64,000 bases of DNA, taken from contig OZ024757.1 of the NCBI GenBank assembly GCA_964016885.1, positions 40,920,001 to 40,984,000 on the forward strand, read 5' to 3'. Under the pieces are notes generated by a model. It was given only the letters and a program-made list of their open reading frames with translations, was not told the DNA's origin and ran no database searches. Source of the stretch: Eledone cirrhosa (lineage: Eukaryota). Both the position numbers and the translations under genes were made by a program. Positions 1 through 64,000 of this stretch are shown here, piece by piece; within the stretch, counting starts at the first letter, position 1, and each line of letters begins with the position of its first letter.

Positions 1-122
1 GTTGTTTTTTTTTGTTTTTTTTCTTAGTCTATTGTTGTTGTTGTTGACTGTAAAAGAACCGGAAATAGAGATACTGTAATTTGACCAAATTCTGTCTACA
101 GAAAAACAAATACTTATGGGGG

Positions 123-164
<42 letters not shown>

Positions 165-429
165 GTGTATAAATTAAGTCCAGAGCATCACTGATTTTTC
201 GTTTTCTTTATACTATATATTTCGTTTCTGAATTTGTTTAGCAAGATTCTTTATCAGAAAACGTGTGTTGAAACCGATATTGTTATACTTTGGGAGGGTC
301 ATGTTGCCAATAAGAAACACACGCACCAGAAGTTTCACTTCAATTTATTATAATAAATTTATAAATTTAGGAATTTATAAATTTCCGGTTGGTTGGTTGG
401 TTCCACAACCAGGTAGTTGTTTATATATT

Positions 430-472
430 GTCAAAGTTCTTTCGTCACACATTCTGTGACCTCTTCAGTGAC
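430..472 (-). ncRNA. Type I hammerhead ribozyme motif (family A)
   Basis: Minus strand reads GTCA-CTGAAGA-G-GTCACA gaatg TGTGAC-GAAA-GAAC-TT-TGAC: stem I GTCA/TGAC, intact core, 6-bp stem II, minimal stem III, CUU triplet. Confidence 0.8.
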
Positions 473-519
473 TGGGGATTCTTTTCTTTGTTTTTGTGCC
501 TCTCCTTTGTTCTGTCCTA

Positions 520-578
520 CGCCATTTTGTTTCTGTGTGTGTGTTGTGTGCTCAGTCTGCGCATGCGCCACATCCGGG
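520..578 (-). promoter_or_regulatory. Cluster of ETS-like (CCCGGATGTG), NRF1-like (GCGCATGCGCA) and YY1-like (CAAAATGGCG) motifs upstream of the family A hammerhead
   Basis: Plus strand CGCCATTTTG 520-529, TGCGCATGCGC 558-568, CACATCCGGG 569-578. A YY1-like CAAGATGGCG is also present at 53379 in copy A3. Confidence 0.45.
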
Positions 579-700
579 TGTCTGTGTGTGTTTATATTCG
601 TTTATTTATTTGTTTATTTACATGTTATTTATTATAATAAATTGAAGATAAAGCAACTGGTGCGTGTGTTTCTTATTGGCAACATGACCCTCCCAAATGA

Positions 701-804
<104 letters not shown>

Positions 805-949
805 AAATAATATATATATACATACATATATATATTATATATATATATACATATATATATACCTCGGATTAAAGTGCACCGTTATGTGTGTGTATATATA
901 TATATATACATATATACATACCTCAGATTAAAGTGCATCGATATATATG

Positions 950-999
<50 letters not shown>

Positions 1000-1126
1000 G
1001 ATAGATATATATTTATGACATATGACATATATATATATCCTATGTATATTATGTTATATATATATATATGTTTGTGTGAGAGTGTGTGTGTGTGTGTTGA
1101 TGTGTGCTCTTTGTGCCTAAAAGATT

Positions 1127-1159
<33 letters not shown>

Positions 1160-1392
1160 TTGTCATTCTCTTTCTCTTCCTCCTTCTCTGGGATGAGCTG
1201 CGCCAGGTTTTCAATGCCACGAGGGCCCCCTTACGACTCCACCGGGATTAAAGTGGGGCCTTATAAAACATCCTACAACCAACATGGATTTTTAAGCGGT
1301 TTTCTTTCACATTCAAAATCGCGACTTATCATTAACAGCCGAATAGAAGTCTTCACTGTAATGATGTGGTCCTTTTTAAAGCCAGGTTTATT

Positions 1393-1433
1393 ACCTGAGT
1401 TTACCCTTTCGGACGTCAACCTTCTTCAGTTGA
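1393..1433 (-). ncRNA. Degenerate hammerhead-like motif followed by AATAAA
   Basis: Minus strand CTGAAGA-a-GG ttgacgt CC-GAAA-gggtaaac-TC-aggt-AATAAA. The core is intact but stem I does not pair. Confidence 0.4.
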
Positions 1434-2143
1434 TTCATACGACACTGTACTTATTCTAAACAGTTCTCTCATACAGAAAGCTTATATACTACAACGATAT
1501 TACAATTTTAAATAAAGATACCGCAACAACAACAACAACTCCAAGAATAACTACAACAATAAATACATCAAAAATAATAAGAGAAGCAAAAATCAACAAC
1601 AATAACAACAGAAATAAATTAACGAATTGAAAAGATGAAATATGTGAAGAAATTGAGAGAATGAAGAATATGATCTGTAGGAAAAAGACAAGAGAAAAAA
1701 ATTCTATTCGTTTCCAAAGTGCGTACATAAATACTGCATTCAAATATATTCATATTACACAAATACAATATATCAACCACAATGTGCTTCTCTTTGCACA
1801 ATGCTACATGAAATTATATAGAGATAAGCAGAAGAAATCACCAGAAGGAAAAAACGATAAGGAATTGAGAAAACAGTAAAATATATAAGCATTAAAATCT
1901 TCTTGACATTCTATCATAGAACGGTTCTTTCGTTTGAAATTTACACAAACACAAGGAAATCATTTGGTTTCATGAATTCAAGATATGATTGTTGTGAAGT
2001 TGTATTATAAACTTTTCAGTGAAGCACATATGACAATTGAGTTTTCATTCATCGTTGTAAGACCTTAGGGTGTTGGGGGTGGTGTTGGTGCTGGTTGTGG
2101 TGGTAGTGGTGGTGTTGTTGTTGGTGGTGGTGGTGGTAGTGGT

Positions 2144-2722
2144 GGTGGTAGAATGGTAGAAAACTCGGTAGAGCGTAGGATAACATGCTTTTGTCGTATA
2201 GAGTTACTACGCTCTTAAACATTCTGGGTTTAAATGTCGACTAGGTTAGCTTTGCCTTTCATCCTTACGGGGTCGATAAAATAAAGTACCAGTAATGCAC
2301 TGGGGTTGATTTCGTTGACTTTCTCCTCCCCGAAAATTGTTGGTCTTGAAACGATTATTATTATTATTAGGGCGGTGGTTTGGCAGTATCGGTAAAGCAG
2401 AGCGACGGACAATATACTTTGCGGCTTATAGTTCCGTACATTTACTTTCTGAGTTCAATTATCGCCGGGGCTAGGTTTTCCTTTTATTATTGCGAGTTCG
2501 ATAAAATATAGTACCTGTAATACAACCGGGTCGATTTACTCGACTTTCCCTTGCCCCCAAATTGTTGGGCGTGTGCCTAAATCATAATGCAATATACAGT
2601 TGGCTAACTGGAGGGTATTGGATGAAATAAAGTACCAGTCATGTACTGGGGCCGATTTAATCGACTTCCCTTTTACCCCCCCAAAAATTGCTGGCCTTGT
2701 GCCTAAATTAGAAACCATTATA
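2144..2722 (+). mobile_element. Cluster of ~3 tRNA-derived SINE copies (Deu/Nin-like core)
   Basis: Repeated TTTGCCTTTCATCCTTACGGGGTCGATAAAATAAAGTACCAG core, head with B-box-like GAGTTCAA, 3' GGCCTTGTGCCTAAA and (ATT)n tail. Confidence 0.85.
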
Positions 2723-3338
2723 GGGACACTGGAATTTATTGCCTTATATTTCACATATAAACTCTGACATGTAAGATGCTGCTCTGATGAGCAAATATAT
2801 ACCGAGACTCACATCTACATTTACATTATTCCCCACTATAATAATTGCGATGCACTTTAAGAGAAACATATAATTCGGTTGATAAATGCATCATGCTTTA
2901 ATAGACATCAACTATACGCTCTCAGCTTTCGCACATTCCAGTATATATGATTAATATTGAGTTGTGAATATATTGGTAAAAAAAAATAATATTTAATAGA
3001 CGAAAATGTTAATATCTATATGCATGATAAAAAGGGGATGTTTAAACATTAGTTTTTACACATCGTTATATTCCGAACATGTTTTATTCATAAACAGAAC
3101 CATGCGGTATGTATTATGCAGCGATATTACAGAACGCACTTTATATAACACTACACTAACAAATTTATTTCTAATATATATAGCCAGATATACATATATG
3201 TATGTACTCATGTATACATAATTATATATGTGATAGTGTGAGAGTCCAATATGTGCAAAATAACTGTAATAATAATCGACCACTATAATTAATAGTGGCG
3301 AATATGAGATAGAATACCCTACGATGCAGTGTTATATA

Positions 3339-3384
<46 letters not shown>

Positions 3385-3387
<3 letters not shown>

Positions 3388-3485
3388 CAAAGAGGGTTTG
3401 GTAAGATACCAGGTGGACAATAACACACGGATGTAGCTGTCGAAACGGTCGGATCTCAGCCATCGGGAACGTGATTTTTTTCCTA
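3385..3485. mobile_element. Family C mini-element, degraded/rearranged copy in (TA)n
   Basis: TAACAAAGAGGGTTTGGTAAGATACCAGGTGGAC terminus plus TAGCTGTCGAAACGG...TTCCTATA, homologous to 23608-23818 and 62717-62910. Confidence 0.7.
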
Positions 3486-3504
3486 TATATATATATATAT
3501 ATAT

Positions 3505-3715
3505 GTATGTAAAAGGTAAACAGAAATAACAACACAATCGGTACAGTGTATATAAGGGATATATTAGGTTAACACTTGATATAACAGGAAGAGGGTCTTA
3601 ACGTTTCGGACGCTAGTCCTTCAACAGAAGAAAGAATGAGAAATAAGATGGATTGAGGGGTTGGAATTGGTAAAAATGTCTTTAGATAAAAATAACAGGT
3701 CCATTCATGTTATAT
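3505..3715 (-). mobile_element. Family B PLE-pLTR-like element with hammerhead at 3596-3631
   Basis: Minus strand TCTT-CTGTTGA-a-GGAC tagc GTCC-GAAAC-GTT-AAGA (core A6>U). The 3' terminus TTTCTGTTTACCTTTTACATACA-(TA)n is shared with 13120-13140 and 17187-17256. Confidence 0.75.
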
Positions 3716-3818
3716 ATATAATTAAGCTATATGCATAAATATATGTACATGTATGTATATATATATATATATCTGTGTGTCTGTGGATATATATATATAT
3801 TTTTGTATATATATATAT

Positions 3819-3853
<35 letters not shown>

Positions 3854-4110
3854 CATACATATATATATATATTTGTGTGTGTGTGTGTGTCTATAAATAA
3901 ATATATATATGTATAAATTTTTATATAGATACATATATATATATATATACATATATACATATATATATACATATATTTATATATATATACGTATATATGT
4001 ATACATATAGATAAACAGATATATATACATATACATAAATACACATATATACATAGACACATATATATATATATATATATATACACATACATACTTATAT
4101 ATATATATAT

Positions 4111-4151
<41 letters not shown>

Positions 4152-4502
4152 CATATATACATATATACATGGAAATAAACGATAAACATACATGTTATTA
4201 ATCATTACTTAAAATGACCAAGAACTCTATACATCATTCTAACATAGAGTATGAGAAAAAAATAAATTCAACTTTATAAAGCAAGAAACAAAACTGTAAC
4301 CAACATCTCCTCTGTGTAACATGGTGCCACACAGAATACATCAACTTGTCGTGTTTTTTATAATACAACGTTATTTCTATGTTGAATCGGTTTTGGTTCG
4401 AAATGAGATGCCATTTAGACGGCCATTTTGCTTTCTTTTTTTTTGTTTTGTTTTTTTTTGTAACGATCTCAAACAATGGGTGTTATTGATTAGATGTATA
4501 TT

Positions 4503-4571
<69 letters not shown>

Positions 4572-5029
4572 GACGTTGATTTGAATACATTGAACGAAAA
4601 GTGTAGAAATTGCGGGTGTATGTAGGTATTTATGTATATATACATATAAATATATATGTGTGTGTTTCTGCGTGTGTATGTGTGTGTACATGTGTGTATG
4701 TGTGTATGTGTGTGTCTGTGTGTCTGTGTGTGTATGTGTACGTGTGTTTTTGTGTCTGTGTGTGTGTGTTTGTGTGTGTATGTGTGTATACACATATAGA
4801 TATTCATAAATCATACACTTATAGACGAGTAAGGTCAAAACAATTAGATACTTTCAGACACACATACATAGAGTCGCATATACATACTGAGACACATGCA
4901 TACCCACTTATATATATATACATACGCACATACCAATAGACACACATAGAGTCAGACACACAGGCATACACGTCCTCTCAAAAACCCAGACACCAATTAT
5001 ATAGTGGCGTTCAATTAGTTACCAAGAAA

Positions 5030-5255
5030 AACAATGAAGGCGAAACCACCCGGCAGGAAACCCAGGGGTAGACCCCGAGCAAGATGGTGGGATAACATCA
5101 ATGAACCTGGCTGGTTCATTGATGTTATCCCCCCATCTTCAGTTGCTTCAGACAGGACCAGCTGGAAGGTGTGTTTAAGGACTCCGCCCTAACTCCACGA
5201 CCCTCTCAGGAATAGATGGGTGAAGAAGAAGAAGAAGAAGAAGAAGAAGAAGAAG

Positions 5256-5258
<3 letters not shown>
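5030..5258 (+). mobile_element. 3' fragment of RTE-clade LINE with (GAA)n tail and internal inverted duplication
   Basis: Encodes KAKPPGRKPRGRPRARWWDNI (RTE C-terminal RGRP..RW motif) and is homologous to 39098-39298. Ends CTCTCAGGAATA...(GAA)n. Confidence 0.8.
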
Positions 5259-5291
<33 letters not shown>

Positions 5292-5795
5292 GAGCAATCT
5301 GGGACATTGCTAACAAAAACACTACAATCACATGACCATTGCTGAGACACTCAGACCCAGCTGCGACTACCATTAATTTTTGAGAACAATACCTTAACAT
5401 CAGTATGAGTGGTCAGTTTGAACTGAAAGAGGTGAGAGAGTTCGGGCCAGATATGGCCGGTTTAAATGCTAACGTGTTAATGAAAGCAGTGATTGTGCTA
5501 CCAAGTCATACATGATTTTAAATGGTGGTCGTAGCGTGTCTGTTGTTGATGTCAATAAGAGTAAGAAGGAAGTTTGTTTGGTATTATGCAGCTTAGATGG
5601 CGTGTATGTAGTAATTCTTCTGATAGAGTTGAACAGAGATGAAGGGGAACTAACTCTGTTAATAACTGATAACAATCTACTTTAGAGTGTAGCAACCATG
5701 GGTGGTTGATAATAATTATCAAGTTAAAGAGCTGTACTCACGTAATGGCTGATATATATATATGTATATATATATACATATACATATATATATAA

Positions 5796-5835
<40 letters not shown>

Positions 5836-6079
5836 TACATATATATATATATATATTTACATATACATACATACATATATACATATACATACATATGTAT
5901 ACATATATATGTATATATATGTGTGTGTGTGTAAAGAAACATATACATATCGATATAAAAATATACATATATATATAACATCATACAAACATCTACATAT
6001 ACATATGTACATATATATATATATGTATATACATGTTTACATAATTACAAATATACACACATTTCTCCCCCCCTCTCTC

Positions 6080-6132
<53 letters not shown>

Positions 6133-6274
6133 CACTCCAGTTTCAATAGACCATTACAAATCATCTACAGATTAAATCATATAAAAAGCAGTAATTCTAT
6201 CAAATAACACTATTAATTAATTGACATTGTTTCGCGTCTGCACATAAACAATCTCGTGTTTCCTTCTTCTAACC

Positions 6275-6552
6275 TCTACACTTACCTCCCTCTTTAGCTT
6301 CCTAGCTATCCCTATCTCTTTACCTGGCTATCTACCTGCCTCCACACCTACCTACCTACCTCTACACCTACCTACCTACCTATATACCTTCCAACATACC
6401 TCTACACCTTCCTACCTCCATCTTTAGCCTTCTACCTATCCCTACCTCTATACTGGCTATCTACCTACCTCCCTCCCAAGCTTTATAACTATACCTACCT
6501 CTATACCTGGCGAGATTTCTACCTCCATACCTGCCTACCTACCTACCTACCT
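6275..6552. repeat. Degenerate (CTAC)n-based pyrimidine-rich tandem repeat
   Basis: Repeated CCTACCTACC and TCTTTAGC..CTA.CTATCCCTA.CTCT units. Confidence 0.7.
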
Positions 6553-6680
6553 ATATATATATATATATAAGGGCGTGTGCGTCGCAAATTTATATCTGTA
6601 CATATGTAGTTGAAAGTTTAAACGTAGCTGCCTTTAATTTATTCACACACACGCACATACACGCGCATTCACACAGACAA

Positions 6681-6728
<48 letters not shown>

Positions 6729-6821
6729 GGGAGAGATAGAGAGAGAGAGAGGCACATGTACATAGAACTGTGTACATTAATTTGGTTACATCCTAGAGTG
6801 TCTAAAAGCTTTCACTTGTAT

Positions 6822-6856
<35 letters not shown>

Positions 6857-7355
6857 CATATATATCTATATATATCTGTGTGTGTGATACATCAGCTCAT
6901 ATAGATGCAGGTGTGTATATGTGGGCGTGTGTACGTCTATGTGTATGTGTCTGAGTATGTGTCTCTGTGTGTATTACATAGAATCATATACACACCATTT
7001 ACAACACCCTGTGGTGATTTGCTCTCCGATAATTAAGTGGATTTCATTACCCCGATAACTGAGAGGCCTCCTTCTACAGATTGTGCTTCATCTCTCTCTC
7101 TCTCTCTCTCCCTCTCTCTCTCTCTCTCACACACACACATCCACGCACAAACGCCTTCTCTCTCTCTCTCCCTCTCTAGATGTATATATATATACATCTA
7201 GAGAGGGAGAGAGAGAGAACATACATATATATATATGTATGTGCATATATATATATTACATACACACTCATATATATATGGATATAAACATACATACATA
7301 TTTACAAATACATATATGCATATTTACACACACACATATATATGTGTGTGTGCGC

Positions 7356-7430
<75 letters not shown>

Positions 7431-7482
7431 CGTAAATACACACAGGCACATATATATACATATATACATAAATACATATACA

Positions 7483-7529
<47 letters not shown>

Positions 7530-7534
7530 ACATG

Positions 7535-7579
<45 letters not shown>

Positions 7580-7789
7580 ATGTATATATATATGTAATAT
7601 TAACTGTTAAACGCGCTATGTAATGTTTAATATGAAGCAGTAATCTGTGTGATATCCCTAAACATTTCCTATCGATCCTGATCACTAATCTCCCTTGATG
7701 TCAACTCTATCACGAACATCGATCTCTCTTAATAATCACTGGATTATTGCATGTAATTATAATATAACATTTTAACATCCTATAACCTT

Positions 7790-8730
7790 GTATTGTATGC
7801 TGTGGTATCATGTTAGAGGTTATACGCTGCGATATCGTATATGTTTTATGTGATATCATATATGTTATATGCGGTATCGTATCTGTTATAAGCTGTGATA
7901 TTATATATATTATATGTGATATCGTATATATTATATGTGATATTGTATATGTTATATGTGGTGTTGTATATGTTATATGTGATATTGTTTGTTATATGTC
8001 ATATGCTATATATAAAATGTGGTATTGTATATATTATATGTGATATTGTATATGTTATATATGGTATTGCATATGTTATATGCTGTGATATGATATATAT
8101 TATATGTGGTATTGTATATTCTGTATGTGGTATTATATATGATATATTCTATGTTATATGCTATGATATTTTATGTTATATGTTGTGATATATTTTATGT
8201 GATATACTCTGATATTATATACGTTATATACTGTGATTTGATATAGGTTATATATGATATACCTTATATGTGGTATTGTATATCTTATATATGGTATTGT
8301 ATATATTATATGTGATATTGTATATAATATATGTGGTATTGTAAATGTTATATGCGATATGCTGCGATATTTTATATACTATATGCTGTGATATGATGTA
8401 TGTCATATATGATATTTTGTAAGTTACATGTGATATTTTATATGTTATATACTGTGATATCATATTTTTAATATGTGATACATAATATATATTGTATGCT
8501 GTGATGTTATATGTGATATTCTGTGATATTCTATATTTTGTATGTGATATGGTCTGATATATGATATGTGAAATATTATATGTTATATACTGTGATATTT
8601 AATAAGTTGTATGTGATATGTTGTGATATATTATATATTATATGTCGTGTTATTCCATATGTTGTATGTAGTATGTTGTGATATTACGATATTATGTGAT
8701 ATGTTGTGATATCTCCTGATATCTTGTCAT
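7790..8730. repeat. Degenerate ~21-bp minisatellite (GTGATATTGTATATGTTATAT)n
   Basis: About 40 diverged units, visible as the repeated ICDIVYV pseudo-peptide. Confidence 0.9.
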
Positions 8731-8754
8731 AAATAAACGTTATGGATATCATGT

Positions 8755-9350
8755 GATAAAACAACAACACTAACATCAACAACAACAACCACTTCAATAA
8801 AAATTCTAACAACAACAACAACACTATTACCATTAACAAGATTAGCAAACACTTTAATAACAGCAACAAGAGGAACAACTATAATATCGGTTACCACGGT
8901 AACAACAACAACAACAACAACAACTACAACAACAACTACTACAACAACAACAGCCACTTGAACGACAACGACAATAATGGTGACGATTATAAGGATATCA
9001 CTTTTAATATTGATATTAACACAAGCCATAATGAAAATATTGTTATTAATAATAATGATAATGATGATCATGATGATGGTGATGATGATGATGGTGATTA
9101 CGATGATGGCTATGATGAGGATGATGGTGATGATGATGATGGTGATTATGATGATGGTGATTATGATGATGGCTATGATGGTGATGATGGTGATGATTAT
9201 GATGGCTATGATGATGATGATGGTGATGATGATGATGAGTTACTAAGTCAACAAACATAACCAGAAGACATGGCGTGATGACACTAGAAGAAGAAGAAGA
9301 AGAAGAAGAAGAAGAAGAAGAAGAAGAAGAAGAAGAAGAAGAAGAAGAAG

Positions 9351-9380
<30 letters not shown>
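8755..9380. repeat. Compound trinucleotide microsatellites (CAA)n, (GAT)n, (GAA)n
   Basis: Read directly from the sequence. Confidence 0.95.
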
Positions 9381-9381
<1 letters not shown>

Positions 9382-9681
9382 TAATATGAATGATAATATT
9401 TACGTTATAGATTAGTGTTGGATAGGAATGGTGGAGTAATTCAAAAGCCGGAATAAGAGACACCAGAAGTGTTAAATATAATTTATTACCATTATCTAGG
9501 TTCCACCATTAAAGACAAACCAGGAAGAGAGATGACATCAATTTTGATTGGATGATAGAGCAGTGTTTTCTTCTTTACCAATCACCTCCTAATATTGTGT
9601 AGAATCTAGCTATCTGTCTCTTTAACTGTTTATATATATATATATGGGTGTATATATATATGGGTATATATATATGAGTGC

Positions 9682-9768
<87 letters not shown>

Positions 9769-9779
9769 CATACACACAC

Positions 9780-9960
9780 AAAAACTTAACGGAAATAACA
9801 AATCTAAGGACACACATTAGAATAAAGAAATATATTAGTTTAACGCTTGATATAGTAGGAAATGTATCTTAACGTTTCGGACACTAGTCATTCATCAAAC
9901 GATAGTAATATTAGAAATAAAAAGACGGAACAAAAAGATAGAGAGTGGGAAGAAAAAAGA
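9780..9960 (-). mobile_element. Family B element, diverged copy; hammerhead remnant 9867-9900
   Basis: Minus strand TTGATGA-atgactagtgtcc-GAAAC-GTT-AAGA. The downstream TCCTACTATATCAAGCGTTAAACTAATATAT matches 3560-3590. Confidence 0.65.
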
Positions 9961-10038
9961 AAAGAACAGTAAAAGTAAATTTTCGAAATAATACATTTGT
10001 CTACTCAATCACCCATTTTGAAGAAATATATATATATA

Positions 10039-10192
10039 GTAATAATGATAAATGTGAAGGCTAAAATCTGAAGAGGGCTCGATAAGGATAATATATATAT
10101 ATATATATAAATGTATAAACCGTAGAGTTTCAGAAGATCCCGTTAAGGGTGAAAGCAGTAATTCTTTGCTGAAACTTTAATCTGGTATCTTA

Positions 10193-10198
<6 letters not shown>
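10039..10198. mobile_element. Family D mini-element (inverted 3' tail joined to hammerhead 10126-10176) in (TA)n
   Basis: 10039-10127 is the reverse complement of 40786-40866. 10126-10198 matches 40708-40780 (AGTTT-CAGAAGA-tCCC..GGGt-GAAA-GCA..TGC-TG-AAACT, then AATAAA). Confidence 0.75.
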
Positions 10199-10266
<68 letters not shown>

Positions 10267-10271
10267 ATATA

Positions 10272-10455
10272 TAGTTGTTTTAAGGTTGCAATAAATGCGT
10301 CCTTAGGCGGTATGCCGTTTGAGGAAATGCCTGGAAAACGATAAACATATCTGAGGACCTTGCGAATAGATCCTGCCTTCAGCTGATCGTCGAAGAAACA
10401 TGTAATATGTTAATAAATTGTGTTTTGATGCATCATTTCACTGATTCCTCATTAT

Positions 10456-10460
<5 letters not shown>
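10272..10460 (+). mobile_element. Family J PLE-pLTR-like element (copy J1) in (TA)n
   Basis: Homologous over its length to the minus strand of 19636-19812. The tail GCATCA..CTGATT also occurs at 161-215. Confidence 0.75.
10344..10411 (+). ncRNA. Type I hammerhead ribozyme motif (family J)
   Basis: AACATAT-CTGAGGA-[long imperfect stem II]-GAAAC-AT-GTA-ATATGTT: perfect 7-bp stem I, palindromic stem III ACATGT, GUA triplet, AATAAA at 10412. Confidence 0.8.
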
Positions 10461-10517
<57 letters not shown>

Positions 10518-10570
10518 GAGAAGAAAGAAGAATACTGCGTGGTTTGCACATGGGTTACATATGATAAAAA

Positions 10571-10615
10571 TAGTCCTTCGTCAGTGATTTTCCAACCATC
10601 ATTGGTATTTCATCG
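10571..10615 (-). mobile_element. 5' half of a hammerhead-bearing element (family B'), truncated in stem II
   Basis: Minus strand TTGGAAAATCA-CTGACGA-aGGACTA; a second copy lies at 32912-32957. Confidence 0.55.
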
Positions 10616-10616
10616 C

Positions 10617-10711
<95 letters not shown>

Positions 10712-10946
10712 GAGAGGAGGGGTAAAGAGGGACAGAGAGAGTGAGAGAGCATGTATGTGTGTAATATGTATTATTCATTTAATTAAATTGTACAAATTAA
10801 AAGCCTTATCGCTCAAAATTATGTAAAGGTTATAATCACCTCTACATAATATTGTTTTGTTCCCATATATTTTGTAACACCTGTGTTTCAGTTGTAATAG
10901 GAATATATTCATCTGCTGGTAAATAAAAGATGGAAGTATAATAATA

Positions 10947-10982
<36 letters not shown>

Positions 10983-11072
10983 TTTAATAAAATTTTGCTG
11001 CAGGCGATAACAAAAGACATGTCATTTTTATCATAAATAATAATAATAACAACAATAATAACAACAACAACA

Positions 11073-11140
<68 letters not shown>

Positions 11141-11149
11141 AAGAAGAAG

Positions 11150-11181
<32 letters not shown>

Positions 11182-11524
11182 TGATGGTGATGAGGATGAT
11201 GATGATAATATATTTTGATGTTGCTATTTATTATTATTAGCAGTAGTGTTATTATTACCCTCATTATCAAGAGTGCTATTGTTATTTTTAGCTGTTATCA
11301 CAAGTAGTATTATTACTATTATTGTTGTAGATATTTATATATTCCTAAAAGATCCTAACAATACCAAAGGGTCTATTTAATTACAAAACTACTTCAGTTT
11401 CTATTTCCTTTTGTCGTTATAGTTTTCTTCTTAATAACAACTATCTCACAGAAAACAAACTAAATCTTATAGAAGAATATATTTTTAAAAAACGGCATCA
11501 ATATCGGATCTCACACATTGGAAA

Positions 11525-12010
11525 ACTTACACATAATGTAGAAATACATAAACTCATAGAGGATGTTGTGGTGCCAGCTACACATACACACACTTACACA
11601 GACCAGAATTACAAAGGCAGGATTACATAAACTCATATAAGATGGTGACAACTACATGTATACACACATGCACACCGCAGAATTACACACAAAGGCGGGA
11701 ACACATTAACTCATATAGGATGGTGACACCTTCACATATACATACATACACAGCGCTGAATTACACACAAAGGTAGGAACACAAACCCCTATAAAATGGT
11801 GACAACTACACACTTATCTTACACAGTACCCAGAATTACACACAAAGGTAGGAACACAAACCCCTATAAAATGGTGACAACTACACACTTATCTTACACA
11901 GTACCCAGAATTACACACAAAGGTAGGAACACAAACCCCTATAAAATGGTGACAACTACACACTTATCTTACACAGTACCCAAAATTACACACAAAGGTA
12001 GGAACACATA
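11525..12010. repeat. 75-bp minisatellite, ~3 diverged plus ~3.3 near-perfect units
   Basis: AATTACACACAAAGGTAGGAACACAAACCCCTATAAAATGGTGACAACTAC... recurs at 11759, 11834, 11909 and 11984. Confidence 0.95.
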
Positions 12011-12103
12011 AAATATTGGTTTTTATATATATATTTAGGGAGAAAAGTTCTCATTTTTGTCTATAGTCTTCTTTCTTTCCCTCTTAGTGTTGTCCTTAGG
12101 CTT

Positions 12104-12152
<49 letters not shown>

Positions 12153-12209
12153 AAATAGAGCTCGACAAAACAATTGGTAGATTGAAATATTGAGTGTAAT
12201 CTAGGTGAG

Positions 12210-12262
12210 ACTCCACTCCAGCAAGGCCGCAGTTCAATGACTGAAGCCAATAGCAGAGTAAA
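12210..12262 (-). mobile_element. Fragment of an octopus-type SINE/MITE repeat (TTCAGTCATTGAACTGCGGCCTTGCTGGAG)
   Basis: Homologous to 38700-38760 (TTTAGTCATATGACTGCGGCCATGTTGGGGCA). Confidence 0.55.
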
Positions 12263-12790
12263 TTAATGAATCAATTTTCGTTAAGTTTTAATGGAAGAAA
12301 TGCAACATTTAAAATTGAAACACTGAAGTGGGTGCTAACTTTCTTAACCCAGTGAATCAATAAATGCTAATTGATATAAATTACATTTATAGTGATGGAT
12401 TAAACCCATTATCTTATGATTAATTCTTATTAAGACACGTAGGGGAGTCAACTCTGGAATCAAATTAAATTTAAAGAAGACTGTAATTACGAACACATTC
12501 TTTCTTCAGAATTGATGTTTTATATGTAAAATAACTTTAAGTTTCAAAGTAGAACTTGTCTGGGAATTGTCTTGTGTAGAATCAGTATTGAAATTAAAGC
12601 AATTACTTCGCAAAAGAGTAATTTTAGCCATGATAAAAATAAAAAAAATATGCAAAAATACTTTTGGAATAACGGATAAATTCATTTAACATTTGTTAAT
12701 TATTTTCCTTGTGTCGAAATGTTTGTCTTGATAATGTTAAAAGACTTCGGAGATATCAAAAAGCGAAATGGCGTGGAGACAACAGTGCCA

Positions 12791-12848
<58 letters not shown>

Positions 12849-12877
12849 TAAGCATTTATAGAAAAATATGTGTAACA

Positions 12878-12908
12878 GGGTGAAAGCAGAAATTCTTTGC
12901 TTAAACTT

Positions 12909-12913
<5 letters not shown>
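12878..12913 (+). mobile_element. Family D fragment (3' half of hammerhead)
   Basis: GGGTGAAAGCAGAAATTCTTTGCTTAAACTTTAATCT matches 40729-40765. Confidence 0.65.
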
Positions 12914-12977
<64 letters not shown>

Positions 12978-12994
12978 TATATTCTCACAGACCA

Positions 12995-13140
12995 CACTCT
13001 TCTATATTGCTGTTCCTTCTTTAAATCCTCATTCTATTTCCTGATGAAAGATCAGCGTCCGAAACGTCAAGACCCTTTTCCTACCATATCATTGTACTGT
13101 CCTTTGCTTTGTTTTTTTTTTCTGTTTGCCTTTTACATAA
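12995..13140 (+). mobile_element. Family B element with hammerhead at 13037-13072
   Basis: TTTC-CTGATGA-aagatcagcgtcc-GAAAC-GTC-AAGA: intact core, GUC triplet, palindromic ACGT stem III, weakened stems I and II. Has the family B 3' terminus. Confidence 0.75.
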
Positions 13141-13785
13141 TAAACACACTGAAACACAAAAATAAACACTGAAACCTAAAATGATCTAACTTTAAGATCA
13201 ATTGCAGCGAAAGTGTGTCAGTGACAAGACTAGGTCACAACCAGTGCAACGAAAATACGTAAACCAAGAAAGAAATAGATCATGTCTTTTTAACTTTAAA
13301 TGTCTTTTTAACTTTAGCCAATTTAATAGTATTAGTTTTAACAGACAGTCACAGATCAAGTCACCTGCCAGACTAGTTGAGCTCTACAAACTCTTCTGTG
13401 TTCTAATTACATTAGTTTTATCACACATAATTAGATCAACTCATTTGCCAAACAAATTCAAATCCATTAAAGTGACTCGTCCACAACAATGTGTTTGCTT
13501 TACTTTTAACACATCGTCTCAGATTAACTCACTTGAAAAACACATTCGACTTCGTAAAAAAACTTGAGTCTACTACAATGTAATTGTTATATTATCTTCT
13601 TCTTCTTTTTCTTTTTCTTTTTCTTTTTCTTCATCTTCTTTTTCTTCTTTTTCTTTTTCTTCTTCTTGTCCTCCTCCTTCTTCTTCTTCCCCCTTCCTCC
13701 TCCCTCTCCTTCTTCTCCTTCTTCTAAAGCAGTTATTGTCAAATTTCGATTCCCATCCCCCCAAAAAATAAAACAAACAAATAAA

Positions 13786-13972
13786 AATTGTTTCTACTTT
13801 TAGGCACAAGGCCAGCAATTACCCCAGTGCATTACTGGTACTTTATTTTATCGACCCCGTAAGGATGAAAGTCAAAGTTAACCTCGGCGGGATTAGAACT
13901 CAGAATGGCAAGGGCCGTAACTCTATGCGTCAAAGCATGGCGTCCGAACCCTCTACCGATACTGCCAATCCA
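13786..13972 (-). mobile_element. Young short-form tRNA/Deu-Nin SINE
   Basis: ~190 bp, highly similar to copies at 26157, 28607, 33740, 36121, 48714 and 56729. Confidence 0.9.
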
Positions 13973-14408
13973 AAATAATAATGAAATAACATTAAACGCT
14001 CCACCTCCCTCCTACCAATATGATCTGATAAAATATACCATATACCATAGTTCCTGTACATAATCTGACGTTTCACGCTCCACCAAAATATTGACACAAG
14101 CCCCCAGTAGGTCTGTGAGGCTAATCTTTAGAAATATTATTCTAAATTCTTAGGCATTGTCTCATGAAAGAACCAAAACCGAAAAGAAAACGCCTCGAAC
14201 TGACTCAGAAGTCTGCAAGTTATCACCTGTTTGGAACAATAGCTATTTCCTGATGGTAACTTGACCCAAGAACATTACCTAGGTTTTATACTCTACTCTG
14301 TAGTAATCCCGCTGGCATTTGGTGGTGGTGGTGGTGATGGTCGGATGTGTGATTCTGCCTGCCAGTCTACCCTCATCTCTCTCTCTCTCTCTCTATGTAT
14401 ATATATAT

Positions 14409-14848
14409 TGAAAGTAGGCTTATAAGTATGAATTTTCAGTAGACTTACGTATCTTCTCAGTGGCTTAACGGTAGATTCTAGAGACGGTGGAGATCCTGGT
14501 CTTGGATTCAATCCTGGTCGTCAGGTGCATGTAGTTTTTTTCAGTTTTTATTTTACATCCATAGAAAAAAAAATGAAAAGTTCTAACGTAACCCCTACTC
14601 CCGACGAGGATCGAACTTCAGACTAGTACCACCAGCTTCTACGAATACTTCCACTAGGCCACCGAGACGGTCATGAAAGTGAAAGGAAAATTAATAATTA
14701 TAAACCTACTTTCGAAGTTAAAAAGATGTGGTGATGTTCATGGCTTTCCTAGCACTATTAGTGTCGACTTGTCAATGTTCTGGCTCTCTGGTAACAACCT
14801 TATTATTCCTGTGTGTGTTTAACTGTTGAATTAATTTCATTTGATAAT
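14409..14848. mobile_element. Family F element: two convergent tRNA-like units inside inverted repeats, flanked by (TA)n
   Basis: Unit 1 (+) 14455-14520 has A box TGGCTTAACGG and B box GATTCAATCC. Unit 2 (-) 14599-14667 has TGGCCTAGTGG and AGTTCGATCC. The IR is GAAAGTAGG(C/T)TTATAA / TTATAAACCTACTTTC. Homologues at 43390 and 43890. Confidence 0.75.
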
Positions 14849-14896
14849 ATATATTATATATATATATGTATGTATATATATGTATATATGTATGTA

Positions 14897-14956
<60 letters not shown>

Positions 14957-15033
14957 TGTATATATATGTATATATGTATATATATATATATGTCTATCAG
15001 TCTGTCTCCCCATCTCTCTCTCTGTCTCTATAT

Positions 15034-15170
<137 letters not shown>

Positions 15171-15203
15171 ATATATATATATATATAAAATATTAAACAA
15201 ATA

Positions 15204-15273
<70 letters not shown>

Positions 15274-15360
15274 AAGGAGGAAACGAGCCATGAAAGCCAG
15301 CTGTTTTTAAATATGTTTTGTAAGCAAACATATGCAGAAGACCATGTAATCTATGTAGAA

Positions 15361-15363
15361 GTG

Positions 15364-15435
<72 letters not shown>

Positions 15436-16045
15436 CTGGTGCTGCCTGGCAGTAGTAGTGTTGTTGCTGATGGTGGTGGTGGTGGCAGTGGTGGTGGTGT
15501 TGGTTGTGGTGTCGATGGTGGTGGTGGTGTTGGTTGTGGTGTTGATACTGATGTTGGTAGTGTTGGTTGTGGTGTCGATGGTAGCAGTGGTGGTGGTGTT
15601 GGTTGTGGTGTCGATTGTAGCAGTGGTGCTGGTGTTGGTTGTGGTGTGGATGGTAGCAGTGGTGGTGGTGTTGGTTGTGGTGTGGATGGTAGCAGTGGTG
15701 GTGGTGTTGGTTGTGGTGTCGATTGTAGCAGTGGTGCTGGTGTTGATTGTGGTGTGGATGGTAGCAGTGGTGGTGGTGTTGGTTGTGGTGTGGATGGTAG
15801 CAGTGGTGGTGGTGTTGGTTGTGGTGTCGATGGTAGCAGTGGTGGTGGTGCTGGTTGTGTCAGTGGTGGTGTCGATGGTGGCAGTGTTGCTGGTGTTGTT
15901 GGTGGTGGTGTCGATGGTGGCAGTGTTGCTGGTGTTGTTGGTGGTGGTGTCGATGGTGGCAGTGTTGCTGGTGTTGTTGGTGGTGGTGTCGATGGTGGCA
16001 GTGTTGCTGGTGTTGTTGGTGGTGGTGTCGATGGTAGTTTTGATG
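15361..16045. repeat. (GTA)n followed by GGT/GTT-derived 36-39 bp minisatellites
   Basis: Repeated GGTGTCGATGGTAGCAGTGGTGGTGGTGTTGGTTGT units. Confidence 0.9.
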
Positions 16046-16234
16046 ATGAAATAATTACTTCAGAAAGATACTTTATTTTTCTTTCATTTAGGTTTTGCTT
16101 TAAACTGTTTTACCAGCAGGAATTTATAATTACAACTTGATCTCGTCTTTAATCCATTCACCCACAGTTTCGCGGTTTACAAGAATTCTTAGAAACACAG
16201 CAATAATTAAAAAAGCATTAAGTTACCTAAATAG

Positions 16235-16830
16235 TGGTTTCTCATTTAGGCAGAAGGTGAACAATTTTATGGAAAGGGAAAGTCGATTAAATCGACCTCA
16301 GTGTATTACTGGTACTTTATTTTATCGACTCCGTAAGGATGAAAGGCAAAGTTAACCTCGGTGGGATTTAAAATCAGAACATAAAAAGCCATAACTCTAT
16401 GCTACAAAACATGGCGTGCGACGTTCTCCCGATTCTGCCAATCCACCATTCCACCACCCTAATATATAAAAATAATTGTCTCTACTTCAGGCACAAGGCC
16501 AGCAATTACCCAGTGCATTACTGGTACTTTATTTTATCGACCCCGTAAGGATGAAAGGCTAAGTCAACCTCGGCGGGATTTGAACTCAGATCGTAAAGGG
16601 ACGTAACTATGCTGGAAAGCATGGCGTCTAATATATAAAAATAATGATTTCTACTATAGGCAAAAAGTCAACAATTTTGTTGGAAGGGTTAAGTCGATTA
16701 AATTGATTCCAGTTCATTACTGGTACTTTATTTTATCAACCCCGTAAGGATGAAACGTAAAGCTAACCTCAGCGAGATTTGAACTCAGAATGTATAACGA
16801 AGGTTCTATATAAAATCCAGCTATCGGAAT
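16235..16830 (-). mobile_element. Three stacked tRNA/Deu-Nin SINE copies
   Basis: Three CTGGTACTTTATTTTATCGAC...AAGGATGAAAGGC cores. Confidence 0.9.
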
Positions 16831-16847
16831 GGGAAGGGAAAATAATT

Positions 16848-16925
16848 GCGGGTGGCTTAGTGGTTAGGGCATTTGCTTCGCTTCGCAATTGTGAGGTTAT
16901 CAGTTCGATTCACGGTAGTCTTGTT
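16848..16925 (+). mobile_element. tRNA-like head of a second SINE family
   Basis: A box TGGCTTAGTGG and B box AGTTCGATTC. No cloverleaf; similar heads occur at 46320-46530. Confidence 0.55.
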
Positions 16926-17154
16926 TTTGATATAGTTATTGTTGTTGTTTTGTGGTGGGGGTGGTGATAGTAGTAGTGGTAGTGGCATTAGTGGTATTAG
17001 TTGTCGTGAGTTCGAGACTGCGTTCTTCCACTTACCGCAAAAAAAAAAAAAGCTACGTGATACTTTTGTCAACCATGTGTTAATAGAGGAAAAGAAATAA
17101 ATTTATCCAATTAGATGTTTTCTTTCATCTTGTTCTAGAACAAGCATTAAAAAT

Positions 17155-17186
<32 letters not shown>

Positions 17187-17194
<8 letters not shown>

Positions 17195-17254
17195 AAAGGT
17201 AAACAGAAATAACAACACAATCGGTACAATATATGGAAGGTATATATATTAGGT

Positions 17255-17256
<2 letters not shown>
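17187..17256 (-). mobile_element. Family B 3' terminal fragment in (TA)n
   Basis: Near-identical to 3505-3570. Confidence 0.8.
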
Positions 17257-17318
<62 letters not shown>

Positions 17319-17455
17319 AGTGCATGTGTGTATGTATGTATACATATGCTTGTATGGTGAAAGCAAAAAAGAAAATGTCCCTTGACAAAATGCAAGAGTC
17401 ATAATTACTCCAGAATTTTGCAACTAAAAACATTACCATGAACAACAAATGTGAC

Positions 17456-17545
<90 letters not shown>

Positions 17546-17737
17546 ATGTGTGTGTATATATATATATATATATATAAATATATATCCATGTACATACAGA
17601 TCTACATGTATATATCGTAAGAGTTGCTATATCTGGTACTAACGAACTTACGACCTACTAGATGACAACACCAGATATACTATAGAATGTTAAAAGATGT
17701 TACTGACCAGCCAATAGATAAGACTCATTTAACATAC

Positions 17738-17839
<102 letters not shown>

Positions 17840-18475
17840 ATATATACATATATATATATATATAATACACACATTTATATATATAGAGAGAGAGAGGGAG
17901 AGAAGAAGAAGCAGAAGAAGAAGAAGAAGAAGAAGAAGAAGAAGAAGAAGAAGAAGAAGAAGAAGAAGAAGAAGAAGAAGAAGAACGAAACTGAGAACCA
18001 ACTTTCCTCGGAGAATACAACTTGACATTTCTATACTTCTTACATTTTGTGTATTGTTTTTATTATTATATTATTTATTTGTTATTTATTTTATATATTA
18101 TTATTATTATTACCATTATTAGAAATCATTATTATTATCATTATTGTTATTATTGTTATTGTTGTTATTGTTATTATTATTGTTGTTGATATTGTTGTTG
18201 TTGTTATTTTGCAATTTGTAAAGCTGAACATTGAGTTAACAACAGAATAAGATTAGCTGATGAGAATCTAAAAATCCAGCGCAATAAATCTTTAGTTCTT
18301 TTTTGTGTGCATTCGCCATCATGCTTAAAGCCAAGACGGAACATTAAGCTGTATTGGACGTCCATCGATTACTGCTATGGATGTTTACATTCGTTCAATA
18401 AATAGAACAGTCTGTTCTTGAAATGTACGCCAATGTGGTTCACCATTCCTAACCGAGGCTTAGTCTTAGAAGTTT

Positions 18476-19632
18476 CCATGTCTTGAGAGAAATGAGAAGG
18501 TCAAAGTGTTCCAATGACCACAGTCAGTTACATCTATCAATACATCCCATGTCTTGAGATACATGAGGCAGCCAAAGTGTTCCAATGACCACAGTCAGTT
18601 ACATCTATCAATACATCCCATGTCTTGAGATACATGAGGCAGCCAAAGTGTTCCAATGACCACAGTCAGTTACATCTATCAATACATCCCATGTCTTGAG
18701 ACACATGAGGCAGCCAAAGTGTTCCAATGACCACAGTCAGTTACATTTATCAATACATCCCATGTCTTGAGATACATGAGGCAGCCAAAGTGTTCCAATG
18801 ACCACAGTCAGTTACATCTATCAATACATCCCATGTCTTGAGATACATGAGGCAGTCAAAGTGCTCCAATGACCACAGTCAGTTACATCTATCAATACAT
18901 CCCATGTCTTGAGATACATGAGGCAGCCAAAGTGTTCCAATGACCACAGTCAGTTACATCTATCAATACATCCCATGTCTTGAGAGAAATGAGGCAGCCA
19001 AAGTGTTCCAATGACCACAGTCAGTTACATCTATCAATACATCCCATGTCTTGAGACACATGAGGCAGCCAAAGTGTTCCAATGACCACAGTCAGTTACA
19101 TCTATCAATACATCCCATGTCTTGAGACACATGAGGCAGCCAAAGTGTTCCAATGACCACAGTCAGTTACATCTATCAATACATCCCATGTCTTGAGACA
19201 CATGAGACAGCCAAAGTGCTCCAATGACTACAGTTAGTTACATCTATCAATACATCCCATGTCTTGAGATACATGAGGCAGCCAAAGTGCTCCAATGACT
19301 ACAGTCAGTTACATCTATCAATACATCCCATGTCTTGAGACACATGAGGCAGCCAAAGTGTTCCAATGACCACAGTCAGTTACATCTATCAATACATCCC
19401 ATGTCTTGAGATACATGAGGCAGCTAAAGTGTTCAAATGACTACAGTCAGTTACATCTATCAATACATCCCATGTCTTGAGATACATGAGGCAGTCAAAG
19501 TGCTCCAATGACCACAGTCAGTTACATCTATCAATACATCCCACGTACATGAGACGGCCAAAGTGTTCCAATGACCACAGTCAGTTGTCTCTCTCAATAC
19601 AACCCATGTCTTAAGACACAAAAGGCAGCCGA
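18476..19632. repeat. 71-bp minisatellite, ~16 highly similar units
   Basis: CATCCCATGTCTTGAGATACATGAGGCAGCCAAAGTGTTCCAATGACCACAGTCAGTTACATCTATCAATA at 18543, 18614 and onward; no unique spacers. Confidence 0.97.
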
Positions 19633-19635
19633 AGA

Positions 19636-19812
19636 TATAATATGGAAAACGAAGAATCAGTGATGCATCGAAACACAAATTATTAACGTATTACAATTAT
19701 TTCTCCGGCGAACAGCTCGAGGTATGATCTATTATTATACTCTGATCTGAAAGAGCATAGAGTGCTCAACCGGCATACCGGTTATGGACGCATCCAAGCA
19801 ACCTTACTACAA
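19636..19812 (-). mobile_element. Family J element (copy J2); 5' hammerhead core lost, 3' half retained
   Basis: Minus strand TAAGGTTGC..ATGCGTCC..CGGTATGCCG..AATAGATC..GAGCTGTTCGCCGGA-GAAA-taatt-GTA-ATACGTTAATAA..GATGCATCACTGATT aligns to J1. Confidence 0.75.
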
Positions 19813-19813
19813 A

Positions 19814-19871
<58 letters not shown>

Positions 19872-20477
19872 TAGAGGTAAAGACCGTTTTAATCACTAAA
19901 TAAACATCACATTCATTAGTGTGGTTGCTTCGTAGTTCTGGTAAAGAAAGTGGCGAATATTTCAACCAAGAGGTTTTGTACAGAATGTGATGACCTGACA
20001 GGTCATATACACTTAAATTGGTCAATCTCATTCGCGGCTTCTCAACAACACAAAGTGACAATTTCCTCGAAACTTTTGAATATACATTACTAAAAAATGA
20101 ACAACATTTGTAAGAGATGTGTAAAAGAATTATTGCAAAAACAAGATATTTAGTAAAAAAAGAAAAAAATCTTCAATTATAAATGTAGGATGGTGATATT
20201 GGCAATAAAAGATACGACAAATGAATATATAGAAATTTTAGATAACCAATTTATACATGTAGTCATATTGTCTTTCCGTTAAGATGGTTCAATTCGATAA
20301 GGCAGAACTCTGTAGGGAAATGTTACTTGCTCAAAAGAGTAATAATGAATACATAGGAAGAATATATGGTGCTTATTCACTTAAACACCATTTGTCTTTT
20401 GGCGGTGGTTATGTTGCTCTCATATTTGTCGACAAGAAACCGATAATTTTCATCTATATATAAATATATATACGAAC

Positions 20478-20639
20478 TAGGGTCGGTTGAAACGTTCATA
20501 GGTAGACAATTAAGGAGTGATGCTAGAGCTGTGAAATATTGCATGCATAAATTTCAACTCCTATTAATAAACACATTGTGTCTTTCTATGAGAATACCAT
20601 GATACAATGGTTAGCCTATGAAACATTCAACTCACACTA
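20478..20639. mobile_element. Mariner/Tc1-type MITE with imperfect TIRs and TA flanks
   Basis: TAGGGTCGGTTGAAACGTTCATAGGTAGAC / GTTAGCCTATGAAACATTCAACTCACACTA. A solo TIR-like piece GGTCAGCCTATGAACCTTTCAG lies at ~24000. Confidence 0.6.
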
Positions 20640-20648
20640 ATATATATA

Positions 20649-20692
<44 letters not shown>

Positions 20693-20698
20693 CACATG

Positions 20699-20740
<42 letters not shown>

Positions 20741-20869
20741 CAGGTGTATTTATTTATATAGGTAGTTAAAAATGATTGGTAGGTGTGTGTGCTTATATGA
20801 AATCATAAAGTCTTAAGCACATTATTTTCGTTATGATAGCATATAGGATTTATTAAGTACTCTTTACAC

Positions 20870-20988
<119 letters not shown>

Positions 20989-21194
20989 AAATATGCATAT
21001 TCCTATTTGTATTCATCAGATGATATGCATTAATTGTAATAAGAAGTTGCATGAAATATAGATTTTTTTAATATACGTATTTTTAGGAATATATATATAT
21101 ATATATACATATATTATATATATATATACATATATTATATATATATATACATATATTATATATATACATATATTATATATATATATACATATAT

Positions 21195-21271
<77 letters not shown>

Positions 21272-21302
21272 TATATATATATACATATATTATATATATA
21301 TA

Positions 21303-21342
<40 letters not shown>

Positions 21343-21814
21343 TATATATATATACATATATTATATATATTACTCTTTTACTCTTTTACCTGTACACATA
21401 TATATCTATATATATATATATATATATGTATATATAAATATATATATATACATGTATATATTCGTGCAAACTTAGGCAATTTCGTGTCCGATATTATAAA
21501 TACTGACATGATTTTCATTTCCAATTTGATCTTAATCCGGTAAAGAAAAGAAAATTTACAAAAGATATATACCAATAAACACATACACAACAATATAAAT
21601 ATATATTTATATATATTTATAATATAAAAATGAAATAAATCGCAGAGGAAATTGGCCATAAAAGCAAAATAATCCGGCAAATATAGGAAAAGTATAATCT
21701 TTGATGATAAATTGATGATGATATGAATAAATGTCAACAAAGGTACATGCCTAGTATATGGACATGTTACTCTAAGTGGATGTCTTAAACATATGTCAAT
21801 ATATATACACACAT

Positions 21815-21974
<160 letters not shown>

Positions 21975-22046
21975 GTATATATATGTATCTATATATATAT
22001 ATGTATATATATATATATAATTGTATATATATAGCTATATCTATAC

Positions 22047-22095
<49 letters not shown>

Positions 22096-22204
22096 CGGAT
22101 AGATACATAGATAGATGGATGTTGATATATCGTTTGTGCGTGTGGATATCATATTTGTTACGTTAACATATGTCGAATGTATGTATATATATATATATAT
22201 ATTC

Positions 22205-22345
<141 letters not shown>

Positions 22346-22429
22346 TATACGTGTAAGTATGCAAAATTAATGTATTTATGGATTAGTAATGTTTGAAACG
22401 ATAAGATTAAATGTTGTTTAAGAAAACAG

Positions 22430-22462
<33 letters not shown>

Positions 22463-22599
22463 CTCTGTATTGTCTAATAAATTGTTCAAGTTTAAAAAAT
22501 AGACGACAAACACGGAGAAAATAGGAAAGAGCGAGATGCAATAAGCACCAGTTTTCGTAGACCAATTGACCCGTGTATATACCTGGCACTTTATTTCTC

Positions 22600-23140
22600 G
22601 AAATCGAAAATAATGAAAGGCAAAGAAGACGAAAGCTTTGTAGGGTCCTAGATGTCGACCACTAAACGTTTGTCCCTAGAAACTGATCACTAATCTTGAT
22701 CAAGCGAAAAACAACTAGCTGATGCAACAATTGTCTCATACACAACAAGAAAGAGAATGCTATGAGGAACCCAGATGGTTGACCTCCTTGTATTGAGGCC
22801 TGGAATCTGATCCCTGATCTCAGACCTTAATGACTAGAACAAAATGAGATAGCAACAGTCTCATACACAACAAAAAGACAAATGATTTGCAGGGCCCAGA
22901 TGATCAACCTCCTCACATTGAGCGCTGGAAACTGAACTCTGATCTCAGATCTTCATTGGGCGAAATACAACAAAGACAGCAAGTCTCATACACAATAAAA
23001 AGAAGAACGCTTTGCAAGGTCTAGGTGACCAACCTCCTCATATTGAGCGCTGAAAATTGATCCCTCATCTCAGATGTTGATCAGGAGAGTTCCAAAAAAG
23101 CTGAGACAGCAACAGTTACATACACTACAGGCAGAAGAAC
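22600..23140. repeat. Diverged ~125-bp tandem repeat, ~4 units
   Basis: GTCTCATACACAA at 22733, 22858 and 22983 with a variant at ~23115; shared ACCTCCT..ATTGAG..CTG..A.CTGA..CTGATCTCAGA. Confidence 0.85.
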
Positions 23141-23459
23141 AACGATGGCGGTGCCGTTAGTGTGAATTAACGTTCGCTGATTCAGCGCAAAACTAGAGGC
23201 GGATATATTGGCCAGTAAACCTATCATTGAAACATATTGATTGTTCAAAGTACCAGTCTTTAATCAATGAATACGTAGACCAATTGAACCAGGTATTGCT
23301 TCGGAGATCATTAAATACAGAGAAAATACGGGGTAGGATTCATAAGCTTTGAATATCACTTTTACTTTGGTTTCAAATAATAGCTTTAACTCTGGTCTGC
23401 TTCACACACAGAGCATTGGCATTAACTAATTGCATTTAATATCTCTGTTGTAGACATAG

Positions 23460-23542
<83 letters not shown>

Positions 23543-23607
23543 TATATATCTATATCTATATATATATACATGTGTGTGCCTATGTATATATATATATACA
23601 TATATAT

Positions 23608-23813
23608 AACGAAGCAAATGTGGTAAGGAACCAGATGGACCGTAACGCACCAAAGTACTCAATATTTAGGGTAGTAGAGTGGGTAATAGGAACAAGTAGG
23701 ACCCCGACGGCTGAGCTCAAGCCGTTTCGACGGCTAATTCTGGACTAAAAGGATATTAGTCCAGTATTAGCCGTCGAAACGGCTTGAGCTCAGCCGTCGG
23801 GGTCCTACTTGTT

Positions 23814-23818
<5 letters not shown>
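23608..23818 (-). mobile_element. Family C palindromic mini-element in (TA)n
   Basis: Near-perfect palindrome 23686-23818 with a ~7-nt loop, plus an 80-bp unique tail ending CTTCGTTA-(TA)n on the minus strand. Each arm has GAAAC-GGCTTGAGCTCAGCC-GTC. Confidence 0.85.
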
Positions 23819-23860
<42 letters not shown>

Positions 23861-24149
23861 CCTTATGCATATACTTAGTGATAAACGATTTCCTATGGTG
23901 TTTATATGTGTGTCGTAAAATCCAGCAATCGAATTACATAGACGATACTAAAAAAAGAAGGCTATAAACCACATTTGGTCATTCCAGGAGAGTATCTTGG
24001 TCAGCCTATGAACCTTTCAGACTTTGAAATTACCAGCCGGCGCATGTAGATAGATAAATATCTTGTAAGTACCATTTTATGTAACGATATATATATAGGA
24101 TTTCATACAAAGGATTCCTTTCAGATTTATCTGTGCAACACAGAAAATA

Positions 24150-24490
24150 TGTCGGTGAATTGAGTCGTTAGAACGTCAGATAGAATTCTTTGAAAGCTTC
24201 CGACTTTCTGTTCTATGAGTTCAAATCCCGCTCAGGTCAACTTTACCTTTCATCCATTCATTGTCAATAAAAATTAACAGTCTAGTCCTGGGGGTCGATT
24301 ATTCCTCTATATCTCTTTCTCACTACCTTTCAATCAGTCTCTCTCTCTCTATCATTCTCTGGAAGAAAGGCCTAGAGAAGCGATGAGCTCCACAAGGCAT
24401 ATTTTTTTAATGCACTGGAAGCGGTGTATGTCATTATGGCGCCTCTACGACTCCTCGTGTTTTACGGTTCCATACTATAACACACCATAC
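24150..24490 (+). mobile_element. Older long-tailed SINE subfamily sharing the Deu/Nin-like core
   Basis: Core followed by a CT-rich TTCTCTGGAAGAAA..GGCCT..GATGAGCTC tail. Homologues at 33950-34230 (-), 53940-54270 (-) and a tail fragment at ~1160-1250. Confidence 0.7.
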
Positions 24491-24606
24491 ACATAAAATA
24501 ATCTAGAGATCTTCTTGATAACTCTAGAACGGGTTTCTCTATTGTAACGTGCAGTTGTTAGTAGTAGAGGTGTTGGTGGTGTTTGTGGTGGAGTTGCTAG
24601 CCACTA

Positions 24607-24698
<92 letters not shown>

Positions 24699-24841
24699 GC
24701 GTTAATATACGAATGAGTGACCTCAGTAAATGAATTGATAGGAATCACTGAAAGAAGTAATAGAAAGAAGTATACAAGCACATACACACACTTATACATA
24801 TACACACACATATACATATATATATATATACACACATATAC

Positions 24842-24874
<33 letters not shown>

Positions 24875-25013
24875 TACATATATATATATACACACACATA
24901 TACATATATATATATACACACACATATATATATATATATATACACACATATATACATATATATATATACACACATATATACATATATATATATACACACA
25001 TATACATATATAT

Positions 25014-25075
<62 letters not shown>

Positions 25076-25260
25076 GAGATATTCGTTAACTAATGAGATA
25101 TCTTTCTGTAAATTGCTGGATAAATATAACACATATTAAACTCATATATGGTTCTATGCAATGTGGTGTGAGTGGGTATATATAGTTTATGTATATATAT
25201 ATATATAGTTGACAATAAACGAACAAAACACAGGTGGCATATATATATATATATATATAT

Positions 25261-25307
<47 letters not shown>

Positions 25308-25392
25308 TGTTGTTAGTGTGTGAGCTTGTACGTTTATTTGTTTGTATATATGAATGTGTGGATGTCTGTAGAATATATATACATATATACAT

Positions 25393-25453
<61 letters not shown>

Positions 25454-25508
25454 TATACATATACATACATATATGTATATACATATATATATATATACAT
25501 ATACACAC

Positions 25509-25541
<33 letters not shown>

Positions 25542-26156
25542 CACCCCGACTGCATTCGTTAGCTTGGCTGCAACCAGAGCTTCGATGATGCTGTACTAAA
25601 TTTTGTATATATATACATATATATATATGTATATGTATATATATGTATATATATGTGTGTGTGTGTATGCATGTCTGTGTGAGCATGTGTGTGTGACACG
25701 ACACATGTGTGTGTGTGACACGACACATGTGTCTCTCTAATGAATTCCTATGAAATGGTCAGAAGTGATTATTGTGAAGAGTTTTTAGTTGAGTCCCAGT
25801 TTTAATATATTATATTAACACTGATTTATTTTCTTGCACTCTATTTATCGATTACTTCTCTGCTAAAATCAGTCGACAAAAAAGAAAGATATAATCAATA
25901 CCATTATGGAATTAACTCAGCAGCTTCATAATGCGAGAGAAATCGAAGCTTTTTGATTTATCGGAAGGTTCGATTTCCTGTTTGAACTTATTCAATCACT
26001 TGAGTATTTAATAAAACTCCTATGGCGGGCCGCTGTTTCTTCAACATATGCTCAACTGTAGAGTATTTCAAAGATAGATCACCGTTGCTGTTGTTGTTGT
26101 TGCCATTGCTGTTGTTGTTGTTGTTGTTTTTATTATTATTATTATTATTATTATCG

Positions 26157-26686
26157 CGGTGGATTGGCAGAATCGGTAGAGGGTCGGACACCATGCTTTC
26201 CAGCATAGTTACGTCCCTTTACGATCTGAGTTCAAATCCCGCCGAGGTTGACTTTGCCTTTCATCCTTACGGGGTCGATAAAATAAAGTACCAGTAATTC
26301 ACAGGGTAATTGCTGGCCTTGTGCCTAAAGTAGTAACAATTATTATTATTATTATCGCGGTGGATTGGCAGTATCGGTAGAGAGTCGGACGCCATGCTTT
26401 GCAGCAAAGGGTTACGGCCCTTTATGGTCTGAGTTCAAATCCCGCCGAGGATAACTTTGCCTTTCACCCTTACGGGATCGATAAAATAAAGTACCAGTAA
26501 TACACTGGAGTTGATTTAATCGACTTTCCCCTCCCCCAAATTACTGGCCTTGTGTCAAATGTAGAAACAATTATTATTTTTATTATTAGGGTGGTGCATT
26601 GGATGAATCGGTAGAGCGTCAGAAAACATGGTTTATGGCATGGAGTTATGACACTTTGCGTTCAAATCCCGGTGAGGTTAGCTTTA
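26157..26686 (+). mobile_element. Three tandem tRNA/Deu-Nin SINE copies (short form, long form, head only)
   Basis: GCGGTGGATTGGCAG..TCGGTAGAG heads at 26157, 26357 and ~26588, with (ATT)n linkers. Confidence 0.9.
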
Positions 26687-26797
26687 TGTGTGTCTGTGTG
26701 TGTATGTCCATATGTGTGTATGACGATGTGTGTGTGTGTGTATGTCTATGTGTATGTATGTGTGTTATCCATGTGTGTTTGTGATTGTATGTGAGTG

Positions 26798-26876
<79 letters not shown>

Positions 26877-27044
26877 GCTGTAGTATCGTTCTACCTTTCC
26901 CCCTGGAATCACATCACTGTCTCTCTTCCATTAAACTACAATAAAACTTATATTTTATTTTTTGTTGTGACTTTCTTTCCAACACCGCAAATAAAAGGAT
27001 TAACGGATGTATATGATTTATTTGGGATCCAGGGACGGAAAGAC

Positions 27045-27490
27045 TCTACTACTACCACCACCATTACTACCTCTGCCGTCACCACCGTTACCATCACCAA
27101 AACCCACCACCAACACCACCACCAACACCACCACACCATCACCACAGCCGCCACCACACCACCACCACCACCACCACTACCACAAACACCATCACCACCA
27201 CCACCACAACCACCACCACTACCACAAACACCACCCACCACCACTATCACAAACACCACCACAACCACTACCACCACCACCATCACCACCACTATCACAA
27301 ACACCACCACCACTATCACAAACACCATCACCACCACCACCACCACCACCACTATCACAAACACCACCACAACCACTACCACCAACACCACCACCACCAC
27401 CACCACCATCACCACCACTATCACAAACACCACCACAACCACTACCACCAACACCACCACCACCACCACCACCACCACCACCACCACCTT
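27045..27490. repeat. (ACC)n-derived compound micro/minisatellite
   Basis: Repeated CACCACCACTATCACAAACACC units. Confidence 0.9.
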
Positions 27491-27628
27491 TCTTGATAGT
27501 GACAACAATCTAATGGATAGTACAACATAGATTGAAATCTTGGGTAGACCACATTGCATAAACCTTAAACTCCCTCTTTCTCTCTCACTGTCTCTCTCTT
27601 TCTCTTTGTCTCTAGGTCTCTCTATCTC

Positions 27629-27663
<35 letters not shown>

Positions 27664-27707
27664 GACACATTCTCTCTCACTCTACTCTCTCATTCTGTCT
27701 TTCTCTT

Positions 27708-27776
<69 letters not shown>

Positions 27777-28265
27777 GCCCTTGCTAATATTTTATTTTAC
27801 TGACCCACCAAAGAATACAAATAATGTCAACATTTATATATATATTGATCTGTAAGATCAGAACGTATTGATCTCAAAGCCAGGCATGATGACATCAAAA
27901 GAAAGGCTGTTGTGATTCCCAATCCATATTCCTACATTCATCTATTTCTAGATTCCTACAGTCATCTATTCCTATATTCCTATATTCCTATATTCCTCCA
28001 ACAGAATCATTGGAACTGGGTGAGGCTTAAAGAAATGATTGTACGAAAACAAAGGAACATTTAAAGCTATGCTTCTTCTTCTTCTTCTTCTTCTTCTTCT
28101 TCTTCTTCTTCTTCTCCTCCTCCTCCTTCTTCTTCTTCTTCTTTTTCTTACTTCTTTTTTCTTCTCCTTTTCTTCTTTTTTTTTTCTTGTTTTACTTTTA
28201 TTTTTATTTATCTTCCTCTTCTTATCCTTCCATCTTCTTTTTATCTTCTTCTTCTTCTTACTCAC

Positions 28266-28582
28266 CCATTTGTTTCTGTTGTGTGCACAAAACACAAAAG
28301 CAAGATGGTGTAGGATAAAACAAAAGAGAGACACACAAAATAAAGAAATCCAGTCACTGAGAAGGTCAAATGTTGTGTGACAAAAGAGGTTTGACAATAT
28401 ATTAAAAACCAACCGGTTATTGAACCAACCAGCCATCCGGAAATTTATAATAAATTGAAGTGAAAAGCCTCAGGTGCGTGTGTTTGTGTTTTTATTGACA
28501 GCATGACCCTACCAAAGTATAACAATATCTGTTTCAACACACCTTTTCAGGTAATCTTGCAAAAAAAAATTCAAACACGAAG
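28266..28582 (+). mobile_element. Family A element, diverged copy A2 with decayed hammerhead (28353-28395)
   Basis: GTCA-CTGAGA-aGGTCA..TGAC-AAAA-gagg-TT-TGAC. Colinear with A3 to the terminus CACGAAG-(TA)n. Confidence 0.8.
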
Positions 28583-28606
28583 TATATATATATATATATA
28601 TATATA

Positions 28607-28789
28607 TAATTGTTTCTACTTTAGGCGCAAGGCCAGCAATAACCTGTGCATTACTGGTACTTTATTTTTATCGACCCCGTAAGGTTGAAAGGCAAAGTCA
28701 ACCTCGGCGAGATTTGAACTCAGATTGTAAAGGGACGTAACTATGCTAGAAAGCATGGCGTCCGACCCTCTCCTGATACTGCCAATCCA
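28607..28789 (-). mobile_element. Young short-form SINE
   Basis: Matches 13786-13972. Confidence 0.9.
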
Positions 28790-29183
28790 AATATAATGAC
28801 AACCAGGGGAGAATTCTGAGAAAGATTGCTGTCAGTATTTCAGTATGAGGTAGGTGTCTGACTCCGCTAGGTTAAGTTTGCCTGTCGCCATGTCTTTGAC
28901 CTTCAAACCTTCAATAGACTCGAGAAAATAAATACGCTTAAGTATAAAAGCAAAGCGAGAAGAAAGGTTATCGGTCAAATGGAAAGAATCTTAGAATCTT
29001 TTGCTTCTATGTTTTATAATTTTCTCAGCTGCTTCTTACATGTTGTTTTGTAGGTTAAGCGATGGTTATTGAAAGTTCGCCGCTGAGAGGAAGTAGAAAC
29101 TAACACCACGCCACCTGCTACATATATTTTATATTTGTTTCTCCCCGTCCGCAGATTTCAGACAGTACACGTATACAATTATT

Positions 29184-29255
<72 letters not shown>

Positions 29256-29326
29256 TACATATATATAGGTATATATATATATATATATATATAGGTACAT
29301 ATATATATATATAGGTACATATATAT

Positions 29327-29357
<31 letters not shown>

Positions 29358-29388
29358 GGTACATATATATATATATAGGTATATATAT

Positions 29389-29429
<41 letters not shown>

Positions 29430-29435
29430 ATATAT

Positions 29436-29482
<47 letters not shown>

Positions 29483-29529
29483 TATATACATATATATGTA
29501 CATATATAAGTATATATATATATAATTAC

Positions 29530-29566
<37 letters not shown>

Positions 29567-29570
<4 letters not shown>

Positions 29571-29593
29571 AAAAAGTATGACCCCGACGGCAG
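29567..29593. mobile_element. 27-bp family C arm fragment in (TA)n
   Basis: ATAGGAAAAAGTATGACCCCGACGGCAG matches the family C arm start. Confidence 0.6.
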
Positions 29594-29987
29594 TATATAT
29601 ATACTTTTAAAACACAGGATTGCGAATTCTTTCTATATTTCCTGTACTGTGTTCACTCTTCACCTTGTTGTTCCTATTTATGTTGTTGTTGATGTTGCTG
29701 TTGTTGTTGTTGTTGTTGTTTCTTTCCCTCACGTCTGGCAGTTGTGATTTCATTGATAATGTTAGTGATGCAGATTTTTAATACATCTGTAACTGATAAC
29801 AGTTTTCTGCAGTCAACATATCTCAGTTATTTATTTAACCCTAGGTCAACCTCCATCGCTCACACTTATGATCAAAGACGTCCAATTATTCATTATGCCG
29901 TATTCGTTTTTTAGACGAAATACCAAGAGTTGCTTGTTTTGAATTGTTATTCTTATATGTTTTTCTGGTTACTATGTTCACATGACA

Positions 29988-30912
29988 GCTGGTAGCTTGG
30001 CAGTAACTGGTAGAGCGTCGGACAACAGGCTTCGTAGCATAGCATAGATTTTATGGCCCTTTATATTCTGTGTTCAAATGCCGCCGAGGTTAGCTTTGCC
30101 TTTCATCATTACGGGGTCAATAAAATAAAGTACCAGTGATGCACTGGGATGGGTTTAATCGAATTGTCCTTCCCCCAAAATTGCTGGCCTTGTGCCTATA
30201 GTAGAAATCATTATCATTATTATTATTATTCCAGTATCGGTAGAATTTCGGACAACATGTTTTGTGACATAGAGTTACGGCCCTTTATATTTTGAGTTCA
30301 AATCTTTCTGAGGTTAGACTCTACATTCATCCTTATGAGAGTCGATAAAATAAAGTACCAGTAACACACTGCGGTTGATCTGGGGTAAATTTAATTGACC
30401 TCTCCCCTTCCATTTAAATTACTAGCCATGTGCCGAACGTAGAAACAATTATTTAATCAGGAAAGGAACCCCTTTTAATGGTCTCCTCGGTAGAAGGTTC
30501 AGAGAGAGGGGTAGGAAGGTATAATCAAACCAAATACCTGCTCCCAATATTATCCATGAACTGACCTCCCGCTAAATCATCCGAGGGACATATGGTGGTT
30601 CTTACGAACCCATAGGGATGATAGGCAAAGCTAACCTTGGCGTGATTTAAACTCAGAATGTAAAGGGTTCTAACTCTATGCCACTAAATATGTTGTCCAA
30701 TGCTCTACCGATTCTGCGAAACTAAATAATTGTTTCTACTTTTGGCGCAAAGCCAGCAATTCCAACAGTGTATTCCTGGTACTTTATTTTATCGACCCAG
30801 TAAGGATGAAAGGCAAGGTTACCCTCGGTGGGATTTGAACTCAGATCATAAAGGGGCATAACTCTATGCTGCAAAGGATGGCGTCCGACCTTCTACCGTT
30901 ACTACCAATCCT
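29988..30912. mobile_element. Four SINE copies: two + (29988-30452) facing two - (30618-30912)
   Basis: Deu/Nin-like cores on both strands. Confidence 0.85.
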
Positions 30913-31454
30913 CCAATGCATATTGCACTAAATAATGTTGAAAAGTTGTGGTGTAATAGATTGGAAACAGACATAAATAAGTAGGGTAGGACTTTAAATA
31001 AATATAAAAATCAATAACATATAGGGGTGTGGGGGAAATATGAAGATTAATCCGAGAAGGCGGTTCTAATTTTGTCCATGTCATTGACTAAATACCAAAG
31101 ACAAGTTGCTCCAGTCTGGCCAATGTCCAAAGACAAGAAACACGTAAAAGATTAAAAGAGAGAAGAAACATTTTATTCCTTTATGGAGATGCCAGGTTTT
31201 ACTGAAAATATCTTTACAGAAAGAAATTGAAGGGTATATATATATGGAGATTTGGTCATATATATATATATATACGTATATATATATGTATATATATATA
31301 CATATATATATATGTATATACATATATATGTATATATATATGTATATATATATATATATATGTATATACATATATATGTATATATATGTATATACATATA
31401 TATGTATGTATATTTATATATATATACGTATGTATATTTATATATATATGCATT

Positions 31455-31489
<35 letters not shown>

Positions 31490-31562
31490 GTATATTTTTA
31501 CATATATATAATATAATATAATATATATATATATATATATACGTATATATATATATATATAC

Positions 31563-31628
<66 letters not shown>

Positions 31629-31778
31629 GTATATATATACATATATATACATACACATATATACATATATATATATATATGTACATATATAAGGTATATA
31701 TATATATATATATGTATGTATATATATAAGTATATATATATGTATATATATATGTATATATGTATGTATATATATAAG

Positions 31779-31865
<87 letters not shown>

Positions 31866-32030
31866 GCATGTATATATGCGTCTGTGTCTCTTTGTCTGTG
31901 TGTATATGTATGAATGTATGTGTGTCAGTGTATATGTATATATGTCTGAGTGTGTGTGTGTGAGTATGGGTCTATATGTATGCGTGAGGTTTTAAAAGAT
32001 GGAGCTTTGGACACATAAATAGATAGCTAA

Positions 32031-32111
<81 letters not shown>

Positions 32112-32851
32112 CAGAGAAAGCTAGATAAAGTCGATAACAAAATTGATATACGTTTCTAAACCAGGAACAAACAGATAAATTAGTGTCAGAATAAAGCGAA
32201 TTTATTATTTCAGAAAGACACTAATGCTATATTATATATGTGATATAATATATAAATCAGAATATAACTTAAAAGTTTAGCTACATTCTCTCTTCGTCTG
32301 CTCTTGATTTTGGCAACCAACGTTGATATAGTGCCAAGCAATACTGCTGTTACTGAAGGGTCATAGTATCTCCAGCCCTTTGCCATCTATTAAGGTATCT
32401 TTACTAAAATGGAGATATCAAACTAAGACATCATTTGGGATATCTCTATAAATCTTCACCAAGTATATTACAGATAAATTTTGAGTTGTTGCCGTTGTTA
32501 CTGTTGCTGTTGCTGTTGCTGTTGTTGTTATTATTGCTGCTGTTGCTTCTATTGCTGCTGTTGTTGTTGTTGTCGTCATTATTTAGCGACAGGTCACTGT
32601 GAAATGACAGACCTCCGATCAGTCATACCAACGTAAGTATATTCTGTCATTTTCAAGCATTCTCTAAGAAATGCTTTCTTCGTCATCTTCTATATAAGAT
32701 CTTAATTCTTTTATTTTTTTCCCCTAAGACTTTAAGGTATAATTTAAGGTATATTTCCTTATATTTTAGCAGGCCACTCGGCCATATATAAATTCATTAG
32801 TAGGATTCTTATATTTCTTTATGACAAGATATTATAACCAAATAAATTGAT

Positions 32852-32905
<54 letters not shown>

Positions 32906-32911
32906 TAAAGT

Positions 32912-32957
32912 TAGTCCTTCATCAGTGATCTTCCAACCTTCATTGGTAATTCAGCAC
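32912..32957 (-). mobile_element. Family B' 5' hammerhead half
   Basis: Minus strand TTGGAAGATCA-CTGATGA-aGGACTAA, then breaks off into TA-rich sequence. Confidence 0.55.
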
Positions 32958-33096
32958 TCTAAAGACCATATACCTCCGTTGGGACACGTAAATAAGGGGA
33001 ACGAGAGAGACTGTAAAGAATCAAAGATGGTAATGCAACGAAAAGTGAGTATATATATATAAATTAGAATTGGTGCTCTGAAATAGCGATATATAT

Positions 33097-33426
33097 ATAT
33101 GAATGTATATATAGTGTATTTTGCAATACACTGTATGCTTAATTAAAAGCATTTCGAAGACCTTACGCTATTGTTTTAGAGTAGTGACAGTCTCACTTAC
33201 TTTAAATTTTCAGAAAACAAAGTTAATAATCCACCTGTTAGGTGGAGTACTTAGCTTTGATAAGTACCAATCAGTACGAAACAGAGCTCTGTCAGCTTTA
33301 TCTCCCCTGTTTGCTGAAAATTTAAAGTAAGTGAGACTGTCACTACTCTAAAACAATAGCGTAAGGTCTTCGAAATGCTTTTAATTAAGCATACAGTGTA
33401 TTGCAATATACACTATATACACATTC

Positions 33427-33430
<4 letters not shown>
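33097..33430 (+). mobile_element. Family H palindromic element: ~115-bp near-perfect arms around a hammerhead-containing loop
   Basis: 33097-33213 is the reverse complement of 33314-33430, with TA flanks. The tail ATAGCGTAAGGTCTTC..TACATTCATATA recurs at 58791-58862. Confidence 0.85.
33253..33297 (+). ncRNA. Hammerhead motif with decayed core and 12-nt palindromic stem III (family H)
   Basis: AGCT-TTGATAA-GTAC caatca GTAC-GAA-ACAGAGCTCTGT-C-AGCT. All three stems pair and the triplet is GUC; the core differs from CTGATGA at 2 positions. Confidence 0.75.
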
Positions 33431-33485
<55 letters not shown>

Positions 33486-33636
33486 CACATATATATATAC
33501 ACATATATATATATATATATATATATCCAGGTAGTGTAACGCTAAGTTACTGTAGGTTCACCCAGAGGAGCACTCGATGTTTAGGTTCACGTCAGTAGCG
33601 AGGTGTAGAGCTAGACAGAGTGTATTATTATTATTA

Positions 33637-33928
33637 GCTTAACTTTGCCTTTCATCCTTACTGAGTCGATAAAATAAAGTACCAGTAATACGCTGGGATA
33701 ATTGCTGGCCTAGTGCCTAAAGTAGAAACAATTATATAGGGGGTAGATTGGCAGTATCGATAGAGGGTCGGACGCCATGCTTTGCAGCACAGTTGCGTCC
33801 CTTTACGGACTGAGTTCAAATCCCGCCGAGGTTAACTTTGCCTTTCATCCTTACGGGGTCGATAAAATAAAGTACCAGTAATACATTGGGATAATTGCTG
33901 GCCTTGTGCCAAAAAGTAGAAACAATTA
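33637..33928 (+). mobile_element. One 5'-truncated and one full short-form SINE
   Basis: SINE core and tail occur twice. Confidence 0.9.
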
Positions 33929-33949
33929 TAATTATATATATATATATAT

Positions 33950-34690
33950 GGACTCGTAACTTCTGATGGTGTTGTGGGGCATTGTATTGTAATGTGGCGT
34001 TTCTAAGGCATTTTTTTTTTAAACCAGGTAGGGCCCATCTCCTCCCTAGGTCTGAATACAGCAGATTTCCTCCAGTGAAGGATAGGAAAAATGAGAAAAT
34101 TTAAGTGAGAAAGAGATACAAAGGAAGAATTGACTCCAGGACTTGACTGGTAATTTTCTTATCGACCCTCAATCGATGAAAGGCGAAGTAGATCTAGGCG
34201 GAATATGAAATCGGAGCAGAAACAATCGGCAGAAATAATGGTTTCTGTTTTAGGCCTAAACCCAACAATTTTGGGGGAGGGAAAGTCGAATAAATCGACC
34301 CCATAGCATTACTGGTACTATATTTTATCGAAGACGCAAGACAGCTAACTTGGCAGGTATTGAACTCAAAGCATAAAGAACCAGCAAATATAATTCAAGA
34401 CATTTTATCAACAGGAAAACCCTCTAACGACCCCAGTGTATTACTGGTTCTTTATTTTATCGAGGACTAAAGACACAGCTAACCTCGGCGTGTTTTGAAC
34501 TCAGAACATAAAGAACCAGCAGATATAATGTAAGATATTGTATCCCCCCCCCTCCCTAAAAAAACGTCTAATGGCGTCAGTGCATTACTGGTTCTTTATT
34601 TTATCGAGGATGAAATACACAGCTAACCTCGGTGGGATTTGAACTCAGAGCATAAAAAACCGATTGATATAATGTAAGACATTGTATCTA
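33950..34690 (-). mobile_element. Long-tailed SINE plus a locally triplicated SINE body
   Basis: Three units share the private variant ACAGCTAAC(C/T)T(C/G)G...CATAAAGAACC. Confidence 0.8.
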
Positions 34691-35289
34691 AAGCAAATAC
34701 AAAAATAAAACCTCCTTCTAACGAATCCACAATTCAGCATTCGCCGCCCACCTTTCCTTTATAAAATTGTTAAATATTTTTCGATACCAGTTTTAACGTG
34801 AAATAGCTTAAAAAACAAAAGGTAAAAATCAAAAGATGTGTCAAATAGAATCGTTTTATAGCCCGTGTAAACTTGCTAACGTAAAGTTACACATTACCTT
34901 ACAGAATAACATGATAGCTATATTTATTTTCTATATAACAGTGATGGAATCCATTAAAATTGTCGACACGTCATTGAGTTGGTAGTCATTAGCATTTTAC
35001 TATTTCATTTTCTCTGCTATTGTTATTTAGTAAAAGTGTTCGTTTATTTTCTTTAGAATTTATTACGTTTTTCACTATGTTTAATACAGTTTCTATATCA
35101 TTATTATATTTTCTTTTACGCTTGCTTCATTCATGCACAATATTCTATGTAGAAAATATTACTTCTTATATTTTCTTCAAATGCATACTTAAAGTTTATA
35201 CTGAAATAAAATTTTTTAAAAACCTGAAAGGTGATAAATACATCAGTGAGAGTGATTTATTTAGCTTTTCCATCTACACACACACACAC

Positions 35290-35362
<73 letters not shown>

Positions 35363-35519
35363 TAATGTATGTATCTTTGTTTTTTCGTGAATTTTTAAAA
35401 ATCGTATTGAAATATTTTAACTAAAGACTTAAACTTTATTTATTTTGGTTTTGCGTCTAATATAATGTGTATATATTCAGATGTGTGTGCTTATACACAC
35501 ACATAGATATATATGAATA

Positions 35520-35578
<59 letters not shown>

Positions 35579-35704
35579 GCATGGATATGTATATAAGTAT
35601 GTATACATACATACATACATACATGCACACATATACACACACAAACACATACACCTATATACATATTTATATATATATTCATATATATATATATATATAT
35701 ACAC

Positions 35705-35781
<77 letters not shown>

Positions 35782-35877
35782 ATGTACTTTAGGAAGGCCA
35801 CGCTGTCAAAGTTTAACAGTATATGTGGCAACACACGTTTTCACATCAAATATCTTACAAAACATACAAAAACCAAT

Positions 35878-35942
<65 letters not shown>

Positions 35943-36120
35943 TGTATATATATGTATATATATATATATACATACATATATATATATAAAGAGAGGCTGC
36001 GCGAAGAGTGGGAAAGAGAAGTGAGATAATAAATAAAAGAGAGAATAATAGGATTGAGACAAGCGAGAGGATGGAAAACACAAAAAGATATACAAGACAT
36101 GTAGAAACAGATATCGAGTA

Positions 36121-36308
36121 ATAATTGTTTCTACTTTTGGCACAAGGCCAGCAAATACCCAGTACATTACTGGTACTTTATTTTATCGATTCCCGTAATG
36201 ATGAAAGGCAAAGTTAACCTCGGCGGGATTTGAACTCAGACCGGAAAGAGACGTAACTATGCTGGAAAGCATGGCGTCCGACTCTCTACCGATACTGCCA
36301 ATCCACCG
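36121..36308 (-). mobile_element. Young short-form SINE
   Basis: Matches the family consensus. Confidence 0.9.
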
Positions 36309-36579
36309 AATAATAATGGAAGTTAACGAGATGAAGAACGAGAGAATGCGAGAGCGAGAGGCGAGAACGAGAGAGGGAGAGACTGAGCGAGATTGAGAGA
36401 GCGATGTTTAGATAAGTAGATTAACTACGACTGCTTTCGTCTCTCAAATTCAATCTATCATCTTAGAAAGAAAAAATATTAAGGGAAAGAAACCGCATTA
36501 TGTTTCTTTTAAAAATATATATAAACCAAGTAGTAGCAGAAAAAAAATATATATATATATATTCATACATACATACATG

Positions 36580-36614
<35 letters not shown>

Positions 36615-36780
36615 ACACATATATATATATATATACATATAAAATGTATATATATATATATATATATATATGATGTATATAATGTATATATACATATAAA
36701 ATGTATATATATATATATAATATATATATATAGAGAGAGAGAGATTAAATATATAAATAGATACTTAAATACATATATAA

Positions 36781-36819
<39 letters not shown>

Positions 36820-36872
36820 CATAAATATATAAATATATAAATATATAAATAGATACTTAAATACATATATAA

Positions 36873-36911
<39 letters not shown>

Positions 36912-37339
36912 CATAAATATATAAATATATAAATATATAAATAGAAATAGTTAAATAGATTGGTGACTAAACACAGTTAAATTTAGAAAGAGTTTCATCG
37001 TGTAAGTTTTCAATGATTTAAGCGACATATTTGATGACTTTTCCTCCGATAGCCTTAAGCACAATCACTTAAGGATGAGAGTTTTTCAGTTGAGGTTTAT
37101 CTCTCATAAGACTTATCTCCACCTTTCTTTCCGCCATCGACATTCGTTTTAAATCAGAGGAACTAAAGAAGGCCATTAGTTACTCAGCGTCATTCATAAA
37201 TAACAATCTATTGCTGGTAACATCCTTTGGCCTCCAGTTTATTGTCAGTCTATTTAAGCTAACCATTTACCATCATTGCAGCTTTGCAACATTGCCGACT
37301 GCCCCCTGTCTTATTCCATCTACACCACCGCGGCAATTG

Positions 37340-37840
37340 TACCATTATTTCCTCCACTACCACCTCTTACAACAACACCACCATTACCACCTCTTACAAC
37401 AACACCACCACTACCACATCTTCTTTCATCGCCACCACTACCACCTATTACACCACCACCACTACAACCACCTCTACTTACACTACCGCCACTACCACCT
37501 CTTACACCATCACTACTACCACCTCTCACACCACCAACACTACTAACAATGCCACCATTACTACACCAACACCACTACCACCTCTTACACCACTACCACC
37601 ACTACCACCACCTTCTATACCATGACATCAAATACCACTATCACCGCTAGCACTTTATTACCACCAAAACTACCACCCCCACAGCTACCACCACCATCAC
37701 CACTATCACCATCACTGCACTACCACCACCAACACTACCACCACTACCACTATAACTACACCACCACCGTCACTACCAACACCATGGTGCTGGCGATGAT
37801 GATGATGATCATTGTAGTGTGATGGTGGTGGAGGTGCCGT

Positions 37841-37878
<38 letters not shown>

Positions 37879-37939
37879 GTGGCGATGGTGATGGTGGTGA
37901 TGATTGTGGTCGTGATGATAGTGATGATAGTAGTGATGG

Positions 37940-37986
<47 letters not shown>

Positions 37987-37990
37987 GTAT
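37340..37990. repeat. (CAC/CTA)-rich then (GAT)n microsatellite complex
   Basis: Read directly from the sequence. Confidence 0.9.
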
Positions 37991-38059
37991 TATTGATAAA
38001 TATCATTTCTATCTGGTATTTCATAGTATTTTATCGACATATTAATAAAAAAACATTTG

Positions 38060-38485
38060 TCAAATGCCACGTAATGTTATTATATATAATAAACCTTGGC
38101 AACTCCGGGTGCTGCTGCAAGTATTTTATAAACATACGCCAGAGAGAAAAAGAGAGAGAGGGATGTGGGATAAATGATTTCAGTATTGCAGTTAAAACCA
38201 GAAGTATAGGATATAATCTGTATGGGAGGTGATTCACAGCAAGTTATCGGTATATTAATAATAAAAAAAAATAGTATCAAATGCCAGATAATGTCATTTT
38301 ATATAATAAAGCTTGGCAATACCGGGTGCTGCTGCTAATATTTTATAAACATACGACGAGAGGAGAGAGGATAGTTGAGAGAGAGAGAGAGGCAGAGGTG
38401 TTATTGCAGTTAAAACCAGAAATATAGGATATAATATGTATGGGGGGGGGGGTCGTGTTATATTATCGGTATATTATATAAAATG
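38060..38485 (+). repeat. Two ~218-bp diverged tandem units, each with a Helitron-3'-end-like motif
   Basis: CCTTGGCAACTCCGGGTGCTGCTGCAAGT (38093) and GCTTGGCAATACCGGGTGCTGCTGCTAAT (38311); shared TATTGCAGTTAAAACCAGAA.TATAGGATATAAT. Confidence 0.7.
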
Positions 38486-38782
38486 CCATGATGACATACG
38501 ACATAAGATGTTATTTTATAATCAATATGGATATTATTATTGTTTTGGGGAGGGGAAAGACTCAACGACAACATTTCTTACCTCCCCTTAAACCAGTTTA
38601 TATGAGAGGAACATTCCGATCAAAAGGTTAAAGACATCAGAGACAATAGTCTTCCATGAAATCAAGAGAGATAGCAATATTTCTTAATTTTTTTTCTTTA
38701 TGTTTTACTGGTTTTAGTCATATGACTGCGGCCATGTTGGGGCAGCGACTTGATTTCATCGATCATAAATGGGGTAGGCATA

Positions 38783-39298
38783 AAAGTCAAACTCACTATC
38801 TTCAATTCGGTTTTCGTGCCAACCCTTACCTATGGTCAAGAATCTTGGGTAATGACCAACAAAATCGGAGATCAGAGAGTTACTCCAGGTAGAGCCGCTA
38901 CTTCTCCGAATTGAGAGATCACAACTCCGATACTACGGACATGTGGTTAGAATGTCTGAGGAAAGAATATGTAGCTCAGAGATCAGAGAGTTACTCCAGG
39001 TAGAGCCGCTACTTCTCTGAATTGAGAGATCACAACTCCGATACTACGGACATGTGGTTAGAATGTCTGAGGAAAGAATCGCTGGACAGATTTTACGGGC
39101 AAAACCAACCAGCAGGAGACCCAGGGGTAGACCTCGAGCAAGATGGTTGGATAACATGCAAGAGTTTGTCTGGTCACTTGGGGATCCAGCCGGATCAGTT
39201 AGAGAAGGGGCTGCTTCTGACAGGACCCACTGGAGGGAGTTTTTGATGACTCTGCTCCACCCATGACACTCTCAGGAATATGTGGACGTAGAAGAAGA
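38783..39298 (+). mobile_element. RTE-clade LINE 3' fragment (pseudogenised ORF end) with an internal 101-bp tandem duplication
   Basis: Translates KVKLTIFNSVFVPTLTYGQESWVMT ... IERSQLRYYGHVVRMSEERIAGQILRAKPTSRRPRGRPRARWLD, containing the YG.E.W, GHV.RM and RGRP..RW motifs of RTE C-termini. 38868-38968 is repeated at 38979-39079. GAAGAAG tail. Confidence 0.9.
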
Positions 39299-39352
39299 CT
39301 CTGTTTAGACTGATTATGAAATTTAGTTCTCTAAACGACGCAATATCAGTAT

Positions 39353-39812
39353 AGTGGATTAGTAATAATCGGTAGAGTATCGTTCAACATGCTTTGTGGC
39401 ATATAGTTTCGGTTCTTTATGTGCTGAGTTCAAATCCTGCCGAGGGTAGTTGTGTCTTTCATCCTTACGGGCTCGATAAAATAAAATACCAGTAATGTAC
39501 TGGGGGTCAATTTAATCGAATTTCCCTCCCCTAAAAATTGTTGGCCTTGTTCCTAGATCAGAAACCATTATCGTTATTCAAATAAGAGTGGTCCACTGTC
39601 TGAATCGGTAGAGCGTCGAACAACATTCTTTGTAGCATAGTTAAGTCTCTCTATGTGCTGATTTAAACCCCAACCAAAGTTAGCTTTGCATTCCATCCTT
39701 ACTGAGTCGATAATTTAAAATACCAGTAATGCACTAGTGTCGATTTAATTAATTTTCCCCTCAGCCTTCCAATTAAATTGCTGATCTTTTGCCAAAATGT
39801 AGAAACAATTAT
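39353..39812 (+). mobile_element. Two tandem long-form SINE copies
   Basis: Deu/Nin-like core occurs twice. Confidence 0.85.
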
Positions 39813-40707
39813 TTATTTGATATTAAAATCGAAGAACGATTTAAATTTTATTTAAATTATTTTTATTATATGTTCTTATAATGAAGTCTGTGATTGTTAA
39901 TTAAATTATGTTGAGACTCAGGGACAGAAAAAAAAAATATATATATATATATGCATTTTTTTTTTTTTTTGATAATTTTATTATATTAACAATCCAGGTG
40001 CCTGCAGATACCGTCATAACAGCTGTTGTTGAAAATTAATTTAAAAATGAAATCGAAAATCTAATCTGTCTCAGTCTGTAGCCCCTTCACGCCTTCCTAC
40101 CTTTAATTTCACGGTATATATTCATCTCACTAGCTTCATTTCCAGATAGCAATGCATTCATCCCTTTCTCTATTACCATCGATACCTCTTCTATCTTACC
40201 CCATCACCCTACACACTCACTCACGTTTCAATGTATCGATCAATCTGTCTGTATTATATATATATAAGTATATGTATATATACATGCATGTTAATATATA
40301 TATATATATATAAATATATGTAAGTTTAATCGATACATAGAAATATAAATTGATTATGTTTCGCAATAAAATAAATATATTTTCTTTCAATATAAGTGTT
40401 CTATATACATTTACAGAATACTACCAGTTTTCCAATGGATATTATCGGTATATGTTCCTTTATATATCGTTTAAATTTGTGTATATATATATGTATATAT
40501 AATGTCTAATTGTGTGTATAATTATAAGGCTATGGGCGTTCTACGGATAGGTGCATATTTAATAATGCGCCAAATCATCCGTGTCCCGTAGCTAACTACT
40601 GACGAAGGGAGACTGTCTACCTCTTGATTGTCTCTCCTTATCTTCTAACAACCGTTGTCAGTAACCACACAGCCCCTCCTCTCATACATATTTATATATA
40701 TATATAT

Positions 40708-40758
40708 AGTTTCAGAAGATCCCTTTAAGGGTGAAAGCAGCGATTCTTTGCTTAAACT
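40708..40758 (+). ncRNA. Type I hammerhead motif with CAGAAGA (U4A) core variant
   Basis: AGTTT-CAGAAGA-tCCC tttaa GGGt-GAAA-GCA gcgattctt TGC-TT-AAACT; AATAAA at 40774. Confidence 0.7.
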
Positions 40759-40868
40759 TTAATCTGTTATTTTAATAAATATTTTCTCTACGGTTCTTAT
40801 ATATTTAATATATATTGATCCTTATCGAGCCCTCTTTGGATTTTAGACTTCATATTTATTATTACTTT
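40708..40868 (+). mobile_element. Family D element, colinear copy (hammerhead-AATAAA-tail) in (TA)n
   Basis: Homologous to 10039-10198; TA runs on both sides. Confidence 0.8.
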
Positions 40869-40875
40869 ATATATA

Positions 40876-41047
40876 TAACGAAGAAAATGTGGTAAGGAAC
40901 CAGATGGACCATAACGCACCAAAGTACTCAATACTTAAGGTAGTAGAGTGGGTAATAGGAACAATTAAGACCCCGACGGCAGAGCTCAAGCCGTTTGGAA
41001 TTAGCCGTTGAAACGGCTTGAGCTCTGCTGTCGGGGTCTTAATTGTT

Positions 41048-41052
<5 letters not shown>
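40876..41052 (-). mobile_element. Family C palindromic mini-element
   Basis: Arms 40955-40996 / 41011-41052 plus the family C tail; abuts the family D copy through a short TA tract. Confidence 0.85.
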
Positions 41053-41117
<65 letters not shown>

Positions 41118-41467
41118 TGGAAGTCAATTAGACCCCTGTATATTACCGACATCGTAATGATAAAAAGCAAAGCTGACATCAACAAAAGTAATTCATTTTC
41201 GTCTTATTTATATAATTGCTTTTACTGAGAGCAGAGAAAGACAGGCGTTAATACACCTTCCAACGATGATCCAGCATTTATAAGAGGCTTCATATTTCCT
41301 CATAAAGATGACAATTTATATAGAGAAGCAGATGAAAACTTGACAATATATAGTATATATATATATATATAAACGGAAAAAATGAAACGAAATTTCATTT
41401 CCCACTCTTAGTACGGCTGTTACTAAAATATAAGTATGTACACGTACATACATATATGTATACAGAG

Positions 41468-41499
<32 letters not shown>

Positions 41500-41656
41500 C
41501 GTACATGCACACATATATATATATGTATGATGGTTGCTAGACACTACGCCTTAATACGGGATGTTTGTTTACAAACACACCGAGCATTATAATAAATGTT
41601 CGGTGAATCCATATATATATATATATGATACATATATATATATATATATATGATAC

Positions 41657-41725
<69 letters not shown>

Positions 41726-41948
41726 ACATATATATATACATATCATATTATTTTATTCACAAGAGCTTTGGCAGAGAAAACCAATAAATAAGGCAATATT
41801 AAAACAACCAACAAACAAAATAGAACCTTATTAGCGAAGTCTCTCTTTTATATATCTGACAGCTGCTATATATTTTTAAGTTAACCTTCAACTATATTCT
41901 CGTTTGAAGTGGGAACAATAATTTTATTTTCAACATGCACGCATACAT

Positions 41949-41984
<36 letters not shown>

Positions 41985-42002
41985 GCGTATGTGTGTGTGT
42001 GT

Positions 42003-42063
<61 letters not shown>

Positions 42064-42167
42064 CGTTTACCAGTTTCATACGCAGCCGTGGCACTGAAAT
42101 GTACATAGTGTTTGCAGAAGTAAATAATTAAGGAAATTCAACATATTTGGCCTCCTGTCATTTCACT

Positions 42168-42563
<396 letters not shown>

Positions 42564-42567
42564 CATA

Positions 42568-42653
<86 letters not shown>

Positions 42654-42669
42654 GGCACACACACGGGTC

Positions 42670-42700
<31 letters not shown>

Positions 42701-43299
42701 TTGTTTGTCTCTTTCTCTCTATATATCCATATTTGTAGATAAAAAGATATTAGCTGTTGCTGCTTGTTGATCTAAGCGACACTTTCTTTATGTTTTTTCT
42801 TAAACTTTTACTAGAAACAACCTTTCAATTAGCTTCACCATCATTATCTTTATTATCATTATTATTATTAATATTATTATTATTGCTGTTATTATTGTTG
42901 TTGTTGTTGTTGTTTTTATTATTGCTCTTGTTGTTGTTGTTGTTGCTCTTGTTGTTGTTGTAATTTTCCAATCTATTCATATGTTTTTTATTCATATTCT
43001 TAAAAGATATTACGCTTAGTGTTTTAATGAACTCAACTTTAAATAGAAAGATTATTTCATTAGAAAGGAGAATATAAAAAATGGAACGAAACGCAATAGA
43101 AATGGAAATGTAGTTTGGTTAAATAATACATCTTGATTGAGTTCGGCTATTTTAGTTTTTTAGGTTGAAATAATATATTTAATCTCTTATTTTCAATTTG
43201 TGTTGAAATTTTTTAGATTTATTTAAGTGAATTATGATTTTTACGAGTGTATATTTATGTATATACACACACTCATTTATATATATATACATACACAAG

Positions 43300-43338
<39 letters not shown>

Positions 43339-43341
43339 AAG

Positions 43342-43382
<41 letters not shown>

Positions 43383-43389
43383 GTTTCTT

Positions 43390-43851
43390 AAGTTAATCAA
43401 ATTAAATTAATTCAACAGTTAAACAGGAATAATAAGGTTGTTATCAAAGAGCCAGTAGATTGACAAGTCAACCCTAAATATGACTAACAGCTCTAGGAAA
43501 CTTAGATTGAAAGTAGGTTTATAATTATTAATTTTCAGTATACTTTTGTAGATGTCTCGGTGATCCTGGTCTGAAGTTCGATCCTGTTCGGGAGTAGGTT
43601 TCCCGGTAAACCTTTTCAGTTTGTTTCCTATGAGATGTAAAATAAAAACTGAAAAAGGTTACATGTACCTCTTGACCAGGATTGAACCCAAGACCAGGAT
43701 CGCCACCGTTTCTAGTACTTACCGCTAGGCTACTGAGACAACTACGTAAATAAACTGAAAATTCATACTTATAAACCTACTTTCGAAATTTTCAATATAA
43801 AATGATGTGGTGATGTGGTGTCGTTCATCTCTTTCTTAATGTTATTGCTCC

Positions 43852-43852
<1 letters not shown>
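43390..43852. mobile_element. Family F element (copy F2)
   Basis: Internally deleted unit 2 (+) ~43555-43595 and unit 1 (-) 43671-43738; IR GAAAGTAGGTTTATAA / TTATAAACCTACTTTC; TA flanks. Confidence 0.8.
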
Positions 43853-43882
<30 letters not shown>

Positions 43883-43889
43883 CTGTTAA

Positions 43890-44350
43890 AATAATCAAAT
43901 TAAATTAATTCAACAGTGAAACACATATAGGAATAATATGGTTGTTACCAAAGAGCCAGAAGATTGACAAGTCGACCCCAAATATGACTAATATCAATTT
44001 TCATTGCAAGTTTGTAGATGTCTCGGTGGCCTAGTGGAAGGAATAATAGATGGTGGTGAACCTGGTCTGAAGTTCTCTCCTGGTAGGGTTCCCGGTAAAC
44101 GTTTTCAGTTTTTTTTTTCTATTGGATGTAAAATAAAAACTGAAAAAGTTTACATGTACATCTTGGCCAGGATTGAACCCAAGACCAGGATCTCCAACGT
44201 CTCTAGTACTTACCACTGAGCCACAGAGACAACTACAAAAATCTATTGAGAATTCATACTTATAAACCTACTTTCAAAATGTTCAATACAAAATCATGTG
44301 GTGTCCTTCATGTCGTTCTTAATGTTATTGCTCCTACTTAAGGTCGACTT
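43890..44350. mobile_element. Family F element (copy F3), tandem to F2
   Basis: Unit 2 (+) 44021-44085 has TGGCCTAGTGG. Unit 1 (-) 44161-44229 has TGGCTCAGTGG...GGTTCAATCC. T-runs on both strands lie between the units. Confidence 0.8.
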
Positions 44351-44907
44351 CTAAATAATTTCGGTGTTCCATAAACTACATCCTCGTTTTGTTTATGATT
44401 ATTAATTTTCAACCACTAAACCTCGATTAAATGGACCTGTCGAACATATCACTAGTAGATTTACTAAATACAACTGTCAATAGACAAGGAATAAACATAT
44501 TACTACTAAACCAGACTCTACCATTTACCAATATCCTCCCTATACCGTATATAATACGATTTAACTGAAATAATGAAATAATACAAGGAAATTTATATAG
44601 TGAAAAATGTATTATTTACAAATAATAAAAGCTTTCCATGCTGGTAACTTCAACTTATCCTTTTCAATTTAGTCACAGTTCGATTAATTCGATTACTAAA
44701 CATTTCCATTTAGTCACAGTGTGATCGATTCGATCTCTAAACGTCACCAGGTGGCCTATTCTTTAAAACCCAAACCAAAAAATGACATTGTCTCACACAA
44801 GATTCAAATTTGACGTGGATTTTCTGCAGCGTTCGTTTATCTCAAGTTGGGTAATTGTATTATTTACTGTCGGAATACCGGGAAATTATCTCTGTGTATG
44901 TGTATAT

Positions 44908-44968
44908 AGTAGTAGTAGTGGTGGTGATGGTAGTGGTGGCAGTGGTGGTAGTAGTCGTGGCAGTGGTG

Positions 44969-45055
<87 letters not shown>

Positions 45056-45234
45056 CTGGTGGTGGTAGATCTAGTATTAGTAGTAGCAGCAACAGTAGCG
45101 GCAATAGAAGAAGAAGAAGAAGAAGAAGAAGAAGAAGAAGAAGAAGAAGAAGAAGAAGAAGAAGAAGAAGAAGAAGAAGAAGAAGAAGAAGAAGAAGAAG
45201 AAGAAGAAGAAGAAGAAGAAGAAGAAGAAGAAGA
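44908..45234. repeat. (GGT)/(AGT)n/(GAA)n microsatellites
   Basis: Read directly from the sequence. Confidence 0.95.
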
Positions 45235-45513
45235 TATTTACTAAGATATGTAACTTAACAAATAGCTACCATATGCGACGGTTATCGAAATTACAGGAAG
45301 TTTGAACTGTAGGCTTCTAAATCGATATTTGTAATAGTATATTAACGTGTTACGGAGATCCCCGAATACCGTTCCGTGAACACGTATGCCGGACAGGATT
45401 GTTAAGACGGAATAATACGTAAGAAATAGCTCTATGTAGAAACTGTATTGGTTTAGAGTAACATGATTTGATTCATGTCGTATTGCACAAACACAAACAC
45501 GCACACACATACG

Positions 45514-45551
<38 letters not shown>

Positions 45552-45704
45552 TGTGTGTGCGTGTGCGTGTGTCTGTGTATAAATATACATATATATATAT
45601 ATACATATACATATAAATGTATAAATATATGTATATGTGTGTGTGTATTATATAAATATATATAGATATATATGATTATATATATATATTTATATACATA
45701 TATG

Positions 45705-45738
<34 letters not shown>

Positions 45739-45777
45739 TACATATCGCATGTTTGACCTTTCTATTCTTGAATTCTT

Positions 45778-45814
<37 letters not shown>

Positions 45815-46319
45815 TGCATCTCTTTCTGTCTTGCCAATTCTTCACACACACACATACACACACACACACACACACTCAAATCCTTTTCTAACGCTTTATC
45901 GACTCACTGCTTCTACTAGTTATATAGATAAATATATAAGATAACAGTAGTTGTGATCTATTGAACTAAATGGTTGCAACATTGATAAATTATTATAGCA
46001 TGTCAACAGAGATGTTTGGCGTTGTTCTACATCCTGGGGGTAAAATTCCCTGCTAACTCTTTACATTCTATACAGAGAAAATTAGATACCAATTGAAGCA
46101 CGTCTGACTTGTAGCAGAGATGCAGAGATGTCTTAAACGATAACACACTCGTTATTGAATATAGTTCGTGCTTTATCTTGCTTCTAGCTCGCCTTTTACA
46201 TATGTCTGACGTAGTTATATTAAGTATGACACTAACACCAACACAAACACAATCACAAACACACACACACACAGCCATGTAACAGTCTAGATGAAGTTTC
46301 GATTGTTGTTTTTGGCAGC

Positions 46320-46665
46320 GATGGCGAGTGGCCAAGTGGCCAAGTGGTAAACATGTAAGGGTGTTGAACGTACGAATATAATGTCATGGATTCGATTCCT
46401 GGATTGTTATGTTCTTGAGCAGAACAATTCATTTCCCATTGCTCCAGTATACTCAGTGGAGGCGAGTAGCTTCGTGGCAAGGGTGTTAGACAAAAGGATA
46501 TAATGTTGTGGATTCTATTCCTGGATATTGTTGGGTTGTGTGTTATTTTCTTGAGTAAAGCACTTCATTTCACATTGCTCCAGTATACACAGTACCAGCA
46601 GCAATACCTGGGAGTTAAGCCTTGTGATGAACAGACGTTCTGTTCGGGAATGATGGGGGTTGTGT
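46320..46665 (+). mobile_element. Two tandem copies of a second tRNA-derived SINE family (CORE/Meta/V-type body)
   Basis: Heads TGGCCAAGTGG..GATTCGATTCC, bodies TTCTTGAG.A.A.CA.TTCATTTC.CATTGCTCCAGTATAC, then CCTTGTGATGAACAGACGTTCTGTTCGGG. Confidence 0.65.
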
Positions 46666-46759
46666 CGGCTTCGTTGAGTTGGGTTTTCTGTGTGAATCTG
46701 TACTAAATATATCTATCTATACTAAATATATCTATATATATATATATATATATATATAT

Positions 46760-46845
46760 TTAATATAGGCTTCTACAGGAATATAACTGTTTCGTTTGAA
46801 GGAAATCATCTACTTACTGTGGTTACCCTACGTGGTACCCGGGAC
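46760..46845. mobile_element. Family I mini-element: inverted decayed hammerhead plus 3' tail
   Basis: Minus strand TAGATGA-tttccttcaaac-GAAAC-A-GTT-atattCCTGTAGAAGCC. Plus strand TACTTACTGTGG..ACCCGGGA matches the reverse complement of 58621-58655. Confidence 0.6.
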
Positions 46846-46910
46846 ACACACACATCCAAACACACACACAAACACACACACAAAGACACACACACAGACA
46901 CACACATGCA

Positions 46911-46958
<48 letters not shown>

Positions 46959-47663
46959 CATATATAATACGACGAAATGTGTTTCTAATTTACAAAAAGT
47001 ACAAATCTAAAATACGTACAACAACCACAATAACAACAACAAGAACAACATTTATTCTATAGTTTAACTCCTCAATTTTTTTTTTTCCTTTTTCATTTAA
47101 GAAAACCAATAATGTTGACTTTAGATTCGTTCTTCAGAATGCTTCCCTGTTTCAAAAGGACTAGAATAGCTTTTTATATAGAATGACGTTTAAACTCGAT
47201 TAATGTAAGCTATTATTTTCTATTTAATCTTTCAACTTTTCCTCAAATCTACTTACTTGTTTAATGGCGAAATCTTTTATTCTAAACAGATTTGAAAAAT
47301 GCCGCTTCTGTCTACTTTACAATTCTTACTTAAACAAATATACATACATAAGAGGAAAATATACACACACACATATACACGTTACATATATATATATATA
47401 TATGAGTGTGTATGTATATATATATTTTTTTTTTTTCTATAAAACTCTCTCTCTTTCTATATATATATATATGTATGTATATATATATACATACATATAA
47501 ATATATATACATATATATATATATATTTATATATGTATGTATATATATATATGTATATATATATATATACATATATATACTTATATATGTATGTATATAT
47601 ATGTATATATATATATACATATATATACATATATAAATGTGTATATATACATATATATATATG

Positions 47664-47695
<32 letters not shown>

Positions 47696-47728
47696 CATAT
47701 ATATACATATATATATGTGTATATATAC

Positions 47729-47807
<79 letters not shown>

Positions 47808-47853
47808 AAGAGAGAGAGAGTTTTATATATATATACACACATATACACACATT

Positions 47854-47885
<32 letters not shown>

Positions 47886-48141
47886 CATAAATACACCCAT
47901 ATAATTATATAAACATATGTATATACATTTACATATATATATATATATGTTTGTGTGTGCGTGTGTATGTGTATATATATATGTATGTGTGTATATACCA
48001 TATACACCATAGTATTAACAGACGACAAAACAATATATATACGTATATATATAGTCACCTATGCAATGTTTATGCTAAACTTACTATATTTCTATTATAT
48101 ATTCTAACTTAGCATCGATTTTTTTTCACTATCTCTCTCTC

Positions 48142-48177
<36 letters not shown>

Positions 48178-48238
48178 AAGGGAGGGAGAGATCACTTTTT
48201 CTTTATCTTTCTATCCGTCTCTATCTCTTTGATATAGG

Positions 48239-48271
<33 letters not shown>

Positions 48272-48713
48272 ATATGGTGTTATCTTTACTATAGTTATTA
48301 TTTTGCATCTCATTTACCCTACCCACTCCCCCATCCTGTTTTATGTTGCTGCTGCTGCTGCTACTACTGCTGCTCGTGCTGCTGCAACTCTCTGCTGCAG
48401 CATTTTATATATTTATATTTATTTTATTTTATTTTATTTTATATATTTATATTTATATTTATTTTATTTTTCTAAACATATTCTATCCTCAAAATTTTTA
48501 TATTCAAATATTTATGCTTTGAAATTTCCCGAAATCTTGAAAAACCAACATTTTTATTATTTGACCAGATTTCATTTCTTCTTCAATACAAAATACGACT
48601 TCCAATAAAGATAGGCTACTTTTTTCTTTACTATTTTAATATTTCAGTATTTTATTTTTACAGTAGTTTCATCTTCAGATTTATCCTGTCATTTTATTTT
48701 CCATTATTTGTAG

Positions 48714-49170
48714 AGGGTGGATTGGCAGTATCGGTAGAGGGTCGGACGCCATGCTTTGACGCATAGAGTTACGGCCCTTGCCATTCTGAGTTCAAATCCC
48801 GCCGAGGTTAACTTTGCCTTTCATCTTTACGGCGTCGATATAATAAAGTACCAGTAATGCGCTGGGTATTTGCTGGCCTTGTGCCAAAAAGTAGAAACAA
48901 TTATTTGTAGAGGGTTGGACGCCATGCTTCTAGCATAGTTACGTCCATTTACGATCTGAGTTCAAATCCCGCTGAGGTTAACTTTGCCTTTCATCCTTAC
49001 GAGGTCGATAAAATAAAATACCAGTAATGTACTGGGGTTCGATTTAATCGTCTTACCACTCCTCCAAAGCTAACGGCCCCGTGTTTTGAACTCAAAACGT
49101 AAAGATCCATAACTCTATGCTGCAAAGCATGGTGTTTGTCGCTCTACCGATACGGCCAATCTAACACCCT
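48714..49170. mobile_element. Two + SINE copies and one - SINE head
   Basis: Match the family consensus. Confidence 0.9.
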
Positions 49171-49652
49171 TACGATAATATGAAGGATAAAGAAAAAAAC
49201 TATTGAAAAATATCCGAAAAATGGAAAACCCTTGTGTTTTATAAGAAATAGAAAGATATTGAAATTTAAAATATATTAATACTAATATTAATACTAATAT
49301 TAATACTAATATTAATACTAATACTAATATTTTAATATTTCAACACCTGCCATAGTTTTATATATTTAGATCGAATGTTCTCGTGTGAGGGAGTGTAATA
49401 GCCAGAGAAAACTGTTAGACAAAATGTATTATAGAAAAATATAGCAAGTGGAGAATTGGTGAGGAGAGCGACGCAAGGGAGATAAATATAGCAAGTATTT
49501 AGAAATATGGATTCAGGATATGAAACCGCTAATGTATAAATAAATAAATATATAAATGAGAAGATAGATAGGAAATTTGAAATAGTGCTGACTCAAGAAA
49601 GAATGACAGGAGAGCCATATTTAATGTAAGATATCTGTATATACATATGGGG

Positions 49653-49721
<69 letters not shown>

Positions 49722-49750
49722 CATATATATATATACATATATATATATAT

Positions 49751-49795
<45 letters not shown>

Positions 49796-49817
49796 TATAT
49801 ATATATAATATATATAT

Positions 49818-49858
<41 letters not shown>

Positions 49859-49885
49859 TATATATATATATATATATATATAGAT

Positions 49886-49944
<59 letters not shown>

Positions 49945-49955
49945 TTATATATATA

Positions 49956-50003
<48 letters not shown>

Positions 50004-50008
50004 AATAC

Positions 50009-50039
<31 letters not shown>

Positions 50040-50067
50040 GATATATAGATATAGATATATATATATA

Positions 50068-50161
<94 letters not shown>

Positions 50162-50554
50162 CAAATACATATATATATATAAAGGATATTTCCGCTGTCA
50201 TCAGGAGTGATACGTAATTTATTTGTTTCCTGTGTTACATCATTCTTTTTCAGTGAAATTTAAAAAAGAGATTTGTCATTGTTGTGTTTCTTTCCATCGG
50301 CCATTTACCCAATGGTGTAACCTTTCCATCTTTAAAGAATACAAAATGGCGCCTAATTTATGCACAAGTCCAGCAATTTGGAGGTCCGTACAGGGTAAAT
50401 TAGATTTACCGACTCTAGTATTTTACTGGTATCTTATGTTATTAGCCCCAGAAAGATGCAAAGTTATATAATAAAAAAGGCGGGACTCGATGTCTCAGCT
50501 GTTGCAAATTCAACTGCTATTTCAAGGCCTAATTTGGAACTAGTTGATGAAACA

Positions 50555-50603
<49 letters not shown>

Positions 50604-50684
50604 ATATATATATTATATATATATATATCATATGTATATATATAGGGAGATAGATAGATAGAGAGAGAGAGAAGGAGAGAGAGA

Positions 50685-50737
<53 letters not shown>

Positions 50738-50739
50738 GG

Positions 50740-50771
<32 letters not shown>

Positions 50772-50799
50772 GGGAGAGAGAGAGAGGTAGTAACAGAAC

Positions 50800-50969
50800 A
50801 GTTAGTTCACCATACCGAGAACAAATCTTTCAACTTATGAAGATCCGCACAAGGTGAAACAATTGTTCTCAGTATGGTGAACTAACTATTGTGGAACTAC
50901 TTCTACCAAACTCGTGCCATGGACTGAGTACTCTACTACTATGGATATAACCCTCGAGTGGTCTACTAT

Positions 50970-50970
<1 letters not shown>
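50800..50970 (+). mobile_element. Family E hairpin element with decayed hammerhead (50837-50867)
   Basis: IR AGTTAGTTCACCATACCGAGAACAA / TTGTTCTCAGTATGGTGAACTAACT. The loop reads ATGAAGA-tCC gcacaa GGt-GAA-ACAATTGT-T (palindromic stem III). The tail ends in (TA)n. Confidence 0.65.
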
Positions 50971-51025
<55 letters not shown>

Positions 51026-51130
51026 TATATATATCCAGAAGTTATAGTTAATTTATTGGGATTCAACAAGTTTAAAAGCTTTATAACTAATATATAAAGC
51101 ACTCAACAGTTTGGTGGAGCAAATATACAA

Positions 51131-51218
51131 TATATTAATAAATTGAAAGTATATTTATAAAACCATAATTATTTTATTAAATAAATTAGTATGGTTTTAT
51201 AAATATAGTTTCCATTTA

Positions 51219-51226
<8 letters not shown>
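51131..51226. repeat. AT-rich ~45-bp-arm inverted repeat abutting (TA)n
   Basis: TATATTAATAAATTGAAAGTATATTTATAAAACCATA / TATGGTTTTATAAATATAGTTTCCATTTATTAATATA. Confidence 0.75.
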
Positions 51227-51305
<79 letters not shown>

Positions 51306-51771
51306 TACATGGCTAACCAATACTGCAAGAATCTGTTGGTAAACTTATTAAATAACATAAAAATAAAAATGTAAACATCCTAAATTTACTTTTGGAGTCA
51401 ATCTAGTATATACACACACACCCCCACATACCCCCCCCCCACCCACACACACACAAACACACTAACATACACTCAGACTTACACACAAACACAGAGATAC
51501 ACAGACACACACACACACTAATGCTCACATAAACATTAACACACGTACACATTAATACACATATACACAGATATAGAGACAGACGCACACTAATACCCAC
51601 ACATACACAGATACACACAGACACACACTTAAACACTAACACATGCACACATGGAAGTATGCAGGTGCACCTGATGATGCGGAAGATCTTCACATGAAAA
51701 CTGTAGAAAACACGATTATGTTAATAATAATAATAATAATAATAATAAGGACAATAACAATAACAATAATA

Positions 51772-52035
51772 ATGGTTTCTTATATAGGCACAAGGCCAGT
51801 AATTTGGGGGGAGGGGAAAGTCGATTAAATCGACCCCAGTGCGTGACTGGTACCTTATTTTATCGACCCCATAAGGATGAAAGGCAAAGTTAACCTCGGC
51901 GGGATTTGAACTCAGACCATAAAGAGCCGTAATTCTATGCTGCAAAGCATGGCGTCCGACCCTCTACCGATACTGCCAATCCACCACCCTAACATGGCGT
52001 CCGACCCTCTACCGATACTGCCAATCCACCGCCCT
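51772..52035 (-). mobile_element. Long-form SINE with duplicated 45-bp head
   Basis: CATGGCGTCCGACCCTCTACCGATACTGCCAATCCACC at 51948 and 51993. Confidence 0.9.
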
Positions 52036-52419
52036 ATATAGTAATAATAATAATTATAATATTACTACAAATAATAATAGTATTAATGAGATTGGTGGTA
52101 ATAGTTTTGTGATGTAGTGTAGATATATTTCACAGATACGTACAAAACAAGCGCAGTGTCGTTTATACTAAGTTCCATAAATAGAAATAGGAACGGACAA
52201 TTTGCAAAATTTTGAATTCTACCAACGTGTTTGAGAAAATAGGAGAAAGGGAGAAAGGGAGAAAGGGAGAAAGGAAGAGAAAAGGAAAGAAAGAAATGAA
52301 GTGAGTGAGAAAGAGAGTGAGAGAATACGAGAGATATAAAAAGAGTGATATATATATATATAGAGAGAGGGGGGGGGAACAAAAGACGAGAGAAAGGAAA
52401 AGGGAGCAAGATGTATATA

Positions 52420-52451
<32 letters not shown>

Positions 52452-52460
52452 GATATGTGC

Positions 52461-52509
<49 letters not shown>

Positions 52510-53278
52510 AAGTGAAAGAGAGAGAGAGAGAAAGTGAAAGAGAGAGAGACAGGCAGAGAGAGAGAGAGGGGGAGAGAGAGAGAGAAAGAAAAGAAGACGG
52601 AAGGAAAGAAAGAAGTTAAGAAAGACAGCAAACAATGTAGAATATGAGACAGAAAAGAAGAATCGATCTATCCTTAACGATGACATTATAAGCTAAAGAC
52701 ATTACGAAACACCATTTTTCTTTTTTTCCTTTCGAAAAAAAAAATTATTTGTAGCTTGCAGAAGATTGGTTCTTTGCCAAAATAATTGGCAACATATCCA
52801 CATTTTAGTAAAACTACTGCTACTGCAAATATCTTAACGTTTTTCTCACAAATTTTTACTGTATTACTGTAAAAAAATTACGTTAAAACCTTTCTTTTTA
52901 CAATTCTCTACGACAGAATAGAAATCAAATAAAAACGGTGAAAGAAATTTTTGAAATATTTTTTTAATATATATATATAATTTTTTTTTTTTTTAATCAG
53001 GCACAAGACGCAAGCCTTCGAATATATTTACCTATTCACACTCCACACGCACATGTATATATATATATTTCGTTTCTGAATTTGTTTAGCAAGATTCTTT
53101 ATCTGAAAACGTGTGTTGAAACCGATATTGTTATACTTTGGGAGGGTCATGTTGCCAATAAGAAACACACGGACCAGTTGCTTTCACTTCAATTTATTAT
53201 AATAAATTTATAAATTTAGGAATTTATAAATTTCCGGTTGGTTGGTTGGTTCCACAACCAGATGGTTGTTTATATATT

Positions 53279-53321
53279 GTCAAAGTTCTTTCGTCACACA
53301 TTCTCTGACCTCTTCAGTGAC
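53279..53321 (-). ncRNA. Type I hammerhead motif (family A, left arm)
   Basis: GTCA-CTGAAGA-GGTCAGAgaatgTGTGAC-GAAA-GAAC-TT-TGAC. Confidence 0.8.
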
Positions 53322-53435
53322 TGGGGATTCTTTTCTTTGTTTTTGTGCCTCTCCTTTGTTCTGTCCTACGCCAGAAAACAAGATGGCGTAGGACAGAACA
53401 AAGGAGAGGCACAAAAACAAAGAAAAGAATCCCCA

Positions 53436-53478
53436 GTCACTGAAGAGGTCACAGAATGTGTGACGAAAGAACTTTGAC
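53436..53478 (+). ncRNA. Type I hammerhead motif (family A, right arm)
   Basis: GTCA-CTGAAGA-G-GTCACA gaatg TGTGAC-GAAA-GAAC-TT-TGAC. Confidence 0.82.
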
Positions 53479-53624
53479 AATATATAAACAACCATCTGGT
53501 TGTGGAACCAACCAACTGGAAATTTATAAATTCCTTAATTTATAAATTCCTTATAATAAATTTAAGTGAAAGCGACTGGTGCGTGTGTTTCCTATTGGCA
53601 ACATGACCCTCCCAAAGTATAACA

Positions 53625-53660
<36 letters not shown>

Positions 53661-53939
53661 ATAATAATAAATTTGTTATTTTAATAAATATATTTATATA
53701 TATATAGAGAGAGAGAGAGATAAATATGAATAAGATCTCAACACAAATACATGCTACCTGAGGTTTCAAAGTTCTGCATATGACATTGATAGTCTATATA
53801 ATTTGACTCCGTTCATTACGAACAACATTAATGAAATCCACTCAAACTCTATCCGTAACAAATACAACACGTACAACAATATAAGCAGCCAACAATATAC
53901 AAAACAAAAAGCCCACAATGGTGCTGCCTCTGACAGAAT

Positions 53940-54270
53940 TGTATGGTATGGTCCTGTAACTCCTGATAGAATCGTAGAGACGCTGTATTGACATATGGCG
54001 TTTTGGGGGTATTTTAAACCTGGCAGAGCCCATCCCTCTCCAGGCCTGAGTACAGCAGATTTCTTCCAGAGAAAGACACAAAGTGAGAGAGAGGAAAATG
54101 AGAAAGAGATATAGAGGAAGAATCAACCCCAGTATTGGACTGGTACTTTTTTTTATCGACCTCGAAAGGATGAAAGGCAAAGTTGACCTCGGTGGGATTT
54201 GAACTCAGAGTAGAGAACCGGAACTAATACCATAGTATTCGACGTTCTAAAGACTCTGCTAACTCCCCGC
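53940..54270 (-). mobile_element. Long-tailed SINE subfamily copy
   Basis: Core at 54120-54210 plus a tail homologous to 33950-34130. Confidence 0.8.
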
Positions 54271-54547
54271 TTCTCTGACACAATACGAACCCGCAAACTC
54301 TAAATCCTAATATATTCAATTCCTTTCCCTCCCTCCACTGTTTATGGATCTGTTTATTTGACATGATAAAAACTTCTGATATTGGACATGTCTTTATGGT
54401 ATATGATGTCCTTTGTATCAATAAAAAAGGCGATAGATGCAAAATCGAAAAACCTTCAGTTTGTGTTTATTGCAGAGCAGAATATTGAGAGCAATACACG
54501 TATACGTATATGTACATAGGTGTATGTAGGTGTATATATATATAAAC

Positions 54548-54580
<33 letters not shown>

Positions 54581-54679
54581 TATATGTATATATATATATG
54601 TATATATGTATGTATATATGTATATATATATATGTATATATATGTATATATGTATATATGTATGTATATATGTATGTAG

Positions 54680-54778
<99 letters not shown>

Positions 54779-55002
54779 TACATACATATATACATATATA
54801 TATATATGTTTATAGATATATACACCTACATACATATATACATACATATATACATATATATATATATGTTTATATATATGTATATATGTTTGTGTGTGCG
54901 TGAGTGAGTCAGTGTTTGGCGGTGTGTTTGTGTGTGCTGCCTTGCCCATAAAAAGAGAAAGTATTTTAAAGAAAATCCACTGTTCTTTTGAAAGAGAGAC
55001 AG

Positions 55003-55039
<37 letters not shown>

Positions 55040-55040
55040 T

Positions 55041-55291
55041 GTTTCTTTTATTTGCCACCAGGGCATCAAAAGTGGGACAAGTACAATGGGGGGAGTTTAC
55101 AAAACAAGGCGTCCTCAATAAGGAGGAGGCAATAACAATATATAAAAATAAAATAAAATATAACAAAAATAAAATTTATAACAAAGTCCTCAATAGAGAG
55201 GAGGCGCCTTGGGGGGTCGCACACACCCCCGAAAAAAGTGTGCAACCCTTCTCCTCAGGAGCACAGAGAAGGGGTGCTCCCTTGGTCTTTA

Positions 55292-55292
<1 letters not shown>
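55041..55292 (-). mobile_element. ~250-bp insert within a (GATA)n tract, probable 3' UTR of a microsatellite-targeting non-LTR retrotransposon
   Basis: Same-orientation (GATA)n on both sides. The minus strand ends GGTGGCAAATAAAAGAAAC-ATATCTATC, and the interior is GC-richer and structured. Confidence 0.55.
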
Positions 55293-55364
<72 letters not shown>

Positions 55365-55589
55365 GTAGGAGAGGATTGGTATGAGAGAGAGAGAGAGTGG
55401 TAAGGGTGACAGAAAATTCATTTATTAACGCAACTTATACCTGTTTCCGTATAAATGTTCCCACAATAAGTCAGGTCATATTATACATACCATAAATGTA
55501 TGACAAAAATCTTTATATTAATAAAATAAACAGACAAACGCAGGTATTATAATGTTGTTTGGGAGTTCCCATTGCAGCACCCTTCAAGG

Positions 55590-56150
55590 CTCGATAAAAT
55601 CAAGTACCAGTCATATACTGGGGTTTTTCAGCCTCAGATTGTCCTAGACCAGATTGAGAAAGGAGGATGTTTGGCCGTAGGAGCGGTACTTCTACACAGT
55701 AAAAAGACTCGTTCACATCAAACACCACTTGTGTCTTGTTTTCCTGAGGCTGAAGGAAACAGGTGACTATATGACCAGATGACCAGATGACCGAGTACTG
55801 GGGTTGATTTTATAAACTTTGCCCTTCTCTTAAAATTTCTGACCTTGTACTTAAATTAGGAATCAATTTTATATCAAAGGTATATCTTTCGTTTTCATCC
55901 TTTTGGGGTTAATAAAATATAGTACCAGTGAAATACTGGGGTAGATTCTATCAGCTTTGCTTCTCTCTTCAATTGGCTGACCTTGTGCCTAAATTAAACA
56001 CCAATGTTACATTAAAGAGTATATTTGTTTTACATTCTTCCAGGGTCAATAAAATAAAGTACCAGATATGTACGGGGTAGATTTAATAAATTTTACCCTT
56101 TTTCTTAGATTTCCTGGTTTTGTGTATGTATTGGAAATATATATAAATTC
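55590..56150 (+). mobile_element. Tandem array of degraded SINE 3' bodies
   Basis: Repeated ATAAAAT..AGTACCAG..TACTGGGGT..ATT units; a further unit lies at 56940-57010. Confidence 0.75.
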
Positions 56151-56728
56151 AGTAATCTTAATATTTGAAAACTTTAAATATTTTTGTCACACAAGTATAC
56201 TCCAGTTGACGCTGTCAGTCTCTGTGTGTGTATGTGTGTATGTAGGGGATTGAGTGTGGCAGTGTTGTATGTGGGGTGCTGTCGTTCTCCAATACACTCC
56301 GATATATTGATACCATATTTCCTTATGATACGCGTTTATCAATATCAAAGTACATATAACAAAACTGTAGGCCTTCAGATATTTTTCATTGCAGCAATAA
56401 ATAATCCATGATATGGTTTGTTATTGAGGTCAAAGTAAAAGGTACTCAGCATTATATATCCGTCCAATGATTTATCGTATCCAACAGCGAATGAAGCATA
56501 GCTATAAATACGATCCGAATAACGTTAATATCCTCTTAAAGGCCACCGTTAATATAGGCATTGTACATTGATTCACACACCATTCACTCTAACTAAATCG
56601 CTAACATTGCCAAACAGAGCTACTTTACTTCATCTAAGGGGAAGAAAGGATCTCCACCAGTGTAGACGAGGCTTGTTCCAGTTGTTCGGTGAACCAAAAA
56701 CAAACCCCTCAGAATTATTTTAATAATA

Positions 56729-57350
56729 ATAATTGTTTCTACTTTAGGCACGAGGCCAGCAAATACCCAGTGCATTACTGGTACTTTATTTTATCGACCC
56801 CGTAAAGATAAAAGGCAAAGTTAACCTCGGTGGGATTTGAACTGAGACCATAAAGGGCCGTAACTCTTTGCTGCAAAGCATGGCGTCCTACCCTCTACCG
56901 ATACTACCAATCCACCACCGTTAAAGGTCATCTTTCTATAAAATATAGTACCAGTGAAATACTGAGGTAGATTTTATCAGCTTTGCTCCTCTCTTCAATT
57001 TGCTGACTTTAATAATAATTGTTTCTACTTTTGGCACAAGACCAACAATTACCCAGTACATTACTGGTACTTTATGTTATCGAAGCCGTAAGGATGAAAG
57101 GCAAAGTTAACCTCGGCGGGATTTGAACTCAGATCATAAAGGGACGTAACTGCTATGCTGCAAAGCATGGTATCTGGCGGAGGTGGGGGGAAATTCGATT
57201 AAATCGATCCCGGTGCATTACTGGTACTTTACTTTATCGACCCCGTAAAGATGAAAAGCAACATTAACCTCGGCAGAATTTGGACTCAGACCGTAAAGGA
57301 CTATAACTCTATGCCGCAAAGCATTGTGTCTGATGTGCTACCGATACTCC
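56729..57350 (-). mobile_element. Three SINE copies (56729-56920, 57016-57175, 57180-57350)
   Basis: Match the family consensus. Confidence 0.9.
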
Positions 57351-58382
57351 ACATCGATAAATAAGAATATCTCTACACCCTTCCCGATTGAGCACTCTTT
57401 TCCTTTTACCTTTGTCAGACCTAAGTATATTGTGTGTGTGTGTGTGTCTGGCTGTGTGTGTGTATGTGTATGTGTGTGTAAGTGAATATGTGTGTGTGTG
57501 AGAGTATATTGTGTGTATGAGTATGTGTGACGGTGTGTCTGTGTGTGTGCGCGCGTGTGTGTCTCTCTAAATTTGATTATAAAAACAGGTGAAAGAAATC
57601 GCGAAATATGAGTAGAATGACATAGAATTCGCAGTAGATGTGACAGTCGTAATGGAGGACAGGTGTGTGTGTGAGGAGAACATGAGACAGAGAGAGAGTG
57701 TGTGTGTGTCAGGGAGAGGGGGAGAGAGAGAGGGAGAGTGAGAGAGAGAGTGTGTGTGTGTTTGTGTCAGGGAAAGAGGGAGAGAGAGGGGGAGAGTGAG
57801 AGAGTGTGTTATTGTTTGTGTGTGTGTCAAGGAAAGAGAGACAGGGAGAGAGATGGAGGGAGAGTGAAAGTATATCAGGGAGAGAAACTTGATAAATAGA
57901 GACAAGAGGAAGCACGTTGCAAGAAAGAAGAAAAAAGAATGATATTATATTATGTCATTTTGATATTTTCTGTTTACACGAACACATATTTCCACCGTGC
58001 AACGAATGCAATTATATTTGCAATAATGCAACAATATTTGAGGCAGCATAACATTTCCCTCCTTCAAACACGAGTTATTGTAATATCTTTAGCAACATAG
58101 GAGGGAAAGTCAACAAACAAAATGTTACTAATAAAAATAATAATAATAATACTTAGAATTCGCTGACTGTGGCAACATTAAGGAAAGCAAGCAAGGAATA
58201 TGAAAATACTAACGAAGTTATTGAGTCAGGGTGTGATGGATTTAATGAAAAATAATCGAGTTAGAGTTAACACACACTGACACTGAAACACACACACAGA
58301 CACACACATACATACACACATATACATATACACATACACACAAATATATATTTCCACCTGCGTCCACGGATTGTTGTCTCTC

Positions 58383-58453
58383 AGTTTCAGAAGACCCCAC
58401 TTTCGCCCTAAAGCGGGGTCTTCTGAAATTATTGTTTCCTTAAACTTTTGATC
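58383..58453 (+). mobile_element. Family D-related fragment with fold-back of the hammerhead 5' half
   Basis: AGTTT-CAGAAGA-CCCC..GGGG-TCTTCTGAAA, followed by CTTAAACTTTTGATCT. Confidence 0.6.
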
Positions 58454-58496
58454 TATGCTAATAATACATGTGTGTATGTGTGTATATATATATATC

Positions 58497-58862
58497 CAAT
58501 CACCACCCTCCGAAAAGATATAAATACCACCATATTACTTGGACAGCCAGCTTCCTGATGATTTCTCCCGAGTGAAAGAGTTCTAGACCTGTAGAAGCCT
58601 TTCTATATTAAATATATTTATCCCGGGTTCAATCGGGTGTATCCCCAGTAAGTAAGGTACTCAATACAAAACAGAGTATAAACATTTAATATAGAAAAGC
58701 TTCTACAGGACTAGAACAGTTTCAATTGTTAGCTGATTATACAGAGCGATTGCGGTCCAGCAAATATTAAGTATTAGGATTGGTGCTCTGATAGCGTAAG
58801 GTCTTCAAAATGTTTTTAATTAAACATACGGTATATTGCCAAATATACTATACATTCATATA
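58497..58862. mobile_element. Composite of two tail-to-tail family I pLTR-like segments plus a family H tail
   Basis: Plus: CTGATGA-tttCTCccGAGt-GAAA-gag-TTCTAGACCTGTAGAAGCCTTTCTATATTAAAT (58555-58613). A diverged inverted copy lies at 58684-58770, and the family H terminus at 58791-58862. Confidence 0.65.
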
Positions 58863-58881
58863 TATATATATATGTGTGTAA

Positions 58882-58939
<58 letters not shown>

Positions 58940-58984
58940 ATATATATGTATGTATATATATATATGTATATAAATATATATATG

Positions 58985-59079
<95 letters not shown>

Positions 59080-59200
59080 GTACATATATATATGTACATA
59101 TATATATGTATATATATATATATATATATACACATATATATATACATATATATATATAGATTTTTTTTTTATATATTATATATATATATGTGTGTGTGTA

Positions 59201-59261
<61 letters not shown>

Positions 59262-59974
59262 ATACAACCTAAGCCAAAAAGACGAGGCAAGCCAAACTGG
59301 TCAAACAAAATAATTGAATCTTTGGAAAAGTTGGTATAATCCAGTAAAGGGTTTCTGCGACACCTAAATCAATTACACTGGCAGCTTAAATAATAAGCTT
59401 TTGGTATAATGATCGAACAAGGTTGTCACTTCGTCAACAGGTATTTTGTTCTACGCCAGCGTGCAGTAATATGTAGTAGTAAAGAAAACTACGTGTGTAA
59501 CTCTGCAAGGGAGAAAACCCCAGATTTTGGCAGATGAATTCAGTAAATGTAAAATTAATGCAATAATTGCAAAACCTGCACAAATCGAATTAAGCTCTCG
59601 ACCGGGGTGTTTTTAAAATAAACTTTAGCAATTAATAAGTCAATAGAATTATCTAACAAAATTAACTGGTTAATTGCTAGACCCAGGAGATTAATACAAA
59701 TATAATTTCAGCGAGATCGAATTCCGGCTGCTGTCGAAAACATAGCGAAACGCAATATCCGAGTTATGCTGGCAAGCGCTCCATGGTACAAATAAAGACC
59801 AGAGCAATAAACATAGGTTATAAAGGCCAAACAAACTGTAAATTTCAATATTTTTATTTTTACTACGTTTATTATTTTATTTCATTTCCATGGTGTCACT
59901 TGTTAGCAAATTTATAGAACAGCATTCGTTAACTAAAGTATTAAAGCATTCGTTACCATATGCTCCCTCCTGCT

Positions 59975-60041
<67 letters not shown>

Positions 60042-60358
60042 GCACGCACCACACAGACAGACACACACATACACATCACATACACTAACACAGCCACACT
60101 AACACATACACACAAACACAAACACACTAACACAGACACACTAACACACACTAATACACAGAGACAGCCACACTAACACACACAACACACACAGGCACAC
60201 TAATACAGGCACACTAACACACACATTGGACATAAAACTAATAGCTTTGGAGGTGAAAAACACGTGATTTCTACATATATTCAGGCGTATAAAAGCTGAG
60301 TAATAAACAATAAATGTGAGAAAGAACGAGAGAGACAGACAGAGAAAGAGATAGAGAA

Positions 60359-60435
<77 letters not shown>

Positions 60436-60625
60436 GATAAAAGAGGGGGGAGATGAGGGAGAGGTGAGAGAGAGGTGCGAGAGAGGTGACAGAGAAGTGA
60501 GACAGAGAGAGCGAGAGAGAGAGATGAGAGAGAAAGACGAGAGAGAGTGGTGTGAGAGAAGTGAGAGAGAGAGGGAAACGTGAGACAAGGAAAGGAGGTA
60601 AAAGGAAAAGAGGGACAGCGAGAGC

Positions 60626-60709
<84 letters not shown>

Positions 60710-61217
60710 TGAGATAGGGGGAGAGAGAGAGAGAAAAAGAGAGAAAATAAGGTTAAAATCCAAAATGGCGTTCAGTATGATTTGATTAGATTCAGGATAT
60801 TAAATGTGTTTTGAAGATTTCGGTTTACGTTTTATTTAAAATATTTAACTTGAAAAAATAACTGAAGGGAGGTGGGTGAGAGAAGAAAAGATAGAGTGTG
60901 AGAGAGAGAGAGGGTGTGTGTGGGGGGTGAGAGAGAGAGGGAGAGTGTGTGTGCGTGTGTGTGCGGGGGTGAGAGAGAGAGGGAGAGTGTGTGTGCGTGT
61001 GTGTGTGAGAGAGAGTGTATGTGTGTATGTGTGTGTGTGAGAGAGAGAGAAAACGTGTATGTGTGACGAAACCGTCACGGCAAGCAAACAGCAAAGAAAT
61101 GAAATGCTGTTAATACAAATGTTTAATACGTGTGTGTGTGTGTGAATGTGGAATTATGTGTATGTATATGTGTGTGTGTGTATTTCTATATATACGTATA
61201 TATATAGACACACACAC

Positions 61218-61313
<96 letters not shown>

Positions 61314-61396
61314 GTAAATAACACACATATCTATGTATATGTCTACATATATACATGTATATATATATATATATATATAAAATATATATATATGTG

Positions 61397-61489
<93 letters not shown>

Positions 61490-61913
61490 GCATAACATTT
61501 AGAGATATGGCGGCCTTTGTGTAAAGAGACAAGGTGAGCATGTGAGAGAAAAAGTCGAAAATTTTCTTTTATATAAATCAAATTAATTTTATTATTAAAA
61601 TTATTTCAACGTGTTCGATATTGCATGTAGGAATATATTCCAGGAATATCACAGAACGTTGATATATTATTTTCTGGGGTTTTTTTCATCCTCATCATCA
61701 TCATTATCATCATCATCACCCTCATCATCATCATCGCTATGATCATCAAATATTCATATTTTATACGTTTAACCCTCTCTGTTTTTATTCAATGTCTACT
61801 TCAGAAGTTTTCCTCCATTGCGTAAAGGTTTGGGTTTTCTTCAAACTCTAAGAATAATATTGTATTGATATATATATATGTATATATATATAATCATCAT
61901 TATTATCATATTT

Positions 61914-61995
<82 letters not shown>

Positions 61996-61998
<3 letters not shown>

Positions 61999-62189
61999 GG
62001 AACCAGTAAGACCCCGACAGCTGAGTTCAAGCCGTTTCGACGGCTAATTCTCAGAATTAGCCGTCGAAACGGCTTGAGCTCAGCTGTCGGGGTCTTACTG
62101 GTTCCTATTACCCACTCTACTACCTCAAGTATTGAGTACTTTGGTGCGTTATGGTCCACCTGGTTCCTTACCACATTTCCTTCGTTATA
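61996..62189 (+). mobile_element. Family C palindromic mini-element
   Basis: Near-perfect palindrome 61996-62108 centred on GAC-GGCTAATTC tca GAATTAGCC-GTC, then the tail to CCTTCGTTA-(TA)n. Confidence 0.88.
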
Positions 62190-62328
62190 TATATATATAT
62201 ATATGTATTTAAATATATATATATACATACATAATATATGTACACATATATTATGTATGTATATATATATATATTTATATATATATGTACATATATTATG
62301 TATGTATATAGATATATATATTATATAG

Positions 62329-62388
<60 letters not shown>

Positions 62389-62425
62389 TATATTATATTA
62401 TGTATGTATATAGATAGATATATTA

Positions 62426-62700
<275 letters not shown>

Positions 62701-62715
62701 TATATATATATATAT

Positions 62716-62910
62716 ATAGGGAAAGAGTCAGGACCCCGACGACTGAGCTCTGGCCGTTTCGACAGCTAGTTCTTATCTAGCTGTCGAAACGTCCGGAGCT
62801 CAGCTGTCGGGGTCCTGACTCGTTCCCTATTACCCACTCTACAACCCATATTATCGATTACTCTAGTCCGTTATGGTGCACCTGGTTCCTTACCACACTT
62901 TCTTCGTTAT
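62716..62910 (+). mobile_element. Family C palindromic mini-element, divergent subfamily
   Basis: Palindrome 62716-62830 centred on GACAGCTAG ttcttat CTAGCTGTC, with the family C tail. Confidence 0.85.
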
Positions 62911-62914
62911 ATAC

Positions 62915-62956
<42 letters not shown>

Positions 62957-63578
62957 GTATGTGTGTGTGTACATATATTCAGAGGGAGCGGTGAGATAAA
63001 AGAAAAGAGAAAGTGGTATATTGATATACCTATATGTACCTGTGTACAGATATTTAGATGGAAATGGTAGATGATCCGATAGAAAGATAGATTTACAGTT
63101 ACATAGCTAGTTACACGATTACAACATAGCTGCAGTTTCGTTTTTCGTTTTTCGTTTCGTTTTCATGTTTTTGCAAATCGAAAACCAAACTAAAATATAA
63201 TATCAATTTTCACATACGTGAAGTCGAAATATTAAAGAAATATTCTGTTCCATTTCTGGAGTTAAATATTCAGCAATGATCGAATAAATAGAAAATGGTT
63301 TGCTCCTTTTCTCGTTTGCTTCCACGCTACTTGTGTTTAGCTTTCGACAGGAAAACAAACAAAAATGAAATTTGAAGATTATTTATTGATCTCAAACGCA
63401 GCTGCAGGCTTGAAGCAGACGATATTCTAATATTCTAAGATGGTGGAATGCATGTGTAATATATGTGAAAATATAACAGGAAATACTTTAGACGGCGCTA
63501 TTAAAATATTGCGTTTGTGCACCATCTTTTTACTAAGTAGCAACACACATATGTATACATACATACGTATATATATAT

Positions 63579-63687
<109 letters not shown>

Positions 63688-63834
63688 TATATATAAATCG
63701 AAACCTATGTACTAACACACATACAGACATATATGTTATACAAATATCTATCTATCTCTCTCTATATATATATATTCTGTGTCTGTGTGTGTCTGTGTGT
63801 GTCTGTATGTGTATGTGTATGTGTGTGTGTGTGT

Positions 63835-63964
<130 letters not shown>

Positions 63965-64000
63965 GTTTATAAGTGTGTGTACTGTAGTCAAAATATTTAT

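What the first reader, a model, noticed from the sequence alone, without database searches (positions are those of the whole stretch)
43390..44350. Family F: TA-embedded element built from two different, convergent tRNA-like Pol III units
Seen: in three copies (14409, 43390, 43890) a unit with TGGCCTAGTGG..AGTTCGATCC faces a unit with TGGCTCAGTGG..GGTTCAATCC. T-runs on both strands lie between them, and inverted GAAAGTAGGTTTATAA repeats lie outside. The two units are clearly diverged from each other but each is conserved across copies, so the pair propagates as one unit. I found no hammerhead, poly(A)/SSR tail or TSD, but the element has the same TA targeting and inverted-arm layout as the ribozyme families. 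Inference: a non-SINE tRNA-bearing mobile element in which Pol III promoters or tRNA-like processing signals may take the place of the ribozyme. It could also act as paired TFIIIC sites.
Basis: partly seen in the sequence, partly recalled or inferred. Interest (0 to 1): 0.75.

Follow-up and report, generated by a model that had tools for sequence, protein, structure and literature searches.

The report
Pol III gene pair riding hAT
These three pieces are broken copies of a 758-base module holding two face-to-face copies of one tRNA-like small gene, which spread to a few thousand places mainly as cargo inside a cut-and-paste (hAT) transposon rather than as a new kind of jumping element, and one of the two genes was likely still read into RNA.

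Summary
The repeat is real, but the reading changes. The two "different" units are one unit duplicated tail-to-tail (~75% identical from -120 to the T-run). The window holds three truncated copies of a 758-bp, TA-flanked module (F; roughly 2,000-4,000 copies). Its main carrier is a non-autonomous hAT transposon: 114 of 140 sampled copies have its pieces within 1.5 kb, against none in 66 control loci, and 20 of 27 complete F-carrying elements have 8-bp target duplications. The window copies have lost the transposon ends. Both arms belong to a wider family of tRNA-like Pol III mini-genes that also sits in tandem arrays elsewhere. Boxes in F copies decay like their flanks, so F is passive cargo. 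Six of 70 right-arm loci are solo copies running from the predicted start to the terminator, which suggests past transcription and retroposition; the left arm gave 0-1 of 70. No ribozyme-replacement role is supported. Earlier scan notes on other DNA of this genome describe a similar family and mention copies inside a DNA transposon.

The parts
43379..43853 (+). Copy A of module F (F3-528), starts at a TA run, ends in a TA run
43509..43524 (+). Left-arm upstream block with TATA-like TTTATAA (about -34 in intact copies)
43554..43622 (+). Left tRNA-like unit of copy A: A box deleted, B box 43576-43584, T-run from 43613
43645..43739 (-). Right tRNA-like unit of copy A: +1 at 43739, A box 43722-43732, B box 43679-43687, then T-run
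43769..43784 (-). Right-arm upstream block with TATA-like motif
43854..43875 (.). (TA)n linker between the tandem copies
43876..44394 (+). Copy B of module F (F2-119 joined to F185-586; left upstream block deleted)
44020..44120 (+). Left unit of copy B: A box 44027-44037, B box mutated 44072-44080, T-run from 44102
44140..44230 (-). Right unit of copy B: +1 at 44230, A box 44213-44223, B box 44170-44178
44260..44275 (-). Right-arm upstream block of copy B
14405..14848 (-). Copy C of module F (F17-472), 82% to consensus, TA runs on both sides
14570..14668 (-). Left unit of copy C: A box 14651-14661, B box 14608-14616; upstream block 14698-14713
14454..14551 (+). Right unit of copy C: A box 14461-14471, altered B box 14506-14514; upstream block 14410-14425

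Best explanation
The window pieces are truncated copies of a 758-bp TA-flanked module holding one tRNA-like gene duplicated tail-to-tail, which was carried around the genome mainly inside a non-autonomous hAT transposon, and whose right-hand gene was likely still transcribed by Pol III in some copies. Shown: module anatomy, arm homology, association with hAT ends, 8-bp TSDs, relatives of the arms outside the module, neutral-looking decay. Inferred steps: (1) a family gene was duplicated by fold-back at its own 3' T-run/A-run hairpin; (2) the TA-flanked segment was caught between or inside copies of a hAT miniature element that often lands in TA runs, making a composite; (3) a hAT transposase with matching TIR start moved it; (4) TA-mediated unequal exchange made tandem copies and deletions removed the ends, as in this window; (5) right-arm RNA (about -6 to the T-run) was occasionally reverse-transcribed by other retroelements.
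For: hAT pieces within 1.5 kb at 114 of 140 loci picked by one arm only versus 0 of 66 control loci, 437 kb. TIR CAGTGGCGGACTGG at both ends; 20 of 27 complete F-carrying elements have TSDs matching at 7 or 8 of 8 bases, three perfect ones being non-microsatellite (L033, L103, L423). The empty miniature element exists without F (L094, L119). 27 of 78 distinct loci share one exact hAT-to-F95 junction with no TA run, and that label clusters on the tree (29 changes vs 53.9 shuffled, 0 of 500). Copies without hAT ends do not cluster (21 vs 22.6, 85 of 500). Autonomous hATs with TIR CAGTGGCGGATTTAA, 8-bp TSD and an 885-aa DUF4371 + hAT-dimer ORF exist. Family relatives share the -60 block, boxes and 3' flank; their 3' flank matches the right arm at 35-36 of 44 and the left at 26-28 of 44 (2 types compared). 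Six of 70 right-arm loci are transcript-sized solos.
Against: 21 of 140 loci show no hAT end within 1.5 kb; of 20 selected loci extended to 10 kb (19 lacking miniature-element pieces at 3 kb), about 11 still show none, and the 64-kb window has none, so a second route of spread is not excluded. Seven of 27 complete elements lack a good TSD. No autonomous element with the exact miniature-element ends was found in 50 transposase loci. The tree is star-like and its bootstrap had not settled. The right/left difference in solos is weak (Fisher p 0.028, or 0.12 if L450 counts). The two sampled sets were not de-duplicated against each other.
Confidence: 0.8

Rival explanations
1. F is itself a TA-targeting retroelement passenger (Penelope-dependent, ribozyme-free), that later was also picked up by a hAT.
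For: Exact ends in TA runs (22 of 78 start at F1-4, 27 of 78 end at F758), head-to-tail tandems, copies lacking hAT ends. Penelope-like elements form tandem/inverted structures and prefer (TA)n (PMC8557442, passages).
Against: Arms differ by ~25% while copies are on average 89% identical to the consensus, so the inversion is not made at insertion; 81% hAT linkage; end-less copies are interleaved on the tree; boxes not conserved among copies.
Confidence: 0.12
2. The arms are dead tRNA-derived sequence that was never transcribed from F; the solo right-arm pieces are deletion products or come from one source gene.
For: Predicted RNAs fold no better than shuffles (z -0.32 and 1.16); no covariation above shuffles (202 of 500); neutral decay.
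Against: Six of 70 right-arm loci end within F421-428 (+2 to -6) versus 0 of 70 at the mirror position of the left arm; solos lack the upstream block, stop at the T-run and carry both alleles of a site that splits F copies.
Confidence: 0.25
3. Each unit is an independent SINE and the pairing is local.
For: Transcript-sized solo copies of the right arm exist.
Against: Pair intact in 128 of 140 loci; ~200 bp of upstream flank travels with each arm; solos have heterogeneous 3' ends and no shared tail.
Confidence: 0.03

Closest known systems
Non-autonomous hAT elements with captured cargo (Tip100-like TIR; subfamily label recalled, not from a call)
   Same: Short TIRs starting CAG, 8-bp TSDs, no ORF, many internal-deletion derivatives, related autonomous transposases in the genome.
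   Different: Cargo is a convergent pair of Pol III-type small genes with upstream promoter DNA; composite often has two left ends; tandem cargo copies.
TRIMp3 elements Cassandra, Helenus, Ajax (PMC10886601, abstract and outline seen)
   Same: Non-SINE mobile elements carrying tRNA- or 5S-like sequence with Pol III promoter boxes.
   Different: Those are LTR retrotransposons with direct LTRs, PBS/PPT and 4-5-bp TSDs and use the promoter; here the carrier is a DNA transposon and the arms are inverted passengers.
Non-LTR retrozymes and Penelope-like passengers (10.64898/2026.07.22.740005, abstract to methods read; PMC8557442, passages)
   Same: Tandem copies; tandem/inverted layout and (TA)n preference of Penelope-like elements.
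   Different: No hammerhead found; inversion is old and fixed; movement signature is hAT.
Lineage-specific Pol III gene families snaR and 4.5SH/4.5SI (PMC3045588, PMC3440375; search listing only)
   Same: About 100-nt Pol III-type units of narrow distribution, amplified as DNA.
   Different: Those are shown to be expressed; here expression is only inferred from retrocopies.
U6-type processed pseudogenes and chimeras (PMC4476161, abstract)
   Same: Solo copies start at the RNA 5' end and some are fused to retroelement pieces (L231, L239, L262, L263).
   Different: TSDs and tails were not systematically tested here.

Membership tests
hAT non-autonomous element (carrier) | Short terminal inverted repeats | tested here: met
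   14-bp TIR at both ends
hAT non-autonomous element (carrier) | 8-bp target site duplication | tested here: met
   20 of 27 F-carrying complete elements at 7-8 of 8
hAT non-autonomous element (carrier) | Autonomous partner sharing the ends | tested here: inconclusive
   hATs sharing the first 10 TIR bases found (L467-L469), none sharing subterminal sequence among 50 loci
hAT non-autonomous element (the three window copies) | TIRs/TSD around these copies | tested here: not met
   No carrier end in the window; they are end-less fragments
tRNA gene | Cloverleaf and Rfam/ARAGORN call | tested here: not met
   anticodon stem 51% paired, outer T-stem 6%
tRNA-derived SINE | A and B boxes at tRNA spacing | tested here: met
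tRNA-derived SINE | Copies start at +1 and end in a shared tail | tested here: not met
   128 of 140 loci are pairs with upstream flank; solos have no common tail
Non-LTR retrozyme | Type I hammerhead in each unit | tested here: not met
   No Rfam ribozyme hit in window or in L008 arms, (minimal hammerheads can be missed)
TRIMp3 (Helenus) | Direct LTRs, PBS/PPT, 4-5-bp TSD | tested here: not met
   Arms inverted, TSD 8 bp
Pol III small RNA gene | TATA near -30, A box, B box, T-run terminator | tested here: met
Pol III small RNA gene | RNA detected or Pol III occupancy | not testable with these tools
   No RNA run listed
tRNA-Asn descent | Similarity to host tRNA-Asn outside the promoter boxes | tested here: inconclusive
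   First 11 bases of right arm identical to host tRNA-Asn genes, but middle region no better than shuffles (452 of 500); search was anchored on that start

The most novel reading that the evidence does not exclude
A cut-and-paste transposon scattered thousands of complete, promoter-bearing Pol III gene pairs from an undescribed lineage-specific small-RNA family; the right-hand gene stayed active in the germline from many dispersed copies, so the element exported Pol III transcription units and paired TFIIIC sites, and possibly dsRNA, genome-wide and seeded proto-SINE retrocopies.
Probability: 0.35. Interest if true: 0.65.

Novelty: new variant of a known kind. Interest (0 to 1): 0.45.

Why it matters
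It shows a DNA-level route by which intact Pol III promoters, including upstream TATA DNA that retroposition loses, reach thousands of sites, and it catches an early step of SINE birth: a dispersed gene leaving transcript-sized retrocopies fused to other repeats. It also warns that TA-embedded inverted layouts in this genome need not be Penelope products. The mobility mechanism itself is ordinary.

Tried and rejected
ARAGORN and Rfam found no tRNA or known family; relaxed ARAGORN calls the left arm a tRNA with an 8-nt loop but also gives chance calls elsewhere. No RNA holder was listed; laying contigs of two runs only confirmed multi-copy presence. A two-hairpin fold fits 18 unit types better than a cloverleaf (87% vs 64% cells paired) but neither clearly beats shuffles (202 and 19 of 500); RNAalifold gave a third, weak structure. 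Selection on boxes among F copies rejected: mismatch rates A box 0.08-0.09, B box 0.05-0.06, TATA block 0.03-0.04, far flank 0.05-0.06. Exact autonomous partner not found in 30 loci at 1.5 kb and 20 at 10 kb; 150 of 591 candidates were scored and the rest not examined. The Penelope-like reading of the ORF in L263 rests on recalled motifs; Pfam gave no significant hit. Literature searches listed no description of this element or of a hAT carrying a Pol III gene pair; Repbase/Dfam and supplements were not seen, so it may already be catalogued there.

Full report
Observation. The three copies are present and homologous. No tRNA or Rfam family is called. The window lies in a 3.0-Gb animal genome; its other repeats look cephalopod-like to me (recalled).

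The module. A genome search gave 2,861 candidates, 40 scored; nearly all of these also matched on the opposite strand at ~70%. The full module F is 758 bp with sharp ends in TA runs. Its halves align over ~300 bp: 75-78% identity from -120 through the T-run and 57% further out. Each arm is about 200 bp of upstream DNA with a TATA-like motif at -34, a 72-nt tRNA-like head with A and B boxes, ~25 nt and a T-run. Copies average 89% identity to the consensus (120 long segments). Exact-match counts (241, 262) divided by exact-match rates (8 and 5 of 61) give roughly 2,000-4,000 copies.

The carrier. Flanks revealed a TIR, CAGTGGCGGACTGG, at both ends of ~0.8-2.7-kb elements. I sampled 70 of 262 right-arm and 70 of 241 left-arm matches (the first 30 listed plus 40 further listed places, skipping some already held): 114 of 140 have carrier pieces within 1.5 kb, 5 have a second, Charlie-like hAT, 21 have neither; 128 have both B-box regions. 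Control loci have none (0 of 66). Of 27 complete F-carrying elements, 20 have TSDs at 7-8 of 8 bases, including unique-sequence ones. The empty miniature element exists. Common layouts are left end-F-(TA)n-second left end-right end, and right end-(TA)n-F-left end, as expected if F was caught between carrier copies (inference). One junction, carrier base 224 to F95 without a TA run, is shared by 27 of 78 distinct loci and clusters on a tree of 163 copies, whereas end-less copies do not (bootstrap unsettled). Autonomous hATs sharing ten TIR bases exist; an exact partner was not found.

The window copies have no carrier ends in 64 kb. About 11 of 20 extended loci also have none. I read these as breakdown products, but an additional TA-mediated or retro route is not excluded.

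The cargo. Relatives of the arms occur outside F in tandem arrays (~625-bp period on C25) and in larger repeats near contig ends; 167 matches in overlapping loci fell into 16 types, 14 with the upstream block and 2 solos without it. They share the block, boxes, T-run and a 3' flank ending in an A-run stem. That flank matches the right arm better than the left, which suggests the pair arose by fold-back at this hairpin (inference). tRNA-Asn descent is possible but rests on the first 11 bases. A 5' hairpin fits better than a cloverleaf, without significant covariation. Among F copies the boxes mutate at flank rates, so the cargo is not under visible selection.

Trace of transcription. Six of 70 right-arm loci (L062, L079, L385, L386, L400, L406) are solos spanning about -6/+2 to the T-run region, without the upstream block; L231 and L239 from another sample and family solos L262, L263 look the same. 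Some end in (TA)n, some are fused to other repeats. The left arm gave 0, or 1 if L450 (start -22) counts (p 0.028 or 0.12). The solos carry both alleles of a site that splits F copies 55/45, so more than one template is implied. This resembles U6-type processed copies (PMC4476161, abstract). It is indirect; no RNA data were available.

Comparison and verdict. It moves like a non-autonomous hAT and passes the TIR and TSD tests; it is not a tRNA, SINE, retrozyme or TRIMp3. What is new is the cargo: a convergent pair from an apparently undescribed Pol III-type mini-gene family. Earlier scan notes point to a similar family and, in one case, to copies in a DNA transposon; I could not check that they concern the same sequences. 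Novelty: new variant of a known kind. Interest 0.45.

Noticed in passing
L192-L194, L053, L207: A Charlie-like hAT with a transposase-like ORF inserted at the TCTAGA site of F (F594-601, 8-bp duplication) and recurs with a circularly permuted F between a short and a long copy: a likely second composite.
   Followed up: partly
L261 (G000:C1:441185500-441192500): Tandem array with ~1,684-bp period containing the right arm of F and the carrier's right end: a satellite born from the composite.
   Followed up: partly
L321-L345 (G000:C4 from 117.36 Mb): Long tandem array of tRNA-Asn(GTT) genes at ~1,259-bp spacing; 262 pattern matches genome-wide.
   Followed up: no
L306-L307, L308-L309 (C25), L304-L305, L312-L315: Tandem arrays and ~10-kb repeats, several near contig ends, carrying 2-4 types of the mini-gene; a second unit type shares the upstream block and A box but has a different body.
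   Followed up: partly
L263:3269-4090 (-): Mini-gene copy starting at about -3 joined to the 3' part of an ORF with Penelope-type endonuclease motifs (recalled; no Pfam hit): possible template-switch chimera.
   Followed up: partly
F466-481 and F146-163 in many loci; window 14405: Breakpoints of F copies cluster at the outer edges of the best-matched inverted block, suggesting hairpin-mediated breakage.
   Followed up: no
L467-L469; L456-L464: hAT families with open 880-910-aa ORFs (TIRs CAGTGGCGGATTTAA and CAGTGGCGTAACTAG), likely recently active.
   Followed up: partly
window 18476-19634: 71-bp tandem repeat of about 16 units, ~94% identical.
   Followed up: no
window 13780-13996, 16230-16790, 26138-26685 and others: Abundant SINE-like family, often as inverted pairs; resembles Nin-domain SINEs (recalled).
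   Followed up: no
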